Below, in pieces: positions 1 through 64,000 of a DNA stretch of 64,000 bases. Source of the stretch: Thermoanaerobaculia bacterium (GTDB lineage Bacteria; Acidobacteriota; Thermoanaerobaculia; Multivoradales; JAIOJS01). The stretch covers positions 75,141-139,140 of the forward strand of contig JAUIDB010000001.1 of assembly GCA_030429235.1 (NCBI GenBank). The letters are read 5' to 3'. Positions within the stretch are counted from its first letter, which is position 1. Every line of letters starts with the position of its first letter. Below the pieces are notes generated by a model. The model was not told where the DNA came from. It made no database searches and worked only from the letters and a program-made list of their open reading frames with translations. A program made the translations under genes and the position numbers.

Positions 1-1094
1 TCCAAACCGTCCTCGGCGAGCTCGGCTCGTCCCTGCGCCAGCCGCGCACGGTCGAATCGTCGCGCGAGAAACGGCGCCTCGAGGTCGGAAAAGGTCACCG
101 CCAGGCTTGCCTCCGAGAGGCCGTACACGGGAGTGAGAGCGGTCGGCGCTAGGCCCGACGCTTCGAAACGCTGACAGAAGCGGCGCAGCACCGACGGCGC
201 CACACTCTCGGCTCCATCGAGCGCTACGCGCCAGGACGACAGATCGAGCTCGGCGATCTCGGCATCGGTGACCCGGTCCGCCGCCAGAGCGTAGGCAAAG
301 TTGGGCGCCGGCGAGATCGTCGCGCGGTAGCGCGAGATCGCTCGCAGCCAACAACCGGGGCGGGCAACGAACAGTTCGGGGGGAATCAAGGTGAGGGTGG
401 CGGGCCGCTGGAGCGCGCTGAGTAACCCTCCGATGAGGCCCATGTCGTGGTAGAGCGGTAGCCAGGACACTCCGCTCTGGGTCACCTGGTCGTCGTCGGG
501 CCAGTGGGCCGACAGTGCTTCGACCTGGGCCACGATGGCCCGGTGGCTCAAGGCCACCGGTTTCGGGTCGACCGTGGTGCCCGAAGAAAACTGCACCAGG
601 GCCAAGGACTCTGGCGCGGGCCGCGCTACCGGCCGGCCGGCACCCTCCGGGGCCCGGCGGCGCAGCTCGTCGAGCGTGGCGGCACCGTACGCCGGCCGCG
701 CCGCCTCCAACGCGTGCCCGAGCACCCGCCGCACCCGACCGTCCGTGAGCACCAGCCGCGCCCCCGCCGCCTGGAGCAGCCGGGCGGTGCGGGCGCTGTA
801 CTCGTCCAAGCGTCCCAGGCGGACCGGCGGGTAGAGGGGCGTCGGAACCGCTCCCGCCAACAGCGTGCCGAGAAAGGCCTGTACGAACTCCCAGCTCGTG
901 GGGTAGATAAGGGCGACCCGCTCGCCGGGCTCGACCCCCAGGGCACCCAGGTCCGCCGCCACCGCTCGGGCCGCCGCGACCAGCTCGGGCCAGCCACGCC
1001 AGCTGGGGCGCTCGCGACGATCGAGGAGACGGAGACCGCAGGACTCGCCATCGGCCAGGGCCGCGCGGTCGATCCAGTGCAGGAGGGTGGTCAT
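1..1094 (-). CDS. Fatty acyl-AMP ligase / AMP-dependent synthetase (N-terminal ~364 codons; 3' end lies beyond the left edge)
   Basis: Truncated by the window edge, so absent from the ORF track. Reverse translation from ATG 1094 reads MTTLLHWIDRAALADGES...ALIYPTSWEFVQAFLGTLLAGAVPTPLYPP...LALVQFSSGTTVDPKPVALSHRAIVAQ...WLPLYHDMGLIGG, which matches adenylate-forming core motifs. ATGA start/stop overlap with the upstream ACP. Confidence 0.7.
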   Translation of the reverse strand, partial: MTTLLHWIDRAALADGESCGLRLLDRRERPSWRGWPELVAAARAVAADLGALGVEPGERVALIYPTSWEFVQAFLGTLLAGAVPTPLYPPVRLGRLDEYSARTARLLQAAGARLVLTDGRVRRVLGHALEAARPAYGAATLDELRRRAPEGAGRPVARPAPESLALVQFSSGTTVDPKPVALSHRAIVAQVEALSAHWPDDDQVTQSGVSWLPLYHDMGLIGGLLSALQRPATLTLIPPELFVARPGCWLRAISRYRATISPAPNFAYALAADRVTDAEIAELDLSSWRVALDGAESVAPSVLRRFCQRFEASGLAPTALTPVYGLSEASLAVTFSDLEAPFLARRFDRARLAQGRAELAEDGL

Positions 1095-1375
1095 GTGCCG
1101 ATCGTACGCCGCCTCACGATCACCGAGATCAGGTCGGCGACGGTGGCGAGTTCGGCCTCGTCTTCCGGCTCGAGGGCGATCTCGAAGTCGTTTTCGATCT
1201 CGACCAGCAGAGCCAGCTGAGCCAGCGAGTCGAGCTGCAGGTCTTCGATCAAGCGCAGCGACGGCGTGAGGCCGCCGTCGGCCAGGGGAGCAGTCCGCGG
1301 CGAAAGGTGGGGACGAGCCAGCTCGCCCAGGCGTCGCAGGATCTCGGCCGAGCTCGGGGCGGGAATCTCCGACAC
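1091..1375 (-). CDS. Acyl carrier protein (phosphopantetheine-binding)
   Basis: C-terminal part of ORF 1091..1489: LIEDLQLDSLAQLALLVEIENDFEIALEPEDEAELATVADLISVI, with the DSL attachment-serine motif. ATG 1489 would overlap the upstream methyltransferase, so in-frame GTG 1375 (VSEIPAPS) is preferred. Start uncertain. Confidence 0.7.
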   Translation of the reverse strand: MSEIPAPSSAEILRRLGELARPHLSPRTAPLADGGLTPSLRLIEDLQLDSLAQLALLVEIENDFEIALEPEDEAELATVADLISVIVRRRTIGT

Positions 1376-1389
1376 GCGTCGACTCGAGT

Positions 1390-2214
1390 TCAGGGGGTCC
1401 GCTGGAACGCGATCACGTCGTGGAACGAGTCCCAGCCTTGGGGCAGATGGTGGAGCTCGCGGAGCGAGACCGCCGACTCGTCGGCCCAACCCCGAAAGGT
1501 CTCTGCCGCGTGCCAGGCCGTGCCGTAGCTCCCCTCTCCCAGCGTCAGGTAGCTCTCGGGGTACGACCGGTAGGCGAGGCCGTGCTGGGCCACTTCCGCC
1601 GGGATCGCCTCGGCCTGGTCGGCGTAGGCTCCCCCGAAGAGGGTGTCGAGGTGGGCGAAGGCAAAGTGGCCGTGGAACGAGAAGACCAGAACCCCGCCGG
1701 GGCGCAGACTGTGCCCCAGTCGATCGAAGAGGATCTGGGCCGGTTCAGCCGGCAGGTGCGTAAAAACCGACCCCCCCCAGACGAGATCCGCCGTCGGTAG
1801 CTCGAGGTCCGCGGGTTCGGTCGGTGCCACCACCCCCGTGGCCGCGAAAGCGCGCCGGCAAAACGCCACCGCTTCGGCATCGAGATCGCAGGCGACGAAA
1901 TCGGCAGAGGGCAGGAACGACGGGAGATGGCGCAACACCCGGCCATACCCGCAGCCGTAGTCGATCACTCGATCGATCGACCCCGGCGACCGCTGGGCCG
2001 CCTCCAGGGTTTGGCGCAAGACCGCCACCGCCGAGCGACCGGCCCGCAGGTAGTACTCGATGCCCTTCTCTTCGCTGGGGTCGTACATCGTGTCCCGCAC
2101 GTGCACCGGCCCCGGGATGCCGTCCACCCGTCGCCCGCCGGCGCGACGGGGGTCGAGGCGGGTGACCAGGCGTCGCACCTGGCGACGGACGTGGGAGAAC
2201 GACGATTGGCTCAT
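1390..2214 (-). CDS. Class I SAM-dependent methyltransferase
   Basis: 274-aa ORF. It has SAM motif I (VIDYGCGYGRVLRHL), a downstream acidic loop (VACDLD) and the post-I region VLVFSFHG. Confidence 0.75.
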   Translation of the reverse strand: MSQSSFSHVRRQVRRLVTRLDPRRAGGRRVDGIPGPVHVRDTMYDPSEEKGIEYYLRAGRSAVAVLRQTLEAAQRSPGSIDRVIDYGCGYGRVLRHLPSFLPSADFVACDLDAEAVAFCRRAFAATGVVAPTEPADLELPTADLVWGGSVFTHLPAEPAQILFDRLGHSLRPGGVLVFSFHGHFAFAHLDTLFGGAYADQAEAIPAEVAQHGLAYRSYPESYLTLGEGSYGTAWHAAETFRGWADESAVSLRELHHLPQGWDSFHDVIAFQRTP

Positions 2215-2316
2215 GGATAGGGATTTCGGGCGCGGCGACCAAAGGCGACCGATTCTAGCCCATGGCGTCGATCGGCGGTGTGCCCTGGCTCACAGGTTGC
2301 CGGCCGCGGCGAGCCC

Positions 2317-2838
2317 TCACCGCAGGTCGGCCAACGCGCGGTCTTCCAAGCGGATCCGATGCCAGAGCAAGACCCCATTGGCCACCCCGAAGCCGACGGC
2401 GGTGGCCCACGCCCCGTGCACCAGGGGCAGAGCAAAGATCTCGACCGCCACCGCCACATAGTTGGGGTGGCGCAGCCAGCGGTACGGCCCCGTCGTCACC
2501 AGCGGCGCGTCGGGAAGGACCCACACGCGGGTGGTCCAGCGCTCCTTCAGGGTGGCGATGACCCAATATCGGGTCGCCTGGGTGGCGGCCACCAGAAGCA
2601 GCAGCACGACCGCCCACCCCGGGCGGAGCGGCCGGTCGAAGAGCAGGACCTCGACCGGCGCCGCCACCAGCCAGAGGCTGTGCAGCAAGACCATGACGGG
2701 GTAGTGCCGTGCCCCCACCTCGATCGCTCCCTCCGCCCGGAGAACCCGCTCGTGCCCCCGAGCCACCAACAGTTCCAGCCCGCGCTCGAGCGCGACGAGA
2801 AGTACCAGGACGACGAAGGCCAGTTGCGAGCTGACCAT
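2317..2838 (-). CDS. Isoprenylcysteine carboxyl methyltransferase (ICMT/PEMT)-family membrane methyltransferase
   Basis: Uses the internal ATG 2838 of track ORF 2317..3474; the upstream 212 codons are Arg/Gly shadow sequence over the PKS. The protein MVSSQLAFVVLVLL... is multi-TM and carries GPYRWLRHPNYVAVAVEIFALPL (RHPxY motif). TGATG overlap with the PKS stop. Confidence 0.75.
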   Translation of the reverse strand: MVSSQLAFVVLVLLVALERGLELLVARGHERVLRAEGAIEVGARHYPVMVLLHSLWLVAAPVEVLLFDRPLRPGWAVVLLLLVAATQATRYWVIATLKERWTTRVWVLPDAPLVTTGPYRWLRHPNYVAVAVEIFALPLVHGAWATAVGFGVANGVLLWHRIRLEDRALADLR

Positions 2839-3884
2839 CAGAACCGAAGCAACACCAACTCGGAGCAGAACCCCGGCCCCATCGCCGTCATCAGCCCCCA
2901 ACTGCCCTCGGGCGGTGGATCCTCGAGCGCCGCCTCGAGCACCAGAAGTACCGAGGTCGAGGAGAGGTTTCCGACCTCCTCGAGGCTCTGCCAGGTGGCG
3001 GCCAGGGCTTCGGGGGGCAGATCGAGCGACTGCTCCATCGCCTGCAGCACCTTGGGGCCGCCCGGGTGGGCGATCCAGCGGGCGATGTCCGAGCGCTCGA
3101 GTCCCTGCTCGGCCAGGAAGGCGTCGATGTCCCCGGCCAGGTGGCGGCTCACCATCTCGGGCACCTCCGCCGAGAGCACGATGCCGAAGCCGCGCTCCGA
3201 AATCTCCCATCCCATGACGCGCTCGGTGTCGCGGTAGAAAACCGAGCGGCTCGCCACCACCTCGGGCCCGCGAGCCCGATGATCCCGGCCGACGAGCACC
3301 ACCGCGGCCGCCCCGTCGCCGAACAGTCCGGTGGCGATGAGATTCGGAATCGAGAGGTCTTCGGCCTGCACCGTGAGAGAACAGAGCTCGACCGACAGCA
3401 GCACCGCCACCTGCTCCGGATACCCCTGTACGTAGTCGGCGGCGCGGGCGACCCCGGCGGCCCCGGCCAGGCACCCGAGGCCGAAGATCGGAACCCGCTT
3501 GACGTCCGGTCGTAGCGGCAGTCGGTTCATCAGTCGCGCGTCGAGCGAGGGTGTCGCCACCCCGGTGACCGTGGTGCTGTACAACGCGTCGACCGACTCC
3601 GCCCCCAGACCGGCCTGGGCCAGGGCAGCTCGCACGGCCTGCGCTCCCAACTCCTGCGCCACCTCGATCCAGGCATCGTTGGCGTCGCCAAACCCGGCGA
3701 GCTCACCGTAGCGTTCGATTGGGAGCGCCAGGTGGCGTCCCCCCACCAGAACGTTTTGGTGCAACTGCCGCAGTCGCCGGGGGTTGAAGAACTGGCTCCC
3801 CCAGCGCTCCTCGAAGGCAGCGAGGAGCTCGGACTGGGCGTAGTAGTGCGGCGGGAAGGCATGCCCGACGCCGGCGACTCGCAC
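2838..3884 (-). CDS. Type III polyketide synthase (chalcone/stilbene synthase-like)
   Basis: 348 aa. The Cys-His-Asn triad contexts are visible: PIFGLGCLAGAAG, WIAHPGGPKVL and VGNLSSTSVL. The thiolase-fold length is typical of bacterial alkylresorcinol/alkylpyrone synthases. Confidence 0.85.
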   Translation of the reverse strand: MRVAGVGHAFPPHYYAQSELLAAFEERWGSQFFNPRRLRQLHQNVLVGGRHLALPIERYGELAGFGDANDAWIEVAQELGAQAVRAALAQAGLGAESVDALYSTTVTGVATPSLDARLMNRLPLRPDVKRVPIFGLGCLAGAAGVARAADYVQGYPEQVAVLLSVELCSLTVQAEDLSIPNLIATGLFGDGAAAVVLVGRDHRARGPEVVASRSVFYRDTERVMGWEISERGFGIVLSAEVPEMVSRHLAGDIDAFLAEQGLERSDIARWIAHPGGPKVLQAMEQSLDLPPEALAATWQSLEEVGNLSSTSVLLVLEAALEDPPPEGSWGLMTAMGPGFCSELVLLRF

Positions 3885-4316
3885 CTAGAATTCGACCCCG
3901 GGGCCGCCTGGTTGCACGATCGGGCGGCCCTCCGTCCTCGAGACCGAGAAACGGCGCGCCAGGAGTCCGAGCGTCAGCCCGCCGACGGCGTAGAGGGCCA
4001 ACCAGGCGTACCCTTGGTCCACCCACGGTTCGGTGGCGAGGTCCGTAGCCCGCGCCAGGGTCAGCACGGTCAGCGCGCCGCGGAACACCCAGGCCACGCC
4101 GGCCGTCAGCAAGCCGTCGCCCCACCAGGACCCGCCGCGACCCTGCACGAGGAGGAAGAGACCGGTCAGTGCCAGCGCTTCCAACGCCAGTTCGCTGAGC
4201 CGACCCGAACCGCTCACCCCGCCGGCCGCCCCCCAGCCGAGGAGGTCCTGCACGAAAGCACCGGCGGCGAGTTCGAGGGTGACCAAGGGGAGGCCGAGGA
4301 GAAGGAAACGAAGCAC
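3885..4316 (-). CDS. Small integral membrane protein, family not recognised
   Basis: Last 143 codons of ORF 3885..4589, starting at GTG 4316 (7 nt after the upstream stop). VLRFLLLGLPLVTLELAAGAFV...LALTGLFLLV...LLTAGVAWVFRGALTVLTL...WLALYAVGGLTLGLL gives about four hydrophobic spans. The stop abuts the PKS ATG. Start uncertain. Confidence 0.45.
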   Translation of the reverse strand: MLRFLLLGLPLVTLELAAGAFVQDLLGWGAAGGVSGSGRLSELALEALALTGLFLLVQGRGGSWWGDGLLTAGVAWVFRGALTVLTLARATDLATEPWVDQGYAWLALYAVGGLTLGLLARRFSVSRTEGRPIVQPGGPGVEF

Positions 4317-4323
4317 CGACGCA

Positions 4324-4872
4324 TCATAGCCCGCCGCGATCGGCGCACTCTCCCCGCAAGGTACCCAGCGGCCGGTTCTCGCGATCGACCAGACCCTCGC
4401 GCAACAACCAGAACCGCGCATCCTCGGCGTCGCCCTCGAACCAGGCGCGAGCCGAGCCCAGGCGGAAGGTGTAGCCCCAGTGGTCCATGTCGGCCCACAT
4501 GCGGCGACGACCCATCCCCGCCAATCGATCGGCCAGCAGAATCTGCAGGTAGCAGACCGCGTCCTCTTCGTCGTAACCACCGCCGGCATCGGTGTGCAGG
4601 CCCTGCCGCCGGTCGGGGGTCATGCAGATGTAGTGGCAGGCCTCGTGCAGCGCCGACTGCACGGGAGTGTCGGAACGAACGTAGAGCCGGCGATCGATCA
4701 GTCCCGCCTCCGGGTCGCCCCAGTAGCTGCCGGGAATCGACTCCGTCGAGAGCACCTCGTGGACCTCCATCCGGTAGGGCTCGAGCAGCCTCCGCAGGGC
4801 CGTGACCCCCACCTCGTCCACTATCAGCTGCGGGCCCGCCGGCCGCTCCGTCGACTCCGATTCGTTCGCCAT
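4324..4872 (-). CDS. Hypothetical protein with HExxH-like motif (HEACH)
   Basis: 182-aa ORF with normal amino-acid composition. It has SALHEACHYICM and acidic/aromatic-rich segments. It is the first gene of the minus-strand PKS operon. Family not recognised. Confidence 0.5.
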   Translation of the reverse strand: MANESESTERPAGPQLIVDEVGVTALRRLLEPYRMEVHEVLSTESIPGSYWGDPEAGLIDRRLYVRSDTPVQSALHEACHYICMTPDRRQGLHTDAGGGYDEEDAVCYLQILLADRLAGMGRRRMWADMDHWGYTFRLGSARAWFEGDAEDARFWLLREGLVDRENRPLGTLRGECADRGGL

Positions 4873-5008
4873 TCGTCCTCCTCGGTGGGGGCTTCGTCTC
4901 GACCCGCCGTTCCGAGGGTGCTATCTTCGCTCACAGTTCAGCGTCCCCACAACCGACCGGTACCGGTGCTCGCGCCCCGGACTGCCGAGCGAACCAGAGA
5001 GAGAAACC

Positions 5009-7000
5009 GTGTCCGTCCTCGCCGTCGTCGTCCAGGAGAAAGACCTCGCTGGACTCCTGCCCTGGGGCTGTGAGTTCGCCAGCGGCGACGATGCGGGGTT
5101 GGTCCTGGTCGAGCCGGTGCTCGGCCCCCGCCAGGAGCCGGTTCAACTCGACCTGACCGCGGCCGAACCCGAGCCCCTGGTGGCGCACATCCTCGAGTTG
5201 CAGGCCACGACCGAACCACCGCGCGGGGCCGATGGCGAACTCCGCAGCCTGCCCCAGCTGCGCGCCTTTCGCGTGCAGGGACCGGACCTGGTCGCGGCCA
5301 TCCTCGAACTGGTCGACGACCTCGACGGCCAGCTTCTGATCGTGGCCAAACACGAGCGCCTGCGGGGAGCGGGTGCCGACGAGGCGCTGGTGCGACAGCT
5401 CTTCCGTCAATCGCCCTGTGCGACCCTGTTGCTCCGAGCCGCCCCGGAGAGCCGCATGCGACGGCGGCGACTGCTGGTGCCGACGGCTGGCGGCCCCAAC
5501 GCCGAAGCGGCCTTGCGCTGGGCCGACCGCATGGCCCGCCACGCTGATGCCCAGGTGACCGCGCTCTTCGTCGAGCCGCCGATCGGCGAAGACCCCGAAC
5601 TGGTCGGCGAACGGCTGCTCGAGACGGCGATCGCGGACGCCAACCTCGAGGACTCCGAACACATCGAACGCCGCGTCGAGGTGGCCGAGGGAGTGCCCGA
5701 GGCGATCCGGGCCATCGCCGAAGAGGACTACGACATGGTGCTCATCGGAGCCTCGTACCAGGGCTTTGTGCGCCAGATGCTCTTCGGCACCCTGCCGCAG
5801 CACCTGATGGAGGGTGAGGACGCGGTGGCGGTGGGCGTCCTGCGCGCCCGGAAGCGTCTGGTGTCCCGCCTGGTGGAGACTCTGGAAGGTTGGTTCTCCC
5901 GTCGCTTGCCGCAGCTGGCGCGGGACGAGCGGGTCGCCCTGTTCGAGACCTTGCAGTCGCGCTCGCGATGGGACGTCGATTTCCTGCTCCTGATGGCCTT
6001 GTCGACCGCCATCGCGGCCCTCGGTTTGATCCAGTCCTCCGCCGCCGTGGTGATCGGGGCCATGTTGGTGGCGCCGCTGATGACCCCTCTCCTGTCGGCG
6101 GGTCTGGCCCTGGTGCAGGGCAACTCACCGCTCCTGCGGACCGCCAGCCGATCCCTGACCCTGGGTTTTTTGACCGCGGTGGGCATCGGCTTCGTACTCG
6201 GGCTGATCGCCCCGATGCCCGCGCTGACCCCCGAGCTTCTGGCCCGCGGTGCTCCCACTCTGCTCGACCTCGGGGTGGCCTTCCTCTCCGGATTGGCCGC
6301 GGCCTACGCCAGCGGTCGCCCCGCTCTCTCGGCCGCCCTTCCCGGCGTCGCGATCGCCGCCGCCCTGGTGCCACCGATCGCCACCGTCGGCGTCTCTCTA
6401 GCCCACGGGGCGGGACGCAACGCCCTGGGGGCGGCGCTCCTGTTTTCGACCAACGTGGTGGCGATCGTGTTGGGGGCGGCGGTCTGTCTCTACGCGCTGG
6501 GCGTGCGCAGCGGCCCGCGCGGCTCCCGGGTTCCGCTCTGGGTTCGACGTGTCGTCCTGGCGCTGCTCTTCGCCGTCGCCCTGCTGGCCATCCCTCTCAC
6601 CTCCGTCCTGGTTAGTTCGCTGCAGTCCAAAGTCGAGGCTCCCTTCGCCGTCCTGCAACTGGAATCGGCCCTGCAGCAGCGTCTCACCGAGTGGCCGGGA
6701 GTCGAGTTCGAGAGCCTGCGAGTCGTACAGCGAGCACCGATGACCCTCGAGATCCGGGTTGCCGCCGCCGCGCCACCGGGTCCTGAGCTCGCCCGAGAAC
6801 TCGCCGAAACCGCGTCGCTCGTGCTGGAGAATCCAGTGCGCATTCGCCTGGTCGAGACGCTCGTGGTCTACGGCGAAGCCGCCGACGTGGCGCCTCACCC
6901 GACGGACGCTACCTCGGACCCGCTAGCGGTAGCCCCGGCCCAGGAGCCATCCTTACCGCCCGAGGCCGAAACCGAGAGCCCGACCTCTACGGTCGACTGA
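5009..7000 (+). CDS. Universal-stress-protein-domain / DUF389-type membrane protein fusion
   Basis: ORF 4802..7000. GTG 5009 (VSVLAVVVQ) is the likely start. USP-like region: RLLVPTAGGPNAEAALRWA...DYDMVLIGASYQGFVRQMLFGTLPQHLM. It is followed by DUF389-like TM repeats (DVDFLLLMALSTAIAALGLIQSSAAVVIGAMLVAPLMTPLL...GVAIAAALVPPIATVGVSL). Confidence 0.65.
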   Translation: MSVLAVVVQEKDLAGLLPWGCEFASGDDAGLVLVEPVLGPRQEPVQLDLTAAEPEPLVAHILELQATTEPPRGADGELRSLPQLRAFRVQGPDLVAAILELVDDLDGQLLIVAKHERLRGAGADEALVRQLFRQSPCATLLLRAAPESRMRRRRLLVPTAGGPNAEAALRWADRMARHADAQVTALFVEPPIGEDPELVGERLLETAIADANLEDSEHIERRVEVAEGVPEAIRAIAEEDYDMVLIGASYQGFVRQMLFGTLPQHLMEGEDAVAVGVLRARKRLVSRLVETLEGWFSRRLPQLARDERVALFETLQSRSRWDVDFLLLMALSTAIAALGLIQSSAAVVIGAMLVAPLMTPLLSAGLALVQGNSPLLRTASRSLTLGFLTAVGIGFVLGLIAPMPALTPELLARGAPTLLDLGVAFLSGLAAAYASGRPALSAALPGVAIAAALVPPIATVGVSLAHGAGRNALGAALLFSTNVVAIVLGAAVCLYALGVRSGPRGSRVPLWVRRVVLALLFAVALLAIPLTSVLVSSLQSKVEAPFAVLQLESALQQRLTEWPGVEFESLRVVQRAPMTLEIRVAAAAPPGPELARELAETASLVLENPVRIRLVETLVVYGEAADVAPHPTDATSDPLAVAPAQEPSLPPEAETESPTSTVD

Positions 7001-7034
7001 ACCAAGGTCCCGGCACCTCCGTACCAACCTCCAG

Positions 7035-7826
7035 ATGCTCACCCCGCCCCCCCATCCCCGGCCCCCGCTGAAAACCCTGGCCGATCCCACCCTGGTGGTC
7101 TTCACCCTGGGCAGCGAGGCCGAAGCCCGCCGCAAGCAGCTGCTGGGCCCGGCGCACTACGACCTCGAACGAACCCTCTTTGCCAGCGAGCTCCAGCGGC
7201 TGCTGGCCTGCGGCGAGGAGGCCGGATACCGCCTCGCGGTGGCGGCGCCGCGACCGACGGCAGCCGGACACCACCACGTCGAGCGCGTGGGCCAGCCTTC
7301 CGGCTCCTTCGGCCGTCGGCTCGCCGGGTCGATCGCTCTCGCCTGTCCCGACCCGACGGCGCCCTGGGTGGTGGTCGGCCTCGACTGCCCCGAGCTCGGA
7401 GAGGGCCTGCTGCGACGGACCCGGAACCTACTGCGCTCCGACCCCGCGGACCGCCGAGTGGTGCTCGGCCCGAGCCGGGACGGTGGTCTCTACCTGATCG
7501 CCGCCAACCGTCCTTTGGCAGCCCTGCTGCAACAGGCCTCCTGGGGCCACCGACGAACCGCCCAGAGCCTGCGCCGCCTGCTGCTCGACGCCGGCCTCGA
7601 GATCGTCGAGCTTCCCCTCCTCGGCGATCTCGACTGCAGCGGCGACCTTTGGCGCTGGTTGAGCAAGCCCACGGGGCACGCCTCGCCCTCCGCGGGGCCG
7701 GGTTCGACCGCCCTCCGCCGAGCGATCCGCCGGCGCTTGGCTCGTCCCCCAGCGGCGGCTGTCGCCGAGAGAGTCTCCGCCGCGCCCACGCGCTCCCCGG
7801 TCGGCAGCCGCGCCCCGCCGAACTGA
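7035..7826 (+). CDS. DUF2064-like (TIGR04282-type, rSAM/selenodomain-associated transferase-like) protein
   Basis: 263 aa. TLVVFTLGSEAEARRKQLL...VVVGLDCPELG...VLGPSRDGGLYLIAAN resembles the DUF2064 nucleotide-diphospho-sugar-transferase-like family. Assignment is from memory of the motifs only. Confidence 0.5.
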   Translation: MLTPPPHPRPPLKTLADPTLVVFTLGSEAEARRKQLLGPAHYDLERTLFASELQRLLACGEEAGYRLAVAAPRPTAAGHHHVERVGQPSGSFGRRLAGSIALACPDPTAPWVVVGLDCPELGEGLLRRTRNLLRSDPADRRVVLGPSRDGGLYLIAANRPLAALLQQASWGHRRTAQSLRRLLLDAGLEIVELPLLGDLDCSGDLWRWLSKPTGHASPSAGPGSTALRRAIRRRLARPPAAAVAERVSAAPTRSPVGSRAPPN

Positions 7827-7930
7827 GCCGAGGCCCGAGCCGGCTTCGCTCCTTCGCGTCATCCCTGCTTCCGGCGCCCGCTCCGGCGCGGAGCTCTACC
7901 TCCCCGATCCCACAGCCACGAGAGAACCCG

Positions 7931-9091
7931 ATGCACACCAGCCCCGAAGTCGAATCCACCGTTCGCGACCGCTACGCCCAAGGAGCGGGACGCGCCGTCC
8001 CTGAACTCTGCTGTCCAGTCGACTACGACCCCCGCTACCTCGAAGCGATCCCCTCCGAGGTCCTCGAGCGCGACTACGGCTGCGGCGACCCTTCGGCCCA
8101 CCTTCGGCCAGGGGAGACCGTCCTCGACCTCGGTTCGGGTACTGGCAAGATCTGCTTCATCGCGGCCCAGGTGGTCGGCCCCGAGGGCAAGGTCATCGGA
8201 ATTGACATGACGCCGGAGATGTTGGCGGTCGCACGGCAGAACGCGCCGCTGGTCGCCGAGCGGATCGGCTACGACAACGTCGAGTTCCGGCGCGGCCGAA
8301 TCCAAGACCTGGCCCTCGACCTCGACCGCCTCGAGGCGACCCTGGCCGACGAGCCCGTCGACAGCGCGGACGGCTTCCTGAGGGCCGAGGCGAGGGCCGA
8401 GACGCTGCGCCGCGAAGAGCCGATGGTGCCCACCGAAGGGGTGGACGTGGTGGTCTCGAACTGCGTCCTGAACCTGGTCGATTCTCAACTCAAGCCCCGG
8501 CTCTTCGAAGAGATCCATCGCGTCCTCAAGCGCGGGGGCCGCGCCGTCATCTCCGACATCGTGGCCGACGAAGAGGTGCCGGAGGCGCTGCAAAACGACC
8601 CCGAGCTGTGGAGCGGTTGCATCTCGGGCGCCCTGACCGAGGCGGGCTTTCTCCGCGCCTTCGAGGCCGCCGGTTTCTACGGGATCCGGATCCTCGAACG
8701 ACAAGTCGAGCCTTGGCAGACGGTCGAGGGAATCGAGTTCCGCTCGCTCACCGTCGAAGCCTTCAAGGGCAAAGAGGGTGCCTGCTGGGAGCGCAACCAG
8801 GCGGTGGTCTACAAGGGGCCGTTCCGCCGCGTGCTGGACGACGACGGCCACGAGATGGAGCGGGGCCTCCGCTACGCGGTGTGCGACAAGACCTACCAGA
8901 TCTACCGCCAGTCGCCCTACCGCGAGCACTTCGAGTTCATCGAACCCAGAGAGGCCGTGGCCCTCGCGGAGGCCGAACCCTTCGACTGCTCGCGCACGCC
9001 CTTGCGGCACCCGCACGAGACCAAGGGCGAGGGGTACTCGACCACCCAGGTCTCAGAGACCCCTTGCTGCGCTTCGGACGGTTGCGGTTGA
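7931..9091 (+). CDS. arsM: ArsM-like SAM-dependent (arsenite-type) methyltransferase
   Basis: Uses the internal ATG 7931 of ORF 7649..9091 (MHTSPEVESTVRDRYAQGAG). Cys contexts typical of As(III) S-adenosylmethionine methyltransferases are present: ELCCPVDY, ERDYGCGDP, SNCVLNLV and WSGCISGALTEAGF. SAM motif I is VLDLGSGTGK. The tail is Cys-rich (CCASDGCG). Confidence 0.65.
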   Translation: MHTSPEVESTVRDRYAQGAGRAVPELCCPVDYDPRYLEAIPSEVLERDYGCGDPSAHLRPGETVLDLGSGTGKICFIAAQVVGPEGKVIGIDMTPEMLAVARQNAPLVAERIGYDNVEFRRGRIQDLALDLDRLEATLADEPVDSADGFLRAEARAETLRREEPMVPTEGVDVVVSNCVLNLVDSQLKPRLFEEIHRVLKRGGRAVISDIVADEEVPEALQNDPELWSGCISGALTEAGFLRAFEAAGFYGIRILERQVEPWQTVEGIEFRSLTVEAFKGKEGACWERNQAVVYKGPFRRVLDDDGHEMERGLRYAVCDKTYQIYRQSPYREHFEFIEPREAVALAEAEPFDCSRTPLRHPHETKGEGYSTTQVSETPCCASDGCG

Positions 9092-9377
9092 GCTTCCCCA
9101 GACTCCACACCGTTCAGGGGTGCCGGAGCTGGCCCTCCGCGGGGGGGCTTGCGATCGGGCGAATCGTGGCGGTGGCCGGGCGACAGCCGAGCCCCGGCCC
9201 GACCACGATTCCCCGTCCTAGCGGTCCCCTCCAGCCCCTCGGCGAGGCCCCCTCGGAACCGCGGGAACGCGGCCCGCTCGTCCCCGAAACGCCGACCCTG
9301 AAGGGGCCGATGCCGCCCGCTCCGAGTCTCCGGCGCGACGCCGGACGACCTCTCGGCCGACCGACGGAGACTCCCTG

Positions 9378-10238
9378 ATGACGGTACCCCGCGTCGCCCT
9401 CGGTTCTCTCGACACGCTCTGGTTTCAAGTGGCGGGAACCGTCTGCAATCTGGCCTGCACCCACTGCTTCATCTCCTGCTCGCCGACCAATCGAACCCAC
9501 GACATGATGTCGTTGGAGGAGGTAGCGAGCCACCTGGAAGATGCCACCCGGCTCGGCGTGAAGGAGTACTACTTCACCGGCGGCGAGCCCTTTCTCAACC
9601 CCGAGATGGAGGCGATTCTCGAGGCGACCTTGGCGGTGGGCCCCGCCTCGGTCCTGACCAACGGGTTGCTGCTGGATCCCGCTCGCTGCCAGCGGCTCGC
9701 CGCGCTGGCAGCCGCTAGCGAATACTCGCTGGATCTACGGGTCTCCCTCGATGGTTACACCGCCGAAGGGCACGACGCGATCCGCGGCGAGGGCACCTTC
9801 GATCGCGCCCTCGAAGGAATCCGCCATCTGCATGCAGCGGGACTCGAGCCCGTGATCACCGTCACCGAGGTCTACGACGACAACGGTTCTGTGGCCGGCA
9901 AAGAGCGCTTCTTCTCCCTGATGCGCGAACTGGACATCGAGCACCCGCGTCTCAAGATGATGCCGGTGTTCCAAATCGGCGCCGAAGCGGAGCGGCGCGG
10001 AGCCTACGAAAGCTGGCAACGCCTGCGCGACGAAGACGCTCCGGCCGACGGCTGGGACCACCTCCAGTGCTCGACCTGCCGCATGGTGACCGACCAGGGG
10101 GTCTGGGTGTGCCCGATCTTGGTCAACGAACCCTCCGGCAAGATGGGAGATCGCCTCGCCGACACCCTGGGCGACTTCCCTCTCGCCCACCCCGCCTGCT
10201 GGACCTGCCACGTCTACGGGGTGACCTGCCGCACTTAG
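9378..10238 (+). CDS. Radical SAM enzyme with Cys-rich C-terminal domain (possibly ArsS-related)
   Basis: 286 aa. It has a CxxxCxxC cluster (CNLACTHC), a GGEP SAM-binding motif (YYFTGGEPFLNPEM) and a Cys-rich tail (HLQCSTCRMVTDQGVWVCPILV...HPACWTCHVYGVTCRT). Confidence 0.75.
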   Translation: MTVPRVALGSLDTLWFQVAGTVCNLACTHCFISCSPTNRTHDMMSLEEVASHLEDATRLGVKEYYFTGGEPFLNPEMEAILEATLAVGPASVLTNGLLLDPARCQRLAALAAASEYSLDLRVSLDGYTAEGHDAIRGEGTFDRALEGIRHLHAAGLEPVITVTEVYDDNGSVAGKERFFSLMRELDIEHPRLKMMPVFQIGAEAERRGAYESWQRLRDEDAPADGWDHLQCSTCRMVTDQGVWVCPILVNEPSGKMGDRLADTLGDFPLAHPACWTCHVYGVTCRT

Positions 10239-10252
10239 TACGAGGAGAGATC

Positions 10253-11287
10253 GTGTCGCAACGCATACCCGAGGATCCCGATCTGCAGGCTCGACGCGCC
10301 GCCCAGCGCGCTCGCCTCGCCGCCCACCGTGGGCTCGCCACCTGGGGAGAGCGCCTGGTGCCCCTCGCCACCTTCCAAGCGGCATCGGCCCGCGCCGGTC
10401 GCTCCCTCGATTCCGCCGCGCGCGACGCCGCCGTCGCGTCGTTTCTCGCCCCGAGGAGCGATCCGACCCCCGTCGAGGGGCCCTTCCGTCGCATCGCGGT
10501 GTGCGGTGGCGTCTACAACAACCACTACGCCTTGGCCGCCTGGATCACGGCGGCGCGGCAGCGCGGAGCAGAAGCCCTGTACTGCCTGGGAGACCTCGGG
10601 GGCTTCGGACCCTCGCCCCACAAGGTCTGGCCGCTTCTGGAAGAGCATCGGGTCCGGGTCAGCCAGGGCAACTACGAGCAGTCCCTGGCGAGTGGTCGCG
10701 AAGACTGCAACTGCGGCTACACCGACCCCCGCGACAACCACTTCGCTCGCCTCTCCTACGAGTACACCGCGCAGCGCTGCTCGGCCGCCTTCAAGCAGTG
10801 GATGGGCGAGCTGCCGGAGCGGCGACGGGTGGCCTTGCACTCCCCCTCCGGGAGGCGGCGGGAACTTCTGTTGGTGCACGGCTCACCGCGCCGGGTCAAC
10901 GAGTTCCTGTTCGAGAGTACGACGCCGGCGCCCTACCTCGAGGCCCTGCTCGACCAGCAACAGGCCGACGCCGTGCTCTGCACGCACTCGGGGCTGCACT
11001 GGCACCGACCTCTGCCCTCCGGTCGCGACCTGGTCAACGTCGGGGTTCTCGGACGCCCCGCCAACGACGGTCGCACCGAGGTCTGGTTCGCGCTGCTCGA
11101 ACTCGACGAGCCCAGCGGAGACCTGCAGGTCGAACTCTGCCCCCTGCCCTACGACCACCTGGCGCTGGCCACCGAGATGCGCCACGAACGGCTGCCCGAA
11201 GAGTTCGTAGCGACCATCGAACAGGGCTGGTGGACGACCTGCCTCGAGATCTTGCCGGCCCGCGAGCGCGCGCGGGGCCGTTTCTGA
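10253..11287 (+). CDS. Calcineurin-like metallophosphoesterase
   Basis: ORF 10067..11287. GTG 10253 is preceded by AGGAGAG. Motifs: IAVCGGVYNNHYAL, CLGDLGGFGP, VSQGNYE, LLLVHGSPR and VLCTHSGLHW, which correspond to the DxH/GD/GNH/H/GH phosphoesterase signature series. Confidence 0.7.
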   Translation: MSQRIPEDPDLQARRAAQRARLAAHRGLATWGERLVPLATFQAASARAGRSLDSAARDAAVASFLAPRSDPTPVEGPFRRIAVCGGVYNNHYALAAWITAARQRGAEALYCLGDLGGFGPSPHKVWPLLEEHRVRVSQGNYEQSLASGREDCNCGYTDPRDNHFARLSYEYTAQRCSAAFKQWMGELPERRRVALHSPSGRRRELLLVHGSPRRVNEFLFESTTPAPYLEALLDQQQADAVLCTHSGLHWHRPLPSGRDLVNVGVLGRPANDGRTEVWFALLELDEPSGDLQVELCPLPYDHLALATEMRHERLPEEFVATIEQGWWTTCLEILPARERARGRF

Positions 11288-11318
11288 AACCCAATACGAG
11301 CCCTACCGAAGGAGCATC

Positions 11319-12536
11319 ATGGCCCCTCCTACCCTGACCCCTGACCTCCCCCTGGCGATCCTCGGCGCCGGCCCGATCGGGCTCGAGGCGGCCCTGGCGG
11401 CGGCGCAGGCGAGCCTGCCGTTCGTGGTCCTGGAGGCCGGCGACGAAGTGGCCTCCCACGTCGCCGACTGGGGGCATGTGCACCTCTTCACCCCCTGGTC
11501 GATGAGCGTCTCGCCCCGCATGCGCCAGCGACTCGCGACCCGCGGCCTGGCTCCACCCAACGACGACGAGTGTCCGACCGGCGACGCCCTGCGGCAGAGG
11601 GTCCTCCTACCGGTGGCCACCGACCCCTCGATCGCCCCCCACCTGCGCCTCGGGACGCGCGTCGTCTCGATCGGCCGACAGGGACTGCTCAAACACCAGG
11701 AGATCGCTACTGCGGCCCGCGCCGCCCGCCCGTTCAGGCTGCTCCTGGAAACGGCGGAGGGCGAAGAGATCCTGCTCGCCGGTGCCGTCCTCGATTGCAC
11801 CGGAAGCTGGAGCTCGCCCCACCGGCTCGGCGATGGCGGGTTGCCTGCCCCCGGCGAACGCCGTCTCGAAGACCAAATCTGTCGACGGATCCCCGACCTC
11901 GTCCGCGACGCCACCGACTGGGTCGGCCGGCGCATCCTGCTGGTCGGAGGGGGCCATTCCGCGCAGACTGCGGCCCGCGACCTGGCACAGCTGGCGACCG
12001 AGCACCCGGCGACCCAGATCCTCTGGGCGCTGCGCGACGAGCGACCGCAGTTCGCGCCGCTGGTCGACGACCCGCTGCCCGCGCGGCGGGCCCTCGGCGA
12101 GGATGCCGCTCGACTGTTCGCCGGCGGTTGTCCCTCCCTGGCGGTACGCACCGGCGTCGTCGTGGAGGCGTTGGCCGCACACGACGGCGCGATCCACGCC
12201 ACCCTGAGGGGGCCCGGCGAGCGGACGGAGACCGTGACCGTCGACCGGATCGTGAGCCTGGTCGGGGCGACCGGTGATGCCTCGCTCTATCGGCAACTGC
12301 AGATTCACGAGTGCTACGCCACGTCGGGTCCGATGAAGCTCGCCGCGGCGTTGCTCGGAGCTGCCGGCGGGGACTGCCTCGAGCAGACCTCCCACGGCGT
12401 CGAGGCCCTGCGGTCGCCGGAACCCAACTTCTTCGTCCTCGGAATCAAGTCGTACGGTCGGAACAACACCTTCCTGCTGCGCGTCGGCTGGGAACAGGTC
12501 GACGAGGTGATCGCCGAGCTCGCCTCGGTCGGCTGA
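11319..12536 (+). CDS. FAD/NAD(P)-binding oxidoreductase (two dinucleotide-binding domains)
   Basis: 405 aa. It has an N-terminal GxGxxG (LAILGAGPIGLEAAL) and a second Rossmann motif (ILLVGGGHSAQTAARDL). Confidence 0.7.
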   Translation: MAPPTLTPDLPLAILGAGPIGLEAALAAAQASLPFVVLEAGDEVASHVADWGHVHLFTPWSMSVSPRMRQRLATRGLAPPNDDECPTGDALRQRVLLPVATDPSIAPHLRLGTRVVSIGRQGLLKHQEIATAARAARPFRLLLETAEGEEILLAGAVLDCTGSWSSPHRLGDGGLPAPGERRLEDQICRRIPDLVRDATDWVGRRILLVGGGHSAQTAARDLAQLATEHPATQILWALRDERPQFAPLVDDPLPARRALGEDAARLFAGGCPSLAVRTGVVVEALAAHDGAIHATLRGPGERTETVTVDRIVSLVGATGDASLYRQLQIHECYATSGPMKLAAALLGAAGGDCLEQTSHGVEALRSPEPNFFVLGIKSYGRNNTFLLRVGWEQVDEVIAELASVG

Positions 12537-12568
12537 TGCCTCGGTGGGCGTGATACCCTGCCCGCCGC

Positions 12569-13663
12569 ATGCGAATCTGGAGCCCGTCCCAACCTCCTCA
12601 CCAAGCCGCCGGCGGCGTCGGGGTGTTGGTCACCAACCTCGGAACCCCGGACGCGCCGACGGCTCCGGCGCTGCGTCGCTACCTGCGGCAGTTCCTCTCG
12701 GACCACCGGGTCATCGATCTCCCCCGCTGGAAGTGGTGGCCGATCCTCCACCTGTTCGTCCTCACCACCCGGCCCCGTCGGTCGGCGGCCCTCTACCGGG
12801 AGATCTGGACCGAGCAGGGGTCGCCGCTCCTCCTCGGCACCCAGCGGGTCGCGGCCGCGTTGCAAGAAGAGCTCGCGCGCCGCCTGGATGGTGACGTCGC
12901 CACCACGATCGGCATGCGCTACGGCAACCCGTCGATCCGCCGTGGGCTGCGGCAATTGGCCGAACAGGGTTGCGACCGCATCCTGGTGCTTCCCCTCTAC
13001 CCCCACTACTCCGCCACCTCGACCGCATCGACCTACGACGCGATCTTCGCCGAGCTCGCCACCTGGCGCCGACAGCCCGAATTGCGCACCATCCACGGGT
13101 TCCACGACGAACCGGGATTGGTCGAGGCGCTGGCCGCTTCGGTGCGAGAGGTCTGGGCCGAGGGTGGGCCGCCCGACCAGCTCCTCCTCTCGTACCACGG
13201 CATCCCACGCCGCTACTTCGACGAGGGCGATCCCTACTTCTGCCTCTGCCACAAGACCTCTCGCCTGCTCGCCGAGGCTCTCGAGCTGGCACCGGGGCGG
13301 TACCAGACCACCTTCCAGAGTCTCTTCGGCAAGGAGGAGTGGCTGAAGCCCTACACTGACGAGACGGTGGCCGCTTTGGGTCGGGGCGGCGGCAGCCTCG
13401 ACGTGATCTGCCCCGGCTTCTCGCTCGACTGCCTCGAGACCCTGGAGGAGATCGACGGCCTGAACCGGAAGATCTTCGCCGAAGCCGGCGGTGGCCGATT
13501 CCGCTTCATCCCCTGCCTCAACGACCGACCCGACCACCTTCGGTTCCTCGCCGATCTGGCCGAGCGCCACCTCTCCGGCTGGACCGTCCGCTCAGCGTCG
13601 GAGCGGCGTACCGCCGGTCGCGCCTCGGCCGAGCGGGCCCAGGCTCTCGCCCGGACCTCCTGA
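12569..13663 (+). CDS. hemH: Ferrochelatase
   Basis: 364 aa. GVLVTNLGTPDAPTAPALRRYLRQFLSDHRVIDLPRWKWWPIL...LVLPLYPHYSATSTAS...LLLSYHGIPRRY...EEWLKPYTDE are typical HemH blocks. Confidence 0.85.
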   Translation: MRIWSPSQPPHQAAGGVGVLVTNLGTPDAPTAPALRRYLRQFLSDHRVIDLPRWKWWPILHLFVLTTRPRRSAALYREIWTEQGSPLLLGTQRVAAALQEELARRLDGDVATTIGMRYGNPSIRRGLRQLAEQGCDRILVLPLYPHYSATSTASTYDAIFAELATWRRQPELRTIHGFHDEPGLVEALAASVREVWAEGGPPDQLLLSYHGIPRRYFDEGDPYFCLCHKTSRLLAEALELAPGRYQTTFQSLFGKEEWLKPYTDETVAALGRGGGSLDVICPGFSLDCLETLEEIDGLNRKIFAEAGGGRFRFIPCLNDRPDHLRFLADLAERHLSGWTVRSASERRTAGRASAERAQALARTS

Positions 13664-13684
13664 CCCCGGTCGACGGATCGCGGC

Positions 13685-14419
13685 TCAGCGGGGTTCGGCC
13701 CGCGCCAGTTCGCTCTGGAAGTCGGGGCGCGAGGTGCTGAGGATCATCATCTTCTGCCAGATCTTGCGCGACTGGCTGTCGGTCAGGGCCTCGATCTCGT
13801 CGACCGCCGCCAGCGCCACCGAATCATCGAAACTCTGCGCGTAGAGCGCGGCGATCTTGGAGAGATGCGACAGGAGCTCCGAGCAGTAATCGAGGTACCG
13901 GGAGAGCTGAAAGGGCGTGAGCAGGCGCTCCGGCGACGACGCCGTGTCTTCACCGGGGAAGAGGATGCGCTCCGGGTCCTTGGTCAGTTGGTGCATGTCG
14001 ATGACGTGGGCCAACGAGCGCAGCTCGTGCAGGGCGCGCAAGGCGCGCTGCCGTTTGACCCTGACCTCGACCGTGACCAGAAACACGATCGCCGCCCCGA
14101 TCAGGATCACGTCGTTGATGCCGGCCTCGACGACCTGCAGAAAAAAGGCCAGGTCGCGCAGCTCCTCGCCGCTCGGCCGGAGGTTGACCAGCACCAGACC
14201 CAGGGCGGCGATCATCGCAGCCGCGAAGGTCCAGGTCGCCAGTCGCAAGGGGTAGATCGGACGGGCGATGGCCCGCGACGTCTCCCGGGCGGCGCGGGCG
14301 ACATCGAGGACCTCGGAAGAGACCGCGGCCAGACCAGACCCCGGAAAGCGCTCGCTGATTCGAGCGGTCAGCGTGCGCAGAGTGCGCACGATCGGGTCGG
14401 CCTGCAGTTCGCGGTACAT
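13685..14419 (-). CDS. Hypothetical membrane protein
   Basis: 244-aa ORF with ordinary composition and two clear hydrophobic spans (WTFAAAMIAALGLVLVNL, VILIGAAIVFLVTV). Family not recognised. Confidence 0.5.
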   Translation of the reverse strand: MYRELQADPIVRTLRTLTARISERFPGSGLAAVSSEVLDVARAARETSRAIARPIYPLRLATWTFAAAMIAALGLVLVNLRPSGEELRDLAFFLQVVEAGINDVILIGAAIVFLVTVEVRVKRQRALRALHELRSLAHVIDMHQLTKDPERILFPGEDTASSPERLLTPFQLSRYLDYCSELLSHLSKIAALYAQSFDDSVALAAVDEIEALTDSQSRKIWQKMMILSTSRPDFQSELARAEPR

Positions 14420-14454
14420 CGCCGCCCAGTCTACCCGGCGAAACGCCGGCGAGC

Positions 14455-15195
14455 TTGTGCCATGATCGGCCCGTGGCTCTTCCCTCCGCAGCGCGCGGCC
14501 CCATCGGCTCGATCCTGGCCGGGGCGGCCTCGCTCCTCCTCCTCGTCAGCTCCCTTGCCGGCCGGCTGCCGGCCGAACTCGGCGACTCTCTCGAGGTGGT
14601 GGCGGTCCTCACCGGAGCCTGGAGCGTCTGGCTGCTCGCTAGCAACCGCGTCACGGGCTGGTGGTTGGCGGTGGTCAGCAATGCCCTCTTCGGGGTGGTC
14701 TTCTTTCGCGTCGAACTGTTCGCGGAGGTTGGCATCCAGCTCTTCTACGGCGTCACCGGACTGCAGGCGATCTGGCTCTGGCGCCACGACTCCGGAGGAG
14801 CCCCCAAGACAGGGTCCACCCGCGAGCGTCCGGTAGGACGGGTCTCGCCCCGACTCTGGATCATCGCTTTGGTGGCGGGACTCTTGGCCTGGGTGCTGCT
14901 GCGTCACCTTCTCCAGGAGATCGGAGGCGCTGCCCCCACCTGGGACGCTCTCACCACGGTCCTCTCCTTGATCGCCCACCTCTTTCTGATGTGGCGGCTG
15001 GTCGACTCCTGGATCCTGTGGATCGTGGTCGACCTGATCTACATGCCGTTGTACATCTCGCGCGGCCTCGAGCTGACCGCCGGGCTGTACTTCGTCTTCC
15101 TGCTGCTGTCGATCGCCGGTTTGCGCCGCTTCTACCGAGAGTGGCGCCAGCGGACCAGCGCCCCTACCACCACCCTGGCCAGTCCCCACCGCTAG
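14455..15195 (+). CDS. pnuC: Nicotinamide riboside transporter PnuC-family protein
   Basis: 246-aa multi-TM protein. WSVWLLASNRVTGWWLAVVSNALFGVVFF...FAEVGIQLFYGVTGLQAIWLW...WRLVDSWILWIVVDLIYMPLYISRGL resembles the conserved PnuC W/N-rich helices. TTG start is uncertain. Confidence 0.65.
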   Translation: MCHDRPVALPSAARGPIGSILAGAASLLLLVSSLAGRLPAELGDSLEVVAVLTGAWSVWLLASNRVTGWWLAVVSNALFGVVFFRVELFAEVGIQLFYGVTGLQAIWLWRHDSGGAPKTGSTRERPVGRVSPRLWIIALVAGLLAWVLLRHLLQEIGGAAPTWDALTTVLSLIAHLFLMWRLVDSWILWIVVDLIYMPLYISRGLELTAGLYFVFLLLSIAGLRRFYREWRQRTSAPTTTLASPHR

Positions 15196-15203
15196 GTGGC
15201 TTC

Positions 15204-15881
15204 TCAGCTCGCGGCGTAGCGTGCACTCCGCTCTCGCAACCAGCCGGGGAGCTCGGCCACGCCGGCGAGGATGGCCTGGGCTCCGTAGCCCCGCAACGCC
15301 GCCTCCGGTGCCGCTCCCGAGGTGAGGCCGACGGCGTCGACTCCGGCGTTCTCCGCCATCCCCAGGTCATGCGGCGTATCTCCGACCAGGAGTGCCGCCG
15401 ACGCCTGGACACCCAGTTCGTCGAGAATCTCCTCGACCATCAATGGGTGCGGTTTCGACAGGGTTTCGTCGGCGGTGCGGGAGGCGTGGAAGTAGCTCTC
15501 CAGGCCGGTGCGCTCGAAGTCCCGACGTAAACCCCGGCGGCTCTTCGCGGTGGCCACGGCCAACAAGTAGTCGGCGGCGGCGAGTTCCTCCAGAACCCCT
15601 TGGCTGGCGGCAAAGGGCTGTGAGGTCGCGTGAAACTCCTGAACCCAGTGCTGTCGATAGGCTTCGGCGAGTCGCCGAGCATCGACCGGCGTGTCGGGAA
15701 AGAAACGGCGCATCGACTCGTCGAGCCCGAGACCGATGGCCTCCGCGATGCGCTCGCGGGGAGGCTCCTGCACCGCGATGGTCCGACACGCAGCCAGCGT
15801 ACAGTCGACGATGGCGGCGATCGAATCGACCAGGGTGCCATCCCAGTCGAAAATGATCAGTTCGTAGGGGCGTCGACTCAT
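15204..15881 (-). CDS. HAD-superfamily hydrolase (phosphoglycolate phosphatase-like)
   Basis: Uses the internal ATG 15881 preceded by GGAGG (MSRRPYELIIFDWDGTLVDS). HAD motifs are present: DWDGT, ATAKS, KPHP and VGDTPHDLGMA. ATGA overlap with the upstream M23 gene stop. Confidence 0.8.
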   Translation of the reverse strand: MSRRPYELIIFDWDGTLVDSIAAIVDCTLAACRTIAVQEPPRERIAEAIGLGLDESMRRFFPDTPVDARRLAEAYRQHWVQEFHATSQPFAASQGVLEELAAADYLLAVATAKSRRGLRRDFERTGLESYFHASRTADETLSKPHPLMVEEILDELGVQASAALLVGDTPHDLGMAENAGVDAVGLTSGAAPEAALRGYGAQAILAGVAELPGWLRERSARYAAS

Positions 15882-17284
15882 CTCGCCTCCATTCCCAAAG
15901 GGAGGTTGGGGCCCAGTTTCGACCCCAGGTGGGTTTCGATCCAACGGCGATCCCACCACTCGAGAGGATCGACCGGCAGACCGCGGAGCAGGGTGGCAAA
16001 GTGGAGGTGGTCTCCTCCGGCCAGTCCGGTGGTCCCGGTACGGCCGAGGGTTTGGCCCCGCGTCACCGTTTGGCCCGTCGCGACCTCCAGGCTGGAGAGG
16101 TGAGCGTACAGGGTGAGGAGCCCGTAGCCGTGGTCGAGGACGACCACGTTGCCGTAGATTCCCAGATAGTCGGCCAGGAGCACCCGGCCGGCGTTCGCGG
16201 CCGGCACCTCGGCCCGCGCTACCGACGCCAGGTCGTATCCCAGATGGACCTGCTGGTCGACCGTGCTTCCCTGGTACCGGTAGTCGCGGCGCCGGGCGAA
16301 GGCATCCATCACCTGACCACCGGGGAAGGGTAGGAACGGCTCGCTCCAGAGGAAGGCCTCGGCGGACTGTGCACCCAGCTCGACGAGCCGGGCCCGGTTC
16401 TCGGCCCGAAGTCGACCGTTGATCTCGAGATAGGTGGCCAGGGGAGTCTCGAGCGGCTCCAGGCCGGGGACGCGCGCCACGATCGGGGGCACCACTCGCT
16501 CGAGAAAACGGTCCGACAGCTGGATGGTCGAAGTACCGACGGGCTTCGGCGTGAAGTGATCGACGAAGGGGACCTCCGCTCGGTTGCCCAGAGCGTCCTC
16601 GGCCGTGAGTCGCAACGAGTCGCCGCGGTCGTCGTCCCAGGGGGCCGAGAAAAGGGCAAAGAACTGCCCCGCCTCACCGGCGAGAGAGCTGCCGGGAAAC
16701 CAGTGGTCGCCGGCGCGCACCCCGTGCCGCACCGCCCGCTCGCCGACGCGGTAGACCACCGCCTCGCTGCCTCCCTGGCGCACTCGCACGCCGACCGAAA
16801 GGACCTCCAGCCGCGGCGGGGTCACCTGGACGGTGACCACCTGGAGCTGTTCGCTCGGCGCTGGCTGACGCCAGCGCCCGGCGTGGCGGGTTGCCCGGAC
16901 CACGACCTCTGCCTCGCCGTCGACCAACCAACTCTGCCGTCGATGTCCTACTTCGGCCGTGACCGACGATCGCGCCGTCTTGTCGCCCCAGGGCCAGAGC
17001 AGGGAACGAGGCGCGTACTTCTCGGCCGCCACGACCCGCTGCTCCCCGGCCTGGCGCAGGATCACCTCGACCGAACTCAGCCCGAAGCGTGGTTCGCTGG
17101 CGACGGCGGTGACCTGGGCTTCCGGGCCGATCCCGTCGGGCGCGATGGAGAGGGCCAGCTGCGGGGCCGGGGCTTGCCCGAAGAGGTACCAGGTCGTGAC
17201 CAGGAGGACGACCAGGAGCAGGACCCGGAGACGCCGGCGGGGCCGAGGAGCCGTACCGGTTCGGAGAGAGCGTTTGCGAAGCAT
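15878..17284 (-). CDS. M23-family (LytM-type) metalloendopeptidase with N-terminal membrane anchor
   Basis: ORF 15878..17647. ATG 17284 (MLRKRSLRTGTAPRPRRRLRVLLLVVLLVTTWYLF) gives a signal anchor. The C-terminus (HLGYDLAS...GNVVVLDHGYGLLTLYAHLS...GRTGTTGLAGGDHLHF) carries the M23 HxxxD / HxH motifs. Confidence 0.8.
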   Translation of the reverse strand: MLRKRSLRTGTAPRPRRRLRVLLLVVLLVTTWYLFGQAPAPQLALSIAPDGIGPEAQVTAVASEPRFGLSSVEVILRQAGEQRVVAAEKYAPRSLLWPWGDKTARSSVTAEVGHRRQSWLVDGEAEVVVRATRHAGRWRQPAPSEQLQVVTVQVTPPRLEVLSVGVRVRQGGSEAVVYRVGERAVRHGVRAGDHWFPGSSLAGEAGQFFALFSAPWDDDRGDSLRLTAEDALGNRAEVPFVDHFTPKPVGTSTIQLSDRFLERVVPPIVARVPGLEPLETPLATYLEINGRLRAENRARLVELGAQSAEAFLWSEPFLPFPGGQVMDAFARRRDYRYQGSTVDQQVHLGYDLASVARAEVPAANAGRVLLADYLGIYGNVVVLDHGYGLLTLYAHLSSLEVATGQTVTRGQTLGRTGTTGLAGGDHLHFATLLRGLPVDPLEWWDRRWIETHLGSKLGPNLPLGMEAR

Positions 17285-17477
17285 GGGTGCGACAGGGGAC
17301 TTGGTGTAGTTGGTGGTCGGCGGGCAGGGGCGACGCCCCACCGCGCGGGTTCCGCCGATCCTACCCGGTTTCGACCCGGCCCGACTGCGCCGCGCACCAC
17401 AGCCCTGCGGCACCGCGGCGGCCCGGTCTGCAGTGCAATAATGGCCCCAGCCACCACCGAGCCCGCGACGAGAATCC

Positions 17478-18260
17478 GTGTCGAGCCACTCCATCCCACC
17501 GTCTTCCGACGCCACCGAACCCGCCAGGGCACCGTCGCCCGACCTCTGTCCGAATTGCGAAGGCTCGCTGCACGGAGAGTTCTGCTCGACCTGCGGGCAA
17601 CGACGACCGACGAGGATCGCTCTCGACACCGTCGTCGCCGGCCTCAAGGAGCAGATCGCCGGGCTCGACTTTCACTGGCTCCACACCATCCGTTCGCTCT
17701 GGTGCTCCCCCGGCGCCATGTTGCGCGACTATCTGCGGGGACGCCGCGCCCCCTTCACCCACCCCGTCAAGCTGCTCTTCCTCTCGGCCACCCTCTACCT
17801 GGTGGTGGTCAGCCTGCTCGGCGTCGAGGTCAGTCGCGATGCCGCCACGCAACGCACGGCGACCGCGGTGGTTGCCCTCATCAACTACCTCGTCTTCCTG
17901 CTCCTCGTACCGGTGGCCTGGTTGCTCCGACGGCTCTTCGCATCGAGTGGCATCAATTGGGCCGAGAGCTACGTCGTCCTCTGCTACCTCTGGAGTGGCT
18001 ATCTCCTGCTCGCCTGCCTCCTGGCGGTGGTCCTCCTCCCCTTCCCGGGCGGCTTTATGGCCGCCCGCACCGGGCTCGGCATCCTCTACGTGACCATCGC
18101 CTTGCGGAGCTTCTTTGGGTGCAGCTGGCCAGCGAGCGCACTCAAGAGCCTGGCGCTCTTCGCCGGCTACTTTCTCACCACGTTCTCGATCCTGTCGGCG
18201 GTGCTCTTGGCCGCTCACGGCCTCGGCTTCGAAGGTCTTCCCCTCGGCCGGCCCTCTTGA
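17478..18260 (+). CDS. DUF3667-like zinc-ribbon membrane protein
   Basis: 260 aa, GTG start. It has an N-terminal CPNC...CSTCGQ zinc ribbon followed by about five TM helices. Family assignment is tentative. Confidence 0.5.
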   Translation: MSSHSIPPSSDATEPARAPSPDLCPNCEGSLHGEFCSTCGQRRPTRIALDTVVAGLKEQIAGLDFHWLHTIRSLWCSPGAMLRDYLRGRRAPFTHPVKLLFLSATLYLVVVSLLGVEVSRDAATQRTATAVVALINYLVFLLLVPVAWLLRRLFASSGINWAESYVVLCYLWSGYLLLACLLAVVLLPFPGGFMAARTGLGILYVTIALRSFFGCSWPASALKSLALFAGYFLTTFSILSAVLLAAHGLGFEGLPLGRPS

Positions 18261-18317
18261 ACCCCTTCGCGAGGGGGGACGGGACTCCGGGGCGGGTGTG
18301 GTAGCTCGGTCGCGGCG

Positions 18318-19100
18318 CTAGTCGTTGAGCGACCAGTCGTACTCGAGGTAGCGAACCCGCGGCTCCGGAGGCCACCGGAGGTCGGCCGGACCGAACCGCC
18401 GAAGATTGACCAGGACTCCTCCCGAGGCCTCGAAATCCTCCCCGAACCAGTCGAAGATCGACGAGGTCCAGACCGTCGACCCTTCGACCCGCAGCCCCTT
18501 GGTGGGGTTGGCGAGAAAGTCCATCATCGCCTGGTCCAGCTGATCATCGAGGTGGCTGGCGGTGAACGGCTTACGAGCGAGGTCCGGACAGCTGACCGAC
18601 GCGCACACGATCGCGGCGTGGATCCGGGGGTCCCCCAACGGACGCAGGATCTCGTGCTCGATCTGGTCGAGGGTATAGGTCTGCCCTCCGATCTGTCCCG
18701 CCGGGCGAGTCCAGACCCGACCGAAGAGACGGCCTCCGGCGTCCCGAATACTCTCCAGCGGCCAGTGGTCGACGACCATCTTGACCGCCAGAATGTTGTA
18801 GGCGTTGATCCACAGGGCCTTGGCCTCGACCTCCGACAGCGTGGCGGGATCGAGGAGCGCCAGCTGCTCCAGGGTGGCCCGATAGTCGGCGTCACCGCGC
18901 GCCACGGCCGCGTAGTCGAAGCGAGCAAGGTCCACTCCGTGCTTGCTGCCGGCCCGCAGATGAGCCTCGAGCACGCGAGCCCAGGCCGCTTCGAGGTCGG
19001 CGACGGACGAACGGTTCGCCGAGGAGGACGGCGAGCCGGTCAGGAAGAACAGCGCCAACAGCAGGGCAAGGGGACGGAGGAGGGAAGGAGTTCTAGACAT
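18318..19100 (-). CDS. DUF547-domain secreted protein
   Basis: Internal ATG 19100 gives a signal peptide (MSRTPSLLRPLALLLALFFLTGSPSSS). WINAYNILAVKMVVDHWP...TLDQIEHEILRPLGDPRIHAAIVCASVSCP matches the DUF547 pattern. Confidence 0.65.
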   Translation of the reverse strand: MSRTPSLLRPLALLLALFFLTGSPSSSANRSSVADLEAAWARVLEAHLRAGSKHGVDLARFDYAAVARGDADYRATLEQLALLDPATLSEVEAKALWINAYNILAVKMVVDHWPLESIRDAGGRLFGRVWTRPAGQIGGQTYTLDQIEHEILRPLGDPRIHAAIVCASVSCPDLARKPFTASHLDDQLDQAMMDFLANPTKGLRVEGSTVWTSSIFDWFGEDFEASGGVLVNLRRFGPADLRWPPEPRVRYLEYDWSLND

Positions 19101-19155
19101 CTCGTAACGGGTACGGACCACCTGGTGGTTCGGTTCAAGGGAGTCGCTGGTTGGC

Positions 19156-21093
19156 TCAGGCCGCCTCTTGGCCCCCCGTCGGAAGCAGCGGCGGCATCGG
19201 GCACTCGAGTCCATCGACTACGGCTCGCAGCAGCTCGCCCTCTTCTAGGGTCACTTGCCCATCGAAGCCGACCACCGCGGCGCAAGCCGCCACCAGCAGC
19301 CGTCGCTTCGGCAACGCCACCGTCAAGAGCTCGTCGAGGGCGGTATCGAGATGGCCGAAGTCACACTCGGGTTGGGGCCGCAGAGCCTGCAGGGGCATGC
19401 GCTCGCCGAGCTGTCGCCAGCCTGCCGCGAAGGCCTCGGCAGCCTCAGCCTCATCCTGATGACCGGCCCGAGCGAGTGCCGACAACAACCGCGCACACTC
19501 CCCGTCGACCGCCGGTAGGGCGTAGCGCTCGACCCGGCGTCGATCCTTCTGGGCCGAGTAGTGCGCCTCCAGATGGGTGCGCAGAGCGCGTCGCAGGCAG
19601 AACTCGAAGAGCGAGACCTCGTCGTCGGCCAGGATCAGCTGGTCGACTGTCGCCATCAGCTCGTCGTACTGCTCGCGGCTCTGCTGCCGCAACGACGGCA
19701 ACGCCAGATCGAGCACCGGTAGCCGACCGGTGGCCGGCAACTCGCGCAGTTGGTGCCAGGCGTCCCCGACCTCCCGACGCAACGAGCCGCCGGTCGGCAG
19801 GCGACCGAGCTGACGAGCCCGCACCCCTTCGCGCTCATCGAGCAGCAAGGCGAGCACGACGGCTCGGGCCCCGCTGCCGTGAACCAGGCCGTGGAGCGGC
19901 GGCGGTAGCGAGCTCAAGAAGGCCGAGGCGTAGGCCACCGTCGCGGGCGTGGGGTGCGCCACCGAAGCGACCACCGCCGCAGGAGCGACCACGGCCGGAC
20001 CGAGCAGGCCCTCGAGTCGCTCCAGCCCCGAGGTCGTCTCGCGCGGCGCAGGATCGGACTCGGCCGGCCGGCTCGCGGCGACCCGGTCGAAGCGGCCGTC
20101 GAACTGGGGATCGATGCGTCGAATGCGATCGGCCAGCGGTGGATGGGTGGCGAGCCATGAGGTCCAGGGCGCTCCCCGCCCCCGACTGAAGAGCAGGTGG
20201 CTGACCTCCTCCGCGTGAGCGCTCTCCAGCCGCGAGCCCTGGGCCACGGCGCCGATCCGTTTCAGGGCCCCGGCCACTCCGTCGGGGTTGCGCGTGAACT
20301 GCACGGCCGAGGCATCGGCCAGGTACTCTCGCTGGCGGGACACCGCACTCTTGATCATCCGACCGAAAAGGAGACCGATGCCCCCGATCACCCACACCGC
20401 CAGACCCACCAGGAGGACCGGCGAGCCCTTGCCGCGGCCGTTGCCCCGGCTGTTGCCCCCGAGGCGGAGAATCCAGTAGCCGATCAGCGAGAGCACCAGG
20501 ATTCCGTGCACGACCCCCATGAGGCGAAGGTTGAGGCGCATGTCACCGTTCAAGATGTGGCTGAACTCGTGCGCCACCACCCCCTGCAACTCGTCGCGCG
20601 AGAGCGTCTCCAGCGCACCCCGCGTGATGCCGATCGCGGCATCGTCGACCGAGAAGCCGGCCGCGAAGGCATTGATCCCGCGCTCCGCGTCGAGAAGGTA
20701 AACCTCGGGCACGGGAGTTCCCGAGGCGATGGCCATCTCCTCGACCACGTTGAGCAGTCGCTTCTCGGCGAGATCTTCGGTGGCCGAGTCGACCCGCCGG
20801 CCGCCCAGCGACGTGGCCACGCCGGCTCCTCCCCCTCGGCCGAGCGAGAAGATCTTCCACAGCGAACCCAGCGAGATGATGCCGACGGTGACGGACGATA
20901 CCCAGGCGAACACCTCTGGCCGCCACAACAGGGGGCCCAGCCCCGGCTGTTGCGGACGGATGTCGAAGTAGAGCAGCAGGCCGGTGGCCGCCAAGTAGAG
21001 CGCGGCCACCGTCGACAGCACCGCCGAAGCGAAGAGGAGGACCATCCGCCGCGTCCGGCGGCGGGCCGCATCCTGTTCCGAGAAAAAGTCCAC
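19156..21093 (-). CDS. M48-family (HtpX-like) zinc metallopeptidase with ~330-aa C-terminal extension
   Basis: 645 aa. It has N-terminal TM helices, an HExxH site (VVAHEFSHILNGD) and later REYLADASAVQFT. The C-terminal half is helical and ends in a TerB-like pattern (GFDGQVTLEEGELLRAVVDGL). Confidence 0.75.
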   Translation of the reverse strand: MDFFSEQDAARRRTRRMVLLFASAVLSTVAALYLAATGLLLYFDIRPQQPGLGPLLWRPEVFAWVSSVTVGIISLGSLWKIFSLGRGGGAGVATSLGGRRVDSATEDLAEKRLLNVVEEMAIASGTPVPEVYLLDAERGINAFAAGFSVDDAAIGITRGALETLSRDELQGVVAHEFSHILNGDMRLNLRLMGVVHGILVLSLIGYWILRLGGNSRGNGRGKGSPVLLVGLAVWVIGGIGLLFGRMIKSAVSRQREYLADASAVQFTRNPDGVAGALKRIGAVAQGSRLESAHAEEVSHLLFSRGRGAPWTSWLATHPPLADRIRRIDPQFDGRFDRVAASRPAESDPAPRETTSGLERLEGLLGPAVVAPAAVVASVAHPTPATVAYASAFLSSLPPPLHGLVHGSGARAVVLALLLDEREGVRARQLGRLPTGGSLRREVGDAWHQLRELPATGRLPVLDLALPSLRQQSREQYDELMATVDQLILADDEVSLFEFCLRRALRTHLEAHYSAQKDRRRVERYALPAVDGECARLLSALARAGHQDEAEAAEAFAAGWRQLGERMPLQALRPQPECDFGHLDTALDELLTVALPKRRLLVAACAAVVGFDGQVTLEEGELLRAVVDGLECPMPPLLPTGGQEAA

Positions 21094-21114
21094 CTGCGGG
21101 CTCGTCGGTACCGC

Positions 21115-21702
21115 TTAGAAGGAGACCTGGATCGCCTCGCGCTGTTCCGGTGCGTCGATCTCCCACAGCTGCGCCGGCCCAAAGCCGAACGAACCCGCGA
21201 AGAGGTTCGCCGGGAAACTCTCGCGGCCAATGTTGTAGGCGGTGGCCGCATCGTTGTAGCCCTGCCGCGAGAAGCTGATCTTGTTCTCGGTCGAAGTGAG
21301 CTCCTCCATCAGGCTCTCCATGGTGCGGTTGGCCTTCAGGTCGGGATAACTCTCGGCCAGAGCGAAGAGCCGCCCGAGAGCGCCCGACAGTCCCGCTTCG
21401 GCTCCGGCCAGCTGCTGCATGGCCTGGGGTTGGCCCGGGTGGGCGGCTGCGTTCTGCAGGCCCGACACGGCCTGGTTGCGCGCCGTGATCACCGCCTCCA
21501 GCGTCTCGCGTTCGTGCTTGAGATACCCCTTGGCCGTCTCCACGAGGTTGGGAATCAGGTCGTACCGGCGCTTGAGCTGCACATCGATCTGAGCGAACGC
21601 GTTCTGGTATCGGTTCCGGAGTGCCACCAGTTTGTTGTACACCCCCGCCGCCCACAGGCCGACGAGCACTACGATTCCGACGAGCACGAGAACTGGGATC
21701 AT
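21115..21702 (-). CDS. lemA: LemA family protein
   Basis: 195 aa. It has an N-terminal TM helix, then YNKLVALRNRYQNAFAQIDVQLKRRYDLIPNLVETAKGY..., which is typical of LemA. AAGGAGGAAG RBS upstream. Confidence 0.85.
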   Translation of the reverse strand: MIPVLVLVGIVVLVGLWAAGVYNKLVALRNRYQNAFAQIDVQLKRRYDLIPNLVETAKGYLKHERETLEAVITARNQAVSGLQNAAAHPGQPQAMQQLAGAEAGLSGALGRLFALAESYPDLKANRTMESLMEELTSTENKISFSRQGYNDAATAYNIGRESFPANLFAGSFGFGPAQLWEIDAPEQREAIQVSF

Positions 21703-21811
21703 TCCGACTTCCTCCTTGAGCAGTTTGGACGAATTGTAGCCCCGGTGGGCGGTCTCGACCCTCCCAACTCTCTACGCTTGCCGCCGTCGGTTTCTTCCTT
21801 CGTTCCCGGCC

Positions 21812-24800
21812 TCAGGCGTCGAGCACCGCCTTGATCTGGTGTTCGGCCACCGACAAGACCGAGAGATCGATCCGCTGGATTCCCTTCAGCTCCTCGAACA
21901 GGCGTTCCAAACGCTCGAGCTGGTACTCTCGCTCCTCGGACCAGGCCGACAGCGACTTGCGAACACTCTCCTGCCCCAGCTCCAGGACCTGGCGCGTGGC
22001 GCGCGACTGGTCGAGGTCGAGATCGGCACGCAGGGAGTCCAGGGCCGAGCGTTGCCAGCCGGTTTCGGCCCGCACCCGCCGCGAGGCCTTGCGCAAGCGA
22101 TCGATTCCCAGCCGGTCGCCCAACGTAAAGTAGATCCGCGCCACCTTCTCGACCGGTCGCTCGTCGAGTTCCGCCAGGAGCGAGATGTCCAGCCCCGCCG
22201 CGAGGGCTCGCAGCGAGGCCACGCGTGCCGCCAGGGCCGTAGGCACGCCCTGCCGATGGAACTCTCGCGTCCGCCGCTTGGTGTCGCGACGCGCCGCGGC
22301 CGAGAGCAGCGGTTCGAGCTCCTGTCCCAGCCGGCGCAAACCGGGCCGGAAGCGGTCGACCATGCCCGCGACGTCGAGGTGGCCCTCGAAGTGGCGCAAG
22401 AACCAGAGCGTCGAGTGCTCGGTCAACAGCCCGCTCTCGGCGAACAGCGCGTTCTGGATCTTCGCCGGCACCCGGTTGTCGAGCGCTTCGATTTCGTCCC
22501 AGACCTTCCTCAGATCGAAGGCGTCGCGAACCGTGGCGTAGGCGCGGGCGATCGCCGAAGCGGGTCTCCCGGTGGCTTGACCGAGGCGGTAGACGAAACT
22601 GGGCCCTACCCGATTGACCATCGAATTGGTGACGTAGGTGGCGATGATCTCGCGGCGCAGTCGATGGTTCTCGACCGCCTCTCCGAAACGCTCTCGCAAA
22701 GGCTGGGGGAAGTAGCGACGCAGGTCGTGGACCAGCCGCGGAGAGTCGGGCACGTTGGAGGCCAGCAGCTCGTCGTAGAGGTCGATCTTGGAGTAGGCCA
22801 GGAGCACCGCGAGTTCGGGACGGGTCAACCCCAGCCCGGCCGCCGCCCGGCGGGCCAACTCTTCGTCGTCGGGCAGGCCTTCGAGTTGGCGGTCGAGCCG
22901 TCCGGAGCGTTCGAAACTCCGCAACATGCGGGCGTGGTGGTCGAGCAGCTTGTCGGCCCGCTCCTGGGCCAGGGTCAGGGCCTGGGTCTGAAGGTAGTTG
23001 TGGCGCAGCACGAGGTCGCCGACTTCGTCGGTCATCTGTTCCAACAGCTGGTTGCGCTCGGCGAGAGGCAGCTCTCCCGAAGCCACCGCCGGCCGGAGGG
23101 CGATCTTGATGTTGACCTCGTGGTCCGAGCAGTCGACGCCACCCGAGTTGTCGATGGCATCGCTGTTGACCCGACCTCCGGCCAGCGCGTACTCGATCCG
23201 CGCTGCCTGGGTCATTCCCAGGTTGGCCCCTTCGCCCACCACCTGGCAACGCAGGCGTGTCGCATCGACGCGCAGGTGATCGTTGGCTCGGTCGCCGACC
23301 TCGGCGTGGCGCTCGCCGGTCGCCTTGACGAAGGTGCCGATGCCGCCGAACCAGAGGAGGTCGACGGAGGCGGTCAACAGCGTCTGGATCAGTTCGTTGG
23401 GCGTCATCTTGCGCCGCTCCACCCCGAGGCGCCGTTGCATCGCTTCCGACAGCTCGACCGACTTCGCGCTGCGCTCGTAGATCGCTCCCCCGGGTGAGAG
23501 GACCTTCCGGTCGTAGTCGAGCCAGCTCGAACGGGGGAGCTCGAAGAGGCGCTTGCGCTCAGCGTGCGAGCGCGCAGGGTCGGGGTCCGGGTCGACGAAG
23601 ATATGGAGGTGATTGAAAGCCCCGACCAGTTGCGTGTGCGCTGACAGCAGCATGCCGTTGCCGAACACGTCGCCGCTCATGTCACCAACCCCCACGGCGG
23701 TGAACGGCTCCTCCTGGATGTTGGTCCCGATCTCGCGGAAGTGCCGCTTGACCGCCTCCCAGCCTCCGCGCGCGGTGATTCCCATCTTCTTGTGGTCATA
23801 CCCCGCCGAGCCGCCCGAGGCGAAAGCGTCGCCCAGCCAGAAGCCGTACTCGGCCGAGACCGCGTTGGCGATGTCGGAGAAGGTCGCCGTGCCCTTGTCG
23901 GCCGCCACCACCAGATAGGTGTCGTCCTCGTCACGCCGCACCACCAGGGGCGGTGGCACCACGGTGTCGCCGTCGAGATTGTCGGTCACGTCGAGCATCC
24001 CTCGAATGAGGGTCTTGTAACACTCGATCCCTTCGGCGACGAAGGCCTCGCGCCCGCCGGTGGTGGGCGGCTGGGAGACGACGAACCCACCCTTGGCTCC
24101 GACCGGCACGATCACGGCGTTCTTGACCATTTGCGCCTTGAGCAGGCCGAGGATCTCGGTGCGAAAGTCCTCGCGACGATCGGACCAGCGGATGCCGCCG
24201 CGCGCCACGTCGCCGCCGCGCAGATGCACTCCCTCCATGCGCGGCGAGTAGACGAAGATCTCGCGCCGCGGACGCGGTTCGGGCAACAGTCGCAGACCGC
24301 GCGAATCGAGCTTGATCGACACGTACGGTTTCGGCTTGCCGTCCTCCCCGTGCTGGTAGAAGTTGGTCCGCTGGGTGGCCTTGATCACCGCCAGGAAGGA
24401 GCGCAGGATTCGATCTTCGTCGAGGATCGCCACCTCTTCCAACTCGGCGCGAATCTCGGCCAGTACGGCGGCGGCCCGCGAGCGGAACGCGTCGCGGTCC
24501 GAGGGGTCGAAGAGGATCTCGAACAGTCGCCAGAGACGTTTCGATACACCGACGTGTTCGACGAGAGTGCGGGCCATGTAGCGTTGGGAGAAGGTCACTC
24601 CCGCCTGGCGCAAGAACCGGCTGTAGGTCCGCAGCACGGTGACCTGGCGCCAGCTGAAGCCTCCTTTGAGGACCAACCGGTTGAGGTTGCCGTCCTCGAA
24701 GTCCCCCCGCCATACGCGGCGCACAGTCTCCTCGAAGCTCGCCTTGATCTCCCGGTACGGGATCTCCGAGCCGTCGGGCGATCGCAGCTCGAAGTCGTGG

Positions 24801-26608
24801 ACCCAGACCGGCTTGCCGCCTGGAACCTTGACCTTGAAGGGCATCTCGGACTCGACCCGCACCCCGAGGTTCTCCAGGGTTGGCAAGGCCTCGGAGAGGG
24901 CGAGGTGCTGCCCCCGGCGATAGAGCTTGAGCCTCATCCCGTCGGAACCGATCCCGGGAGGCCGGTAGAGCCGCACCTCGAGGTCGTTGTCGGCGCTCTG
25001 GAGGTCCTCGAGGATCTTGATGTCGGGAACGGCCGCCTTGGCCGGGTAGTACTCTCGGTACGACGCCGGAAAGGCCTCCTCGAAACGGCGGGCCAGGGAC
25101 GCCGCCTCGTCACCTCGGCGCGCCTCCAGGTGCTCGCGCAGATGCTCGCCCCAGCTGCGGGCATCGCGGCGCAAGAGCGCTTCCAGCTGTTTGAGGTCGA
25201 CCTCGGGGATCTCGCCCGGGGTCGTCTTGACGATGTAGTGGACGCGAGCCAGCGGGGTGTCGGTCATCTGGGTGTAGAACGCCGTCACCTTGCCGCCGAA
25301 TGCGCTCTCGAGGCGCCGCTGGATCTGTTCTCGCAGGTTGTAGGTGAAGCGGTTGCGGGGCACGTACACCAGGCAGGAGGCGAAACGTCCGAAGTCGTCG
25401 AGCCGCACGAACAGGGCCAGACGGGGACGCTGCTGGAGCTGCATGATGCCCAGCGCCATGCCGAGGAAGTCCTCCTCGTCGATCTGGAACAGCTCATCGC
25501 GGGGAAAGCTCTCGATGATGTGGCCCAGCGCCTTGGCGTCGTGGCTGCCGCGGGCGAAGCCGGATGCCTTCATCAGCCGCTCGGCCTTGCGCCGCAGCAC
25601 CGGGATCTCGGCCACACTCGAGCTGTAGACCGAGGAGGTGAACAGCCCGACGAAACGGTCCTCGCCGACCACGTTGCCCCGCGCATCGAATCTCCGCACC
25701 CCGACCGCATCCATATGGACGCTGCGGTGCACCCGAGAGCGACGTGACGACTTGGTGATGGTCAGCAGTCGCTGCTGGTCGATCGACTGGATGAGTCGCG
25801 CCGGCAGGGGCGTCGCGCTCCGCCGTTTGGACTCTTCGCTCTCGCTGCGCAGCAGACCGAGACCACTGCCCGAGACGAGACGCTGAAAGCTCTCGTCTCC
25901 CCGCTCGAAGCGGTAGCTGCGAAACCCGAGGAAGGTGTAGTGGTTGTCGAGCAGCCATTCGAGCAGGGCCACCGCCTCCCGGCGGTCGGCGTCGGGCACC
26001 GGCAGTGCCGCCGTCCCCAGCTCCTCTACCGCCTGCCGGGCTCGGTCCTGCATCGGCTGCCAATCGTCCACCGCCTGACGCACTTCGGCCAGAACCTCGG
26101 CCAGTTGGCCTTCGAGTCGAGAGAGCGACCGGCGTCCGCCATCGCGTTCCAACTCGATGTGCATCCACGACTCGGCCGGACCCTCCTCGGAGAACCCGAC
26201 CAGCGAACCATCGTCCCGCCGCTCGACCCGAAAGATCGGGTGGAGCACCCGGCGGATCCGCTGTTTGCGGAGATGGAGTTCACCCGACAGGGAGGCCAGC
26301 AGGAAGGGCATGTCGTCGTTGACGATCTGCACCACCGAGAGGCCCCGCCCGCCGTCGCCTTCCGGGCTGAAGCTACGAATCTCGGCGACGCCCGGCGCTC
26401 GGTTCTGCGCCATCCGATAGAGCTCCGCCAGAGCCTCGGCCGTTCGCTCCAACGGCTGTTCCGCCAACTCGGTCTCCGGAATCGGGGCAAAGGCGCCGTC
26501 CACCAGAGCCTCGGCGGGCACGTCGGGATAGTCCTCCAGATGGCGGCGCAGGGCGGCGATGAGGTGAACGCGAAACTCTTCGCGCGACAGTAGCTCGGAA
26601 TCTTCCAT
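21812..26608 (-). CDS. gdhB: Large NAD-specific glutamate dehydrogenase (~180 kDa class)
   Basis: ORF 21812..26689. ATG 26608 (MEDSELLSREEF) is preferred, after GAGAGG. The ~1600-aa length and blocks such as VPRNRFTYNLREQI, GGIRWSDRREDFRTEILGL.KAQ.VKNAVIVPVGAKGGFV and YDHKKMGITARGAWE-like are characteristic of Bac_GDH enzymes. Confidence 0.85.
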   Translation of the reverse strand: MEDSELLSREEFRVHLIAALRRHLEDYPDVPAEALVDGAFAPIPETELAEQPLERTAEALAELYRMAQNRAPGVAEIRSFSPEGDGGRGLSVVQIVNDDMPFLLASLSGELHLRKQRIRRVLHPIFRVERRDDGSLVGFSEEGPAESWMHIELERDGGRRSLSRLEGQLAEVLAEVRQAVDDWQPMQDRARQAVEELGTAALPVPDADRREAVALLEWLLDNHYTFLGFRSYRFERGDESFQRLVSGSGLGLLRSESEESKRRSATPLPARLIQSIDQQRLLTITKSSRRSRVHRSVHMDAVGVRRFDARGNVVGEDRFVGLFTSSVYSSSVAEIPVLRRKAERLMKASGFARGSHDAKALGHIIESFPRDELFQIDEEDFLGMALGIMQLQQRPRLALFVRLDDFGRFASCLVYVPRNRFTYNLREQIQRRLESAFGGKVTAFYTQMTDTPLARVHYIVKTTPGEIPEVDLKQLEALLRRDARSWGEHLREHLEARRGDEAASLARRFEEAFPASYREYYPAKAAVPDIKILEDLQSADNDLEVRLYRPPGIGSDGMRLKLYRRGQHLALSEALPTLENLGVRVESEMPFKVKVPGGKPVWVHDFELRSPDGSEIPYREIKASFEETVRRVWRGDFEDGNLNRLVLKGGFSWRQVTVLRTYSRFLRQAGVTFSQRYMARTLVEHVGVSKRLWRLFEILFDPSDRDAFRSRAAAVLAEIRAELEEVAILDEDRILRSFLAVIKATQRTNFYQHGEDGKPKPYVSIKLDSRGLRLLPEPRPRREIFVYSPRMEGVHLRGGDVARGGIRWSDRREDFRTEILGLLKAQMVKNAVIVPVGAKGGFVVSQPPTTGGREAFVAEGIECYKTLIRGMLDVTDNLDGDTVVPPPLVVRRDEDDTYLVVAADKGTATFSDIANAVSAEYGFWLGDAFASGGSAGYDHKKMGITARGGWEAVKRHFREIGTNIQEEPFTAVGVGDMSGDVFGNGMLLSAHTQLVGAFNHLHIFVDPDPDPARSHAERKRLFELPRSSWLDYDRKVLSPGGAIYERSAKSVELSEAMQRRLGVERRKMTPNELIQTLLTASVDLLWFGGIGTFVKATGERHAEVGDRANDHLRVDATRLRCQVVGEGANLGMTQAARIEYALAGGRVNSDAIDNSGGVDCSDHEVNIKIALRPAVASGELPLAERNQLLEQMTDEVGDLVLRHNYLQTQALTLAQERADKLLDHHARMLRSFERSGRLDRQLEGLPDDEELARRAAAGLGLTRPELAVLLAYSKIDLYDELLASNVPDSPRLVHDLRRYFPQPLRERFGEAVENHRLRREIIATYVTNSMVNRVGPSFVYRLGQATGRPASAIARAYATVRDAFDLRKVWDEIEALDNRVPAKIQNALFAESGLLTEHSTLWFLRHFEGHLDVAGMVDRFRPGLRRLGQELEPLLSAAARRDTKRRTREFHRQGVPTALAARVASLRALAAGLDISLLAELDERPVEKVARIYFTLGDRLGIDRLRKASRRVRAETGWQRSALDSLRADLDLDQSRATRQVLELGQESVRKSLSAWSEEREYQLERLERLFEELKGIQRIDLSVLSVAEHQIKAVLDA

Positions 26609-26709
26609 GGTGCACCTCTCTGGGGGGCGGATCGCCCGGGGCCGATCGGTGCCGAAAGCGTACCCCAGGTTGGCGCGCGGTGACACCACTCGTCCGGTAG
26701 CATCGGCGC

Positions 26710-27744
26710 GTGATGGCTCGGCTCTCCCCTTCCCCTGGATCCGGCCCGCGGCGCCGGCGCGGCGGGCGCCACCGTTCGCTGCTCGCGGCCCTGGTCCTCA
26801 CGGTCACGCTCTGCGGCACCCCCACGACACGGGCCCAGACGACCCTGTCGCTGGAGATCACAGCCGCCGAGGGGTTCGCCGCCGAGGCCCGGGCGCTGGG
26901 CGGCCGTTCGGCCGAGCGGCACCAGACCCTGGCCCGATTCGTCGGTCTCGAGGAACCGGGGCCGGCCATCGCCGTGCAACTGGTCGACGAGGCGCACCCG
27001 GTCGCCCGGCAGACCGCTCATTGGATCTCGGGCTTTGCCGTCCCCGACCGCGACCTGACCGTCCTCTTTCCGGCTCGGGTCCCGGTCTATCCCCACGACT
27101 CTCTGCAGGAGCTGCTCGACCACGAGCTCCTGCACATCTTCCTCCACCGTTCGGTGGGCGGAAGACCGGTGCCCCGGTGGTTCTCGGAAGGGGTCGCCCT
27201 GGTCGGCTCTCGGGGCCTGTCGCTGACCGACCGGGGACAGGCCCTGGTGGGAGGAGTGCGGGGTGGCCCAAGGGACGTGGCCTCGCTCGAACGGTACTTC
27301 CGCACCGATCGGCGTGGCTCCCATACCGCCTACGCCCTCTCCGGTGCTTTTGTCCACCACCTCACCCAGCGGCACGGTGCGGGGTGGATCGGAGACCTGA
27401 CCCGAGCGATGCGCACTGGCGCCTCCTTCGACGTTGCGCTCGAGATCGCTCTCTCCGAGCCGATCGAGGTCGCGGAGGGACGCTTCTTCCGTCGTTCCCG
27501 ACTGCTCTATACCTGGCTGCCCTGGCTGTCGAGCGGCGCCGGCCTGTGGGTCCTGGTGACCGCACTGGCCCTGGTCGCCGGACGCCGCAACCGGCGGCGC
27601 ACCGCGGCGATCGAGGCGCGCTGGGAGGCCGAGGAACGCCGGCGCGAGGCGCTCGCGGCCGCGGCGCAGGAACTTCACGAGCGCACCGAACGGGAGGGTC
27701 GGAGCGACCCGGGCGACGAACCACCACAGCACTGGGTGCACTGA
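26710..27744 (+). CDS. Putative secreted/membrane-anchored HExxH metallopeptidase-like protein
   Basis: 344 aa. It has a signal-like N-terminus (RSLLAALVLTVTLCGTPTTRAQ), an HExxH site (LLDHELLHIFLH), a C-terminal TM helix (WLSSGAGLWVLVTALALVAG) and a charged tail. Family uncertain. Confidence 0.45.
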   Translation: MMARLSPSPGSGPRRRRGGRHRSLLAALVLTVTLCGTPTTRAQTTLSLEITAAEGFAAEARALGGRSAERHQTLARFVGLEEPGPAIAVQLVDEAHPVARQTAHWISGFAVPDRDLTVLFPARVPVYPHDSLQELLDHELLHIFLHRSVGGRPVPRWFSEGVALVGSRGLSLTDRGQALVGGVRGGPRDVASLERYFRTDRRGSHTAYALSGAFVHHLTQRHGAGWIGDLTRAMRTGASFDVALEIALSEPIEVAEGRFFRRSRLLYTWLPWLSSGAGLWVLVTALALVAGRRNRRRTAAIEARWEAEERRREALAAAAQELHERTEREGRSDPGDEPPQHWVH

Positions 27745-27918
27745 CCGGGGGATCCCCGGCCCGCTCGTCGCGAAGTCACACGATCCCGGGTGCCGCTCGG
27801 GTCTCGGGCGGTACCGGGTCGGCTACTCGGCGGCCCGCCCCCGGGTTAGGATGAAGCCTCGCTTCACCCCTCGGATCCGACGATCGATCACGTGGATCCC
27901 ACTCTGGAAGGAGAGACC

Positions 27919-28170
27919 ATGAGCCTCGAGAGCCTCCTCGTAACCCTGATCATCGGCGCCATCGCCGGATGGCTGGCCGGTGTCCTGATGAAGGGCGGCG
28001 GCTTTGGACTGATCGGCGACATCGTCGTGGGAATCGTCGGTGCCTTCGTCGGCGGCTGGCTCTTCGGGCTCCTGGGGTGGTCGCTCGCGGGAGTCGTCGG
28101 CTCCATCGTGACCGCGACGGTGGGAGCGATGGTGCTGCTCTTCCTGATCCGGCTCGTCAAGAGGTCCTGA
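27919..28170 (+). CDS. GlsB/YeaQ/YmgE-family (transglycosylase-associated) small membrane protein
   Basis: ATG 27919 after GGAAGGAGAG. The Gly-zipper TM pattern IIGAIAGWLAGVLMKGGGFGLIGDIVVGIVGAFVGGWLFGLLG is present. Confidence 0.8.
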   Translation: MSLESLLVTLIIGAIAGWLAGVLMKGGGFGLIGDIVVGIVGAFVGGWLFGLLGWSLAGVVGSIVTATVGAMVLLFLIRLVKRS

Positions 28171-28182
28171 CGCCGCTCCGAC

Positions 28183-28518
28183 TCACTCCGGCGTCGGCGC
28201 CTCGGGGCGCGGACGGTAGAGCACCACCAGGTGCCCGATCCGTTGCACGGTGGCGGCTCCGAGCCGGGCCTCGAGTTGACCGACGTCGGCGTCCTTGTCG
28301 ACCCGTGAGCCCGCCAGTCGGACCTTGATCAGTCCATGGGCGGTCAGGGCCCGGTCGACCTCGGCCACCAGACCATCGGTCAATCCACGCTGCCCGAGCT
28401 GTACGACGGGGTCGAGGTCGTGCGCCGCCCCCCGGAGGCGTCGTTTGTCCGCCCCCGACAGGGGAAGCTGAGGGGCTGGGGAAGGAAGGCGAGGTGACGA
28501 CGAGCGCTGGGCAGACAT
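28183..28518 (-). CDS. yhbY: YhbY-like CRM-domain RNA-binding protein
   Basis: 111 aa. LSGADKRRLRGAAHDLDPVVQLGQRGLTDGLVAEVDRALTAHGLIKVRL...IGHLVVLYRP matches the CRS1/YhbY fold pattern. Confidence 0.75.
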   Translation of the reverse strand: MSAQRSSSPRLPSPAPQLPLSGADKRRLRGAAHDLDPVVQLGQRGLTDGLVAEVDRALTAHGLIKVRLAGSRVDKDADVGQLEARLGAATVQRIGHLVVLYRPRPEAPTPE

Positions 28519-28546
28519 GGCCAGAGTCTACCGCGGCGAAGGTCGC

Positions 28547-29137
28547 TCAGCGGGACCGCTGTGCCACCAGGCCGAGCAGCCACAGACCGACAAAGAGGAG
28601 GACCTCGAGCGAAGGGGGCAGGGAGAAGGCGCCCACCAGGAGCGCGGCTCCGACCGCAGCGGTGAGGAGGCGAAGAGCCAGTTCCAGGAGCCGAAGGCCC
28701 AGCACGGCGCCGATCAGCCCCGTGACCAATGGCAGGAGCAAGCGGAGCCAGGTTCCACTCCAGACCGTCCACGGCAGCACCTTGGCGCCGAGCAGGCTGC
28801 CGACCGCTAGCCCTGCCACCACGGCCCCCACGCGTCGGGCCAGTCGCGCCACCAACAGCCCGACCAACCCGCCGACGCCCCCCACTGCCACCAGGGCTCC
28901 GGGCTCCGCCACGCCGACGACCAGGAGCGCCAGCTGCCAGCCGAGCAGGAAACCGAGTGCTGCCAGGGCCAACCAGAAGAGTTTGCGGCCGGCCACCAGC
29001 AGCAAGACCCCGAGCAGAACCAAGGCGACCTGTCCCGGGCGACCGGCCGGGGCCATCGCCGCAAACCCCTCTCCCCAAAGGGTTAGCCAGCGCTCGGCGT
29101 GGGCCAGCAACGACGGCGCCGCGGCGTGCCAATCCAT
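28547..29137 (-). CDS. Polytopic membrane protein, family not recognised
   Basis: Internal ATG 29137 of ORF 28547..29308, 2 nt after the upstream stop. The sequence is Gly/Leu/Val-rich with 5-6 hydrophobic helices. Confidence 0.5.
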   Translation of the reverse strand: MDWHAAAPSLLAHAERWLTLWGEGFAAMAPAGRPGQVALVLLGVLLLVAGRKLFWLALAALGFLLGWQLALLVVGVAEPGALVAVGGVGGLVGLLVARLARRVGAVVAGLAVGSLLGAKVLPWTVWSGTWLRLLLPLVTGLIGAVLGLRLLELALRLLTAAVGAALLVGAFSLPPSLEVLLFVGLWLLGLVAQRSR

Positions 29138-29139
29138 GC

Positions 29140-30168
29140 TCAGCGGCTGCCGTCGGGAACCAACGGGCTGACCCAGAGCTCCCCCAGGCGCGAGGTCCCG
29201 GGGGGTGGCGAGATTCCCGCGCGCGGTCGGGTCAGCAGCCGCTGTTGGACCTGGGTTCCGGGCGGCACCCGCGTACCGGGCCCCACCACCACCTGCTCCA
29301 GGCGACACCCCTCACCGAGACTCGAACCCGCGAAGAGCAGGCAGTCGCGCAGGCGAGTGCCGGCCCCCCATTCGACTCCCGACTCGGCCACCACCCGACG
29401 CCAACGCCGCCGCGGGCCGGCGGTGCCCGGCGCCAACCAGTTGCGACGCCACCAGGGCAACTGGTCGAGCGCCGCCTCCAGGAAACGGCCCGGGGTACCG
29501 AGGTCGTGCCAACGACGACGGGTGGTCAACGAAACCAACGGCTGGCCACTGGCCAACCAGGGCTCCCAGAGGTCCGGCACGAAGTGGCTCTCGCCCTCCT
29601 GCGGCGGCGGCAGTCGGGCAGGGTCGAGGATCTGGGCGCCGGCGTAGACGCGACGCTGTTTGATCGGCCCGAACGAGCGCCCGCGGCGCAGCGAAACCAC
29701 CCGCTGACCTTCGTCGAGGCCGACGCCGCCCCCGAACGACTCGGCATCGGCGCCGCGGAGGAGCAGCAGGGTCGCGGCCGCACCGGTGCGTCGGTGCTTC
29801 TTCAGCAGACGGGCCAGGGGCCATCGGCAGAGAGAGTCGCCGTTGACGACGATCAAGGCCTCGGCCCCGGCGACGAAGTCGCGCAACGGGGCCAGAGCTC
29901 CGAGGGTGCCACGCAGGGTGGGCTCGGTCGAGTAGGTCACCTCGAGACCGGCGGGGCGCCGACCCAGCGCCGCCGGAATCGCCTCGGGCCGGTGGTGGAG
30001 GTTGATCGCCACCTGCTCGACTCCGAGGCGCGCCAGGCGCTCCAGCGTGTGGAGGAGAATCGGTTTGCCGAGGACGGGGAGCAGCGGCTTGGGAGTGGTC
30101 TCGGTCAGGGGCCGCAGGCGCCGACCGTGCCCCGCCGCCAGCACGACGGCCCGAACCTCAGTCGTCAC
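29140..30168 (-). CDS. Sugar-phosphate nucleotidyltransferase with C-terminal left-handed beta-helix-like region
   Basis: 342 aa. The N-terminal NTP-transferase signature is AVVLAAGHGRRLRPLTETTPKPLLPVLGKPILLHTLERL. Confidence 0.75.
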   Translation of the reverse strand: MTTEVRAVVLAAGHGRRLRPLTETTPKPLLPVLGKPILLHTLERLARLGVEQVAINLHHRPEAIPAALGRRPAGLEVTYSTEPTLRGTLGALAPLRDFVAGAEALIVVNGDSLCRWPLARLLKKHRRTGAAATLLLLRGADAESFGGGVGLDEGQRVVSLRRGRSFGPIKQRRVYAGAQILDPARLPPPQEGESHFVPDLWEPWLASGQPLVSLTTRRRWHDLGTPGRFLEAALDQLPWWRRNWLAPGTAGPRRRWRRVVAESGVEWGAGTRLRDCLLFAGSSLGEGCRLEQVVVGPGTRVPPGTQVQQRLLTRPRAGISPPPGTSRLGELWVSPLVPDGSR

Positions 30169-30727
30169 GGAAGGTCATGTCGCGCGAGGCGTCCGGGTTC
30201 TCGACCAGATAGTCCTCGTAGAGCCGCAGGTAGTTGCGACGTTCGGCCTGCTCGGGCCGGAACCCACAGCGCTCCGCAACCTTGTCGCATCCGGCGCCCT
30301 CGAACTCGGCGAAGTCGCCGATCGGGGTGTGATCGAGCGAGATCACCACACCGCCGAGGCGCCACACCTCGCGGTTCTTCTGGTAGCGGCGCGCCACCTC
30401 GTAGCCGAGACTCAGCAGGATCGCACGCATGCTGTCGACATCCGCCACTCGGGTCTGATGCTCGAGGCGAATCTTCGTGTGACCCTCGAACCGCGCCGGT
30501 CCCTTGAAGGTCAGTTGGGCCCCTTGACCATCGAGGCGCAGGCGCAGCAGATGGTTCTCCTTCTTGAGGTGGCCCTGACGGTCGAAGATCCAGTTGTCCT
30601 CGAAGGACGGAGCCGACACGCGCTCGGCCTGCAGTTCGGCCAGACGGTCCCGCAGCGCCGAGAGCTCGACTTCGGGGAACTTGAGCTCGCGCTCTTCCGA
30701 GGCGGCGGCGGAATGCTCTTCAGCCAT
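30158..30727 (-). CDS. CYTH-domain protein (class IV adenylate cyclase / triphosphate tunnel metalloenzyme)
   Basis: Internal ATG 30727 of ORF 30158..30994. RELKFPEV (ExExK-type start), HLLRLRLDG, LTFKGP, RLEHQTRV and ISLDHTPIGDFAEFE are typical CyaB/CYTH strands. It overlaps both neighbouring genes (8 and 11 nt). Confidence 0.7.
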   Translation of the reverse strand: MAEEHSAAASEERELKFPEVELSALRDRLAELQAERVSAPSFEDNWIFDRQGHLKKENHLLRLRLDGQGAQLTFKGPARFEGHTKIRLEHQTRVADVDSMRAILLSLGYEVARRYQKNREVWRLGGVVISLDHTPIGDFAEFEGAGCDKVAERCGFRPEQAERRNYLRLYEDYLVENPDASRDMTFRDD

Positions 30728-32120
30728 CGCTGCTCTCGTCGGCGATGGCGCCGACCCGGTCGAGAAGGCGCGCGGTGCAGCGGATGCCATCGGCGAACTG
30801 CTCGAGGCTGAACTTCTCGTTCGGCGAGTGGAGACGATCGTCCGGGAGGCCGTAGCCCATGAGAAGGACCGGTACGTCGAGGACCTGGGAGAAGGTTCCG
30901 ACGATGGGGATCGACCCACCCTCTCGCACCCGCAGGGGACGAGCTCCCCAGGTCTCCTCCATGGCGGCCATCGCCGCTTCCATGAAGGGGCCATCGGTCA
31001 CGAGCAGCGATGGCGGGCCGCCGTGCAGGTCGGTGACCTCGACGGTGACGCCCGCCGGAGCGACCGACCGAACGTGTTCCTCGAAGCGCTGCGCGATCAC
31101 CTTCGGGTCCTGGTCGGGCACCAACCGCATCGAGATCTTGGCGCCGCCCCAGGAGGGAAGTACGGTCTTCGCACCCTGGCCCTGGTAGCCGCCGAAGATG
31201 CCGTTGACGTCGCAGGTGGGGCGGACCGAAACGTGTTCGAGGGGGCTGTAGCCCTCCTCTCCCGCCAGGGCGGGTACCCCGATCTCGGCACGGTAGGCGG
31301 CCTCGTCGAAGGGCAGTTGAGCGATCTCTTGGCGTTCCCAGGATTCGAGGTCGCGCACCTCGTCGTAAAAACCGGGAATGAGGATCCGGCCGCTGACCGG
31401 ATCCTTCAGCTTGGCGATGATCTCGGCCATGGCGTTGAGGGGATTGACCACCGCGCCCCCGAAGGAGCCGGAGTGCAGGTCGCGGTTCGGCCCCTGTACC
31501 TTGATCTCCATATAGGCCATCCCGCGCAATCCGTAGACGATCGACGGCTGTCCCGGTGCGAACATCGAAGAATCCGAGACCACGACACAGTCCGCCGCCA
31601 GTTCTCGGCCGGCGTCCCGGGTCACGTACTTCTCGATCGCTTCACCACCGGACTCTTCCTCCCCCTCCAGGAGCATCTTGACGTTGACCGGCAGCGCCCC
31701 GCGCTCGGCCAACATCGCCCCGATCGCCTTGAGATGCGTGTACGACTGTCCCTTGTCGTCGGTGGCTCCGCGCGCCACGACGTTTTCGCCTTCGCGGGTC
31801 GGCTCGAAGGGGTCGTGGCGCCACAGTTCGATGGGGTCGACCGGCTGTACGTCGTAGTGGCCGTAGAACAGGATGGTCGGGCGCCCCGGAGCTCCCATCC
31901 ACTCGCCGTACACCAGAGGGTGGCCACCCTCGTCGATCCGACGGGTGATCAGACCCGCCTCTTGCATCCTCTCCTCGATGAAGCGGCTGCACCGCTCGAC
32001 CTCGGCATCGTAGGCCGGGTCGGTGGAGATCGAGGGAATCCTCAGATACTCGAACAGCTCCTCGGTGTACTGGTCGAGTTGCTGATCGATGCGGGAAAGT
32101 ACGTCTTGGGTATCGCTCAT
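30720..32120 (-). CDS. M20-family dipeptidase/peptidase
   Basis: Internal ATG 32120 after GAGGAG (MSDTQDVLSRIDQQLDQYTEELFEYLRIPSIS). Blocks: ILFYGHYDVQPVDP, ARGATDDKGQ, LLEGEEESGG and GGSIP. Confidence 0.8.
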   Translation of the reverse strand: MSDTQDVLSRIDQQLDQYTEELFEYLRIPSISTDPAYDAEVERCSRFIEERMQEAGLITRRIDEGGHPLVYGEWMGAPGRPTILFYGHYDVQPVDPIELWRHDPFEPTREGENVVARGATDDKGQSYTHLKAIGAMLAERGALPVNVKMLLEGEEESGGEAIEKYVTRDAGRELAADCVVVSDSSMFAPGQPSIVYGLRGMAYMEIKVQGPNRDLHSGSFGGAVVNPLNAMAEIIAKLKDPVSGRILIPGFYDEVRDLESWERQEIAQLPFDEAAYRAEIGVPALAGEEGYSPLEHVSVRPTCDVNGIFGGYQGQGAKTVLPSWGGAKISMRLVPDQDPKVIAQRFEEHVRSVAPAGVTVEVTDLHGGPPSLLVTDGPFMEAAMAAMEETWGARPLRVREGGSIPIVGTFSQVLDVPVLLMGYGLPDDRLHSPNEKFSLEQFADGIRCTARLLDRVGAIADESSDG

Positions 32121-32167
32121 GACAGAAAGTCTCCTCACTACTGAGGGCCGGAGTGTACCAGTTTGGT

Positions 32168-32773
32168 CTACTGGACGAGGTGGCGGTTCGGGCCCGCCGA
32201 ACCGAGTCGCTGGAGCTGGATTCCGTTGAGCACGACGTGCGCGACGATCGGCGCCGCCAGCCCCCCCCGCCAGCGGGTCAGGTAGGCGAAGAGGAGCCCG
32301 ATCAAGAAGGCCAACAGGGTCCAGAGCCGGCTCGCCCGGCTGCGGCCGCTGTGGAGCGCGGCGAAGACCACACTGCTGAGCAACACCCCCCAGGCCGCCA
32401 GCAGCGCGCCCCGGAAGAAGATCTCCTCGGCCAACCCCGACAGCAGCGCCAGCCCCCACGCCTGGTCGCGGCGCAGAGGACCGACCAGGTCGGCCAGCTC
32501 CACCTCCAGCTCGGCGGCCAGCGGCAGGCGGACCACCAGGAGCCGCCAGAGCGCGACGAGGGCGAGTCCGGCTCCCACTCCCAGACCCACGTCGATGGCG
32601 ACGCGGGCCGCGAGGCCGCCCGAACCCTCGGTCGGTCCCAGGATCAGCCCGGCATCGATCGGCTCTCCACCACTCCACCAGATCAGTCCGACCAGGGCCA
32701 GGACGAGGTAGAGGCCCGCCGCCCAGCGAAGCAAGGTCGAGGCTTCTGGCCTGGCGGAGGGTTCGGCGCTCAT
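32168..32773 (-). CDS. CPBP-family (CAAX/Abi) intramembrane metalloprotease
   Basis: 201-aa multi-TM protein. GLAEEIFFRGALL (EExxxR), FAALH and VAHVVLN motifs are present. Confidence 0.8.
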   Translation of the reverse strand: MSAEPSARPEASTLLRWAAGLYLVLALVGLIWWSGGEPIDAGLILGPTEGSGGLAARVAIDVGLGVGAGLALVALWRLLVVRLPLAAELEVELADLVGPLRRDQAWGLALLSGLAEEIFFRGALLAAWGVLLSSVVFAALHSGRSRASRLWTLLAFLIGLLFAYLTRWRGGLAAPIVAHVVLNGIQLQRLGSAGPNRHLVQ

Positions 32774-32812
32774 CGCAGGGGCTCGGAGGCCGCTAGACCG
32801 CCTCGAGCCGTC

Positions 32813-33469
32813 TCAGTCGTCGAAGGTCTTACCGGTCTTCTGCCAGTCCGCGAGGAACCGCTCGAGGCCGATGTCGGTGAGCGGATGGCGGTAGAGCTTG
32901 GCGAGCACCCCGAACGGGATGGTCGCAACTTCGGCTCCCAACAACGCCGCCTGGAGGAGGTGCTCCGGATGGCGTACGGACGCGACGAGAACCTCGGTCT
33001 CGAAGTCGTACTGACGATAGATCGTGAGAATCTCGGCGATCAGCTCCATGCCCACCCCGCCGATGTCGTCGACCCGACCGACGAAGGGAGAGATGTAGGC
33101 GGCGCCGGCTTTGGCGGCGAGGAGCGCCTGAGGAGCGGAGAAACAGAGTGTCACGTTGCACAGCGTTCCCTCCTGTCGGAGGGTCTGCACCACGCGCAAA
33201 CCGGCCGGCCCCAGCGGCACCTTGACGACGACGTTGTCGCCCAACTCCGCCAGCCGCCGACCTTGCTCGAGCATGCCTTCGTAGTCGGTGGCCAACACTT
33301 CGCCCGACACCGGGCCGGGCACCAACTCGGCGATCTCGCGGACCGTCGGCAGGTAGGAGCGGCCCTCGCGAGCGATCAAGGATGGATTGGTCGTCACGCC
33401 ATCGACCATCCCCCACTCGAGGCCGGTTCGGATCTCTTCGATGTCTGCGGTGTCGAGGAAAAAGCGCAT
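32813..33469 (-). CDS. fsa: Fructose-6-phosphate aldolase / short transaldolase
   Basis: 218 aa. [13 protein letters not shown]...[13 protein letters not shown]...VVKVP...NVTLCFS...[11 protein letters not shown] is present. Confidence 0.85.
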
Positions 33470-33490
33470 GCTGGCTCCCTACGTATTCGG

Positions 33491-36070
33491 TTAGCTGTCG
33501 GTCTCTTCGTCCTGGCTGGACGACGTCTCGGAGGACGCCTCGTCCTCCTCTGTTACCTCGCGGTCGGCCTCCGAAACGGGGTTCTCGACCGCGACTTCGT
33601 CATCCATTTCGGCCTCTTCGTCATCCTCGCGGTCGACGACCTTGGCCGCTGCCCGCAAGGTGTCGTCGCGGTCGACGTCCATCATCTTCACACCCTGGGT
33701 GGCCCGGCCGATCCGCGACACCCCTTCGACCGGCGTCCGGAGGATCTTGCCTCCCTGGGTGATCAGGACCAAACCGTCGGTCTCTTCGACCGGTCGCACC
33801 GCGATCACCTCGCCGGTTCGCTCGGTCACCTTCATGTTGATGATGCCCTTGCCACCCCGTCCCTGCTGGCGGTACTCGTCGACCGCGGTTCGTTTGCCGA
33901 AACCCTGGGCCGTCACCGACAGCACGTCGACCCCCTCGTCGAGCACCGACAGCGAGACGACCCGGTCGCCCGACCGGAGGGAGATGCCCCGAACCCCTCG
34001 GGTGGCCCGCCCGAGGGCCCGCAAGTCGGTCTCCGGGAAGCGGATGGAGTACCCCCGCGCCGTCGCCAGCAAGAGATCACGGGCTCCGTCGGTGACCCGG
34101 ACCGCCAGCAAGCGATCATCCTCGTCGATGTTGATCGCGATAATCCCGCCGGCTCGCGGGTTCGAGTAGGCGGCGAGTTCGGTCTTCTTGATCGTCCCCT
34201 TCTCGGTCGCGAAGACGAGATGGTGATCCTCCAGGAACTCCCGTACCGCCACGGTGGTCGCCACCCGCTCGCTGTTGTCGAGTTGAAGGAGGTTCACGAT
34301 CGCTTTGCCGCGCGCCGCCGGCGAGAGTTCGGGGATCTGGTGCACCTTCAACCAGTGCACCCGACCGCTCTCGGTAAACACCAGGATGTAGCTGTGCGTC
34401 GAAGCCACGAAGAGGTGTTCGACGAAGTCATCCTCTTTGGTCGTCATCCCCGTCCGCCCCTTGCCGCCCCGATGCTGCTCGCGGTAGGTCTCGAGGGCCG
34501 AGCGCTTGATGTACCCTCCCGCGGTCACCGTGATGACCATGTCCTCGTCGGCGATCAGGTCTTCGATCGTCAGATCGCCGGAAGCCGGCAGAATCTCGGT
34601 GCGACGGGGATCTCCGTAGGCCTCTCGGATTCGACCGAGTTCTTCCCTGATCACCTGGAGAACCAGTTCGTCGGAACCGAGGATCGCCCGGAGGCTCTCG
34701 ATCAGGGCCATCAACTCGCGATACTCCTCGACCACTTTGTCGCGCTCGAGTCCGGTGAGCTTCTGCAGCCGCATATCGAGAATCGCCTGCGCCTGGACCT
34801 GCGACAGCGAGAAGCCGTCCATCAGCGCCACCCGTGCCTCGGGTGGAGTGCGGCTGGCCCGAATGGTGGCGATCACCTCGTCGAGATGGTCCAGGGCCTT
34901 GAGAATGCCCTCCAGGATGTGGGCTCGCTCTTCGGCTTTTCTCAGGTCGTACCTGGTGCGTCGAATCACCACCGTCCGGCGGTGGTTGAGGAAGTGTTCG
35001 AGAATCTCCTTGAGCGTCAGCACCCGCGGCTGTTGGTCGACGATGGCCAGCATGTTGATACCGAACGACGACTGCATGGCGGTCATCTTGTACAGCTGAT
35101 TGAGGATGACCTCTCCCACTTCACCCCGTTTGAGTTCGAGGACCACCCGGATCCCGTCCCGGTCGCTTTCGTCGCGCAGGTCCGAGATGCCGAGCAGTTT
35201 CTTCTCGCGGACCAACTCCGCGATCCGTTCGACCAGTCGCTTCTTGTTGACCTGAAAGGGCAACTCGGTGACGACGATCGCCTGGCGGTCACCCTTCGAA
35301 ATCTCCTCGATGTGGGCCCGTGCCCGCATCCGCACCGTGCCGCGACCGGTTCGATACCCGGAGTGGATCCCGTCGATCCCGTGGATGGTGCCCGCGGTGG
35401 GGAAGTCCGGCCCCGGGATGTACTGCATCAGGCCCTCGAGGGTGATCTCTGGGTCGTCGATCAGGGCGATCAGGCCATCGACCAGTTCGCCGAGGTTGTG
35501 GGGAGGGATATTGGTCGCCATGCCCACCGCGATCCCCGAACTGCCGTTCATCAGGAGATTGGGGATCGCCGCCGGCAGCACCTCGGGTTCGACCTCCGAA
35601 CCATCGTAGTTGGCTTGCCAATCGACGGTCTCCTTCCCGATGTCGTCTCCCAGCAACTCCTCTGCGAGGCGCTGCAGACGCACCTCGGTATAGCGCATGG
35701 CGGCTGGGTTGTCTCCATCGATCGATCCGAAGTTTCCCTGTCCATCGACCAGTGGGTTGCGCATCGAAAAATCCTGCGCTAGCCGCACGAGGGTGTCGTA
35801 GATCGCCGAGTCTCCGTGAGGGTGGTACTTTCCCATCACGTCACCGACGATACGAGCTGACTTTTTGTAGGGTCGACCGGCGCGGTTTCCCGCCTCCCAC
35901 ATACCGAACAGCACCCGGCGGTGGACCGGCTTCAGACCGTCCCGCACGTCGGGCAGCGCTCGACCGATGATCACGCTCATCGCGTAGTCGAGGTAACTGC
36001 GCTTCATCTCCTCTTCGATGTCCACCGGCAGGTGGCGTTCGACGGGGGGATTCGTTTCGTCTTGACTCAT
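33491..36070 (-). CDS. gyrA: DNA gyrase subunit A
   Basis: 859 aa. [34 protein letters not shown], six beta-pinwheel repeats and an acidic C-terminal tail are present. Confidence 0.95.
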
Positions 36071-36130
36071 GCTCTGACCCTGTTCTGCTCGTTAGGCTCG
36101 CAATGGAGACGCGCGGCTCAACGCCGCCGG

Positions 36131-38596
<2,466 letters not shown>

Positions 38597-38780
38597 TCAC
38601 GACCCCCGGTCGAGGGCCTCAGAGACCCTGCTCACCCGCGGTGGGTGGACCATCGATTTCCCGGGGATTTGATCCCGGATGGGATCCTGTCGATTCTACC
38701 ACGACCCAGTGCTCGAGTGCAAACTGTAAATCATTGATAATGAATGCTTTATATCTCGAACTACCGAGCCTCGACCAGAA

Positions 38781-39866
38781 TCAGGCCGGAGTCAGCGCTC
38801 CCTTTCTCATCGACCACACACCACCCACCCCATCGAGATCCCAGACGGCCGGCCGCGAGGAGGTCGCCAAGGCCTGCGATCCTGGCCCGAAGGCCGACCA
38901 GAGGATCGCCAGGCGCTCCGGATCCAACTCCGTATCGAGGTCGTCGAGAAGGTAGAGCGGAGGGCGTCCCGCCGCCTCGAGTACCCGGCCCTGAGCGACG
39001 ATCAACAGGAGTCCGTAGGCCTTGAGTTCGCCGGCCGAAGCGACCTGGCGCAGCTCGCGATCGTGCCAACGGAACCGCAAGGCATCGCGATGGGGACCGA
39101 GGAGAGGCCGGCGCTGTTCCAACTCTCGTCCTGCTGCCGATGTCCAGGCACTGCGCAACGCCTCGAGAGAGGGAGCAGCCGGACTCGCTCGGTACTCGAT
39201 CGTCAGTGGCGGCAGGTCGAGTTCGACCTCGCTCCGCACGGCCTCGACGGCCAGGTTCAACTGCTCGATATACCGGCGACGGTCGCGCTGGATCTCCCAG
39301 GCCGCGTCGACCAGGACCTCGTTGTAGCTCTCCAAGGCGAGACGATCGTTCGATAGGTGCAGTAGCTCTCGTTTCTGCTGCAGCGCTCGTCGATAGCGCG
39401 CCAGGGGCGCCAAAGTCGCGGGCCGCAGACTCACCACCGCCCGGTCGAGAACCCGGCGGGCAACGGCCGGGCCGCCGGTAAGGAGTTCCTTCTCCGCCGC
39501 GGTCCAGAGAACCAGCGGAAGACAACCGAGGTGATCGACCAGCGAGCGGGTTTCGCCGTTCACCGTGCGGCGGCGCTCACCGCCACTCCACCCGTACTCG
39601 AGTTCGGTCCGCCCCCCCTCACCCACTGCCAGTGCCAGGTGGAAACCCGGGGCTCCGTGGCGGCACAACTCTGCCGCCTTCGGGGTCCGAAAGCTCCGCG
39701 TGGTGGCGGCCAGATACACCGCCTCCAGGAGCGACGTCTTGCCCGCGCCATTCGCTCCGAGAATGAGATGCGAACCGACCGACGGACGCCAGTCCAGGGA
39801 CTCCAGATTCCTGAAGTCGCGAACGCGCAGCCGGTGCAGAGGCTGCGAGGAGGGGAGGGAGTGCAC
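38781..39866 (-). CDS. recF: DNA replication/repair protein RecF
   Basis: 361 aa. It has the Walker A motif LILGANGAGKTSLLEA and the SMC-like signature/Walker B region (SAGELKAYGLLL...PLYLLDDLDTELD). Confidence 0.9.
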   Translation of the reverse strand: MHSLPSSQPLHRLRVRDFRNLESLDWRPSVGSHLILGANGAGKTSLLEAVYLAATTRSFRTPKAAELCRHGAPGFHLALAVGEGGRTELEYGWSGGERRRTVNGETRSLVDHLGCLPLVLWTAAEKELLTGGPAVARRVLDRAVVSLRPATLAPLARYRRALQQKRELLHLSNDRLALESYNEVLVDAAWEIQRDRRRYIEQLNLAVEAVRSEVELDLPPLTIEYRASPAAPSLEALRSAWTSAAGRELEQRRPLLGPHRDALRFRWHDRELRQVASAGELKAYGLLLIVAQGRVLEAAGRPPLYLLDDLDTELDPERLAILWSAFGPGSQALATSSRPAVWDLDGVGGVWSMRKGALTPA

Positions 39867-39892
39867 CGGGGATCGATCGCAGCGGATCGAAC

Positions 39893-41011
39893 CTAGACGT
39901 GCATCGGCATGATCACGCAGAGGTACCGATCGCCGGCCTCGCCCTCGGGATCCTCAATCGGAAAGCCGACACACTGACTCTCTGCATCTTTGAGTTCGAG
40001 ACGCACCTCGTTCGATTCGATCGCCCCCAGGAAGTGGCCGATGTAGTCGGGATTCAACCCGATCTGCACCGGTTCCCCGTCGTAGCGGCAGACCACTTGT
40101 TCCTCGGCCTCCCCGAGATCGGGGTTGGCCGCGCTGATGGTCAGTAGATCCGCCTCGAAACGCAGCAGGACGCCCCGAGCTCGTTCGCCCGACAACAGCG
40201 AAACGCGGCGCACCGCCAGTTGTAGAGCCTCGCGAGAAAGTACAGGCTTCTTCTCGTGGTCCCGCGCGATCACCCGCTCGTAGTCTGGAAAGGTCCCCTC
40301 GAGAATGCGACTGATCAACTCACGATCACCGATCCGGAACGAGAGGTGGTGTTCATTGCGTCGGAAGCGCACCGGCTCCTCACCCGAAAAGCGCAGGATC
40401 TCTTGCAGTGCCTTGCGCGGAACCAACACGCCCTGCGCCAGCCCTTCCGCTCCGGCACCCGAAAAGTCGGTTTCGACCCGAGCCAGTCGATAGCCGTCGG
40501 TGGCGACGAGTTCCAGCGTGCTGTCGGTGGCTTTGAAGAGAGCGCCGTTCAACTGGAAGCGCGACTCCTCGGACGAGATGGCGAAGAGGACCTTGCCGAT
40601 CATCTGTCGCAGGGTCGCCAGGGGGAATTCGAGTTCGCTCGAGGATTCGACCTTGGGAAGGGTGGGAAAACTCTCCGCTTCGAGACCCCGAATCCTGAAC
40701 CGGGATCGGCCGGACTCGATCGCGAGGTTGTTGCCTTCGGCCAGCGTGAGTCGCACCTCGTCGGCGCCTAGGGCGCGAACGATTTCGGTGAACTTCTTGG
40801 CTTGGACCGCCAACTGTCCGGGTCGGAGCACCTCCGCCCCACATCCCGTCGAGAGCGAAACGTCGAGATCGGTCGCCGCCAGGGAGAGGCGTTCTCCTTC
40901 CGCCTGAAAGAGAAGGTGGGACAGAACGGGAATGGTCGCTCGTCGTTCGACGATACCCTGCAAGAGGGCGAGTTCCGCTACCAGTTCTTCCCTGCTGACG
41001 ACGATTTCCAT
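39893..41011 (-). CDS. dnaN: DNA polymerase III beta sliding clamp
   Basis: Internal ATG 41011 after GGAGG (MEIVVSREELVAELALLQGIVERRATIPVLSHLLF). Length (372 aa) and the three-domain pattern are typical. Confidence 0.9.
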   Translation of the reverse strand: MEIVVSREELVAELALLQGIVERRATIPVLSHLLFQAEGERLSLAATDLDVSLSTGCGAEVLRPGQLAVQAKKFTEIVRALGADEVRLTLAEGNNLAIESGRSRFRIRGLEAESFPTLPKVESSSELEFPLATLRQMIGKVLFAISSEESRFQLNGALFKATDSTLELVATDGYRLARVETDFSGAGAEGLAQGVLVPRKALQEILRFSGEEPVRFRRNEHHLSFRIGDRELISRILEGTFPDYERVIARDHEKKPVLSREALQLAVRRVSLLSGERARGVLLRFEADLLTISAANPDLGEAEEQVVCRYDGEPVQIGLNPDYIGHFLGAIESNEVRLELKDAESQCVGFPIEDPEGEAGDRYLCVIMPMHV

Positions 41012-41071
41012 AGTGCCTCCGTCTCCCGTAATGGAGGGGAAATATACCATAGTGGTCGTAGGAGAAGGCGC

Positions 41072-41225
41072 TGTGGAGAGAGCGGAAAAGAGGTCCACTT
41101 TCTAGGTAAGAGCAGGCGGGAACACGCCTCCACTGCGGCGGACGTCGTCGTGGAGAAGGAGTGGAAAAGAGGTGGAAGCCAGAGGAGAAACTGCCGTCTC
41201 GAAACCCTTCCACAGAACTTCCACA
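41072..41225. promoter_or_regulatory. Cluster of DnaA-box-like motifs in the dnaA-dnaN spacer
   Basis: GTGGA cores occur at 41150, 41161 and 41172 with exact 11-bp spacing. CTTCCACA occurs at 41207-41214 and 41218-41225, again 11 bp apart and in the opposite orientation. TGTGGAGAG is at 41072-41080 and TCCAC at 41129-41133. The boxes are 1-3 mismatches from TTATCCACA but share the TCCAC core. Confidence 0.55.
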
Positions 41226-41293
41226 AGGTTGTTCGAGCGTCGGGGGACGACGTTGCGGAAAAGCCTTCCCGGAACCGCCGCGAGCGGGCCGAA

Positions 41294-42601
41294 CTACGAG
41301 AAGTGCTGGACCATGGTCGCCAGCGTCTGCGCCAGGTCGGGATCTGATTCTCGCTGCTGCGAGATCTTGTCGACCGAGTACATCACCGTCGAGTGGTGCT
41401 TGTCGTTGAACTGACGGCCGATCTCGGGGTACGAGAGCTCCGTCAGTTCCTTGCACAGGTACATCGCCACCTGGCGGGGGAAGGAGATCATGCGGGCGTT
41501 GCTACGGCTCTTGATCTCGCTGACCTTCAAGCCGTAGTGACGGGCCACGAACTTGATGATGTCCGAGGCGGCGACGCGGCGGTGTGCGTCGGGCAAGATG
41601 TCCTTCAGGGTCTCTTGCACCAACTCCAGCGACAGCGGCCGGCCGGTGAGAGCGGCGAAGGCGCAGACGCGATTCAGGATGCCCTCCAACTCCCGCACGT
41701 TGGTTCGCACCTTCTGAGCGAGGAAGAGGGCGACCTCGTCCGGAAGATCCATCTGCTGTCGCTCCGCCTTGCGTCGCAGGATGACGATCTTTGTTTCGAG
41801 ATCGGGGGGTTGGATGTCGGCGATCAAACCCCATTCGAAGCGACTCCGCAGGCGCTCCTCGAGGGCGCGTAGATTGCGGGGTGGGGCGTCGGAGGACAGG
41901 ATGATCTGTCGCTCGGTCTGGTAGAGCGTGTTGAAGGTGTGGAAGAACTCCTCCTGGGTTCTCTCCTTGTTGGCGAGAAACTGAATGTCGTCGATCAACA
42001 GCACGTCGATGGTCCGGTAGCGCTCGCGGAAATCGGGCATGCGATCGAACCGAATCGAGTTGATCAACTCGTTGACGAACTGCTCCGCCGTTAGGTAGAC
42101 GATGCGATACTGCGGGTGTTCCTCGGCTACCTGGTGGGCAATGGCGTGGAGGAGATGGGTCTTGCCCAGGCCGACTCCACCGTAGAGGAAGAGAGGGTTG
42201 TAGCTGTGCGAGGGACTTTCCGCGACCGCCCGGGCCGCGGCGTGGGCAAATTGGTTGGAGTTGCCGACGACGAAGGTATCGAAACGATACCGAGGGTTGA
42301 GTTCGGGTGGGGGTGCGCTGCGGCGCACCGAACGACGGTTCGTCTTCGGAACCGGAAGCGAGAAGAGGACTTGGAATCCTGGCCCCTTGAGATCGGCGAT
42401 CGCTCGGTCGACGGTGGGGCGGTAGCTCTGCTCTAGGGTGTGTAGGAAGGCGTCGTTGGGCGCCTGCAGGACGATCCGATGGTCCTCTTCGGACTCGACC
42501 TTGAGGGGCCGAAACCAGGTAGAGAAGTCCTCGGGATCCAGCTGTCGCTCGAGTTCGCGGCTGAGACTGTTCCAGAGGCTATCGGTCATCGATTCGTCCA
42601 T
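41294..42601 (-). CDS. dnaA: Chromosomal replication initiator protein DnaA
   Basis: ORF 41294..42757. ATG 42601 (MDESMTDSLWNSL) or 42589 is preferred, because the longer form would translate the AT-rich/DnaA-box region. AAA+ motifs are present: LFLYGGVGLGKTHLLHA, LLIDDIQFL, and the C-terminal HTH (FPRQVAMYLCKELT..S.PEIGRQF..KHHSTVMYS). Confidence 0.95.
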   Translation of the reverse strand: MDESMTDSLWNSLSRELERQLDPEDFSTWFRPLKVESEEDHRIVLQAPNDAFLHTLEQSYRPTVDRAIADLKGPGFQVLFSLPVPKTNRRSVRRSAPPPELNPRYRFDTFVVGNSNQFAHAAARAVAESPSHSYNPLFLYGGVGLGKTHLLHAIAHQVAEEHPQYRIVYLTAEQFVNELINSIRFDRMPDFRERYRTIDVLLIDDIQFLANKERTQEEFFHTFNTLYQTERQIILSSDAPPRNLRALEERLRSRFEWGLIADIQPPDLETKIVILRRKAERQQMDLPDEVALFLAQKVRTNVRELEGILNRVCAFAALTGRPLSLELVQETLKDILPDAHRRVAASDIIKFVARHYGLKVSEIKSRSNARMISFPRQVAMYLCKELTELSYPEIGRQFNDKHHSTVMYSVDKISQQRESDPDLAQTLATMVQHFS

Positions 42602-42614
42602 GGAATCCGCAGGT

Positions 42615-42633
42615 TTTCCACATCTTGTGGAAA
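42615..42633. promoter_or_regulatory. Inverted pair of DnaA boxes directly upstream of dnaA
   Basis: The sequence is TTTCCACA-tct-TGTGGAAA. With flanks it reads TTTTCCACA / TGTGGAAAC, one mismatch from the TTATCCACA consensus on each arm. It lies 14-33 nt upstream of the proposed dnaA ATG. Confidence 0.6.
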
Positions 42634-42725
42634 CTCTCTCCGGGGGCGTTGGGCCCCGGGGCTCGCATTGGGATTCCGGGGAGCGAAAGGGATAATAGCA
42701 CACGGAAACCGGGCTGCAAGCGGCA

Positions 42726-42775
42726 GTTAGAGTTTTGTTTAAGCCAATATAAATCAATAGTTTAATACCATAGAG
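42726..42775. other. AT-rich island (candidate DNA-unwinding element / dnaA-mutY divergent promoter region)
   Basis: The sequence gttagagttttgtttaagccaatataaatcaatagtttaataccatagag stands out sharply from the GC-rich background. Confidence 0.5.
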
Positions 42776-42781
42776 ACGCCC

Positions 42782-43849
42782 TTGAAGCGGAGAGCGAACC
42801 CCGCCGCCGATCTCCTACGGTGGTACCGGCGTCAGGCCCGACCGTTGCCGTGGCGAAAGAACCAGAACCCTTGGCGGGTCTGGGTTTCGGAGATCATGCT
42901 GCAACAGACCAGAGTGGCCGTGGTCGAACCCCGTTTCGAGGCCTTCCTGAACAGGTTTCCGACCGTCACGGACCTGGCCGAGGCAACGCAGGACGAGGTT
43001 CTCGCCGCTTGGTCCGGGCTCGGCTACTACCGTCGAGCTCGCAGCCTCCATGCCGCGGCTCGCCGGATCGTCGCGGCCGGGGGCTCGTTTCCGCGCACCG
43101 CGGCGGCCTGGCGTGAGTTGCCGGGGATCGGCTCGTACACCGCGGCGGCGATCGCCAGCATTGCGTTTTCCGAAGTCGTACCGGTAGTCGATGGCAACGT
43201 AGAGCGGGTGGTGACCCGATACCGAGCGGTCGCCGGCGACCCGAAACGGGCCTCGATCCGACGGCAGATCGAGGGGCACGCCGTCCGGCTCCTCGAGCCG
43301 AGCGCTCCGGGGGAGAGCAATCAAGCCTTGATGGAGTTGGGGGCCACGCTGTGTCGCCCTCGACAACCGCTCTGTACCGAGTGTCCGCTGCAATCGACCT
43401 GCGAGGCTCGGCTGGCAGAGAGTGTGGAGCAGTACCCGAACTCGCGTTCGCGGCGCCGGAGCGTCGAGCGGGCGATCACCTGCGTGGTGGTCGAGGACCA
43501 CGAGGGTCGCTGTCTACTCTTCCGGCGCAGTGCTGACGAGGTGCTGCTAGCGGGGAGTTGGGAACTGCCGTGGGTGGGTTCGGTCGATGTACCGATTCTG
43601 GCCCTGGCTGATCGCTACGGGGGCTCTTGGAATCTGGAAGGGGAGGTGGGAGAGGTTCGGCATGCCATCACCTTTCGGCGGTTGCGCGTGACCGTGCGAC
43701 GGGGAAGGGTCGAGACGTCCCCGAAGTTGGCGGGAGACTTCGCCTGGCTCTCGGCGGCGGAGCGAGCCGAGGTCGCTACCTCGTCACTCGTCGACAAGGT
43801 GCTGGCCCTGGCGGCGACCCCGTTGGGAGGAGGGTCGGCGGAGGAGTAA
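42782..43849 (+). CDS. mutY: A/G-specific adenine DNA glycosylase
   Basis: 355 aa, TTG start. LPWRKNQNPWRVWVSEIMLQQTRV, the HhH-GPD motif LPGIGSYTAAAIASIAF..VVPVVDGNVERV, the 4Fe-4S motif CRPRQPLCTECPLQSTC, and a C-terminal NUDIX-like domain are present. Confidence 0.9.
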   Translation: MKRRANPAADLLRWYRRQARPLPWRKNQNPWRVWVSEIMLQQTRVAVVEPRFEAFLNRFPTVTDLAEATQDEVLAAWSGLGYYRRARSLHAAARRIVAAGGSFPRTAAAWRELPGIGSYTAAAIASIAFSEVVPVVDGNVERVVTRYRAVAGDPKRASIRRQIEGHAVRLLEPSAPGESNQALMELGATLCRPRQPLCTECPLQSTCEARLAESVEQYPNSRSRRRSVERAITCVVVEDHEGRCLLFRRSADEVLLAGSWELPWVGSVDVPILALADRYGGSWNLEGEVGEVRHAITFRRLRVTVRRGRVETSPKLAGDFAWLSAAERAEVATSSLVDKVLALAATPLGGGSAEE

Positions 43850-43867
43850 GGCGGCGGAGCTAGGCTC

Positions 43868-44854
43868 TCAGCCGAGGGTTCCGCCCTGGCCCCCCGACAG
43901 GATGAACCAGCCGACGAGTTTGTCGTCGATCTCGCGGAGGCGCTTGGCCAGCAGGGTGCAGAGAATGCGCAGGAGGCGGAGGGAGGAGACCTTGTTGATG
44001 TCGAGAATACCGGTCACGACCTCCTTGGGGATACGCAAGACGACGGCACCCTTGTCGTGCGCCTTGGCCTCGGCCGACCGCGGCAAGTCATCGATCAGAG
44101 CCATCTCTCCGAAGTAGTCACCACGTTCCATGAAGGCGAGGGCCTCTTCGCCCGCCCCCGGAATGTTCTTGGTGATGCGGACCTTGCCGTCCAGCACGAT
44201 GTACATGGAGTCGCCGAGGTCACCCTCCCGGAACAGGACCTCGTTGGGATGGTACTTCTTCTCCTGCGACAGACTGGTCAAGAAGTTGATCTCCATGTTC
44301 GAGAGTTTTTGCTCTTGGAACAGGTCCCGCTTGGTCGCCAGGTCCAACTGGAACGATCCGGTGGGCTCGTCGATGCCGGTCGGTGCACTGTCGCTGGTCG
44401 AGCCGGTTTCGGAGAAGAACCGAGTCAGGCGATGGTTGGTTTTCCGCAGCTTGATCGACAGGTTGCGCCACAGCGCCCAGTAGAGCGCCAACTCGAACTT
44501 CTGGTCCCGGTCGGCCAGCGCGCGGAGGGCCATCGGATTGATCAGGAAGAGTTCGCTTTCCGTCTCGCAGACGGTATCGACCGACCGCACGTCGCCGTCG
44601 AGAAAGCTGACCTCGCCGAAGATCTCTCCCGGCTCCAGGAGAGCGAGCTGGAACACGCCGTAGGGAGTCTCTCGTTCGACGCGAATCCGGCCGGAAACGA
44701 GGACGAAGGCATCGGCCGATCGCTCGCCTTCCTGGATGACCTTGGCCCCGGCCGGAAAGCGCACCTGAGAGATACAGGCCGCCAGGCTCTCGAGTTGTTC
44801 GACGGCAAAGTGGTCGAAGAGCGGAAAGATCGAGAGGGCGTTGACGGCACTCAA
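43868..44854 (-). CDS. Tandem cyclic-nucleotide-binding-domain protein
   Basis: 328 aa. It has two cNMP-binding beta-barrels: VIQEGERSADAFVLVSGRIRV...GEIFGEVSFLDG and LFREGDLGDSMYIVLDGKVRI...GDYFGEMALIDDLPRSAEA. TTG start is uncertain. Confidence 0.8.
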   Translation of the reverse strand: MSAVNALSIFPLFDHFAVEQLESLAACISQVRFPAGAKVIQEGERSADAFVLVSGRIRVERETPYGVFQLALLEPGEIFGEVSFLDGDVRSVDTVCETESELFLINPMALRALADRDQKFELALYWALWRNLSIKLRKTNHRLTRFFSETGSTSDSAPTGIDEPTGSFQLDLATKRDLFQEQKLSNMEINFLTSLSQEKKYHPNEVLFREGDLGDSMYIVLDGKVRITKNIPGAGEEALAFMERGDYFGEMALIDDLPRSAEAKAHDKGAVVLRIPKEVVTGILDINKVSSLRLLRILCTLLAKRLREIDDKLVGWFILSGGQGGTLG

Positions 44855-44957
44855 GACCCGGTCTCCCGGAGGGGCAAGGAAATGGGGCGAAGCAGCATGG
44901 CAAATGACGAGTAGGACTTGGTAGGTCTAGTCTATCTCAGGCCCGAGGTCCACGGGG

Positions 44958-46259
44958 TCACGCCGAGTCGACGAGAACGCGAGCGAGGATCTCGAGTGCC
45001 GCGGCGACCTGGTCGGCGGTGATGGTGTAGGGCGGTAGGAGTTCGAGAACCTCCCCTTGGAGCCCGGAGGGGAGCGTCAACAGGCCCTCGCGCAGGAGTG
45101 CGTGACTGGCCGCCACCGCCGCGCCGGGAGCCCCGAGATCGAGTCCCCAGAGCAGGCCCGTTCCCCGCACCACGATCCGTTCGTGGCGAGCCCCGAGTTC
45201 CTCCAGTCCGGCGGCGAACTCGCGACTTCGGGCCGAGAAAAAGCCAGCCACTTCGCAACTGCACAACAGCTCGACCGCCGACAACGCGGCAGCACAGGCG
45301 ACGGGATGAGCGAGGAAGGTGGCGGTGTGGAGTGCCTCGCCACTGTCCGGCCAGACCTCGAGCAGATCCGCCCGTCCGAGAACCGCGGCCAGGGGGTAGC
45401 CGCCGCTCAGGGCCTTGCCACAGCAGATCAGGTCGGGGACCACCCCGTGACCCGATCCGGCGAAGAAGGGTCCGGTGCGGCCTCCGCCGGTGAGGAGTTC
45501 GTCGAAGACCAAGAGTGTGCCGGTGCGCTGGGTCAGGTGGCGCAGCTCGGCCAGCCAGCCCGGTGGCGGGTGGCGGACACCGCCCCGACCGAGAATCGGT
45601 TCGACGACCACGGCACCGACCGGATCCGGGCCCAGCAGGGTGGCCTCGAGCCGATCGATCTCGGTGCCGTAGGGCAGAAAACGGACGGCGGGATTCAGCT
45701 GCGCTGCGAAGGGCCGTCGAAAGTTCCGCCGGCCGGTGGCGGCCAGCGATCCGAGCGTGGTCCCGTGGTAGCTACCGTCGAAAGCGAGCACCGCACTTCG
45801 GCCGGTGGCTAGACAGGCGGTCTTGAGGGCGATCTCGACGGCATCGGAGCCGGAGATCGCGAAGTAGACTCGACTCTCGGTCCAGGGAGCGAGCGAGCTG
45901 AGGCGCTCGGCGAGTTCGATGCGGCGAACGTGAGCCTGGAGGTCTCCCAGCCCGTGCACGAGGAGCGCGCGTTGGGCATCTACGGCGGCTTCGATCACCG
46001 GATTTCGATGACCGAGGGCGGCGACGCCGAACCCTGAGGTGAGGTCGAGGAAGAGATTACCGTCGACGTCGAGCACGTTGGCGCCCCGAGCGGCCTGCCA
46101 GACGATCGGGCTCGCACCGCCGGCACGAGTATCGATGCCCGAGGCCTCGACCCGGCCGATGCGCTCAACCCACTGCCGCGAGCGGGGTCCGGGCGGAGGG
46201 GTCTTCACCCGGGGTCGGGCGGTACCGGTCAGGACGGGGTCGTGATCGGGGGCTACCAC
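44958..46259 (-). CDS. Class III pyridoxal-phosphate-dependent aminotransferase
   Basis: 433 aa. FAISGSDAVEIALK, VFDELLTGGGRTG and the Lys motif LICCGKALSGGYPLAAVLG are present. Substrate not assignable. Confidence 0.8.
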   Translation of the reverse strand: MVAPDHDPVLTGTARPRVKTPPPGPRSRQWVERIGRVEASGIDTRAGGASPIVWQAARGANVLDVDGNLFLDLTSGFGVAALGHRNPVIEAAVDAQRALLVHGLGDLQAHVRRIELAERLSSLAPWTESRVYFAISGSDAVEIALKTACLATGRSAVLAFDGSYHGTTLGSLAATGRRNFRRPFAAQLNPAVRFLPYGTEIDRLEATLLGPDPVGAVVVEPILGRGGVRHPPPGWLAELRHLTQRTGTLLVFDELLTGGGRTGPFFAGSGHGVVPDLICCGKALSGGYPLAAVLGRADLLEVWPDSGEALHTATFLAHPVACAAALSAVELLCSCEVAGFFSARSREFAAGLEELGARHERIVVRGTGLLWGLDLGAPGAAVAASHALLREGLLTLPSGLQGEVLELLPPYTITADQVAAALEILARVLVDSA

Positions 46260-46281
46260 GAGGAGGGATGGCCACCTGTCA

Positions 46282-46875
46282 TCAGGAGTGCAGGTCGCGG
46301 CGGCCCCGCAGGGAGCGACTCAGGGTGACCTCGTCGGTGTACTCGATGTCCCCACCCACCGGCATGCCGAACGCCAGGCGAGTGACTCGCAGAGACCGCT
46401 CGGCCAACCGGCGGGCGAGGTAGTGGGCCGTGGCCTCTCCTTCGACGTTGGGGTTGGTGGCGAGAATGACCTCCTCGACTCCCTCCAGGCGATCGAAGAG
46501 GGGAGGGATCGCCAACTGGTCGGGCCCGATACCCCGCAGGGGCGAGAGGGCGCCCTGCAGCACATGATAGCGGCCGCTGAACTCGCCGGTGCGTTCGATC
46601 GGATCGATGTTGAAGGGCTGCTCGACCACGCAGAGCAGGTGATCGTCTCGTTCCGGGTCGGTACAGAACGCGCAGGGATCGACGTCGGTGATGGCGCCGC
46701 AGCGACTGCAGTGGAACAGTTTCTGTTTCACTTCGAGGATGGCCGCAGCGAGCGTTTCGGCTTCACTGGGAGGCACCCGCAGCAGATGGTGAGCCAAGCG
46801 GCCGGCAGTCTTGGGGCCAACCCCCGGAAGGCGCCCCAACTCGGTGATCAGTCGCTTCAGCGGGTCGAGGGCCAC
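46282..46875 (-). CDS. recR: Recombination protein RecR
   Basis: 197 aa. LPGVGPKTAGRLAHHLL (HhH), the Cys4 finger CSRCGAITDVDPCAFC, and the Toprim motif VVEQPFNIDPIERTGEFSGRYHVL are present. Confidence 0.92.
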   Translation of the reverse strand: MALDPLKRLITELGRLPGVGPKTAGRLAHHLLRVPPSEAETLAAAILEVKQKLFHCSRCGAITDVDPCAFCTDPERDDHLLCVVEQPFNIDPIERTGEFSGRYHVLQGALSPLRGIGPDQLAIPPLFDRLEGVEEVILATNPNVEGEATAHYLARRLAERSLRVTRLAFGMPVGGDIEYTDEVTLSRSLRGRRDLHS

Positions 46876-46882
46876 GATCGAC

Positions 46883-47185
46883 CTAGAACATTCCGGGGGG
46901 CAGACCCATGCCTCCGGCCATGGCCCCCATCTGTTGTTGCATCGTCTCGTCGACCTTGCGGGTGGCCTCGTTGACGGCAGCCAGGATCAGGTCCTGCAAC
47001 ATCTCCGGATCCTCGGGATCGAGGACATCCGGTTCGATCTTGATGCCGGTCAACACCTTGTGGCCCGACATCGTGACCTGCACCATGCCTCCGCCGGCCG
47101 AGGCCTCGACCTCGAGTTCTTCGAGGTCACGCTGCATCTTGGCCTGCATCTTCTGGGCCTGTTTCATCAGTTTCTGGATATTCAT
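46883..47185 (-). CDS. ybaB: YbaB/EbfC nucleoid-associated protein
   Basis: 100 aa. MNIQKLMKQAQKMQAKMQRDLEELEVEASAGGGMVQVTMSG. Confidence 0.9.
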   Translation of the reverse strand: MNIQKLMKQAQKMQAKMQRDLEELEVEASAGGGMVQVTMSGHKVLTGIKIEPDVLDPEDPEMLQDLILAAVNEATRKVDETMQQQMGAMAGGMGLPPGMF

Positions 47186-47227
47186 AGGGTCTCCTCGGGT
47201 CGACGCTGATGGCGCGAGTGGATTGGG

Positions 47228-48934
47228 TCAGCGGTCTCCCGCCGATTCGGGTGGAGTGGCTTCGATGGCGCCATCGAAGATCTGGAGCACGGCCTGGACC
47301 GTGGGGCTGTCCACCTCGCTGGGGAGTTCTTCTTCCTCCCGTTCCGGGGTTTCGGCGCGTGGGGCAACCTCTCCTTCGTGCACCTCGAACGTCGCTCCCT
47401 CTCCGAGAACCTCGCGCAGGGCCAGTTCCAGCGTGTCTCGGTTGCCGGTGCGATCGAGGGCCTGGCCGAGCCAACCGTCCTCTGGATCCTGCACGACGAT
47501 CAGCCGCTGGCCGTCGAGCCGGAGTTCCTGGGCCTGACCGAGATGGGCCGCCAAAACCTGACGGTCGCGACGAACGCGGTGGAGAAGCTGCTGTACCGGG
47601 TCTGAGTCAGGGGCCGAATCGGGAGCTGGTGCTTCGGTCGGGAGACTGACGACGGGTGGGGGTTCGGCCGCGACTTCCGACGCCGACGCGGTACCCGGGT
47701 CGGGAGCGTCGCGCGCTCCGCGGTCGGAGGCCGTCAGGACGTGGCGGGAGGGAGAGGGTTCCCCGGGGTCGGCGGAGGGTCTCGACGAAGGATCAGGGGG
47801 CGGAGTGGAGGACGGCGTCCGGCCGAAGAGCCCCTCGACCGCTTGCACCTTGGGAAGCTCCGCCGCCCGTAGCAGAGCGATCTCGAGCGCCAGTCCGGGC
47901 GCTTCGCTGCGACGGAGCAGACTCTCGCTCTGCAGGAGGTGGTGGGTCCACCGCAACAGGTCTTCGTAGGAGGACCCAGCCACCAGTTCGGCCAGCCGTT
48001 GAGCTTCTTCGGTGGGCAGTTCGAGGCCGTCGGCCGGCGAGCCCGTGGCGAGGTGCAGCGCGTCCCGTCCGTAGGCCAGAAGACCGGAGTAGATCTGGCG
48101 GGGATCGCGCCCCTCGGCTTCGATCTCGCCCACGGCTCGCTGCAGCGTGGCCGCGTCACCCTCCAGCGTCGCTCGCAGCAGTTGGTGGAAGAGCGCAGGA
48201 TCGAAACCGGCCAGGAGCCGAGCGGCCTCTTCGTCACTGACGGTTCCGGCGCCGTAGGTGGCGAGTTGGTCGAGCAGCGCTACCGCGTCGCGCACACTCC
48301 CGTCGCCAGCCCGCGCCACGAGCTTGACCGCGCTGGGCGAGATCGTGATCGATTCGGCCGCCGCGAGGGTCTCGAGATGGGCAGCGAGGACCGGCCCGGG
48401 AACCCGCCGGAAGTGAAACTCCTGGCAGCGCGAGAGGATGGTGGCCGGGACTGCCTCGATCTCGGTGGTCGCGAAGATGAAGACGAGGTGGTCAGGGGGT
48501 TCCTCGACGATCTTGAGGAGAGCGTCGAAGGCCTGGCGGGAGAGCCGGTGGACCTCGTCGAGGACCACCACCTTGTAGCGATTGTGGGCCGGTCCGTACC
48601 GCAGGGTCTCGGTCAACTCCCGAATCTGTTCGACTTTGGAGTAGGTCGCCGCGTCGACCTCGAGGACATCGAGGTCGGCCCCGGAGGTGATCTCGCTGCA
48701 GGCGCGACACTCGTTGCAGGGGTCAGCCGCGGGTCCGCGTTCGCAGTTGAGCGCCTTGGCCAGAACGCGGGCCGCAGTCGTCTTGCCGACCCCGCGGATT
48801 CCCGCGAATAGATAGGCCTGTGCGATGCGGCCATCGGTGAGTGCATTGCGCAGCGCGGTCACCACCGGCTCCTGGCCGATGAGGCTGCTGAAGTCCTGGG
48901 GTCGCCACTTGCGGGCGAGGGCCTGATACGTCAT
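47228..48934 (-). CDS. dnaX: DNA polymerase III subunits gamma/tau
   Basis: Internal ATG 48934 (MTYQALARKWRPQDFSSLIGQEPVV). YLFAGIRGVGKTTAARVLAKALNC, the zinc module CNECRACSEI, and VVVLDEVHRLS are present. The 77-codon N-terminal extension in the track overlaps the SRP RNA and is rejected. Confidence 0.9.
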   Translation of the reverse strand: MTYQALARKWRPQDFSSLIGQEPVVTALRNALTDGRIAQAYLFAGIRGVGKTTAARVLAKALNCERGPAADPCNECRACSEITSGADLDVLEVDAATYSKVEQIRELTETLRYGPAHNRYKVVVLDEVHRLSRQAFDALLKIVEEPPDHLVFIFATTEIEAVPATILSRCQEFHFRRVPGPVLAAHLETLAAAESITISPSAVKLVARAGDGSVRDAVALLDQLATYGAGTVSDEEAARLLAGFDPALFHQLLRATLEGDAATLQRAVGEIEAEGRDPRQIYSGLLAYGRDALHLATGSPADGLELPTEEAQRLAELVAGSSYEDLLRWTHHLLQSESLLRRSEAPGLALEIALLRAAELPKVQAVEGLFGRTPSSTPPPDPSSRPSADPGEPSPSRHVLTASDRGARDAPDPGTASASEVAAEPPPVVSLPTEAPAPDSAPDSDPVQQLLHRVRRDRQVLAAHLGQAQELRLDGQRLIVVQDPEDGWLGQALDRTGNRDTLELALREVLGEGATFEVHEGEVAPRAETPEREEEELPSEVDSPTVQAVLQIFDGAIEATPPESAGDR

Positions 48935-48962
48935 GGGTCGTGGGCTGGCAACCAAGGCGTCA

Positions 48963-49087
48963 GCCGTCGACGAAGGGTTCCGGCGAATCTGCGGCACCCG
49001 GCGCGTGCTCCTTATCGCTGCTCCCTTCCGGTCCTGACGAGGTTCGGAACCGGCCGGTGCACAGGACCCGAACCCTTCGTCGGCGGC
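48963..49087 (-). ncRNA. ffs: Signal recognition particle RNA (small/4.5S-type)
   Basis: The minus strand reads ...CGUCAGGACCGGAAGGGAGCAGCGAUAAGG... (plus-strand coordinates 49017-49038). This is the conserved SRP domain IV motif with its GGAA tetraloop; compare E. coli GUCAGGUCCGGAAGGAAGCAGC. It is closed by a 17/18-bp helix between GCCGCCGACGAAGGGUUC (49087-49070) and GAACCCUUCGUCGACGGC (48980-48963). The position upstream of dnaX-ybaB-recR matches the scr-dnaX-yaaK-recR synteny known in Bacillus. Exact ends are uncertain. Confidence 0.85.
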
Positions 49088-49221
49088 TGCCGAGGCCCTG
49101 ATCGTACGACGCAGGGGTCGGCTTGTCCACCGGACCGTCGACGCCGGCGTTGCGGAGGTGGCCAAAACTAGTTTAGAATGACGCGCTTCCGCGTCTTGGC
49201 GCGGAGGGGAGGCTTCGGCAA

Positions 49222-49674
49222 GTGGACGATCGAGACTTTATGGACATCGCCCTCACCGAGGCTTCCGAGGCGGCTCGGCTGGGCGAAGTTCCGGTCGGGG
49301 CGTTGGTAGTTCGAGATGGCGAGGTCCTGGGACGAGCCCACAATCGCCGAGAGGTCGATCGCGACCCGTTGGCTCACGCCGAGCTGCTGGCCCTGCGCCA
49401 GGCGGCCCGGGCAGTGGGAGGGTGGCGATTGGTCGGATGCACTCTCTACGTCACTCTGGAGCCGTGCGCGATGTGCGCAGGAGCTCTGGTCAATAGTCGG
49501 ATCGAGCGACTGGTCTTTGGCGCCAGCGACCCGAAGGCGGGTTTTTGCGGTAGCCTAGGGGACTTGGTGCGCGATCCGCGGCTCAATCATCGCCTCGAGG
49601 TGGTGTCCGGAGTCGAGGCGGAGGCGAGTGCCGAACTACTCAAGGAGTTCTTCCGGCGGCTACGACAGCGCTGA
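49222..49674 (+). CDS. tadA: tRNA adenosine(34) deaminase
   Basis: 150 aa, GTG start. The CDA zinc motifs HAELLALR and LEPCAMCAGAL are present. Confidence 0.9.
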   Translation: MDDRDFMDIALTEASEAARLGEVPVGALVVRDGEVLGRAHNRREVDRDPLAHAELLALRQAARAVGGWRLVGCTLYVTLEPCAMCAGALVNSRIERLVFGASDPKAGFCGSLGDLVRDPRLNHRLEVVSGVEAEASAELLKEFFRRLRQR

Positions 49675-49719
49675 GAAGGGCGGCCGGCGCGGGCCGGGGT
49701 TCTTTGGACAACAGAACGT

Positions 49720-49810
<91 letters not shown>

Positions 49811-49850
49811 GAACCGTAAGAATGGGGGAACTCCGGTTCCCCCGAAGTAC

Positions 49851-49941
<91 letters not shown>

Positions 49942-50077
49942 ATCGCAATCGAATAAAAACCCACCAGCTGGGTGGTCGCATCGTTGAGCCCGAGCGAGAT
50001 GCGATCCCAACCAATCGCGGAGGAGATGGTGGCCAGACGGCCGCGGCTCCCCCGCCCAACCGAAGAGGACAGAGATC

Positions 50078-50212
50078 GTGAAGAGGACTTTTCAGCCCAA
50101 GAATCGCCGCCGCAAGCGCACCCATGGCTTCCTGAGCCGCATGAAGACCCGGCAGGGCCGAGCGGTGATCTCCCGCCGTCGCAGCAAGGGCCGCAAGCGC
50201 CTCTCCGTGTGA
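50078..50212 (+). CDS. rpmH: 50S ribosomal protein L34
   Basis: Too short for the ORF track. GTG 50078 translates to [44 protein letters not shown], the canonical L34 sequence. A purine-rich GAAGAGGACAGAG lies upstream. Confidence 0.92.
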
Positions 50213-50631
50213 CTTCCGGTCTCGAGGGTGAGGACCGGCCTGCCGGTACGCCCTCTGCGGTCCGAACCGAGAGGCTGACCCGCCGAGATCGGCTGCGCCA
50301 GCGACGCGACTACCAACGCTGCTATCGACGAGGTCGTCGCAGGTCGGGAGCGCACCTGATTCTCTACGTTGCCGAGAACGGTCTCGGCTCTCCCCGGTTG
50401 GGGACGACGCTGAGTCGAAAGGTCGGAAACTCGGTCGTGCGGCACCGGATCAAACGACGTCTGCGTGAAATCTACCGACGTTCTGAGGTGCGAGCGGTCC
50501 TACCCGCGGTCGACATCGTGGTCCACGTGCGCCCTGGCTGTGGAGAGCTCGACTTTGCTGACCTGCGCCGGGAGTTGGAGTCCCTCCTCGCCGAGGTCTG
50601 CCGCCCCCGGGGCCGGAGCCGGCGGCGATGA
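50209..50631 (+). CDS. rnpA: Ribonuclease P protein component
   Basis: C-terminal part of ORF 49972..50631: [32 protein letters not shown]...[30 protein letters not shown] 50209 overlaps the rpmH stop (GTGA). Start uncertain. Confidence 0.85.
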
Positions 50632-50834
50632 GGCGAGCCGTGGCGCTGCTCTTCGTGGGCTACAAGCGCTGGCTCTCTCCGCTGCTGCCGTCGGCATGTC
50701 GCTTCACCCCTACCTGTTCGGAGTACGGGCGACTGGCCGTACTCCGCCACGGCGTCTGGGTCGGCCTGCTCAAGACCCTGGGCCGCTTGTTCCGGTGCCA
50801 GCCTCTTCACCCTGGCGGAGTCGATCTGCCGTGA
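50628..50834 (+). CDS. yidD: Membrane protein insertion efficiency factor YidD
   Basis: 68 aa. YKRWLSPLLPSACRFTPTCSEYGRLAVLRHGVWVGLLKTLGRLFRCQPLHPGGVD. ATGA overlap with the rnpA stop. Confidence 0.9.
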   Translation: MRRAVALLFVGYKRWLSPLLPSACRFTPTCSEYGRLAVLRHGVWVGLLKTLGRLFRCQPLHPGGVDLP

Positions 50835-50906
50835 ACCGAACCACTCCGTCAGGTTGCCCTCGCCTACCAAGGGTGGCCCTTCGATGCCCGAAAGGAAGTT
50901 CCCGAC

Positions 50907-52706
50907 GTGGATGATCGCAGGCTCCTCCTGTTCTTTGCCATCTCGCTGGCCATCTTGGTGGGCTGGCAGATGTTGGTCCCGCCGCCGCCGCCGGTCGAGG
51001 TGCCCGCTCCGACCGAAGCGCCGACCGAAGCGCTGAACGAGGGCCCGGCCGGGCTGCCTGGGGGCTCCTCGCCCTCTGCCGCCGATCCGGGAGCCGAGAC
51101 CCCGCCTCCCTCCCCGAGCGAGGAGCTGGCGCCGATCGCCGCCACCGGTCCTGCCCGGGCTGTCGTCGAGACCGCTGCCTACCGGGCCGAGCTCGACAAC
51201 CGGGGAGCGCAGCTCGTCTCCTTTGTCCTCAAGGAGCACCTCGATAGCGTAGGAGAACCCCTCGACCTGGTCCGGCAGCGCACCCAGGGCCCTTGGCCGC
51301 TCGGTCTCGTGGATGGCGAATTGGCGCCACACCCCCTCGACGAGGCGCTCTTCGAGCTGGAACGAAGCGAAAGCGGTACCACGACCACGTTGGTCTACCG
51401 CTACCACGGACCCCTCGGATCGGCGAGCAAGAGCCTGACCTTCGATGAACGCGGCTTGATTGATGTCGACCTCGAGGTGGCGGGCGGCGGCTGGGGGGTC
51501 GTGCTCGGACCAGGCATTCGAAACCAGGACCCCGACGCGCAGGAGACCCGCTTTGCCAACCGCAAGGCGATCTTCCGGACCGACGGCAGCATCGAGACCG
51601 AGCGGGTCGACAAGCTGGACGAACTCCAGACCTGGCCGGGGGCGGGGCTCTCCTGGGTGGGAATGGAGGACACCCACTTCCTCGCCGCGTTCCTGCTCGA
51701 GGGGGGAGTCGCGGGAGCGACGCTTCAGCCGGTAACCCTGTCGAACCCCACTGAGCGGCCGGATGGGACGGTCGAGGACTCCCCCGGTGATCAACGCATT
51801 CCGCGAGACCTGACACCCTTCCGTACGGAAGACGCTCTCGACAAGGAGGCACGGGGTCTGGCGCGCGACGGCCGGTGGGTCCTCAGCGCCACCGGCGCCA
51901 AGCTCTCGTTTGGCGCCTACTTCGGTCCGAAGGAGTTCGACCTCCTGGCGGACCTGGGCCAGGACCTCGAGAAGACGGTGGAGTGGGGAGGCATCCTGCG
52001 CCTGGTCGTCCGTCCCTTGTTGGCTGGGTTGAACTGGCTGCACGACAACGGCGTACCGAACTACGGATGGGCAATCGTCCTGATGACGATCGGCCTGAAG
52101 ATTCTGCTCTTCCCGTTGACCCACAAGAGCTACGTGTCGATGCAGAAGATGCAGAAGCTGCAGCCGCAGATGAAGGCGATCCGTCAGAAGTACCGCGGCA
52201 AGATGCGCGACAAGAGCGGGCGCATGAACCTCGAAGTTCAGAAGAAGATGAACGAGGAGATGCAGGCCCTGTTCCGTTCTGAGGGCGCCAGCCCGACCGG
52301 CGGCTGCCTGCCGATGCTGCTCCAGATGCCGATCTTCTTCGCGTTCTTCCGTCTGCTGTCGACGGCGGTGGAGTTGCGGCACGAGCCGTGGGTGCTGTGG
52401 GTCCAGGACCTGTCGGCTCCGGATCCCGTCTATGTGCTCCCGGTACTGATGGGGGCCAGCCAGATCCTCCAGCAGAAGCTAACCCCGATGTCGGCGGACC
52501 CAATGCAACGCAAGATCGTCCAGCTCTTCCCCTGGATGTTCACGATCTTCGCGTTGAGTTTTCCCAGCGGCCTGGTCCTCTATTGGACGGTCAACAACAT
52601 CTTCACGATCGCTCAGACCGCGGCCTACAAGAAGTGGCGCGAGCGTAAGGACGCGGAAGAGAAACTGCTAGCCCAAGCCCGCAAGGCAGAAAGGAAACGA
52701 CGATGA
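50907..52706 (+). CDS. yidC: Membrane protein insertase YidC
   Basis: 599 aa, GTG start. It has an N-terminal TM helix, a large periplasmic domain, and the conserved core NYGWAIVLMTIGLKILLFPLTHKSYVSMQKMQKLQPQM...GCLPMLLQMPIFFAFF... Confidence 0.92.
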   Translation: MDDRRLLLFFAISLAILVGWQMLVPPPPPVEVPAPTEAPTEALNEGPAGLPGGSSPSAADPGAETPPPSPSEELAPIAATGPARAVVETAAYRAELDNRGAQLVSFVLKEHLDSVGEPLDLVRQRTQGPWPLGLVDGELAPHPLDEALFELERSESGTTTTLVYRYHGPLGSASKSLTFDERGLIDVDLEVAGGGWGVVLGPGIRNQDPDAQETRFANRKAIFRTDGSIETERVDKLDELQTWPGAGLSWVGMEDTHFLAAFLLEGGVAGATLQPVTLSNPTERPDGTVEDSPGDQRIPRDLTPFRTEDALDKEARGLARDGRWVLSATGAKLSFGAYFGPKEFDLLADLGQDLEKTVEWGGILRLVVRPLLAGLNWLHDNGVPNYGWAIVLMTIGLKILLFPLTHKSYVSMQKMQKLQPQMKAIRQKYRGKMRDKSGRMNLEVQKKMNEEMQALFRSEGASPTGGCLPMLLQMPIFFAFFRLLSTAVELRHEPWVLWVQDLSAPDPVYVLPVLMGASQILQQKLTPMSADPMQRKIVQLFPWMFTIFALSFPSGLVLYWTVNNIFTIAQTAAYKKWRERKDAEEKLLAQARKAERKRR

Positions 52707-53632
52707 CCAAACGGTACTTCTCCGGACCCACCGAGGCACAGGCCATTCTGGAGGCTGCGACCCACTTCGGCCTCGCCCCCGAGGAGGTGGCGTTCGAGCC
52801 GGTTTCGCGAAAGGGTTCGCTGCGCGCTCGGACCAAGAGCATCATCGCCGTGGACGACGAGGCGCCGAAGCGCGTCGCGGCCCCCGAGGCGGCGGCGGCC
52901 GAGGTCGCGCCGTCGACCCCGCTTCCCCGGGAAGAGCCAGGTCCGGCAGATGAGGTCCAGAGCGTGACGGGGGAGGATACGGCCGAGACGCTGGCCGAGC
53001 CGGCCTCGGCCCCGGCGCCCCCCGAGGTCGAACCGGCAGAGGCCCAGCCGGCCCCGGCTCCACCAGTCGAGGTCGAGCCCGCGTCCGTGGGCCCCGAGCC
53101 GGCACCGTCGGCTTCAGCCGCCAAGGAGCCGCCGGCCGAGATCGACCCGGAGGAGGTGCGCGGCCGTATCGTGGCGGCGATGGAGGCGCTCCTCGACCTC
53201 GCCGACCTGGACGTCGATCCCGTGGTCGAGGCGGGGGGCGATCTCCCCACGGTCAACGTGACCGGCCCCGACCGAGAGTGGTTGCTCGATGGCGAGGGTG
53301 ACCTACTGCTCGCGCTCGAGCACCTGGTGGGGCGAATGCTCTATCGTTCCGGCTCGCCGGTCGACCGTGTTCGGGTCGACAGCGACGGCTACCGCGAGGC
53401 GCAGGACGAGGCCCTGAGGAAACGAGCCCGCCAGGCCCTAGAGGAGTCAGCCGACACCGGAAAGCCGGTGGTCTTCGAGCCCTTGCCCCCAGCAGAACGT
53501 CGTGTCGTTCATCTCGCGGTCGAGGCTTCGGGCCTGGGTTGGTCGCGGAGCGAAGGGTCGGGATATCGACGCCGGGTGCGGGTCGAGGCGACCGCGGAGA
53601 CCGCGGGCAGCGCCGAGGTTTCACCGTCCTGA
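52703..53632 (+). CDS. jag: Jag/KhpB-type R3H RNA-binding protein with Pro/Ala/Glu-rich linker
   Basis: 309 aa. It has an N-terminal Jag_N-like segment (YFSGPTEAQAILEAATHFGL), a KH-like middle domain and a C-terminal R3H motif (PLPPAERRVVHLAV). ATGA overlap with the yidC stop. Confidence 0.8.
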   Translation: MTKRYFSGPTEAQAILEAATHFGLAPEEVAFEPVSRKGSLRARTKSIIAVDDEAPKRVAAPEAAAAEVAPSTPLPREEPGPADEVQSVTGEDTAETLAEPASAPAPPEVEPAEAQPAPAPPVEVEPASVGPEPAPSASAAKEPPAEIDPEEVRGRIVAAMEALLDLADLDVDPVVEAGGDLPTVNVTGPDREWLLDGEGDLLLALEHLVGRMLYRSGSPVDRVRVDSDGYREAQDEALRKRARQALEESADTGKPVVFEPLPPAERRVVHLAVEASGLGWSRSEGSGYRRRVRVEATAETAGSAEVSPS

Positions 53633-53655
53633 TGCTACCCGGTGGCCAAGCGGCA

Positions 53656-53671
53656 TGTTTCACGTGAAACA
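53656..53671. promoter_or_regulatory. parS centromere-like site 1
   Basis: TGTTTCACGTGAAACA is a perfect 16-bp palindrome matching the ParB-binding consensus tGTTNCACGTGAAAca. It is embedded in a perfect 28-bp palindrome, GCGGCATGTTTCACGTGAAACATGCCGC (53650-53677). Confidence 0.9.
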
Positions 53672-53715
53672 TGCCGCTCGGGCCCCGGCCGGCCGGCGCC
53701 GGGAGAGGCCCGAGC

Positions 53716-53731
53716 TGTTTCACGTGAAACA
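53716..53731. promoter_or_regulatory. parS centromere-like site 2
   Basis: A second identical TGTTTCACGTGAAACA lies 60 bp after site 1 and 10 nt upstream of the rsmG start. Its palindrome extends to CTGTTTCACGTGAAACAG. Confidence 0.9.
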
Positions 53732-53741
53732 GGGGCTTTAG

Positions 53742-54377
53742 GTGGCGGTCGACCTGCCCGACTACGCGCAAGAGGAGTTCTCTCGGGCCCTGGCCTCCTT
53801 GTCGCCGGAGGATCTGGTTTCGCCGGCTGTCGGGATGCTCTGGGCCCACTACCAAGAGCTGCGCCGGTGGTCGCCGCGCCTGTCGCTGGTCGGGCCGGGG
53901 ACGGCCGGCGAGGTTCTCGAGCGACACTACGGTGAGGCGCTGTGGGGGCTGTCCGTCTGTCCTCGCGTTGCCGCCGTGCATGTCGACCTGGGCTCAGGGG
54001 GTGGTTTTCCGGGGTTCGTACTGGCTGCGGCGCGGCCCGAGTGGGACACGACGCTGGTGGAGCCGCGGAGCCGCAAGTGGACCTTTCTGGAGTCTGCGGC
54101 TCGCCGGGCTGGATTGTCGCTCAGAGTGCTCAATGCTAGAGTCGACACCCGGCTGCCGCCGGGTTTTCCCCCGGCGGTCGACGTGGTGACGGTGCGTGCT
54201 TTGAAGCTGCCCGCCGCCGCCTGGGAGGCGGTAGTCGAGACGCTCGCGGTCGACGGTCGCGTCGTATGGTGGCAGGGGGCGGAGAGTGTCGAGGTGCCAG
54301 CGGGTCTGCGGATTGTCGAGGAGGTTGGGCTCTTCGAGAGTCGGACACGGAAGATCCTGGTGGCCGTACGAGAGTGA
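53742..54377 (+). CDS. rsmG: 16S rRNA (guanine527-N7)-methyltransferase
   Basis: 211 aa, GTG start. HVDLGSGGGFPGFVLAAARP and VTVRALK are typical GidB/RsmG blocks. Confidence 0.85.
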   Translation: MAVDLPDYAQEEFSRALASLSPEDLVSPAVGMLWAHYQELRRWSPRLSLVGPGTAGEVLERHYGEALWGLSVCPRVAAVHVDLGSGGGFPGFVLAAARPEWDTTLVEPRSRKWTFLESAARRAGLSLRVLNARVDTRLPPGFPPAVDVVTVRALKLPAAAWEAVVETLAVDGRVVWWQGAESVEVPAGLRIVEEVGLFESRTRKILVAVRE

Positions 54378-54449
54378 GCCCGGCGGGCTCGGTGGTGGTT
54401 CGAGGGGCGCCACGGCGATACGAGACGTAAGAGAGGAACGGTTACTGAA

Positions 54450-55205
54450 ATGAGCGTGGTGGCGATCGCCAATCAGAAGGGCGGAGTGGGGAAGACCACG
54501 ACCGCGATCAATCTCGGCGCAGCGCTGGCGGCTCTCGAACACCGGGTCCTGTTGGTGGACTGCGACCCCCAGGGAAATGCGACCCGGGGGTTGGGACAGC
54601 AAGCGGGGTCGCCGAATCTATACCACGTCCTGAGCGACGGGGTGGCGGTGGGCGAGGCGATCCGTTCGACCGGGTTCCCCAATCTGGACCTGCTGCCCTG
54701 TGACCGCGACCTGGTCGGGGTGGAGGTCGAGTTTGCCCGGCAAGAGGGGTGGCAGACACGGCTGCAACAGTCGCTGGCGGGGCTCGACCAGGAGTACTCC
54801 ACCATTCTCCTGGATTGCCCGCCATCGCTGGGTCATCTCACGGTGAACGGGTTGGTGGCTGCCGATGCGGTTCTCGTCCCGCTCCAGTGCGAGTACTTCG
54901 CGCTCGAAGGCCTGAGCGAACTGGTGGCGACGATCGACCGCGTTCGTGCGGCTTTGAACCGCAAGCTCGAGATCGGCGGAATCGTGCTCACGATGTTCGA
55001 CGACCGCACCAATCTCTCTCGGGACGTCGAGGAGGAGGTGCGACGACACTTCGGACCCCGGGTCTACCGAACGACCGTGCCCCGCAACATCCGACTCGCC
55101 GAAGCACCGAGCCACGGTTGCCCCGTCCTGGAGTACGACATCAAGTGTCGCGGTGCGGAGGCCTACCTGGGTCTGGCGCGAGAGTATCTGGGAAGGGTGG
55201 CCTGA
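54450..55205 (+). CDS. parA: Chromosome partitioning ATPase ParA/Soj
   Basis: 251 aa. The deviant Walker A motif IANQKGGVGKTTTAINL, ILLDCPPSLG, and RNIRLAEAPSHG are present. Confidence 0.93.
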   Translation: MSVVAIANQKGGVGKTTTAINLGAALAALEHRVLLVDCDPQGNATRGLGQQAGSPNLYHVLSDGVAVGEAIRSTGFPNLDLLPCDRDLVGVEVEFARQEGWQTRLQQSLAGLDQEYSTILLDCPPSLGHLTVNGLVAADAVLVPLQCEYFALEGLSELVATIDRVRAALNRKLEIGGIVLTMFDDRTNLSRDVEEEVRRHFGPRVYRTTVPRNIRLAEAPSHGCPVLEYDIKCRGAEAYLGLAREYLGRVA

Positions 55206-55206
55206 G

Positions 55207-56094
55207 GTGGCGAGAAAACGTGGGCTGGGCCGCGGCCTAGATGCGCTGCTGCAGGCGCCGTCGCCGACGACCCCGGAGGAGGGCTCAACCAGCGGCCCGC
55301 AACGCCTCTCGCTGGATGCCATCTCTCCCAACGACAATCAGCCTCGCCGCGACTTCGACGAAGACGCCCTGGCTGGCCTCAGCGCTTCGATCGCGAGCCA
55401 GGGCCTGGTCCAGCCGATCGTGGTCACACCCCAAGGCGACGATCGGTACCGGATCGTCGCCGGCGAACGCCGCTGGCGCGCCGCCCGCATGGCCGGGCTG
55501 GGCGAGGTTCCGGTGGTGGTGCTCGAGGTCGAAAGCGAGCAGCACCTCCTGGAACTGGCCCTGGTAGAGAACCTGCAACGCGAGGACCTCAACCCGGTCG
55601 AGGAGGCGATGGCCTTTCAGGCTTTGGTCGACGACTTCGGGTTGTCACAGAACGAGCTGGCGCAACGGGTCGGCAAGGCGCGCTCAACCGTGGCTAACTC
55701 GCTGCGACTATTGAACTTACCAGATAGCGTGCTCGGTTTTTTGCGCGAGGGACTGCTGTCGGCGGGGCAAGCCCGTCCCCTATTGGCCCTGTCCGGCGAC
55801 GAGGAGCGAGTGCGACTGGCGCAGCAGGCCGTGGACCATGACTGGACGGCCCGCGAGGTCGAACAACGAGTGTCCCAGATCGGCTCTCAGCGCGGCGAGC
55901 CGTCGACCCCGGCGGCCACCGCGCCGCCCCGCGACGTCCACGATGGTGCAGCCGAGGAGGCGCTGACGCGCCGACTCCAGACCCGGGTGCAGATCCACCG
56001 CCGTCGCGGTGGCCGCGGCCAGCTTCGTCTACACTTTCATTCGGAGGAAGAACTGATGCGTCTCTACGATCTACTGGTACAGGCGGCGACATGA
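55207..56094 (+). CDS. parB: Chromosome partitioning protein ParB/Spo0J
   Basis: GTG 55207 (VARKRGLGRGLDALL) lies 1 nt after the parA stop. The ParB box is QPIVVTPQGDDRYRIVAGERRWRAARMAGL, and the HTH is LSQNELAQRVGKARSTVANSLRLL. Confidence 0.92.
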   Translation: MARKRGLGRGLDALLQAPSPTTPEEGSTSGPQRLSLDAISPNDNQPRRDFDEDALAGLSASIASQGLVQPIVVTPQGDDRYRIVAGERRWRAARMAGLGEVPVVVLEVESEQHLLELALVENLQREDLNPVEEAMAFQALVDDFGLSQNELAQRVGKARSTVANSLRLLNLPDSVLGFLREGLLSAGQARPLLALSGDEERVRLAQQAVDHDWTAREVEQRVSQIGSQRGEPSTPAATAPPRDVHDGAAEEALTRRLQTRVQIHRRRGGRGQLRLHFHSEEELMRLYDLLVQAAT

Positions 56095-56486
56095 GCCGGC
56101 GGCGCAGTCAGCTCGACGGGTTCCTCGACGCGGGCTCGGAGCTCGAGGGTACGTTGCGTTTTCGGGACACCTTTCGGGTCGAGGGGACCTTCCGGGGTGA
56201 GGTCCGTTCCGGCGGGGAGTTGCACGTCGGTGAGCAGGGCGTGGTCGAAGGCGAGTTGGAGGTCGGGAGGCTTTTCGTAGTGGGGCGGGTGCAGGGTTCG
56301 GTCCGCGCCTCCGAGCGGGTCGTGATCGCGCCTGGCGGCAGGCTCGAGGGGGATCTCAAGACCCCGAGTCTGCGGTTGGAGGAGGGAGCGATCTTCGACG
56401 GCTACTGCCAGATGACCCAGGCGTTGGAGGATGCGGCCGAGAAGGAGAAGGCCAAGGTCCACCGCCTGCGCGATGGACGACGCTAG
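56091..56486 (+). CDS. Bactofilin (polymer-forming cytoskeletal protein, DUF583)
   Basis: 131 aa. It shows the repetitive beta-helix pattern GSELEGTLRFRDTFRVEGTFRGEVRSGGELHVGEQGVVEGELEVGRLFVVGRVQGSVRASERVVIAPGGRLEGDL. ATGA overlap with the parB stop. Confidence 0.85.
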   Translation: MSRRRSQLDGFLDAGSELEGTLRFRDTFRVEGTFRGEVRSGGELHVGEQGVVEGELEVGRLFVVGRVQGSVRASERVVIAPGGRLEGDLKTPSLRLEEGAIFDGYCQMTQALEDAAEKEKAKVHRLRDGRR

Positions 56487-56504
56487 GGCGCCGAGGCGAC
56501 GAAT

Positions 56505-58199
56505 TCACGGATCGTCGCGGGGCAGCGACCCCGGTGCTGCTCGCTGGCCTAGCAAGGCCTCGTACGAGGGCAGGAACGAGAGCGGCCGGGAGGCGAGTTC
56601 TTCGGGCTCGAGCACTCCGGTCAGGGGACGACCATCGAGGTCGCGGGCGATCGGTAGGCCCAGCGCGTAGAGGACGGTCGGAACGACGTCGACCAATGTA
56701 GCCTCGGCCACATAGGAAGAAGCGCGAATTCCCTCGCCCCTCAGCAGCATCATGCCGTCGCTTTCGGCCCCCGCGATCCCCTGCCGTCGCCTCTCGGTGC
56801 GCCCCCGGTGCCGCCACCAAGGCGAACCTCGGTAGCCGTGAGTCGATAAGACCACGAGGACCGCCGGCTGGGTCGTGCTCGACCAGAGCTCGGCCAGGAC
56901 CGAATCCAGCCAGCGGTAGTAGGTCGTCAGCCCTCGAGCGGCGGCGCTGAACTCGCCCTCTCCGGTGCCTTCGAAGGGGCTCAAGAGGTAGGCGCCGAAG
57001 GTCTCACGCGACGCCTGGGCCAGGCCGGGGAGATGCAGATACACCGCGCGGGCCGAAGGGGCTTCGCCGGCGCGAATGCGAAAGCGCGACGCGAACTCCT
57101 GGTCTCGGCGCATCGGGTTTTCGGTCAGAGCTCGGATCGAGGGGTCGAGGGCGCTGACCCAGGGGGACACCGCCAGCGAGCCGGAGTCGATGGTGAGCGG
57201 CGCATCCGGTTCCTCGGCAGTGTCCGAAAACAACAAGTCCGAGCGACTCCTCACCGCCAGCGGCCAACCGGTCGTTCCCGAACCTAGGCCGAGGCGCTGA
57301 GTGATCTCCCAGGCGGTCGATGCCTGGCGGTCCTCCGGCTGCACCGCACCCGCGGGGGCTGCACCCACCAACCACGGCATCCGGCCCGCCCCCCCCGGGA
57401 GTAGGAAGAGCTCCGACCCTGAGCCCAGGGCTGGCGCCCGGTAGATCGTCTCGTCCCGAATCCCGTGCTTGAAGGGCCATTTGCCGGTGACCAGGGAGGT
57501 CAAGGCAGCCTGCCTCCGCAACGGGCGTAGGGTCTCGAGCCGTGCGAAGCTACCGACCCGCAGGGTTTCGGCCAGAAACGGGAGTTGGCCCTGCTCACTG
57601 AGAGGCAAGATGACCTCCAGGGAAGCGCCCTCCAGGCTCACGAGCAGCAGGTTCACCGGACGAGGCTCTTCGACCGCGGAGGCGAGGGTGGAGTCCGGTC
57701 GCGGCTGGTACGCTTCCCGACGCTCGACCATCACGTACAGCGACCCCACGGCCATCAGCCAGAGGAAGAGCTGGCTACGGACGCCGTAGCGGCGGTCGGC
57801 CAGAGTATGGAGCAGGGCGGTGTAGAAGGAGGCCAGCGCGGCCAGTCCCAGGACCGCCGCTGCCTTGAGCAGTCGGGTATTGACCCCGGGAGGCAGGAGG
57901 TAGGCGTAGAACGAAGCGTGGAACGCGAGCAACAGCGCCACGAAGGCCAGCACGGCGCTGCTCGCCCAGGGTAGGGCCCGGAGGACGCGACGCGGCTGCC
58001 ACAGGGTCCAGGGGCCGAAGAGCGCCGCGCCGAGCAGGGCCCCAGCCAGGACCGAGACCGCGAGTCCACCACCCACACGGCTCCAGGTCAGAGGCAGGTT
58101 GGGGTTGAGGAAGAACAGCAGACCCGTGAGATGAGCTCCCAGCAGCCCCCCGGGGAGGAGAGAGGTGAGGGCCGCGTAGCGGCTTCGAACCGGGGTCAT
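56505..58199 (-). CDS. Membrane-anchored alkaline-phosphatase-superfamily (phosphodiesterase/pyrophosphatase-like) protein
   Basis: 564 aa. About five N-terminal TM helices are followed by a soluble domain (VNLLLVSLEGASL..., VLVVLSTHGYRG, VDVVPTVLYALGLP) reminiscent of type I phosphodiesterase/sulfatase folds. Tentative. Confidence 0.45.
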   Translation of the reverse strand: MTPVRSRYAALTSLLPGGLLGAHLTGLLFFLNPNLPLTWSRVGGGLAVSVLAGALLGAALFGPWTLWQPRRVLRALPWASSAVLAFVALLLAFHASFYAYLLPPGVNTRLLKAAAVLGLAALASFYTALLHTLADRRYGVRSQLFLWLMAVGSLYVMVERREAYQPRPDSTLASAVEEPRPVNLLLVSLEGASLEVILPLSEQGQLPFLAETLRVGSFARLETLRPLRRQAALTSLVTGKWPFKHGIRDETIYRAPALGSGSELFLLPGGAGRMPWLVGAAPAGAVQPEDRQASTAWEITQRLGLGSGTTGWPLAVRSRSDLLFSDTAEEPDAPLTIDSGSLAVSPWVSALDPSIRALTENPMRRDQEFASRFRIRAGEAPSARAVYLHLPGLAQASRETFGAYLLSPFEGTGEGEFSAAARGLTTYYRWLDSVLAELWSSTTQPAVLVVLSTHGYRGSPWWRHRGRTERRRQGIAGAESDGMMLLRGEGIRASSYVAEATLVDVVPTVLYALGLPIARDLDGRPLTGVLEPEELASRPLSFLPSYEALLGQRAAPGSLPRDDP

Positions 58200-58278
58200 G
58201 CCCCGATCCTCTCACGGAGCTGCCCCCGCCGGAACTGGCCCCGCGGCGCCCGGTGACTCGTGGTATCGTCCCCTGCCG

Positions 58279-58971
58279 ATGCCCGCCGTCACGCTCGATT
58301 CCGTCGCCGTTGCCCTCGATACCGCCGATCGTGGTCAATTCTCGACCTGGTGCTCCCTCTTTGGCCCTCGGGTCGGCTTTCTCAAGGTGGGCCTCGAGGC
58401 CTTCGTGCGCTGGGGGCCCGAGGCCGTGGCCGAAGCCCGTGAGCACGCCCGAGGGCTCTTTCTCGACCTCAAACTCCACGACATCCCGAACACCGTGGCG
58501 GGGGCAGTGCGATCGGCCGAGGACCTCGGCGCGGATCTGCTTACGGTTCACGCCGGCGGGGGGGGCGTCATGCTCGAGGCTGCCGTCGCCGCGAGTTCCA
58601 GGGTGCGGCTTCTCGCAGTGACGGTCCTGACCCACCTGGATGCTGCAGGCTTGCGGCAGCTCGGTTCGACGGAGAACCCTCGGCAACGAGTCGCGGCTTG
58701 GACGGCCTTGGCCGCGACCGCCGGCTGCGCGGGGGTCGTGTGCTCGCCGCGCGAGGCTGCGGATACCCGTCAGCAGCATGCCGAGGGGTTCCTGATCGTC
58801 ACGCCGGGGATTCGGTCCGCCGGGGTAGGGGCGGGAGATCAGAGACGCACCATGACCCCGGCCCAGGCTCGCGATGCCGGCGCGGACCTGCTAGTGATCG
58901 GCCGCCAGTTGACCCGAGCAGACGACCCCCTGGTCGCGCTCGATCGGGTCGCCGCCGAACTCGCTTGCTAG
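58279..58971 (+). CDS. pyrF: Orotidine 5'-phosphate decarboxylase
   Basis: Internal ATG 58279 (MPAVTLDSVAVALDT). FLDLKLHDIPNTV, LLTVHAGGG, VVCSPREA, TPGIR and LVIGRQLT are present. Confidence 0.88.
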   Translation: MPAVTLDSVAVALDTADRGQFSTWCSLFGPRVGFLKVGLEAFVRWGPEAVAEAREHARGLFLDLKLHDIPNTVAGAVRSAEDLGADLLTVHAGGGGVMLEAAVAASSRVRLLAVTVLTHLDAAGLRQLGSTENPRQRVAAWTALAATAGCAGVVCSPREAADTRQQHAEGFLIVTPGIRSAGVGAGDQRRTMTPAQARDAGADLLVIGRQLTRADDPLVALDRVAAELAC

Positions 58972-59005
58972 GCCCCGTCGCGGGCTCTCGGGGGCGACAA
59001 CACCG

Positions 59006-59371
59006 CTAAACCCTGAATCGGGGCTCGTCGATCTCCAGGTTGAAGCTCCAGTTGTAGGTGTAGCCTGGGAACTCGATCGGAACCACGAACTTGCACGACA
59101 TGCGCACGCGTTTGGTCCGTAGGTCGACCTTGACGTTCTCCTTCTTGACCGGCAGGCCCAGCTCCTTGGCTCGATTGACGATTGCCTGTTCGAGCTTGTC
59201 GTTGCCGGCACGAGAGTACTTGGCCTGCTCGGACATGAAGTCCTTGAGTTGAGCCGCCTGCACCCTCACCGGCACCATCTTGTAGGCGATCAGGGCCGAT
59301 ATGGCGAATGCCGCCAGCCAGATCATGCACCCGAGTTTTCCCTCGCCCGCCTGTCGTACTCTCTGAATCAC
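59006..59371 (-). CDS. Small membrane-anchored hypothetical protein
   Basis: GTG 59371 lies 8 nt after a strong AAGGAGGG. The sequence is VIQRVRQAGEGKLGCMIWLAAFAISALIAYKMVPVRVQAAQLKDFMSEQAKY... The rest of track ORF 59006..59770 overlaps lepB and is rejected. Family not recognised. Confidence 0.55.
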   Translation of the reverse strand: MIQRVRQAGEGKLGCMIWLAAFAISALIAYKMVPVRVQAAQLKDFMSEQAKYSRAGNDKLEQAIVNRAKELGLPVKKENVKVDLRTKRVRMSCKFVVPIEFPGYTYNWSFNLEIDEPRFRV

Positions 59372-59432
59372 GTGTCGTCCCTCCTTGAGGTTGCTCGGCA
59401 AGTCTAGCAGGGAACGGCGGATGGCTGGCCGT

Positions 59433-60107
59433 TCAGCGCACCCAGCGGGGCACCGGGCGCGCTGCGGCCGGCCCGGCGTCGTTCCAGTAGACGAACAGGA
59501 GCCGTCCGCGCAGGGAGCGCTCGGCCGCGGTACCCCAGAATCGCGAATCATGGGAAAGGTCGCGGTGGTCGCCGAGGACGAAGAAGGCACCGGCCGGTAC
59601 GAGCTTCGACTCCAGGTGGTCGCGACGCCGGAACTGATCCTCGAGAAAGGGACTGTCGCGGTAGGTGCGGGGGTCCGAGTGCACCTTGTAGCCGGACTCG
59701 TCCACGGCGCTACCGTCGAGGTAGAGCTGCTTCTCGCGGATCGCCAGCCGTTGGCCCCCGGTGGCCACACAGCGCTTGACGAGCGCTAGTTGGGGAGCGC
59801 CCGGGGAGCGGAAGGACACGACGTCCCCGGCTCGGACCGGACGCAGGGGAAGCCAGTCTCTTTCCCAGGCGTAGCGGGCGGGGCCATAGATGAACCGGTT
59901 CACCAGGATGTGGTCGCCGATCTCCAGCGTTGGAGCCATCGAGGGACTCGGAATCTGTACCGCTTCGACGAGAAAAGTGCGGGCAAAGAGAGCGAGCAGG
60001 GTGGCGATCAACCCGACCCGGAGCAGGGTTCCGACGGGGCCTCGTCGATCCGTCCGTCGTGACCTCGTCGGCTGGGATCGTGCCGAGGAAGCCCCGTCCT
60101 GGGACAT
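59433..60107 (-). CDS. lepB: Signal peptidase I (paralog 2)
   Basis: Internal ATG 60107 (MSQDGASS...) shares TGATG with the upstream lepB stop. The catalytic Ser context is IPSPSMAPTLEIGDHILVNRF, the Lys context is LVKRCVATGG, and there is a GDHRDLSHDSRFWG box. Confidence 0.85.
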   Translation of the reverse strand: MSQDGASSARSQPTRSRRTDRRGPVGTLLRVGLIATLLALFARTFLVEAVQIPSPSMAPTLEIGDHILVNRFIYGPARYAWERDWLPLRPVRAGDVVSFRSPGAPQLALVKRCVATGGQRLAIREKQLYLDGSAVDESGYKVHSDPRTYRDSPFLEDQFRRRDHLESKLVPAGAFFVLGDHRDLSHDSRFWGTAAERSLRGRLLFVYWNDAGPAAARPVPRWVR

Positions 60108-60811
60108 CAGCGGATGATCTGGAAGGAACGGCCCCAGCGACTCTTGGAAACGAACCCCAGCGCAGTCCGACCGAGTTGGCCGATCTTGTGGCCCCAGCCG
60201 TACCATTCACCGTCTGGCGTCTCTCCGCCGTAGGACCAGTAGATCAAGAAGGCTCGACCTTTGATCAGCTCGCGGGGCACCGAGTGCCAGTAGCGCGAGT
60301 CGTTGGAGTGATCGCGATTGTCCCCGAGAAAGAAGAACTCGCCCTCCGGCACGGTGTACGGGGCCATGTTGTCGCGGCGCCAGTGTCGATGCCGACGATT
60401 CCTTCGTTGGGCGACCTGAGGGTCACTGTGGATGGCGTAGTCGGAGTCCGAGACCGCTTGACCGTTGACGAAGAGCTGCTTCTCGATGATCTCGACCGTG
60501 TCGCCACCGACGGCCACACACCGCTTCACCAGGTCGATCGACGGGTCTACCGGTGAGCGGAACACGACGATGTCGCCCCGCTCGGGATCGCGGTTCGGGG
60601 CGACCCACGGCAGGGGACCACCGTCGGGACCGTAGATGAACCGGTTGACGATCAGATGGTCTCCGACCAGGAGGGTGTTTTCCATCGACCCACTGGGAAT
60701 GTAGAAGGTCTTGAGAATGAACGTGTTGGTGAATCCCAGAAAGAGGCCAGCCACGAGCAGGGCCTCGAGATACTCACGCCACACCGAGTGTTTGTTGTTG
60801 GTCTCGCTCAT
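60107..60811 (-). CDS. lepB: Signal peptidase I (paralog 1)
   Basis: 234 aa. IPSGSMENTLLVGDHLIVNRF, LVKRCVAVGGD and GDNRDHSNDSRYW are present. Confidence 0.9.
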   Translation of the reverse strand: MSETNNKHSVWREYLEALLVAGLFLGFTNTFILKTFYIPSGSMENTLLVGDHLIVNRFIYGPDGGPLPWVAPNRDPERGDIVVFRSPVDPSIDLVKRCVAVGGDTVEIIEKQLFVNGQAVSDSDYAIHSDPQVAQRRNRRHRHWRRDNMAPYTVPEGEFFFLGDNRDHSNDSRYWHSVPRELIKGRAFLIYWSYGGETPDGEWYGWGHKIGQLGRTALGFVSKSRWGRSFQIIR

Positions 60812-61293
60812 CGTCTCTCCGCGGCGCCTAATCTACCCGATCGTTCCGCCCCGAGCCACCGCCGAGGGAGTCGAGTCACCAGAGAGTTCACCGGCGGTTC
60901 AGAGATCTTCTCTCTGTCAAGAAGTCTGAACCCAGCGCCACGACGCCCTAGAGGACCTTGGCCACGGGCAGTTGTCGGCCCAGTTCGCACCCTCACTCTG
61001 CCCGACGGGACTCGAAGGCCTTGACAAGAGGAACCGGGCGGCGGTGCAGCTGTTTCTTGGCAAGCGCTTGAAACTAAGGGGCTTACGCCCATGGCGAGAA
61101 CCTGGCACCAGAGTTGTACCCACCGTTCGTCGAACCGGAGACAGGAGGTGCCCACCGAACAAGCCAAACCGAAGCCATCAAGAACGTAGGACACGGGCGA
61201 GCCGGGAACTCGCCCACCAAGCGGCGGAATCGGTCCGCCACCAACCATCCAGCGGCCGCGAAAGGTCGCATCACGACAAGAGGAGAAACCAAC

Positions 61294-61647
61294 ATGACCA
61301 AGAAACTGCAACGAGCGCTCGGAGCCCTGCTTCTGACCTGCTGCGCGCTGGCCGCCGTGCCCGCGGCGCAGGCCGAGGAGGCGGTCACCAGCGGTGTCGT
61401 CAACATCAACGAAGCCGGAGCCGACCAACTCGCATTCCTGCCCCGGGTGGGCCCGACCGTGGCGGCCCGCATCATCGAGCATCGCGAGGCCAACGGACCG
61501 TTCGCCAGCAAGGAGGAGCTCATGCTGGTGCGAGGCATCGGCGAGCGGACCTTCGAGGGCCTCGAGCGCTTCGTGGCCACCGATGGGCCCACGACACTCG
61601 AAGCGAAGGTGCGTCTGCCCAAGAGGCCGGAACCGACCGACGGCTGA
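61294..61647 (+). CDS. comEA: ComEA-type helix-hairpin-helix DNA-binding protein
   Basis: ATG 61294 after AGGAGAA. It has a signal peptide (MTKKLQRALGALLLTCCALAAVPAAQA), then VNINEAGADQLAFLPRVGPTVAARIIEHREANGPFASKEELMLVRGIGERTFE. Confidence 0.85.
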   Translation: MTKKLQRALGALLLTCCALAAVPAAQAEEAVTSGVVNINEAGADQLAFLPRVGPTVAARIIEHREANGPFASKEELMLVRGIGERTFEGLERFVATDGPTTLEAKVRLPKRPEPTDG

Positions 61648-61707
61648 GGCCATGGGGGGCGGCCGCACGGCCGCCCCCCTTCCCTTTTCTTACGAGGAGA
61701 CGCCACT

Positions 61708-62322
61708 GTGTCGCAACTTCATCCTTCGTCTCACCGGGGCGCCCCGGGCTTCCAGTTGATCGAGGTCACGCTGGCGCTGGCCCTGCTCGGCTTCCTCGCG
61801 CTCCTCATCGCGCCGAGCCTTCACCGGGCCTCGGCTCGCTTGCGGGTCGACCTCGCGGCCCGAGAGCTGACCGCGGTCATGGCGGAAGCGCGCTCGCACG
61901 CCATCCGGGAGAGCGTCTTCGTCGGTCTCAAGTTCCACCTCGAGGGCCCTCGACCCCGTTGGGGTCTCTACCGGGATGGCGATGGGGATGGTCTGCGCAG
62001 CTCGGATATCGCGGACGGTACCGATCCGGCGGTCCAGCCGGTCCGAGCCCTCCAGTTCGTCGGAGCTCGGGCGGGTTTCGGCTTCCAGCCCGGACCCCCG
62101 GCCGCCGATCCCTCGAATCCGGGACAGCGACTTACCGACCTCGATGACCCCATTCGATTCGGTCGCTCCGACATCATCTCGTTCTCGACGCGCGGCACGA
62201 GCAGCACTGGAACGCTCTATCTGACCGATGGGTTGGACTGGCAGTTGGCGGTGCGGCTCCAGGGCAGCCGAGGCCGGCCGCGAATCGTCACCTGGTATCG
62301 GGCCGAGGAGGAGTGGCGATGA
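61708..62322 (+). CDS. GspH/FimT-like pseudopilin with prepilin-type N-terminal cleavage/methylation motif
   Basis: 204 aa, GTG start. PGFQLIEVTLALALLGFLALLIAP matches the G/FxLxE prepilin signal plus a hydrophobic helix. RLRVDLAARELTAVMAEARSHAI resembles GspH/FimT. Confidence 0.65.
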   Translation: MSQLHPSSHRGAPGFQLIEVTLALALLGFLALLIAPSLHRASARLRVDLAARELTAVMAEARSHAIRESVFVGLKFHLEGPRPRWGLYRDGDGDGLRSSDIADGTDPAVQPVRALQFVGARAGFGFQPGPPAADPSNPGQRLTDLDDPIRFGRSDIISFSTRGTSSTGTLYLTDGLDWQLAVRLQGSRGRPRIVTWYRAEEEWR

Positions 62323-62465
62323 GGCGGACCACCGACACGCTCGCTGGCTGGCATCGCCGTCGCGCCGTCACCGGCGCTCCGCCCCGTTGTCTGGCGCCCG
62401 CCCCGTGGAACTGGCGAACGCCGGTCGTTGACTCTGCCCGGCGCCCTCCGATAGGGTTGCGCGCC

Positions 62466-62843
62466 ATGAGCGCGATCGTCGTCGTCACCACCGTCGGAGG
62501 AGAGGAAGAGGCGAACCTGATCGCTCGCGAGCTGGTCGCACGCCGCCACGCCGCCTGCGTCAACATCATCCGCGGAGTGCGCTCGGTCTACCGTTGGAAG
62601 GGCAAGATCTGCCAGGACGGTGAGTACATGCTCATCATCAAGACCCTGAAGCGAGAGTACGAGCTGGTGGCCGCGGCGATCGGAGAACTTCACAGCTACG
62701 AGCTACCGGAGATTCTCTCCTTCGAGATTGGCCAGGGTGACGATCGCTTCCTCGCCTGGATCCAGGCCTCGCTCGACAAGACCGCCGAGTTCCTCGATGA
62801 CGAAGAGGACGGCATGCTCGACCTGGTCGACCAGGACGGCTGA
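62466..62843 (+). CDS. cutA: Divalent-cation tolerance protein CutA
   Basis: Internal ATG 62466. MSAIVVVTTVGGEEEANLIARELVARRHAACVNIIRGVRSVYRWKGKICQDGEYMLIIKT...HSYELPEI. Confidence 0.85.
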   Translation: MSAIVVVTTVGGEEEANLIARELVARRHAACVNIIRGVRSVYRWKGKICQDGEYMLIIKTLKREYELVAAAIGELHSYELPEILSFEIGQGDDRFLAWIQASLDKTAEFLDDEEDGMLDLVDQDG

Positions 62844-62867
62844 GGCCCTCCGGTCGCTCGTGCCGCC

Positions 62868-64000
62868 TTAGGCCAGCGCGTGATCCAGGTCGCGCGTCAG
62901 ATCTTCGAGATCTTCGATTCCGACCGAGATACGCACGATCCCATCCCCGAGCCCGAGTTCCCGACGTTTCTCGGCCGGAACCGACGCATGGGTCATCGAA
63001 GCGGGATGGCTGATCAGCGATTCGACCCCGCCCAGGCTCTCAGCGAGACTCATCACCTGCACTCGGTCGAGGACCTTCTTGGCGGTGGCGAAGTTGCCGA
63101 CATCGAAACTGATCATGCCGCCGAAACCACGAGCCTGTCGGGCTTGGAGTTCGTGCCCGGGGTGGGAGGCCAGCCCGGGGTAGAGCACCGAGCGCACGGC
63201 CGCGTGCTGATCGAGGAAACCGGCGATCTCCCGGGCGGATCGTTCGTGCCGCTCCATCCGAACTGGCAGCGTCTTGATGCCGCGCATCACCAGGAAGGAA
63301 TCGAAGGGCGCCATGACCGCTCCCGCTGACTTCTGCACGAAGTAGAGCCACTCGCTCAACGCCTCGTGGTTCGAGATCAGGACTCCGCCGATCGCGTCGC
63401 TGTGTCCGTTGAGGTACTTGGTGGTGGAGTGGACCACGACGTCGGCGCCATGGGCGATCGGCTGCTGCAAGTAGGGCGAGAGGAAGGTGTTGTCGACAGC
63501 CAGCAAAGCGTCCCGAGCGTGCGCCAGAGAGGCCACCGCCGCAAGGTCGGAAATCTCCATCAGAGGATTGGTCGGTGTTTCGAGGAAGACCATCTTCGTC
63601 GTCGGCGTCCAGGCCTCCTCGATGGCTTCGGTCCGAGTGGTGTCGACCCAGCTGAACGACAGGTCGTAGCGCTCGAGAACCTGGGTGAAGAAGCGGTAGG
63701 TGCCACCGTAGACGTTCCGCGACACGATGACGTGATCGCCGGCTTCGAGCCAGGTCATCAGGGCCTGGATCGCAGCCATACCGGAGGCAAAGGCGTGACC
63801 GGTCCGGCCGAGCTCGAGCGAGGCCACGTTCTCCTCCAGAGCGAAGCGGGTCGGGTTCTGTACGCGGGCGTACTCGAAGCCCTTGTGAACGCCCAGCTCG
63901 TCGTGAACAAAGGTCGAGGTCTGGTAAATCGGTACGGCGACCGCGCCGGTTACCGGGTCGGGAGCCTGGCCGGCGTGGATGGCACGGGTCGCGAAGCCGA
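62868..64000 (-). CDS. Cys/Met-metabolism PLP-dependent enzyme (cystathionine gamma-synthase/beta-lyase family), 5' end beyond the right edge
   Basis: Track ORF 62868..63827 continues in frame to the window edge. Reverse translation of 63828-64000 gives GFATRAIHAGQAPDPVTGAVAVPIYQTSTFVHDE...YARVQNPTR. The lysine motif is HSTTKYLNGHSD. Confidence 0.85.
   Translation of the reverse strand, partial: GFATRAIHAGQAPDPVTGAVAVPIYQTSTFVHDELGVHKGFEYARVQNPTRFALEENVASLELGRTGHAFASGMAAIQALMTWLEAGDHVIVSRNVYGGTYRFFTQVLERYDLSFSWVDTTRTEAIEEAWTPTTKMVFLETPTNPLMEISDLAAVASLAHARDALLAVDNTFLSPYLQQPIAHGADVVVHSTTKYLNGHSDAIGGVLISNHEALSEWLYFVQKSAGAVMAPFDSFLVMRGIKTLPVRMERHERSAREIAGFLDQHAAVRSVLYPGLASHPGHELQARQARGFGGMISFDVGNFATAKKVLDRVQVMSLAESLGGVESLISHPASMTHASVPAEKRRELGLGDGIVRISVGIEDLEDLTRDLDHALA

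Follow-up and report, generated by a model that had tools for sequence, protein, structure and literature searches.

The five same-strand genes at positions 7035-12536 of the window, the 64,000-nucleotide stretch of Thermoanaerobaculia DNA analysed here, encode a DUF2064 protein, an ArsM-like methyltransferase, a radical SAM (rSAM) enzyme, a metallophosphoesterase (MPE)-like protein and a flavoprotein, and we favour, with somewhat better than even confidence, the view that they belong to a widespread, undescribed arsenic-transforming gene module with the rSAM enzyme and the MPE-like protein at its core. Judged from sequence, the block probably makes or transforms some organoarsenic compound in soil bacteria, because the rSAM enzyme is paired with an arsenate-reductase-like MPE, an ars-type flavoprotein and an arsenic methyltransferase. 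The original prediction had delimited the five genes and proposed a variant organoarsenical pathway; its coordinates hold, and the proposal gains support from the MPE-like protein and the flavoprotein, linked to arsenic through homologues in ars operons and ars islands, respectively. While the ArsS, ArsL and Car1 systems were already known, the new element is a multi-phylum module around an uncharacterised rSAM family, which, if the arsenic assignment is true, would probably make or transform organoarsenicals in at least ten phyla, by a route distinct from those of ArsS and ArsL.

An uncharacterised radical SAM family

The rSAM enzyme (9378-10238, + strand; 286 aa) carries the expected CNLACTHC motif, with the CX3CX2C cysteines at Cys23, Cys27 and Cys30, and the expected Cys-rich tail, in which an alignment of 17 diverse members shows Cys231, Cys245, Cys274 and Cys277 to be invariant and Cys284 to be at least 90% conserved. 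It matches PF04055 Radical_SAM (82.9 bits) and reaches the cutoff of no NCBIfam family, peptide maturases, ArsS and Rv1681 included. Placement in an unrelated, well-characterised family, which would have spoken against the original proposal, was not found. The best curated score (114 bits, cutoff 380) belongs to Rv1681, which in Mycobacterium tuberculosis accompanies the PhnD-like, SBP-like Rv1680 (NF049973, NF049985). In an actinobacterial relative, an MPE-like protein is fused to an Rv1681-type rSAM (265 bits), and its neighbours are the same methyltransferase and a binding protein of the PhnD-like kind; the Rv1681 type, however, lacks the Cys-rich tail of the window enzyme. With more than 7000 homologues and about 118 clusters (50% identity) at E<1e-30, this is an unnamed, uncharacterised twitch/SPASM-like family present in at least ten phyla.

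Foldseek searches with the AF2 model (pLDDT 92.6) returned SkfB, BlsE, anSME, SuiB, EpeE and MoaA as top matches, and the closest structures are H-abstracting twitch/SPASM enzymes rather than ArsS or ArsL, which weakens the arsenic reading. That the enzyme is instead a peptide (RiPP) maturase or a haem/cofactor enzyme with incidental arsenic-type neighbours is nonetheless extremely unlikely. Its top Foldseek and NCBIfam matches do include SkfB, SuiB, anSME, ScmF, AhbD, NirJ and MoaA, and the ferrochelatase gene hemH (12569-13663, + strand; TIGR00109, 289 bits) follows the flavoprotein gene by 32 nt, as originally noted, and lies close behind the cluster in the relative L087 as well; yet all these matches stay far under the cutoffs of their families and do not reach beyond the generic core, a protease or exporter partner is absent, and across 85 loci no conserved sense-strand small ORF was found near the rSAM gene, only antisense shadow ORFs. 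Moreover, hemH lies near the cluster in 12 of the 85 loci, solely in Thermoanaerobaculia/Acidobacteriota relatives and sometimes parted from it by inserted genes, and is probably a neighbour with lineage-specific linkage, not a functional member. The fusion partners of the rSAM enzyme, described below, are a methyltransferase, a flavoprotein and an MPE-like protein, none of them from peptide or haem pathways.

A conserved core with variable neighbours

Neighbourhoods were surveyed at 85 loci, of which 77 and 60 had enough sequence to score the MPE-like gene and the flavoprotein gene, respectively. In 72 of the 77, from at least ten phyla, the rSAM gene is followed by an MPE-like gene no more than 3 kb away, a recurrence that argues against a chance pairing, and the flavoprotein gene adjoins the rSAM gene in 36 of the 60. 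Three kinds of fusion join the same families: rSAM to an ArsM-like protein (P0140, confirmed on DNA in L086), an N-terminal flavoprotein to rSAM (P0126 and P0144), and an MPE-like protein to an Rv1681-type rSAM (L091, beside a methyltransferase of 60% identity). Linkage and fusions alike favour an arsenic module.

The conserved core is the rSAM enzyme with the MPE-like protein, extended by the flavoprotein, while genes for the methyltransferase, DUF2064, an AhpD-like protein and phosphate-/phosphonate-type transporters join it variably, the first two being frequent yet facultative neighbours. The five-gene block thus does not stand as a conserved unit, whereas the anticipated synteny extends well beyond close relatives. 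Conservation is very high, with 75-80% identity across many Thermoanaerobaculia; together with the broad distribution, this would also suit a housekeeping role rather than a response to a sporadic toxic element, and weakens the arsenic reading.

Within the window, the intergenic gaps measure 104 nt from DUF2064 to the methyltransferase, 286 nt (9092-9377) from there to the rSAM gene, 14 nt (predicted as 15) from rSAM to the MPE-like gene and 31 nt, as predicted, from the latter to the flavoprotein gene. A search of the 286-nt gap found no promoter-like, terminator-like or Rfam match. The methyltransferase and rSAM genes overlap in L087, and a pstSCAB-like ABC transporter sits between them in L089, L006, L009 and L012.

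Arsenic links of the MPE-like protein and the flavoprotein

The MPE-like protein (10253-11287, + strand; GTG start, 344 aa, same as the public gene call) had been called a calcineurin-like phosphoesterase. Its homology to MPEs stands, but comparison with 3rqz and 3qfm shows that the canonical DxH metal motif is gone (motif I reads GGVYNN, and GNH has become GNY), and the Metallophos score is just 18 bits (cutoff 21.5). It keeps a CxC pair, Cys152/Cys154, which is invariant across 78 rSAM-linked members and in alignment A3, where the pair of a Paraclostridium homologue is numbered C74/C76; three cysteines are invariant in the family. The protein is also extended at both ends, by about 75 aa at the N-terminus and by a GWWTTCLE segment at the C-terminus.

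Homologues with 27-31% identity over 70-80% of the length occur within plasmid-borne ars operons of four cultured genera: Hymenobacter (ArsR-DUF6428-MPE-GNAT-ACR3-ArsC), Adhaeribacter (ArsR-ArsN2-ArsM-MPE-ACR3), Paraclostridium (ArsR-MPE-ArsM) and Rubrobacter (ArsM-ArsR-MPE-ArsC-ArsC-MIP). These operons, together with the retained CxC, favour an arsenic module. A 2025 paper (PMC12124457, citing Shen et al. 2024) describes Car1 as an MPE-type arsenate reductase of Rufibacter tibetensis, gives its Cys74 and Cys76 as essential, and reports an ars-operon MPE (Orf1) that is about 40% identical to this As(V) reductase and has both cysteines. The window CxC aligns with the Cys74/Cys76 pair, the link to Car1 running through the ars-operon homologues and the citing paper. 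Likened in this way, the window protein shares the CxC, GD, GNY and HGSP motifs and the nearness to ArsM-type genes, whereas the rSAM-linked clade has GGxYxN for DxH and THxG for GHTH, adds the GWWTTCLE segment and, in Thermoanaerobaculia, the N-terminal extension, and the window gene lies beside an rSAM gene, not ArsR/ACR3. Resemblance to Car1-type arsenate reductases may explain the absence of arsC; on the other hand, reductase activity may not persist, since the rSAM-linked clade lacks the DxH ligands that the ars-operon homologues retain, a loss that weakens the arsenic reading.

The flavoprotein (11319-12536, + strand; 405 aa) has two dinucleotide-binding domains, with GxGxxG motifs for FAD and NAD(P)H (Pyr_redox_2, 37.9 bits), and two invariant cysteines, Cys332 (HECYAT) and Cys353, in a low-confidence loop of its AF2 model (pLDDT 80). 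It matches 150 plasmid records at 29-40% identity over 91% of its length. In six of six sampled plasmid records the homologue (31-38% identity) lies directly 3' of an ArsR-family gene, forming ArsR-flavoprotein(-MFS) units that four of the six plasmids carry inside ars islands; this adjacency and a weak similarity to ArsO (23 bits, model cutoff 425) favour an arsenic module. The plasmid proteins have the same two-Rossmann architecture but are 450-490 aa long and have an ArsR gene and a pump of the MFS type beside them, whereas the window protein, of a kind paired with or fused to rSAM enzymes, has neither regulator nor pump. The ArsR-linked flavoprotein/MFS pairs of ars islands are probably ArsV/ArsW, and ArsV is a resistance determinant against trivalent organoarsenicals. 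The predicted role of the window flavoprotein is ambiguous, its nearest structures spanning TrxR-like ferredoxin-NADP reductases, disulfide reductases (YpdA/Bdr) and N-hydroxylating monooxygenases, and this ambiguity also weakens the arsenic reading. The original prediction rightly placed the phosphoesterase and the flavoprotein outside the described pathway, but they are not misfits to arsenic, given their homologues in ars operons and islands.

The 64 kb were searched with 21 diverse ArsR, ACR3, ArsC, ArsH, ArsN2, ArsO, MFS and MIP queries and with E. coli ArsR/ArsB/ArsC and B. subtilis ArsC sequences. No canonical ars gene was found, as noted originally for arsR, arsB/acr3 and arsC, the sole match being the weak one of ArsO to the flavoprotein. 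Just one ArsR-like gene (L048) occurs among 92 metagenomic loci, so arsenic-responsive regulation is not evident, and the absence of ArsR, ACR3 and ArsC near the cluster weakens the arsenic reading. It is compatible with a different substrate, such as antimony, selenium, tellurium, a reduced phosphorus oxyanion (phosphite/phosphonate) or a thiol, the arsenic-type annotations then reflecting shared ancestry. Such a reading, which we consider unlikely, would also accommodate the nominally phosphate, phosphite or phosphonate transporters embedded in some clusters, a new function in the DxH-less MPE-like clade, the strong conservation and wide distribution, and the reported activity of ArsV on Sb(III). 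Against it, the methyltransferase, the MPE-like protein and the flavoprotein are three independent parts, each with relatives in arsenic operons, and the CxC pair, like the cysteines of the ArsM set, is suited to binding soft metalloids and not phosphorus. Another metalloid or a thiol, allowed for originally, is now less likely than arsenic.

A methyltransferase of the arsinothricin type

The reading frame of the methyltransferase is open from 7649, and its true start is ATG 7931, in agreement with homologues of 385-388 aa and the public gene call, so that the gene spans 7931-9091 (+ strand; 386 aa). The ArsM cysteine contexts picked out originally (ELCCP, YGCGDP, SNCVLNL and WSGCISGA) are all present. 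CmArsM, an arsenic methyltransferase with a solved structure, served as the reference for the cysteine alignment: Cys51, Cys177 and Cys229, counted on the translation, align with its Cys72, Cys174 and Cys224, and a CC pair lies at the position expected for its Cys44. The methyltransferase domain also holds an insertion of about 28 aa, and a CCxxxGCG tail ends the protein. The top NCBIfam model is NF040538 (arsinothricin-type ArsM; 327 bits, cutoff 500 unmet), against 118 bits for the arsenosugar type and 209 bits (cutoff 263) for PRK11873. The NF040538 score and the CmArsM cysteines favour an arsenic module, while the gene's presence within 6 kb of the rSAM gene in just 14 of the 85 loci weakens it.

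By best HMM match, the enzyme is of the same type as the ArsM of the ArsL + ArsM + ArsQ cluster of Burkholderia gladioli (PMC8552651), with similar length, near-colinear cysteines and a C-terminal Cys motif. With Synechocystis ArsM + ArsS, the module shares an As(III) SAM methyltransferase, an rSAM enzyme with CX3CX2C and a Cys-rich C-terminus, and DUF2064/TIGR04282-like and AhpD-like TIGR04169 accessory families, which NCBIfam names arsenosugar-associated. A diverged version of either known pathway is still very unlikely. An ArsS identity for the rSAM enzyme was rejected, as originally suspected: TIGR04167 gives 66 bits (cutoff 300), over the rSAM core alone (residues 10-156), and the C-terminal region differs, Pfam finding no domain of the ArsS type there. 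So was an ArsL identity, BgArsL being 428 aa long with CX3CX2C at 194-201 (cluster motif ~194-216) and a C-terminal CCxxC, whereas the 286-aa window enzyme has its motif at 23-30 and a CX13CX28CX2CX6C tail. Nor does the window encode an ArsQ-like permease, and the MPE-like protein and flavoprotein, obligatory partners of this rSAM type, belong to neither described pathway.

Proposed chemistry and accessory genes

ArsS and ArsL are both established as rSAM enzymes that form C-As bonds, and ArsL holds As(III) via three cysteines (PMC8552651), a number matched by the invariant cysteines of the MPE-like partner. In the proposed order of steps, arsenate would enter the cell, for which some relatives, though not the window, encode importers within the cluster, and the CxC of the MPE-like protein would reduce As(V) or hold As(III) and hand the arsenic to the rSAM enzyme. 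The latter may cleave SAM so that a SAM-derived carbon radical and As(III) form a C-As bond, as in ArsS (5'-deoxyadenosyl) and ArsL (3-amino-3-carboxypropyl), its C-terminal cysteines serving as ligands of an auxiliary Fe-S cluster or of arsenic. The trivalent organoarsenical would then be methylated by the ArsM-like enzyme, consistent with arsinothricin logic, in which the rSAM enzyme makes R-As(III) before ArsM acts. The flavoprotein may oxidise the trivalent product to the pentavalent state or feed electrons to the rSAM enzyme or the reductase, and the DUF2064 protein, with the AhpD-like protein of relatives, may modify or protect the product. The homologies, the conserved motifs, the synteny across phyla and the fusions are observed, whereas reaction and product of the rSAM enzyme, like each of these steps, are proposed from sequence and precedent.

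The same module could conceivably run in a catabolic or detoxifying direction, an improbable alternative in which organoarsenicals such as methylarsonate or other arsonates enter by phosphonate-/phosphate-type transporters and are made trivalent by the MPE-like protein. The rSAM enzyme would then break or rearrange their C-As bond as an oxygen-independent ArsI counterpart, and the methyltransferase and flavoprotein would process the resulting arsenic species. Actinobacterial and Roseomonas clusters contain genes for permeases and for substrate-binding proteins of the PhnD type, which bind phosphonates, structural analogues of arsonates; the ArsR-linked flavoprotein homologues, moreover, resemble resistance determinants against trivalent organoarsenicals. 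A 2026 preprint calls anaerobic arsenic demethylation comparatively less resolved. However, the window cluster and most loci lack an importer gene, both characterised arsenic rSAM enzymes build C-As bonds, and construction is better suited by the rSAM::ArsM-like fusion and by neighbours from TIGR04282 and TIGR04169, families tied to biosynthesis.

The DUF2064 protein (7035-7826, + strand), of CofC/MobA-like nucleotidyl- or glycosyl-transferase fold, passes PF09837 (63.6 bits, cutoff 25.8) but stays under the cutoff of TIGR04282 (72 against 134 bits) and is TIGR04282-like. Its homologues adjoin the rSAM gene in 19 of the 85 loci (12 of the 39 having at least 6 kb on each side), also outside Acidobacteriota, for example in L046 (a Deltaproteobacteria MAG), L057 and L061, and a Roseomonas plasmid copy carries a TIGR04282-family annotation. 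The AhpD-like protein of relatives passes TIGR04169, 'arsenosugar biosynthesis-associated' (124 bits, cutoff 120), and phosphate-, phosphonate- or arsenate-type transporter genes (PstSCAB, PiT and PhnD types) lie within some relatives' clusters; both observations favour an arsenic module. A recurrent gene order among relatives is DUF2064-AhpD-flavoprotein-rSAM-MPE.

Gene layout of the block

Six genes lie between positions 7035 and 13663, all on the + strand and with successive gaps of 104, 286, 14, 31, and 32 nt, encoding a DUF2064 protein (7035-7826), a methyltransferase (MTase; 7931-9091), a radical SAM (rSAM) protein (9378-10238), a metallophosphoesterase (MPE)-like protein of 344 aa that begins with GTG (10253-11287), a flavoprotein (11319-12536), and the ferrochelatase HemH (12569-13663). 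The MTase reading frame opens at 7649, and its start was placed at the ATG at 7931 because of the length of its homologues (385-388 aa) and the public gene call. The window has a G+C content of about 68%, and its nearest relatives are metagenome-assembled genomes (MAGs) of Thermoanaerobaculia (Acidobacteriota).

Pfam and NCBIfam bore out the broad families of the block's proteins, HemH alone among the six gene products reaching a curated NCBIfam cutoff, and every cysteine motif quoted in the original prediction was found in the block. The DUF2064 protein passes its Pfam model (63.6 bits, cutoff 25.8). The prediction had also related it to TIGR04282, the “arsenosugar biosynthesis glycosyltransferase” model, on which it scored 72.4 bits and missed the cutoff of 134; the DUF2064 homologue of the metagenomic locus L057 reached 118.6 bits on the same model.

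A radical SAM enzyme outside the ArsS and ArsL families

The core of the rSAM protein is recognized by PF04055 with 82.9 bits. Across 17 diverse aligned members, the CX3CX2C cysteines of the SAM cluster (Cys23, Cys27, and Cys30) are invariant, as are Cys231, Cys245, Cys274, and Cys277 of the tail, while at least 90% of sequences keep Cys284, giving the 286-aa protein the tail pattern C231...C245...C274xxC277x6C284. Radical_SAM and Fer4_12 were the only Pfam domains found; with respect to an auxiliary-cluster domain, PF13186 (SPASM) gave no match, and five conserved cysteines occupy the C-terminus. Foldseek placed the AF2 model (pLDDT 92.6) nearest to SkfB, BlsE, anSME, SuiB, EpeE, and MoaA (TMq 0.57-0.69), that is, among twitch/SPASM-class enzymes and MoaA.

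ArsS and ArsL are the only enzymes known to form C-As bonds by radical chemistry. The original prediction had set the block beside the ArsM-ArsS route to arsenosugar precursors, and the ArsS model TIGR04167 scored 66.2 bits against a cutoff of 300, aligning only with the generic core (residues 10-156). ArsL, as described for BgArsL, has 428 aa, a cluster motif at residues 194-201, and an As(III)-binding CCxxC at its C-terminus, whereas the window's shorter enzyme has its CX3CX2C at 23-30 and a different tail. Because the ArsS model failed and neither the motif position of ArsL nor its C-terminal CCxxC is present, the enzyme is neither ArsS nor ArsL, both canonical assignments being ruled out by HMM scores and architecture, and these tests of family membership contradict the idea that the block encodes one of the two known pathways. 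The best NCBIfam model was instead that of the uncharacterized Rv1681 family (114.4 bits, cutoff 380, residues 21-189). By sequence similarity, the enzyme belongs to a large unnamed family, with more than 7000 homologues, most of them 75-80% identical and from Thermoanaerobaculia, and all named just “radical SAM protein”; at E<1e-30, an exhaustive search of cluster representatives yielded about 118 clusters defined at 50% identity.

A role in peptide modification, with the enzyme acting as a RiPP maturase, would call for precursor genes nearby. This role is contradicted by a search that covered the 4 kb around the rSAM gene in 85 loci for conserved ORFs of 25-89 aa, which found no precursor ORFs and returned only antisense shadow ORFs of conserved genes.

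An ArsM-type methyltransferase

The MTase contains a class I SAM-binding domain (PF13847, 111 bits, cutoff 27), and its best NCBIfam model is that of the arsinothricin-type ArsM, NF040538, with 327 bits, under the cutoff of 500; the other ArsM models likewise scored below cutoff (PRK11873, 208.7 of 263 bits; NF038099, 118.5 of 400 bits). Its closest solved structures are arsenic methyltransferases. In a phmmer alignment to CmArsM (4fr0/4kw7), with window residues counted from the translation, Cys51, Cys177, and Cys229 align with CmArsM Cys72, Cys174, and Cys224, the As(III) ligands of that enzyme, and the paired stretches include YGCGD/YGCGS, SNCVLNL/SNCVCNL, and SGCISGAL/GECLGGAL (window/CmArsM). 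A CC pair at residues 27-28, which lies outside the HMMER alignment, precedes Cys51 by 23-24 residues, compared with 28 for CmArsM Cys44, and the cysteines of BgArsM (378 residues) at positions 30, 54, 181, and 233 are nearly colinear with those of the window's protein. The protein further carries an insertion of about 28 residues within the methyltransferase domain and ends in CCxxxGCG. Judged from these alignments, it is a genuine ArsM-type protein, predicted to methylate As(III) or R-As(III).

Short terminal Cys motifs (CCASDGCG, CCGPDGCC, PCC, CGPKCC) occur in the MTases of the window's clade, namely the window's own, L057 7867-9042, L091 11445-12581, and the fusion protein P0140. They recall the arsenic-binding C-terminal CCxxC of ArsL and are missing from the alignable part of CmArsM.

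A metallophosphoesterase-like protein indirectly linked to Car1

No NCBIfam family matched the MPE-like protein, and Pfam Metallophos gave just 18 bits. The consensus of 78 members reads GGxYxN, LGDxGxFGP, GNY, DCxCGYxDPxDN, HGSPR, THxG, GRPxNDG, and GWWTTCLExLP, so that motif I is GxY where the canonical MPE structures 3rqz and 3qfm have DxH. The window's protein departs in the same way from MPE homologues of ars operons, its GGVYNN standing where these have SD(V/I)H(G/A/S)N. Such homologues, from cultured bacteria, match it with 27-31% identity (E 1e-25 to 1e-33; tblastn, PLSDB plasmids), and their operons include those of Hymenobacter sp. DG25B (ArsR - DUF6428 - MPE - GNAT - ACR3 - ArsC), Adhaeribacter radiodurans (ArsR - ArsN2 - ArsM - MPE - ACR3), Paraclostridium bifermentans (ArsR - MPE - ArsM), and Rubrobacter tropicus (ArsM - ArsR - MPE - ArsC - ArsC - MIP).

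A 2025 paper (PMC12124457) places orf1, an ars-operon MPE gene of anaerobic arsenic methylators, near arsM and directly downstream of arsR. According to that paper, Orf1 shares about 40% identity with Car1, an As(V) reductase of the MPE type from Rufibacter tibetensis, and has the essential Cys74 and Cys76 of Car1. In our MPE alignment (A3), a CxC pair is invariant, C74/C76 of the Paraclostridium protein corresponding to window Cys152/Cys154, and it is kept at 90% or more in the 78 rSAM-linked members. Compared with the ars-operon clade, the rSAM-linked clade has lost DxH, has THxG in place of GHTH, and carries an added C-terminal segment that holds a third invariant cysteine. The window's protein is linked to Car1 indirectly, through the ars-operon homologues, and could take the place of the missing ArsC.

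A flavoprotein with relatives in arsenic islands

The nearest neighbors of the flavoprotein's AF2 model (pLDDT 80) are TrxR-like ferredoxin-NADP reductases, the bacillithiol disulfide reductase YpdA, and N-hydroxylating monooxygenases, and its invariant cysteines, Cys332 (in HECYAT) and Cys353, lie within a low-confidence loop. It fails the ArsO model NF040505 (23 bits, cutoff 425), and Streptomyces ArsO is 31% identical to it over 219 aa.

Homologues with 29-40% identity over 91% of its length occur in 150 plasmid records. We opened six of these (Rhodococcus, Shinella, Hydrogenophaga, Streptomyces sp. FR-008, Bacillus, and Nitrobacter), finding an ArsR-family gene immediately upstream of the homologue in all six, an MFS transporter next in five, and a larger surrounding arsenic island in four: ArsC, ArsC, and ACR3 in Shinella; trxB, ArsC, ArsR, ACR3, and ArsO in Streptomyces; ArsN1 in Bacillus; and the Aio large subunit, ArsH, ArsC, and MIP in Nitrobacter. 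Pairs of ArsR and FAD-dependent oxidoreductase genes were located at L101 3911-7495, L102 4529-7528, L103 4529-7551, L104 3282-7552, L105 3825-5715, and L106 4044-6973. Plasmids of Actinomycetota, Pseudomonadota, and Bacillota repeatedly carry such pairs, often within ars islands, the oxidoreductases measuring 450-490 aa and bearing generic RefSeq names. The plasmid ArsR-flavoprotein-MFS unit resembles arsR-arsV-arsW, and from this gene context we take its oxidoreductase to be probably of the arsV/arsW type. ArsV is described as an MAs(III)-oxidizing flavin monooxygenase.

Conservation, fusions, and transporters

Synteny was followed by tblastn and ORF clustering in 80 loci from a scan of one genome per species and in five further loci. 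The record titles of the 80 span Acidobacteriota, Elusimicrobiota, Fibrobacteres, Deltaproteobacteria/Myxococcales/Bradymonadia, Latescibacterota, Ktedonobacteraceae, Eisenbacteria, Bacteroidetes, Planctomycetota, KSB1, Omnitrophota, Candidatus Udaeobacter, and Gemmatimonadota. An MPE-like gene lies on the same strand within 3 kb of the rSAM gene in 72 of the 77 loci with at least 1.2 kb downstream, and a flavoprotein gene within 3 kb in 36 of the 60 with room on both sides. Where at least 6 kb was available on both sides (39 loci), the partners are MPE-like (35 loci), flavoprotein (29), DUF2064 (12), hemH (10), MTase (8), and AhpD-like (6). The flavoprotein gene is downstream of the rSAM gene in Thermoanaerobaculia and upstream elsewhere. 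Two gene orders recur, represented by DUF2064 - MTase - (pstSCAB-like) - rSAM - MPE-like - flavoprotein (- hemH) in the window, L087, and L089, and by DUF2064 - AhpD-like - flavoprotein - rSAM - MPE-like in L039, L041, and L046; in L057, the AhpD-like protein scores 124 bits on TIGR04169 (“arsenosugar biosynthesis-associated peroxidase-like”), above the cutoff of 120. A role in haem metabolism, suggested by the neighboring hemH, is contradicted by the restriction of this linkage to one lineage, hemH adjoining the cluster in Acidobacteriota relatives only.

Protein fusions tie the components together further. P0140 (618 aa; found on DNA in L086) joins the rSAM to an ArsM-like domain with ELCCP, YGCGSP, SNCVINL, and WSECISGA, and P0126 and P0144 join flavoprotein and rSAM. 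In the actinobacterial MAG loci L091 (15183-16859, -) and L092, one protein combines an MPE-like domain, which shares 48% identity with the window's, and an rSAM of the Rv1681 type (265 bits on that model, cutoff 380). Its gene is followed by those for a PhnD-like binding protein, a permease, an ATPase, and an MTase 60% identical to the window's, with a flavoprotein 59% identical to the window's 2 kb off. The binding protein weakly matches the “Rv1680 family SBP-like” model, and the Mycobacterium tuberculosis pair Rv1680/Rv1681 may be a distant cousin of the arsenic-linked system.

Three independent components, the MTase, the MPE-like protein, and the flavoprotein, each have arsenic-specific relatives and are tied to the rSAM enzyme by fusions and by synteny that spans at least 10 phyla. 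Transporters for tetrahedral oxyanions also lie inside some clusters, including PstS-type ABC systems in L006, L009, L012, and L089, a PiT/PHO4-like permease in L057, and PhnD-type ABC transporters in L091/L092 and Roseomonas. Two of the main rivals to the reading proposed below are that the same machinery could run catabolically, cleaving C-As bonds in imported arsonates, and that the substrate could be something other than arsenic, namely Sb, Se, or a reduced phosphorus oxyanion.

A related cluster is present in a cultured bacterium, on plasmid p546-1 of Roseomonas haemaphysalidis 546 (L096, record 49216-67899), in the order TIGR04282 - DUF547 - rSAM - rSAM - PhnD/E/ATPase - MPE-like. Its rSAMs are a 459-aa TrsS/Tes-like protein and a 315-aa protein 36% identical to the window's, and its MPE-like protein is 37% identical. 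Divergent genes at this locus encode two FAD oxidoreductases (one of the “N-terminal to SelD” type), a MauE/DoxX protein, a VTT-domain protein, and a GT2 glycosyltransferase.

Other neighbors of the cluster are less regular. A divergent DeoD/HpnG-like nucleoside phosphorylase-family gene stands beside the flavoprotein gene in L091 (7124-7927, -) and L092, two near-identical loci. HpnG takes adenine off the product of the adenosylating rSAM HpnH, and by analogy the neighbor hints at adenosyl chemistry; because it occurs in L091 and L092 only, the PNP/HpnG-like nucleosidase was not generalized to the cluster. In L037, the GNAT genes that separate the rSAM gene from the MPE-like gene were considered as ArsN-type self-resistance and rejected as generic matches at a single locus (ArsN1a, 35 bits, cutoff 170), and an upstream Mrp/ApbC Fe-S carrier, seen in five loci only, was rejected as a part of the cluster.

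Absence of canonical ars genes and a proposed function

Queries comprising 21 diverse ars proteins from plasmid loci, Escherichia coli ArsR, ArsB, and ArsC, and a Bacillus subtilis ArsC sequence matched nothing in the 64-kb window except, weakly and through ArsO, the flavoprotein, in agreement with the earlier statement that canonical ars genes are missing there. Against 92 metagenomic loci, they found one ArsR-like gene (L048) and one weak ArsO-type match (L051). The missing regulator and efflux pump are the main point against an arsenic role; since neither lies near the cluster, a function in biosynthesis or transformation is favored over one in resistance.

The most economical reading of the block is an arsenic-transforming module of four steps, in which we infer every chemical step. 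The Car1-like protein would reduce As(V) or present As(III), the rSAM enzyme would act on arsenic by a radical mechanism, most likely forging a C-As bond by analogy with ArsS and ArsL, the arsinothricin-type ArsM-like enzyme would methylate the R-As(III) product, and the flavoprotein would oxidize this product or supply electrons. Tentatively, and with rather more doubt than conviction, we extend this reading to a third, widespread arsenic-dedicated rSAM family working in a self-contained assembly line, with an MPE-derived arsenate reductase or As(III) presenter, rSAM C-As bond formation, ArsM-type methylation, and flavoprotein oxidation leading to a new organoarsenical in Thermoanaerobaculia, Planctomycetota, Gemmatimonadota, Eisenbacteria, and other producers from soils and sediments, and with cousins reaching M. 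tuberculosis Rv1680/Rv1681.

An rSAM enzyme and ArsM making organoarsenicals is a kind of system already known, ArsS having opened the arsenosugar field and ArsL that of the antibiotic arsinothricin. No described pathway includes the rSAM family treated here, its obligatory MPE-like partner, or the flavoprotein, and full-text literature searches brought up no account of either the cluster or the rSAM family. If the proposal is correct, a third rSAM family would carry out an unrecognized organoarsenical synthesis or anaerobic C-As transformation common in soil and sediment bacteria, with relevance to the speciation of arsenic in paddy soils and groundwater and to the hunt for arsenic-containing natural products. 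The results also suggest that the MPE-type arsenate reductase, itself described only recently, occurs in a second context and in a diverged form, and many metagenomic “arsM” reads may come from biosynthetic-type clusters, not detoxification operons. R. haemaphysalidis 546 offers an experimental entry point.

Intergenic and upstream regions

The 286-nt gap between the MTase and rSAM genes (9092-9377) is unusual, and promoter, terminator, and Rfam scans across 6500-14000 gave no match. The two genes overlap in L087, and a pstSCAB-like phosphate-type ABC transporter (~3.4 kb) fills this position in L006, L009, L012, and L089; the gap may mark the loss of such a transporter.

Directly upstream of the DUF2064 gene, the gene at 4802-7000 (+) specifies a 732-aa protein in which a universal stress protein domain (PF00582) is joined to a hydrophobic domain of the DUF389/TIGR00271 type; relatives do not keep this gene beside the cluster. 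Further upstream, the ORF at 2838-3884 (-) falls by ORF clustering alone in a family of about 349 aa found at 19 loci, and at the matching position relatives (L002, L004, and L089) encode a type III polyketide synthase (PKS). In several Thermoanaerobaculia, the PKS gene is accompanied by genes for an ICMT/PEMT-like methyltransferase and for AMP-binding, carrier-protein, FAD_binding_3, and YceI proteins. Could this gene set be an alkylresorcinol-like lipid cluster? In several Thermoanaerobaculia relatives, it is conserved upstream of the arsenic-type cluster, in divergent orientation.
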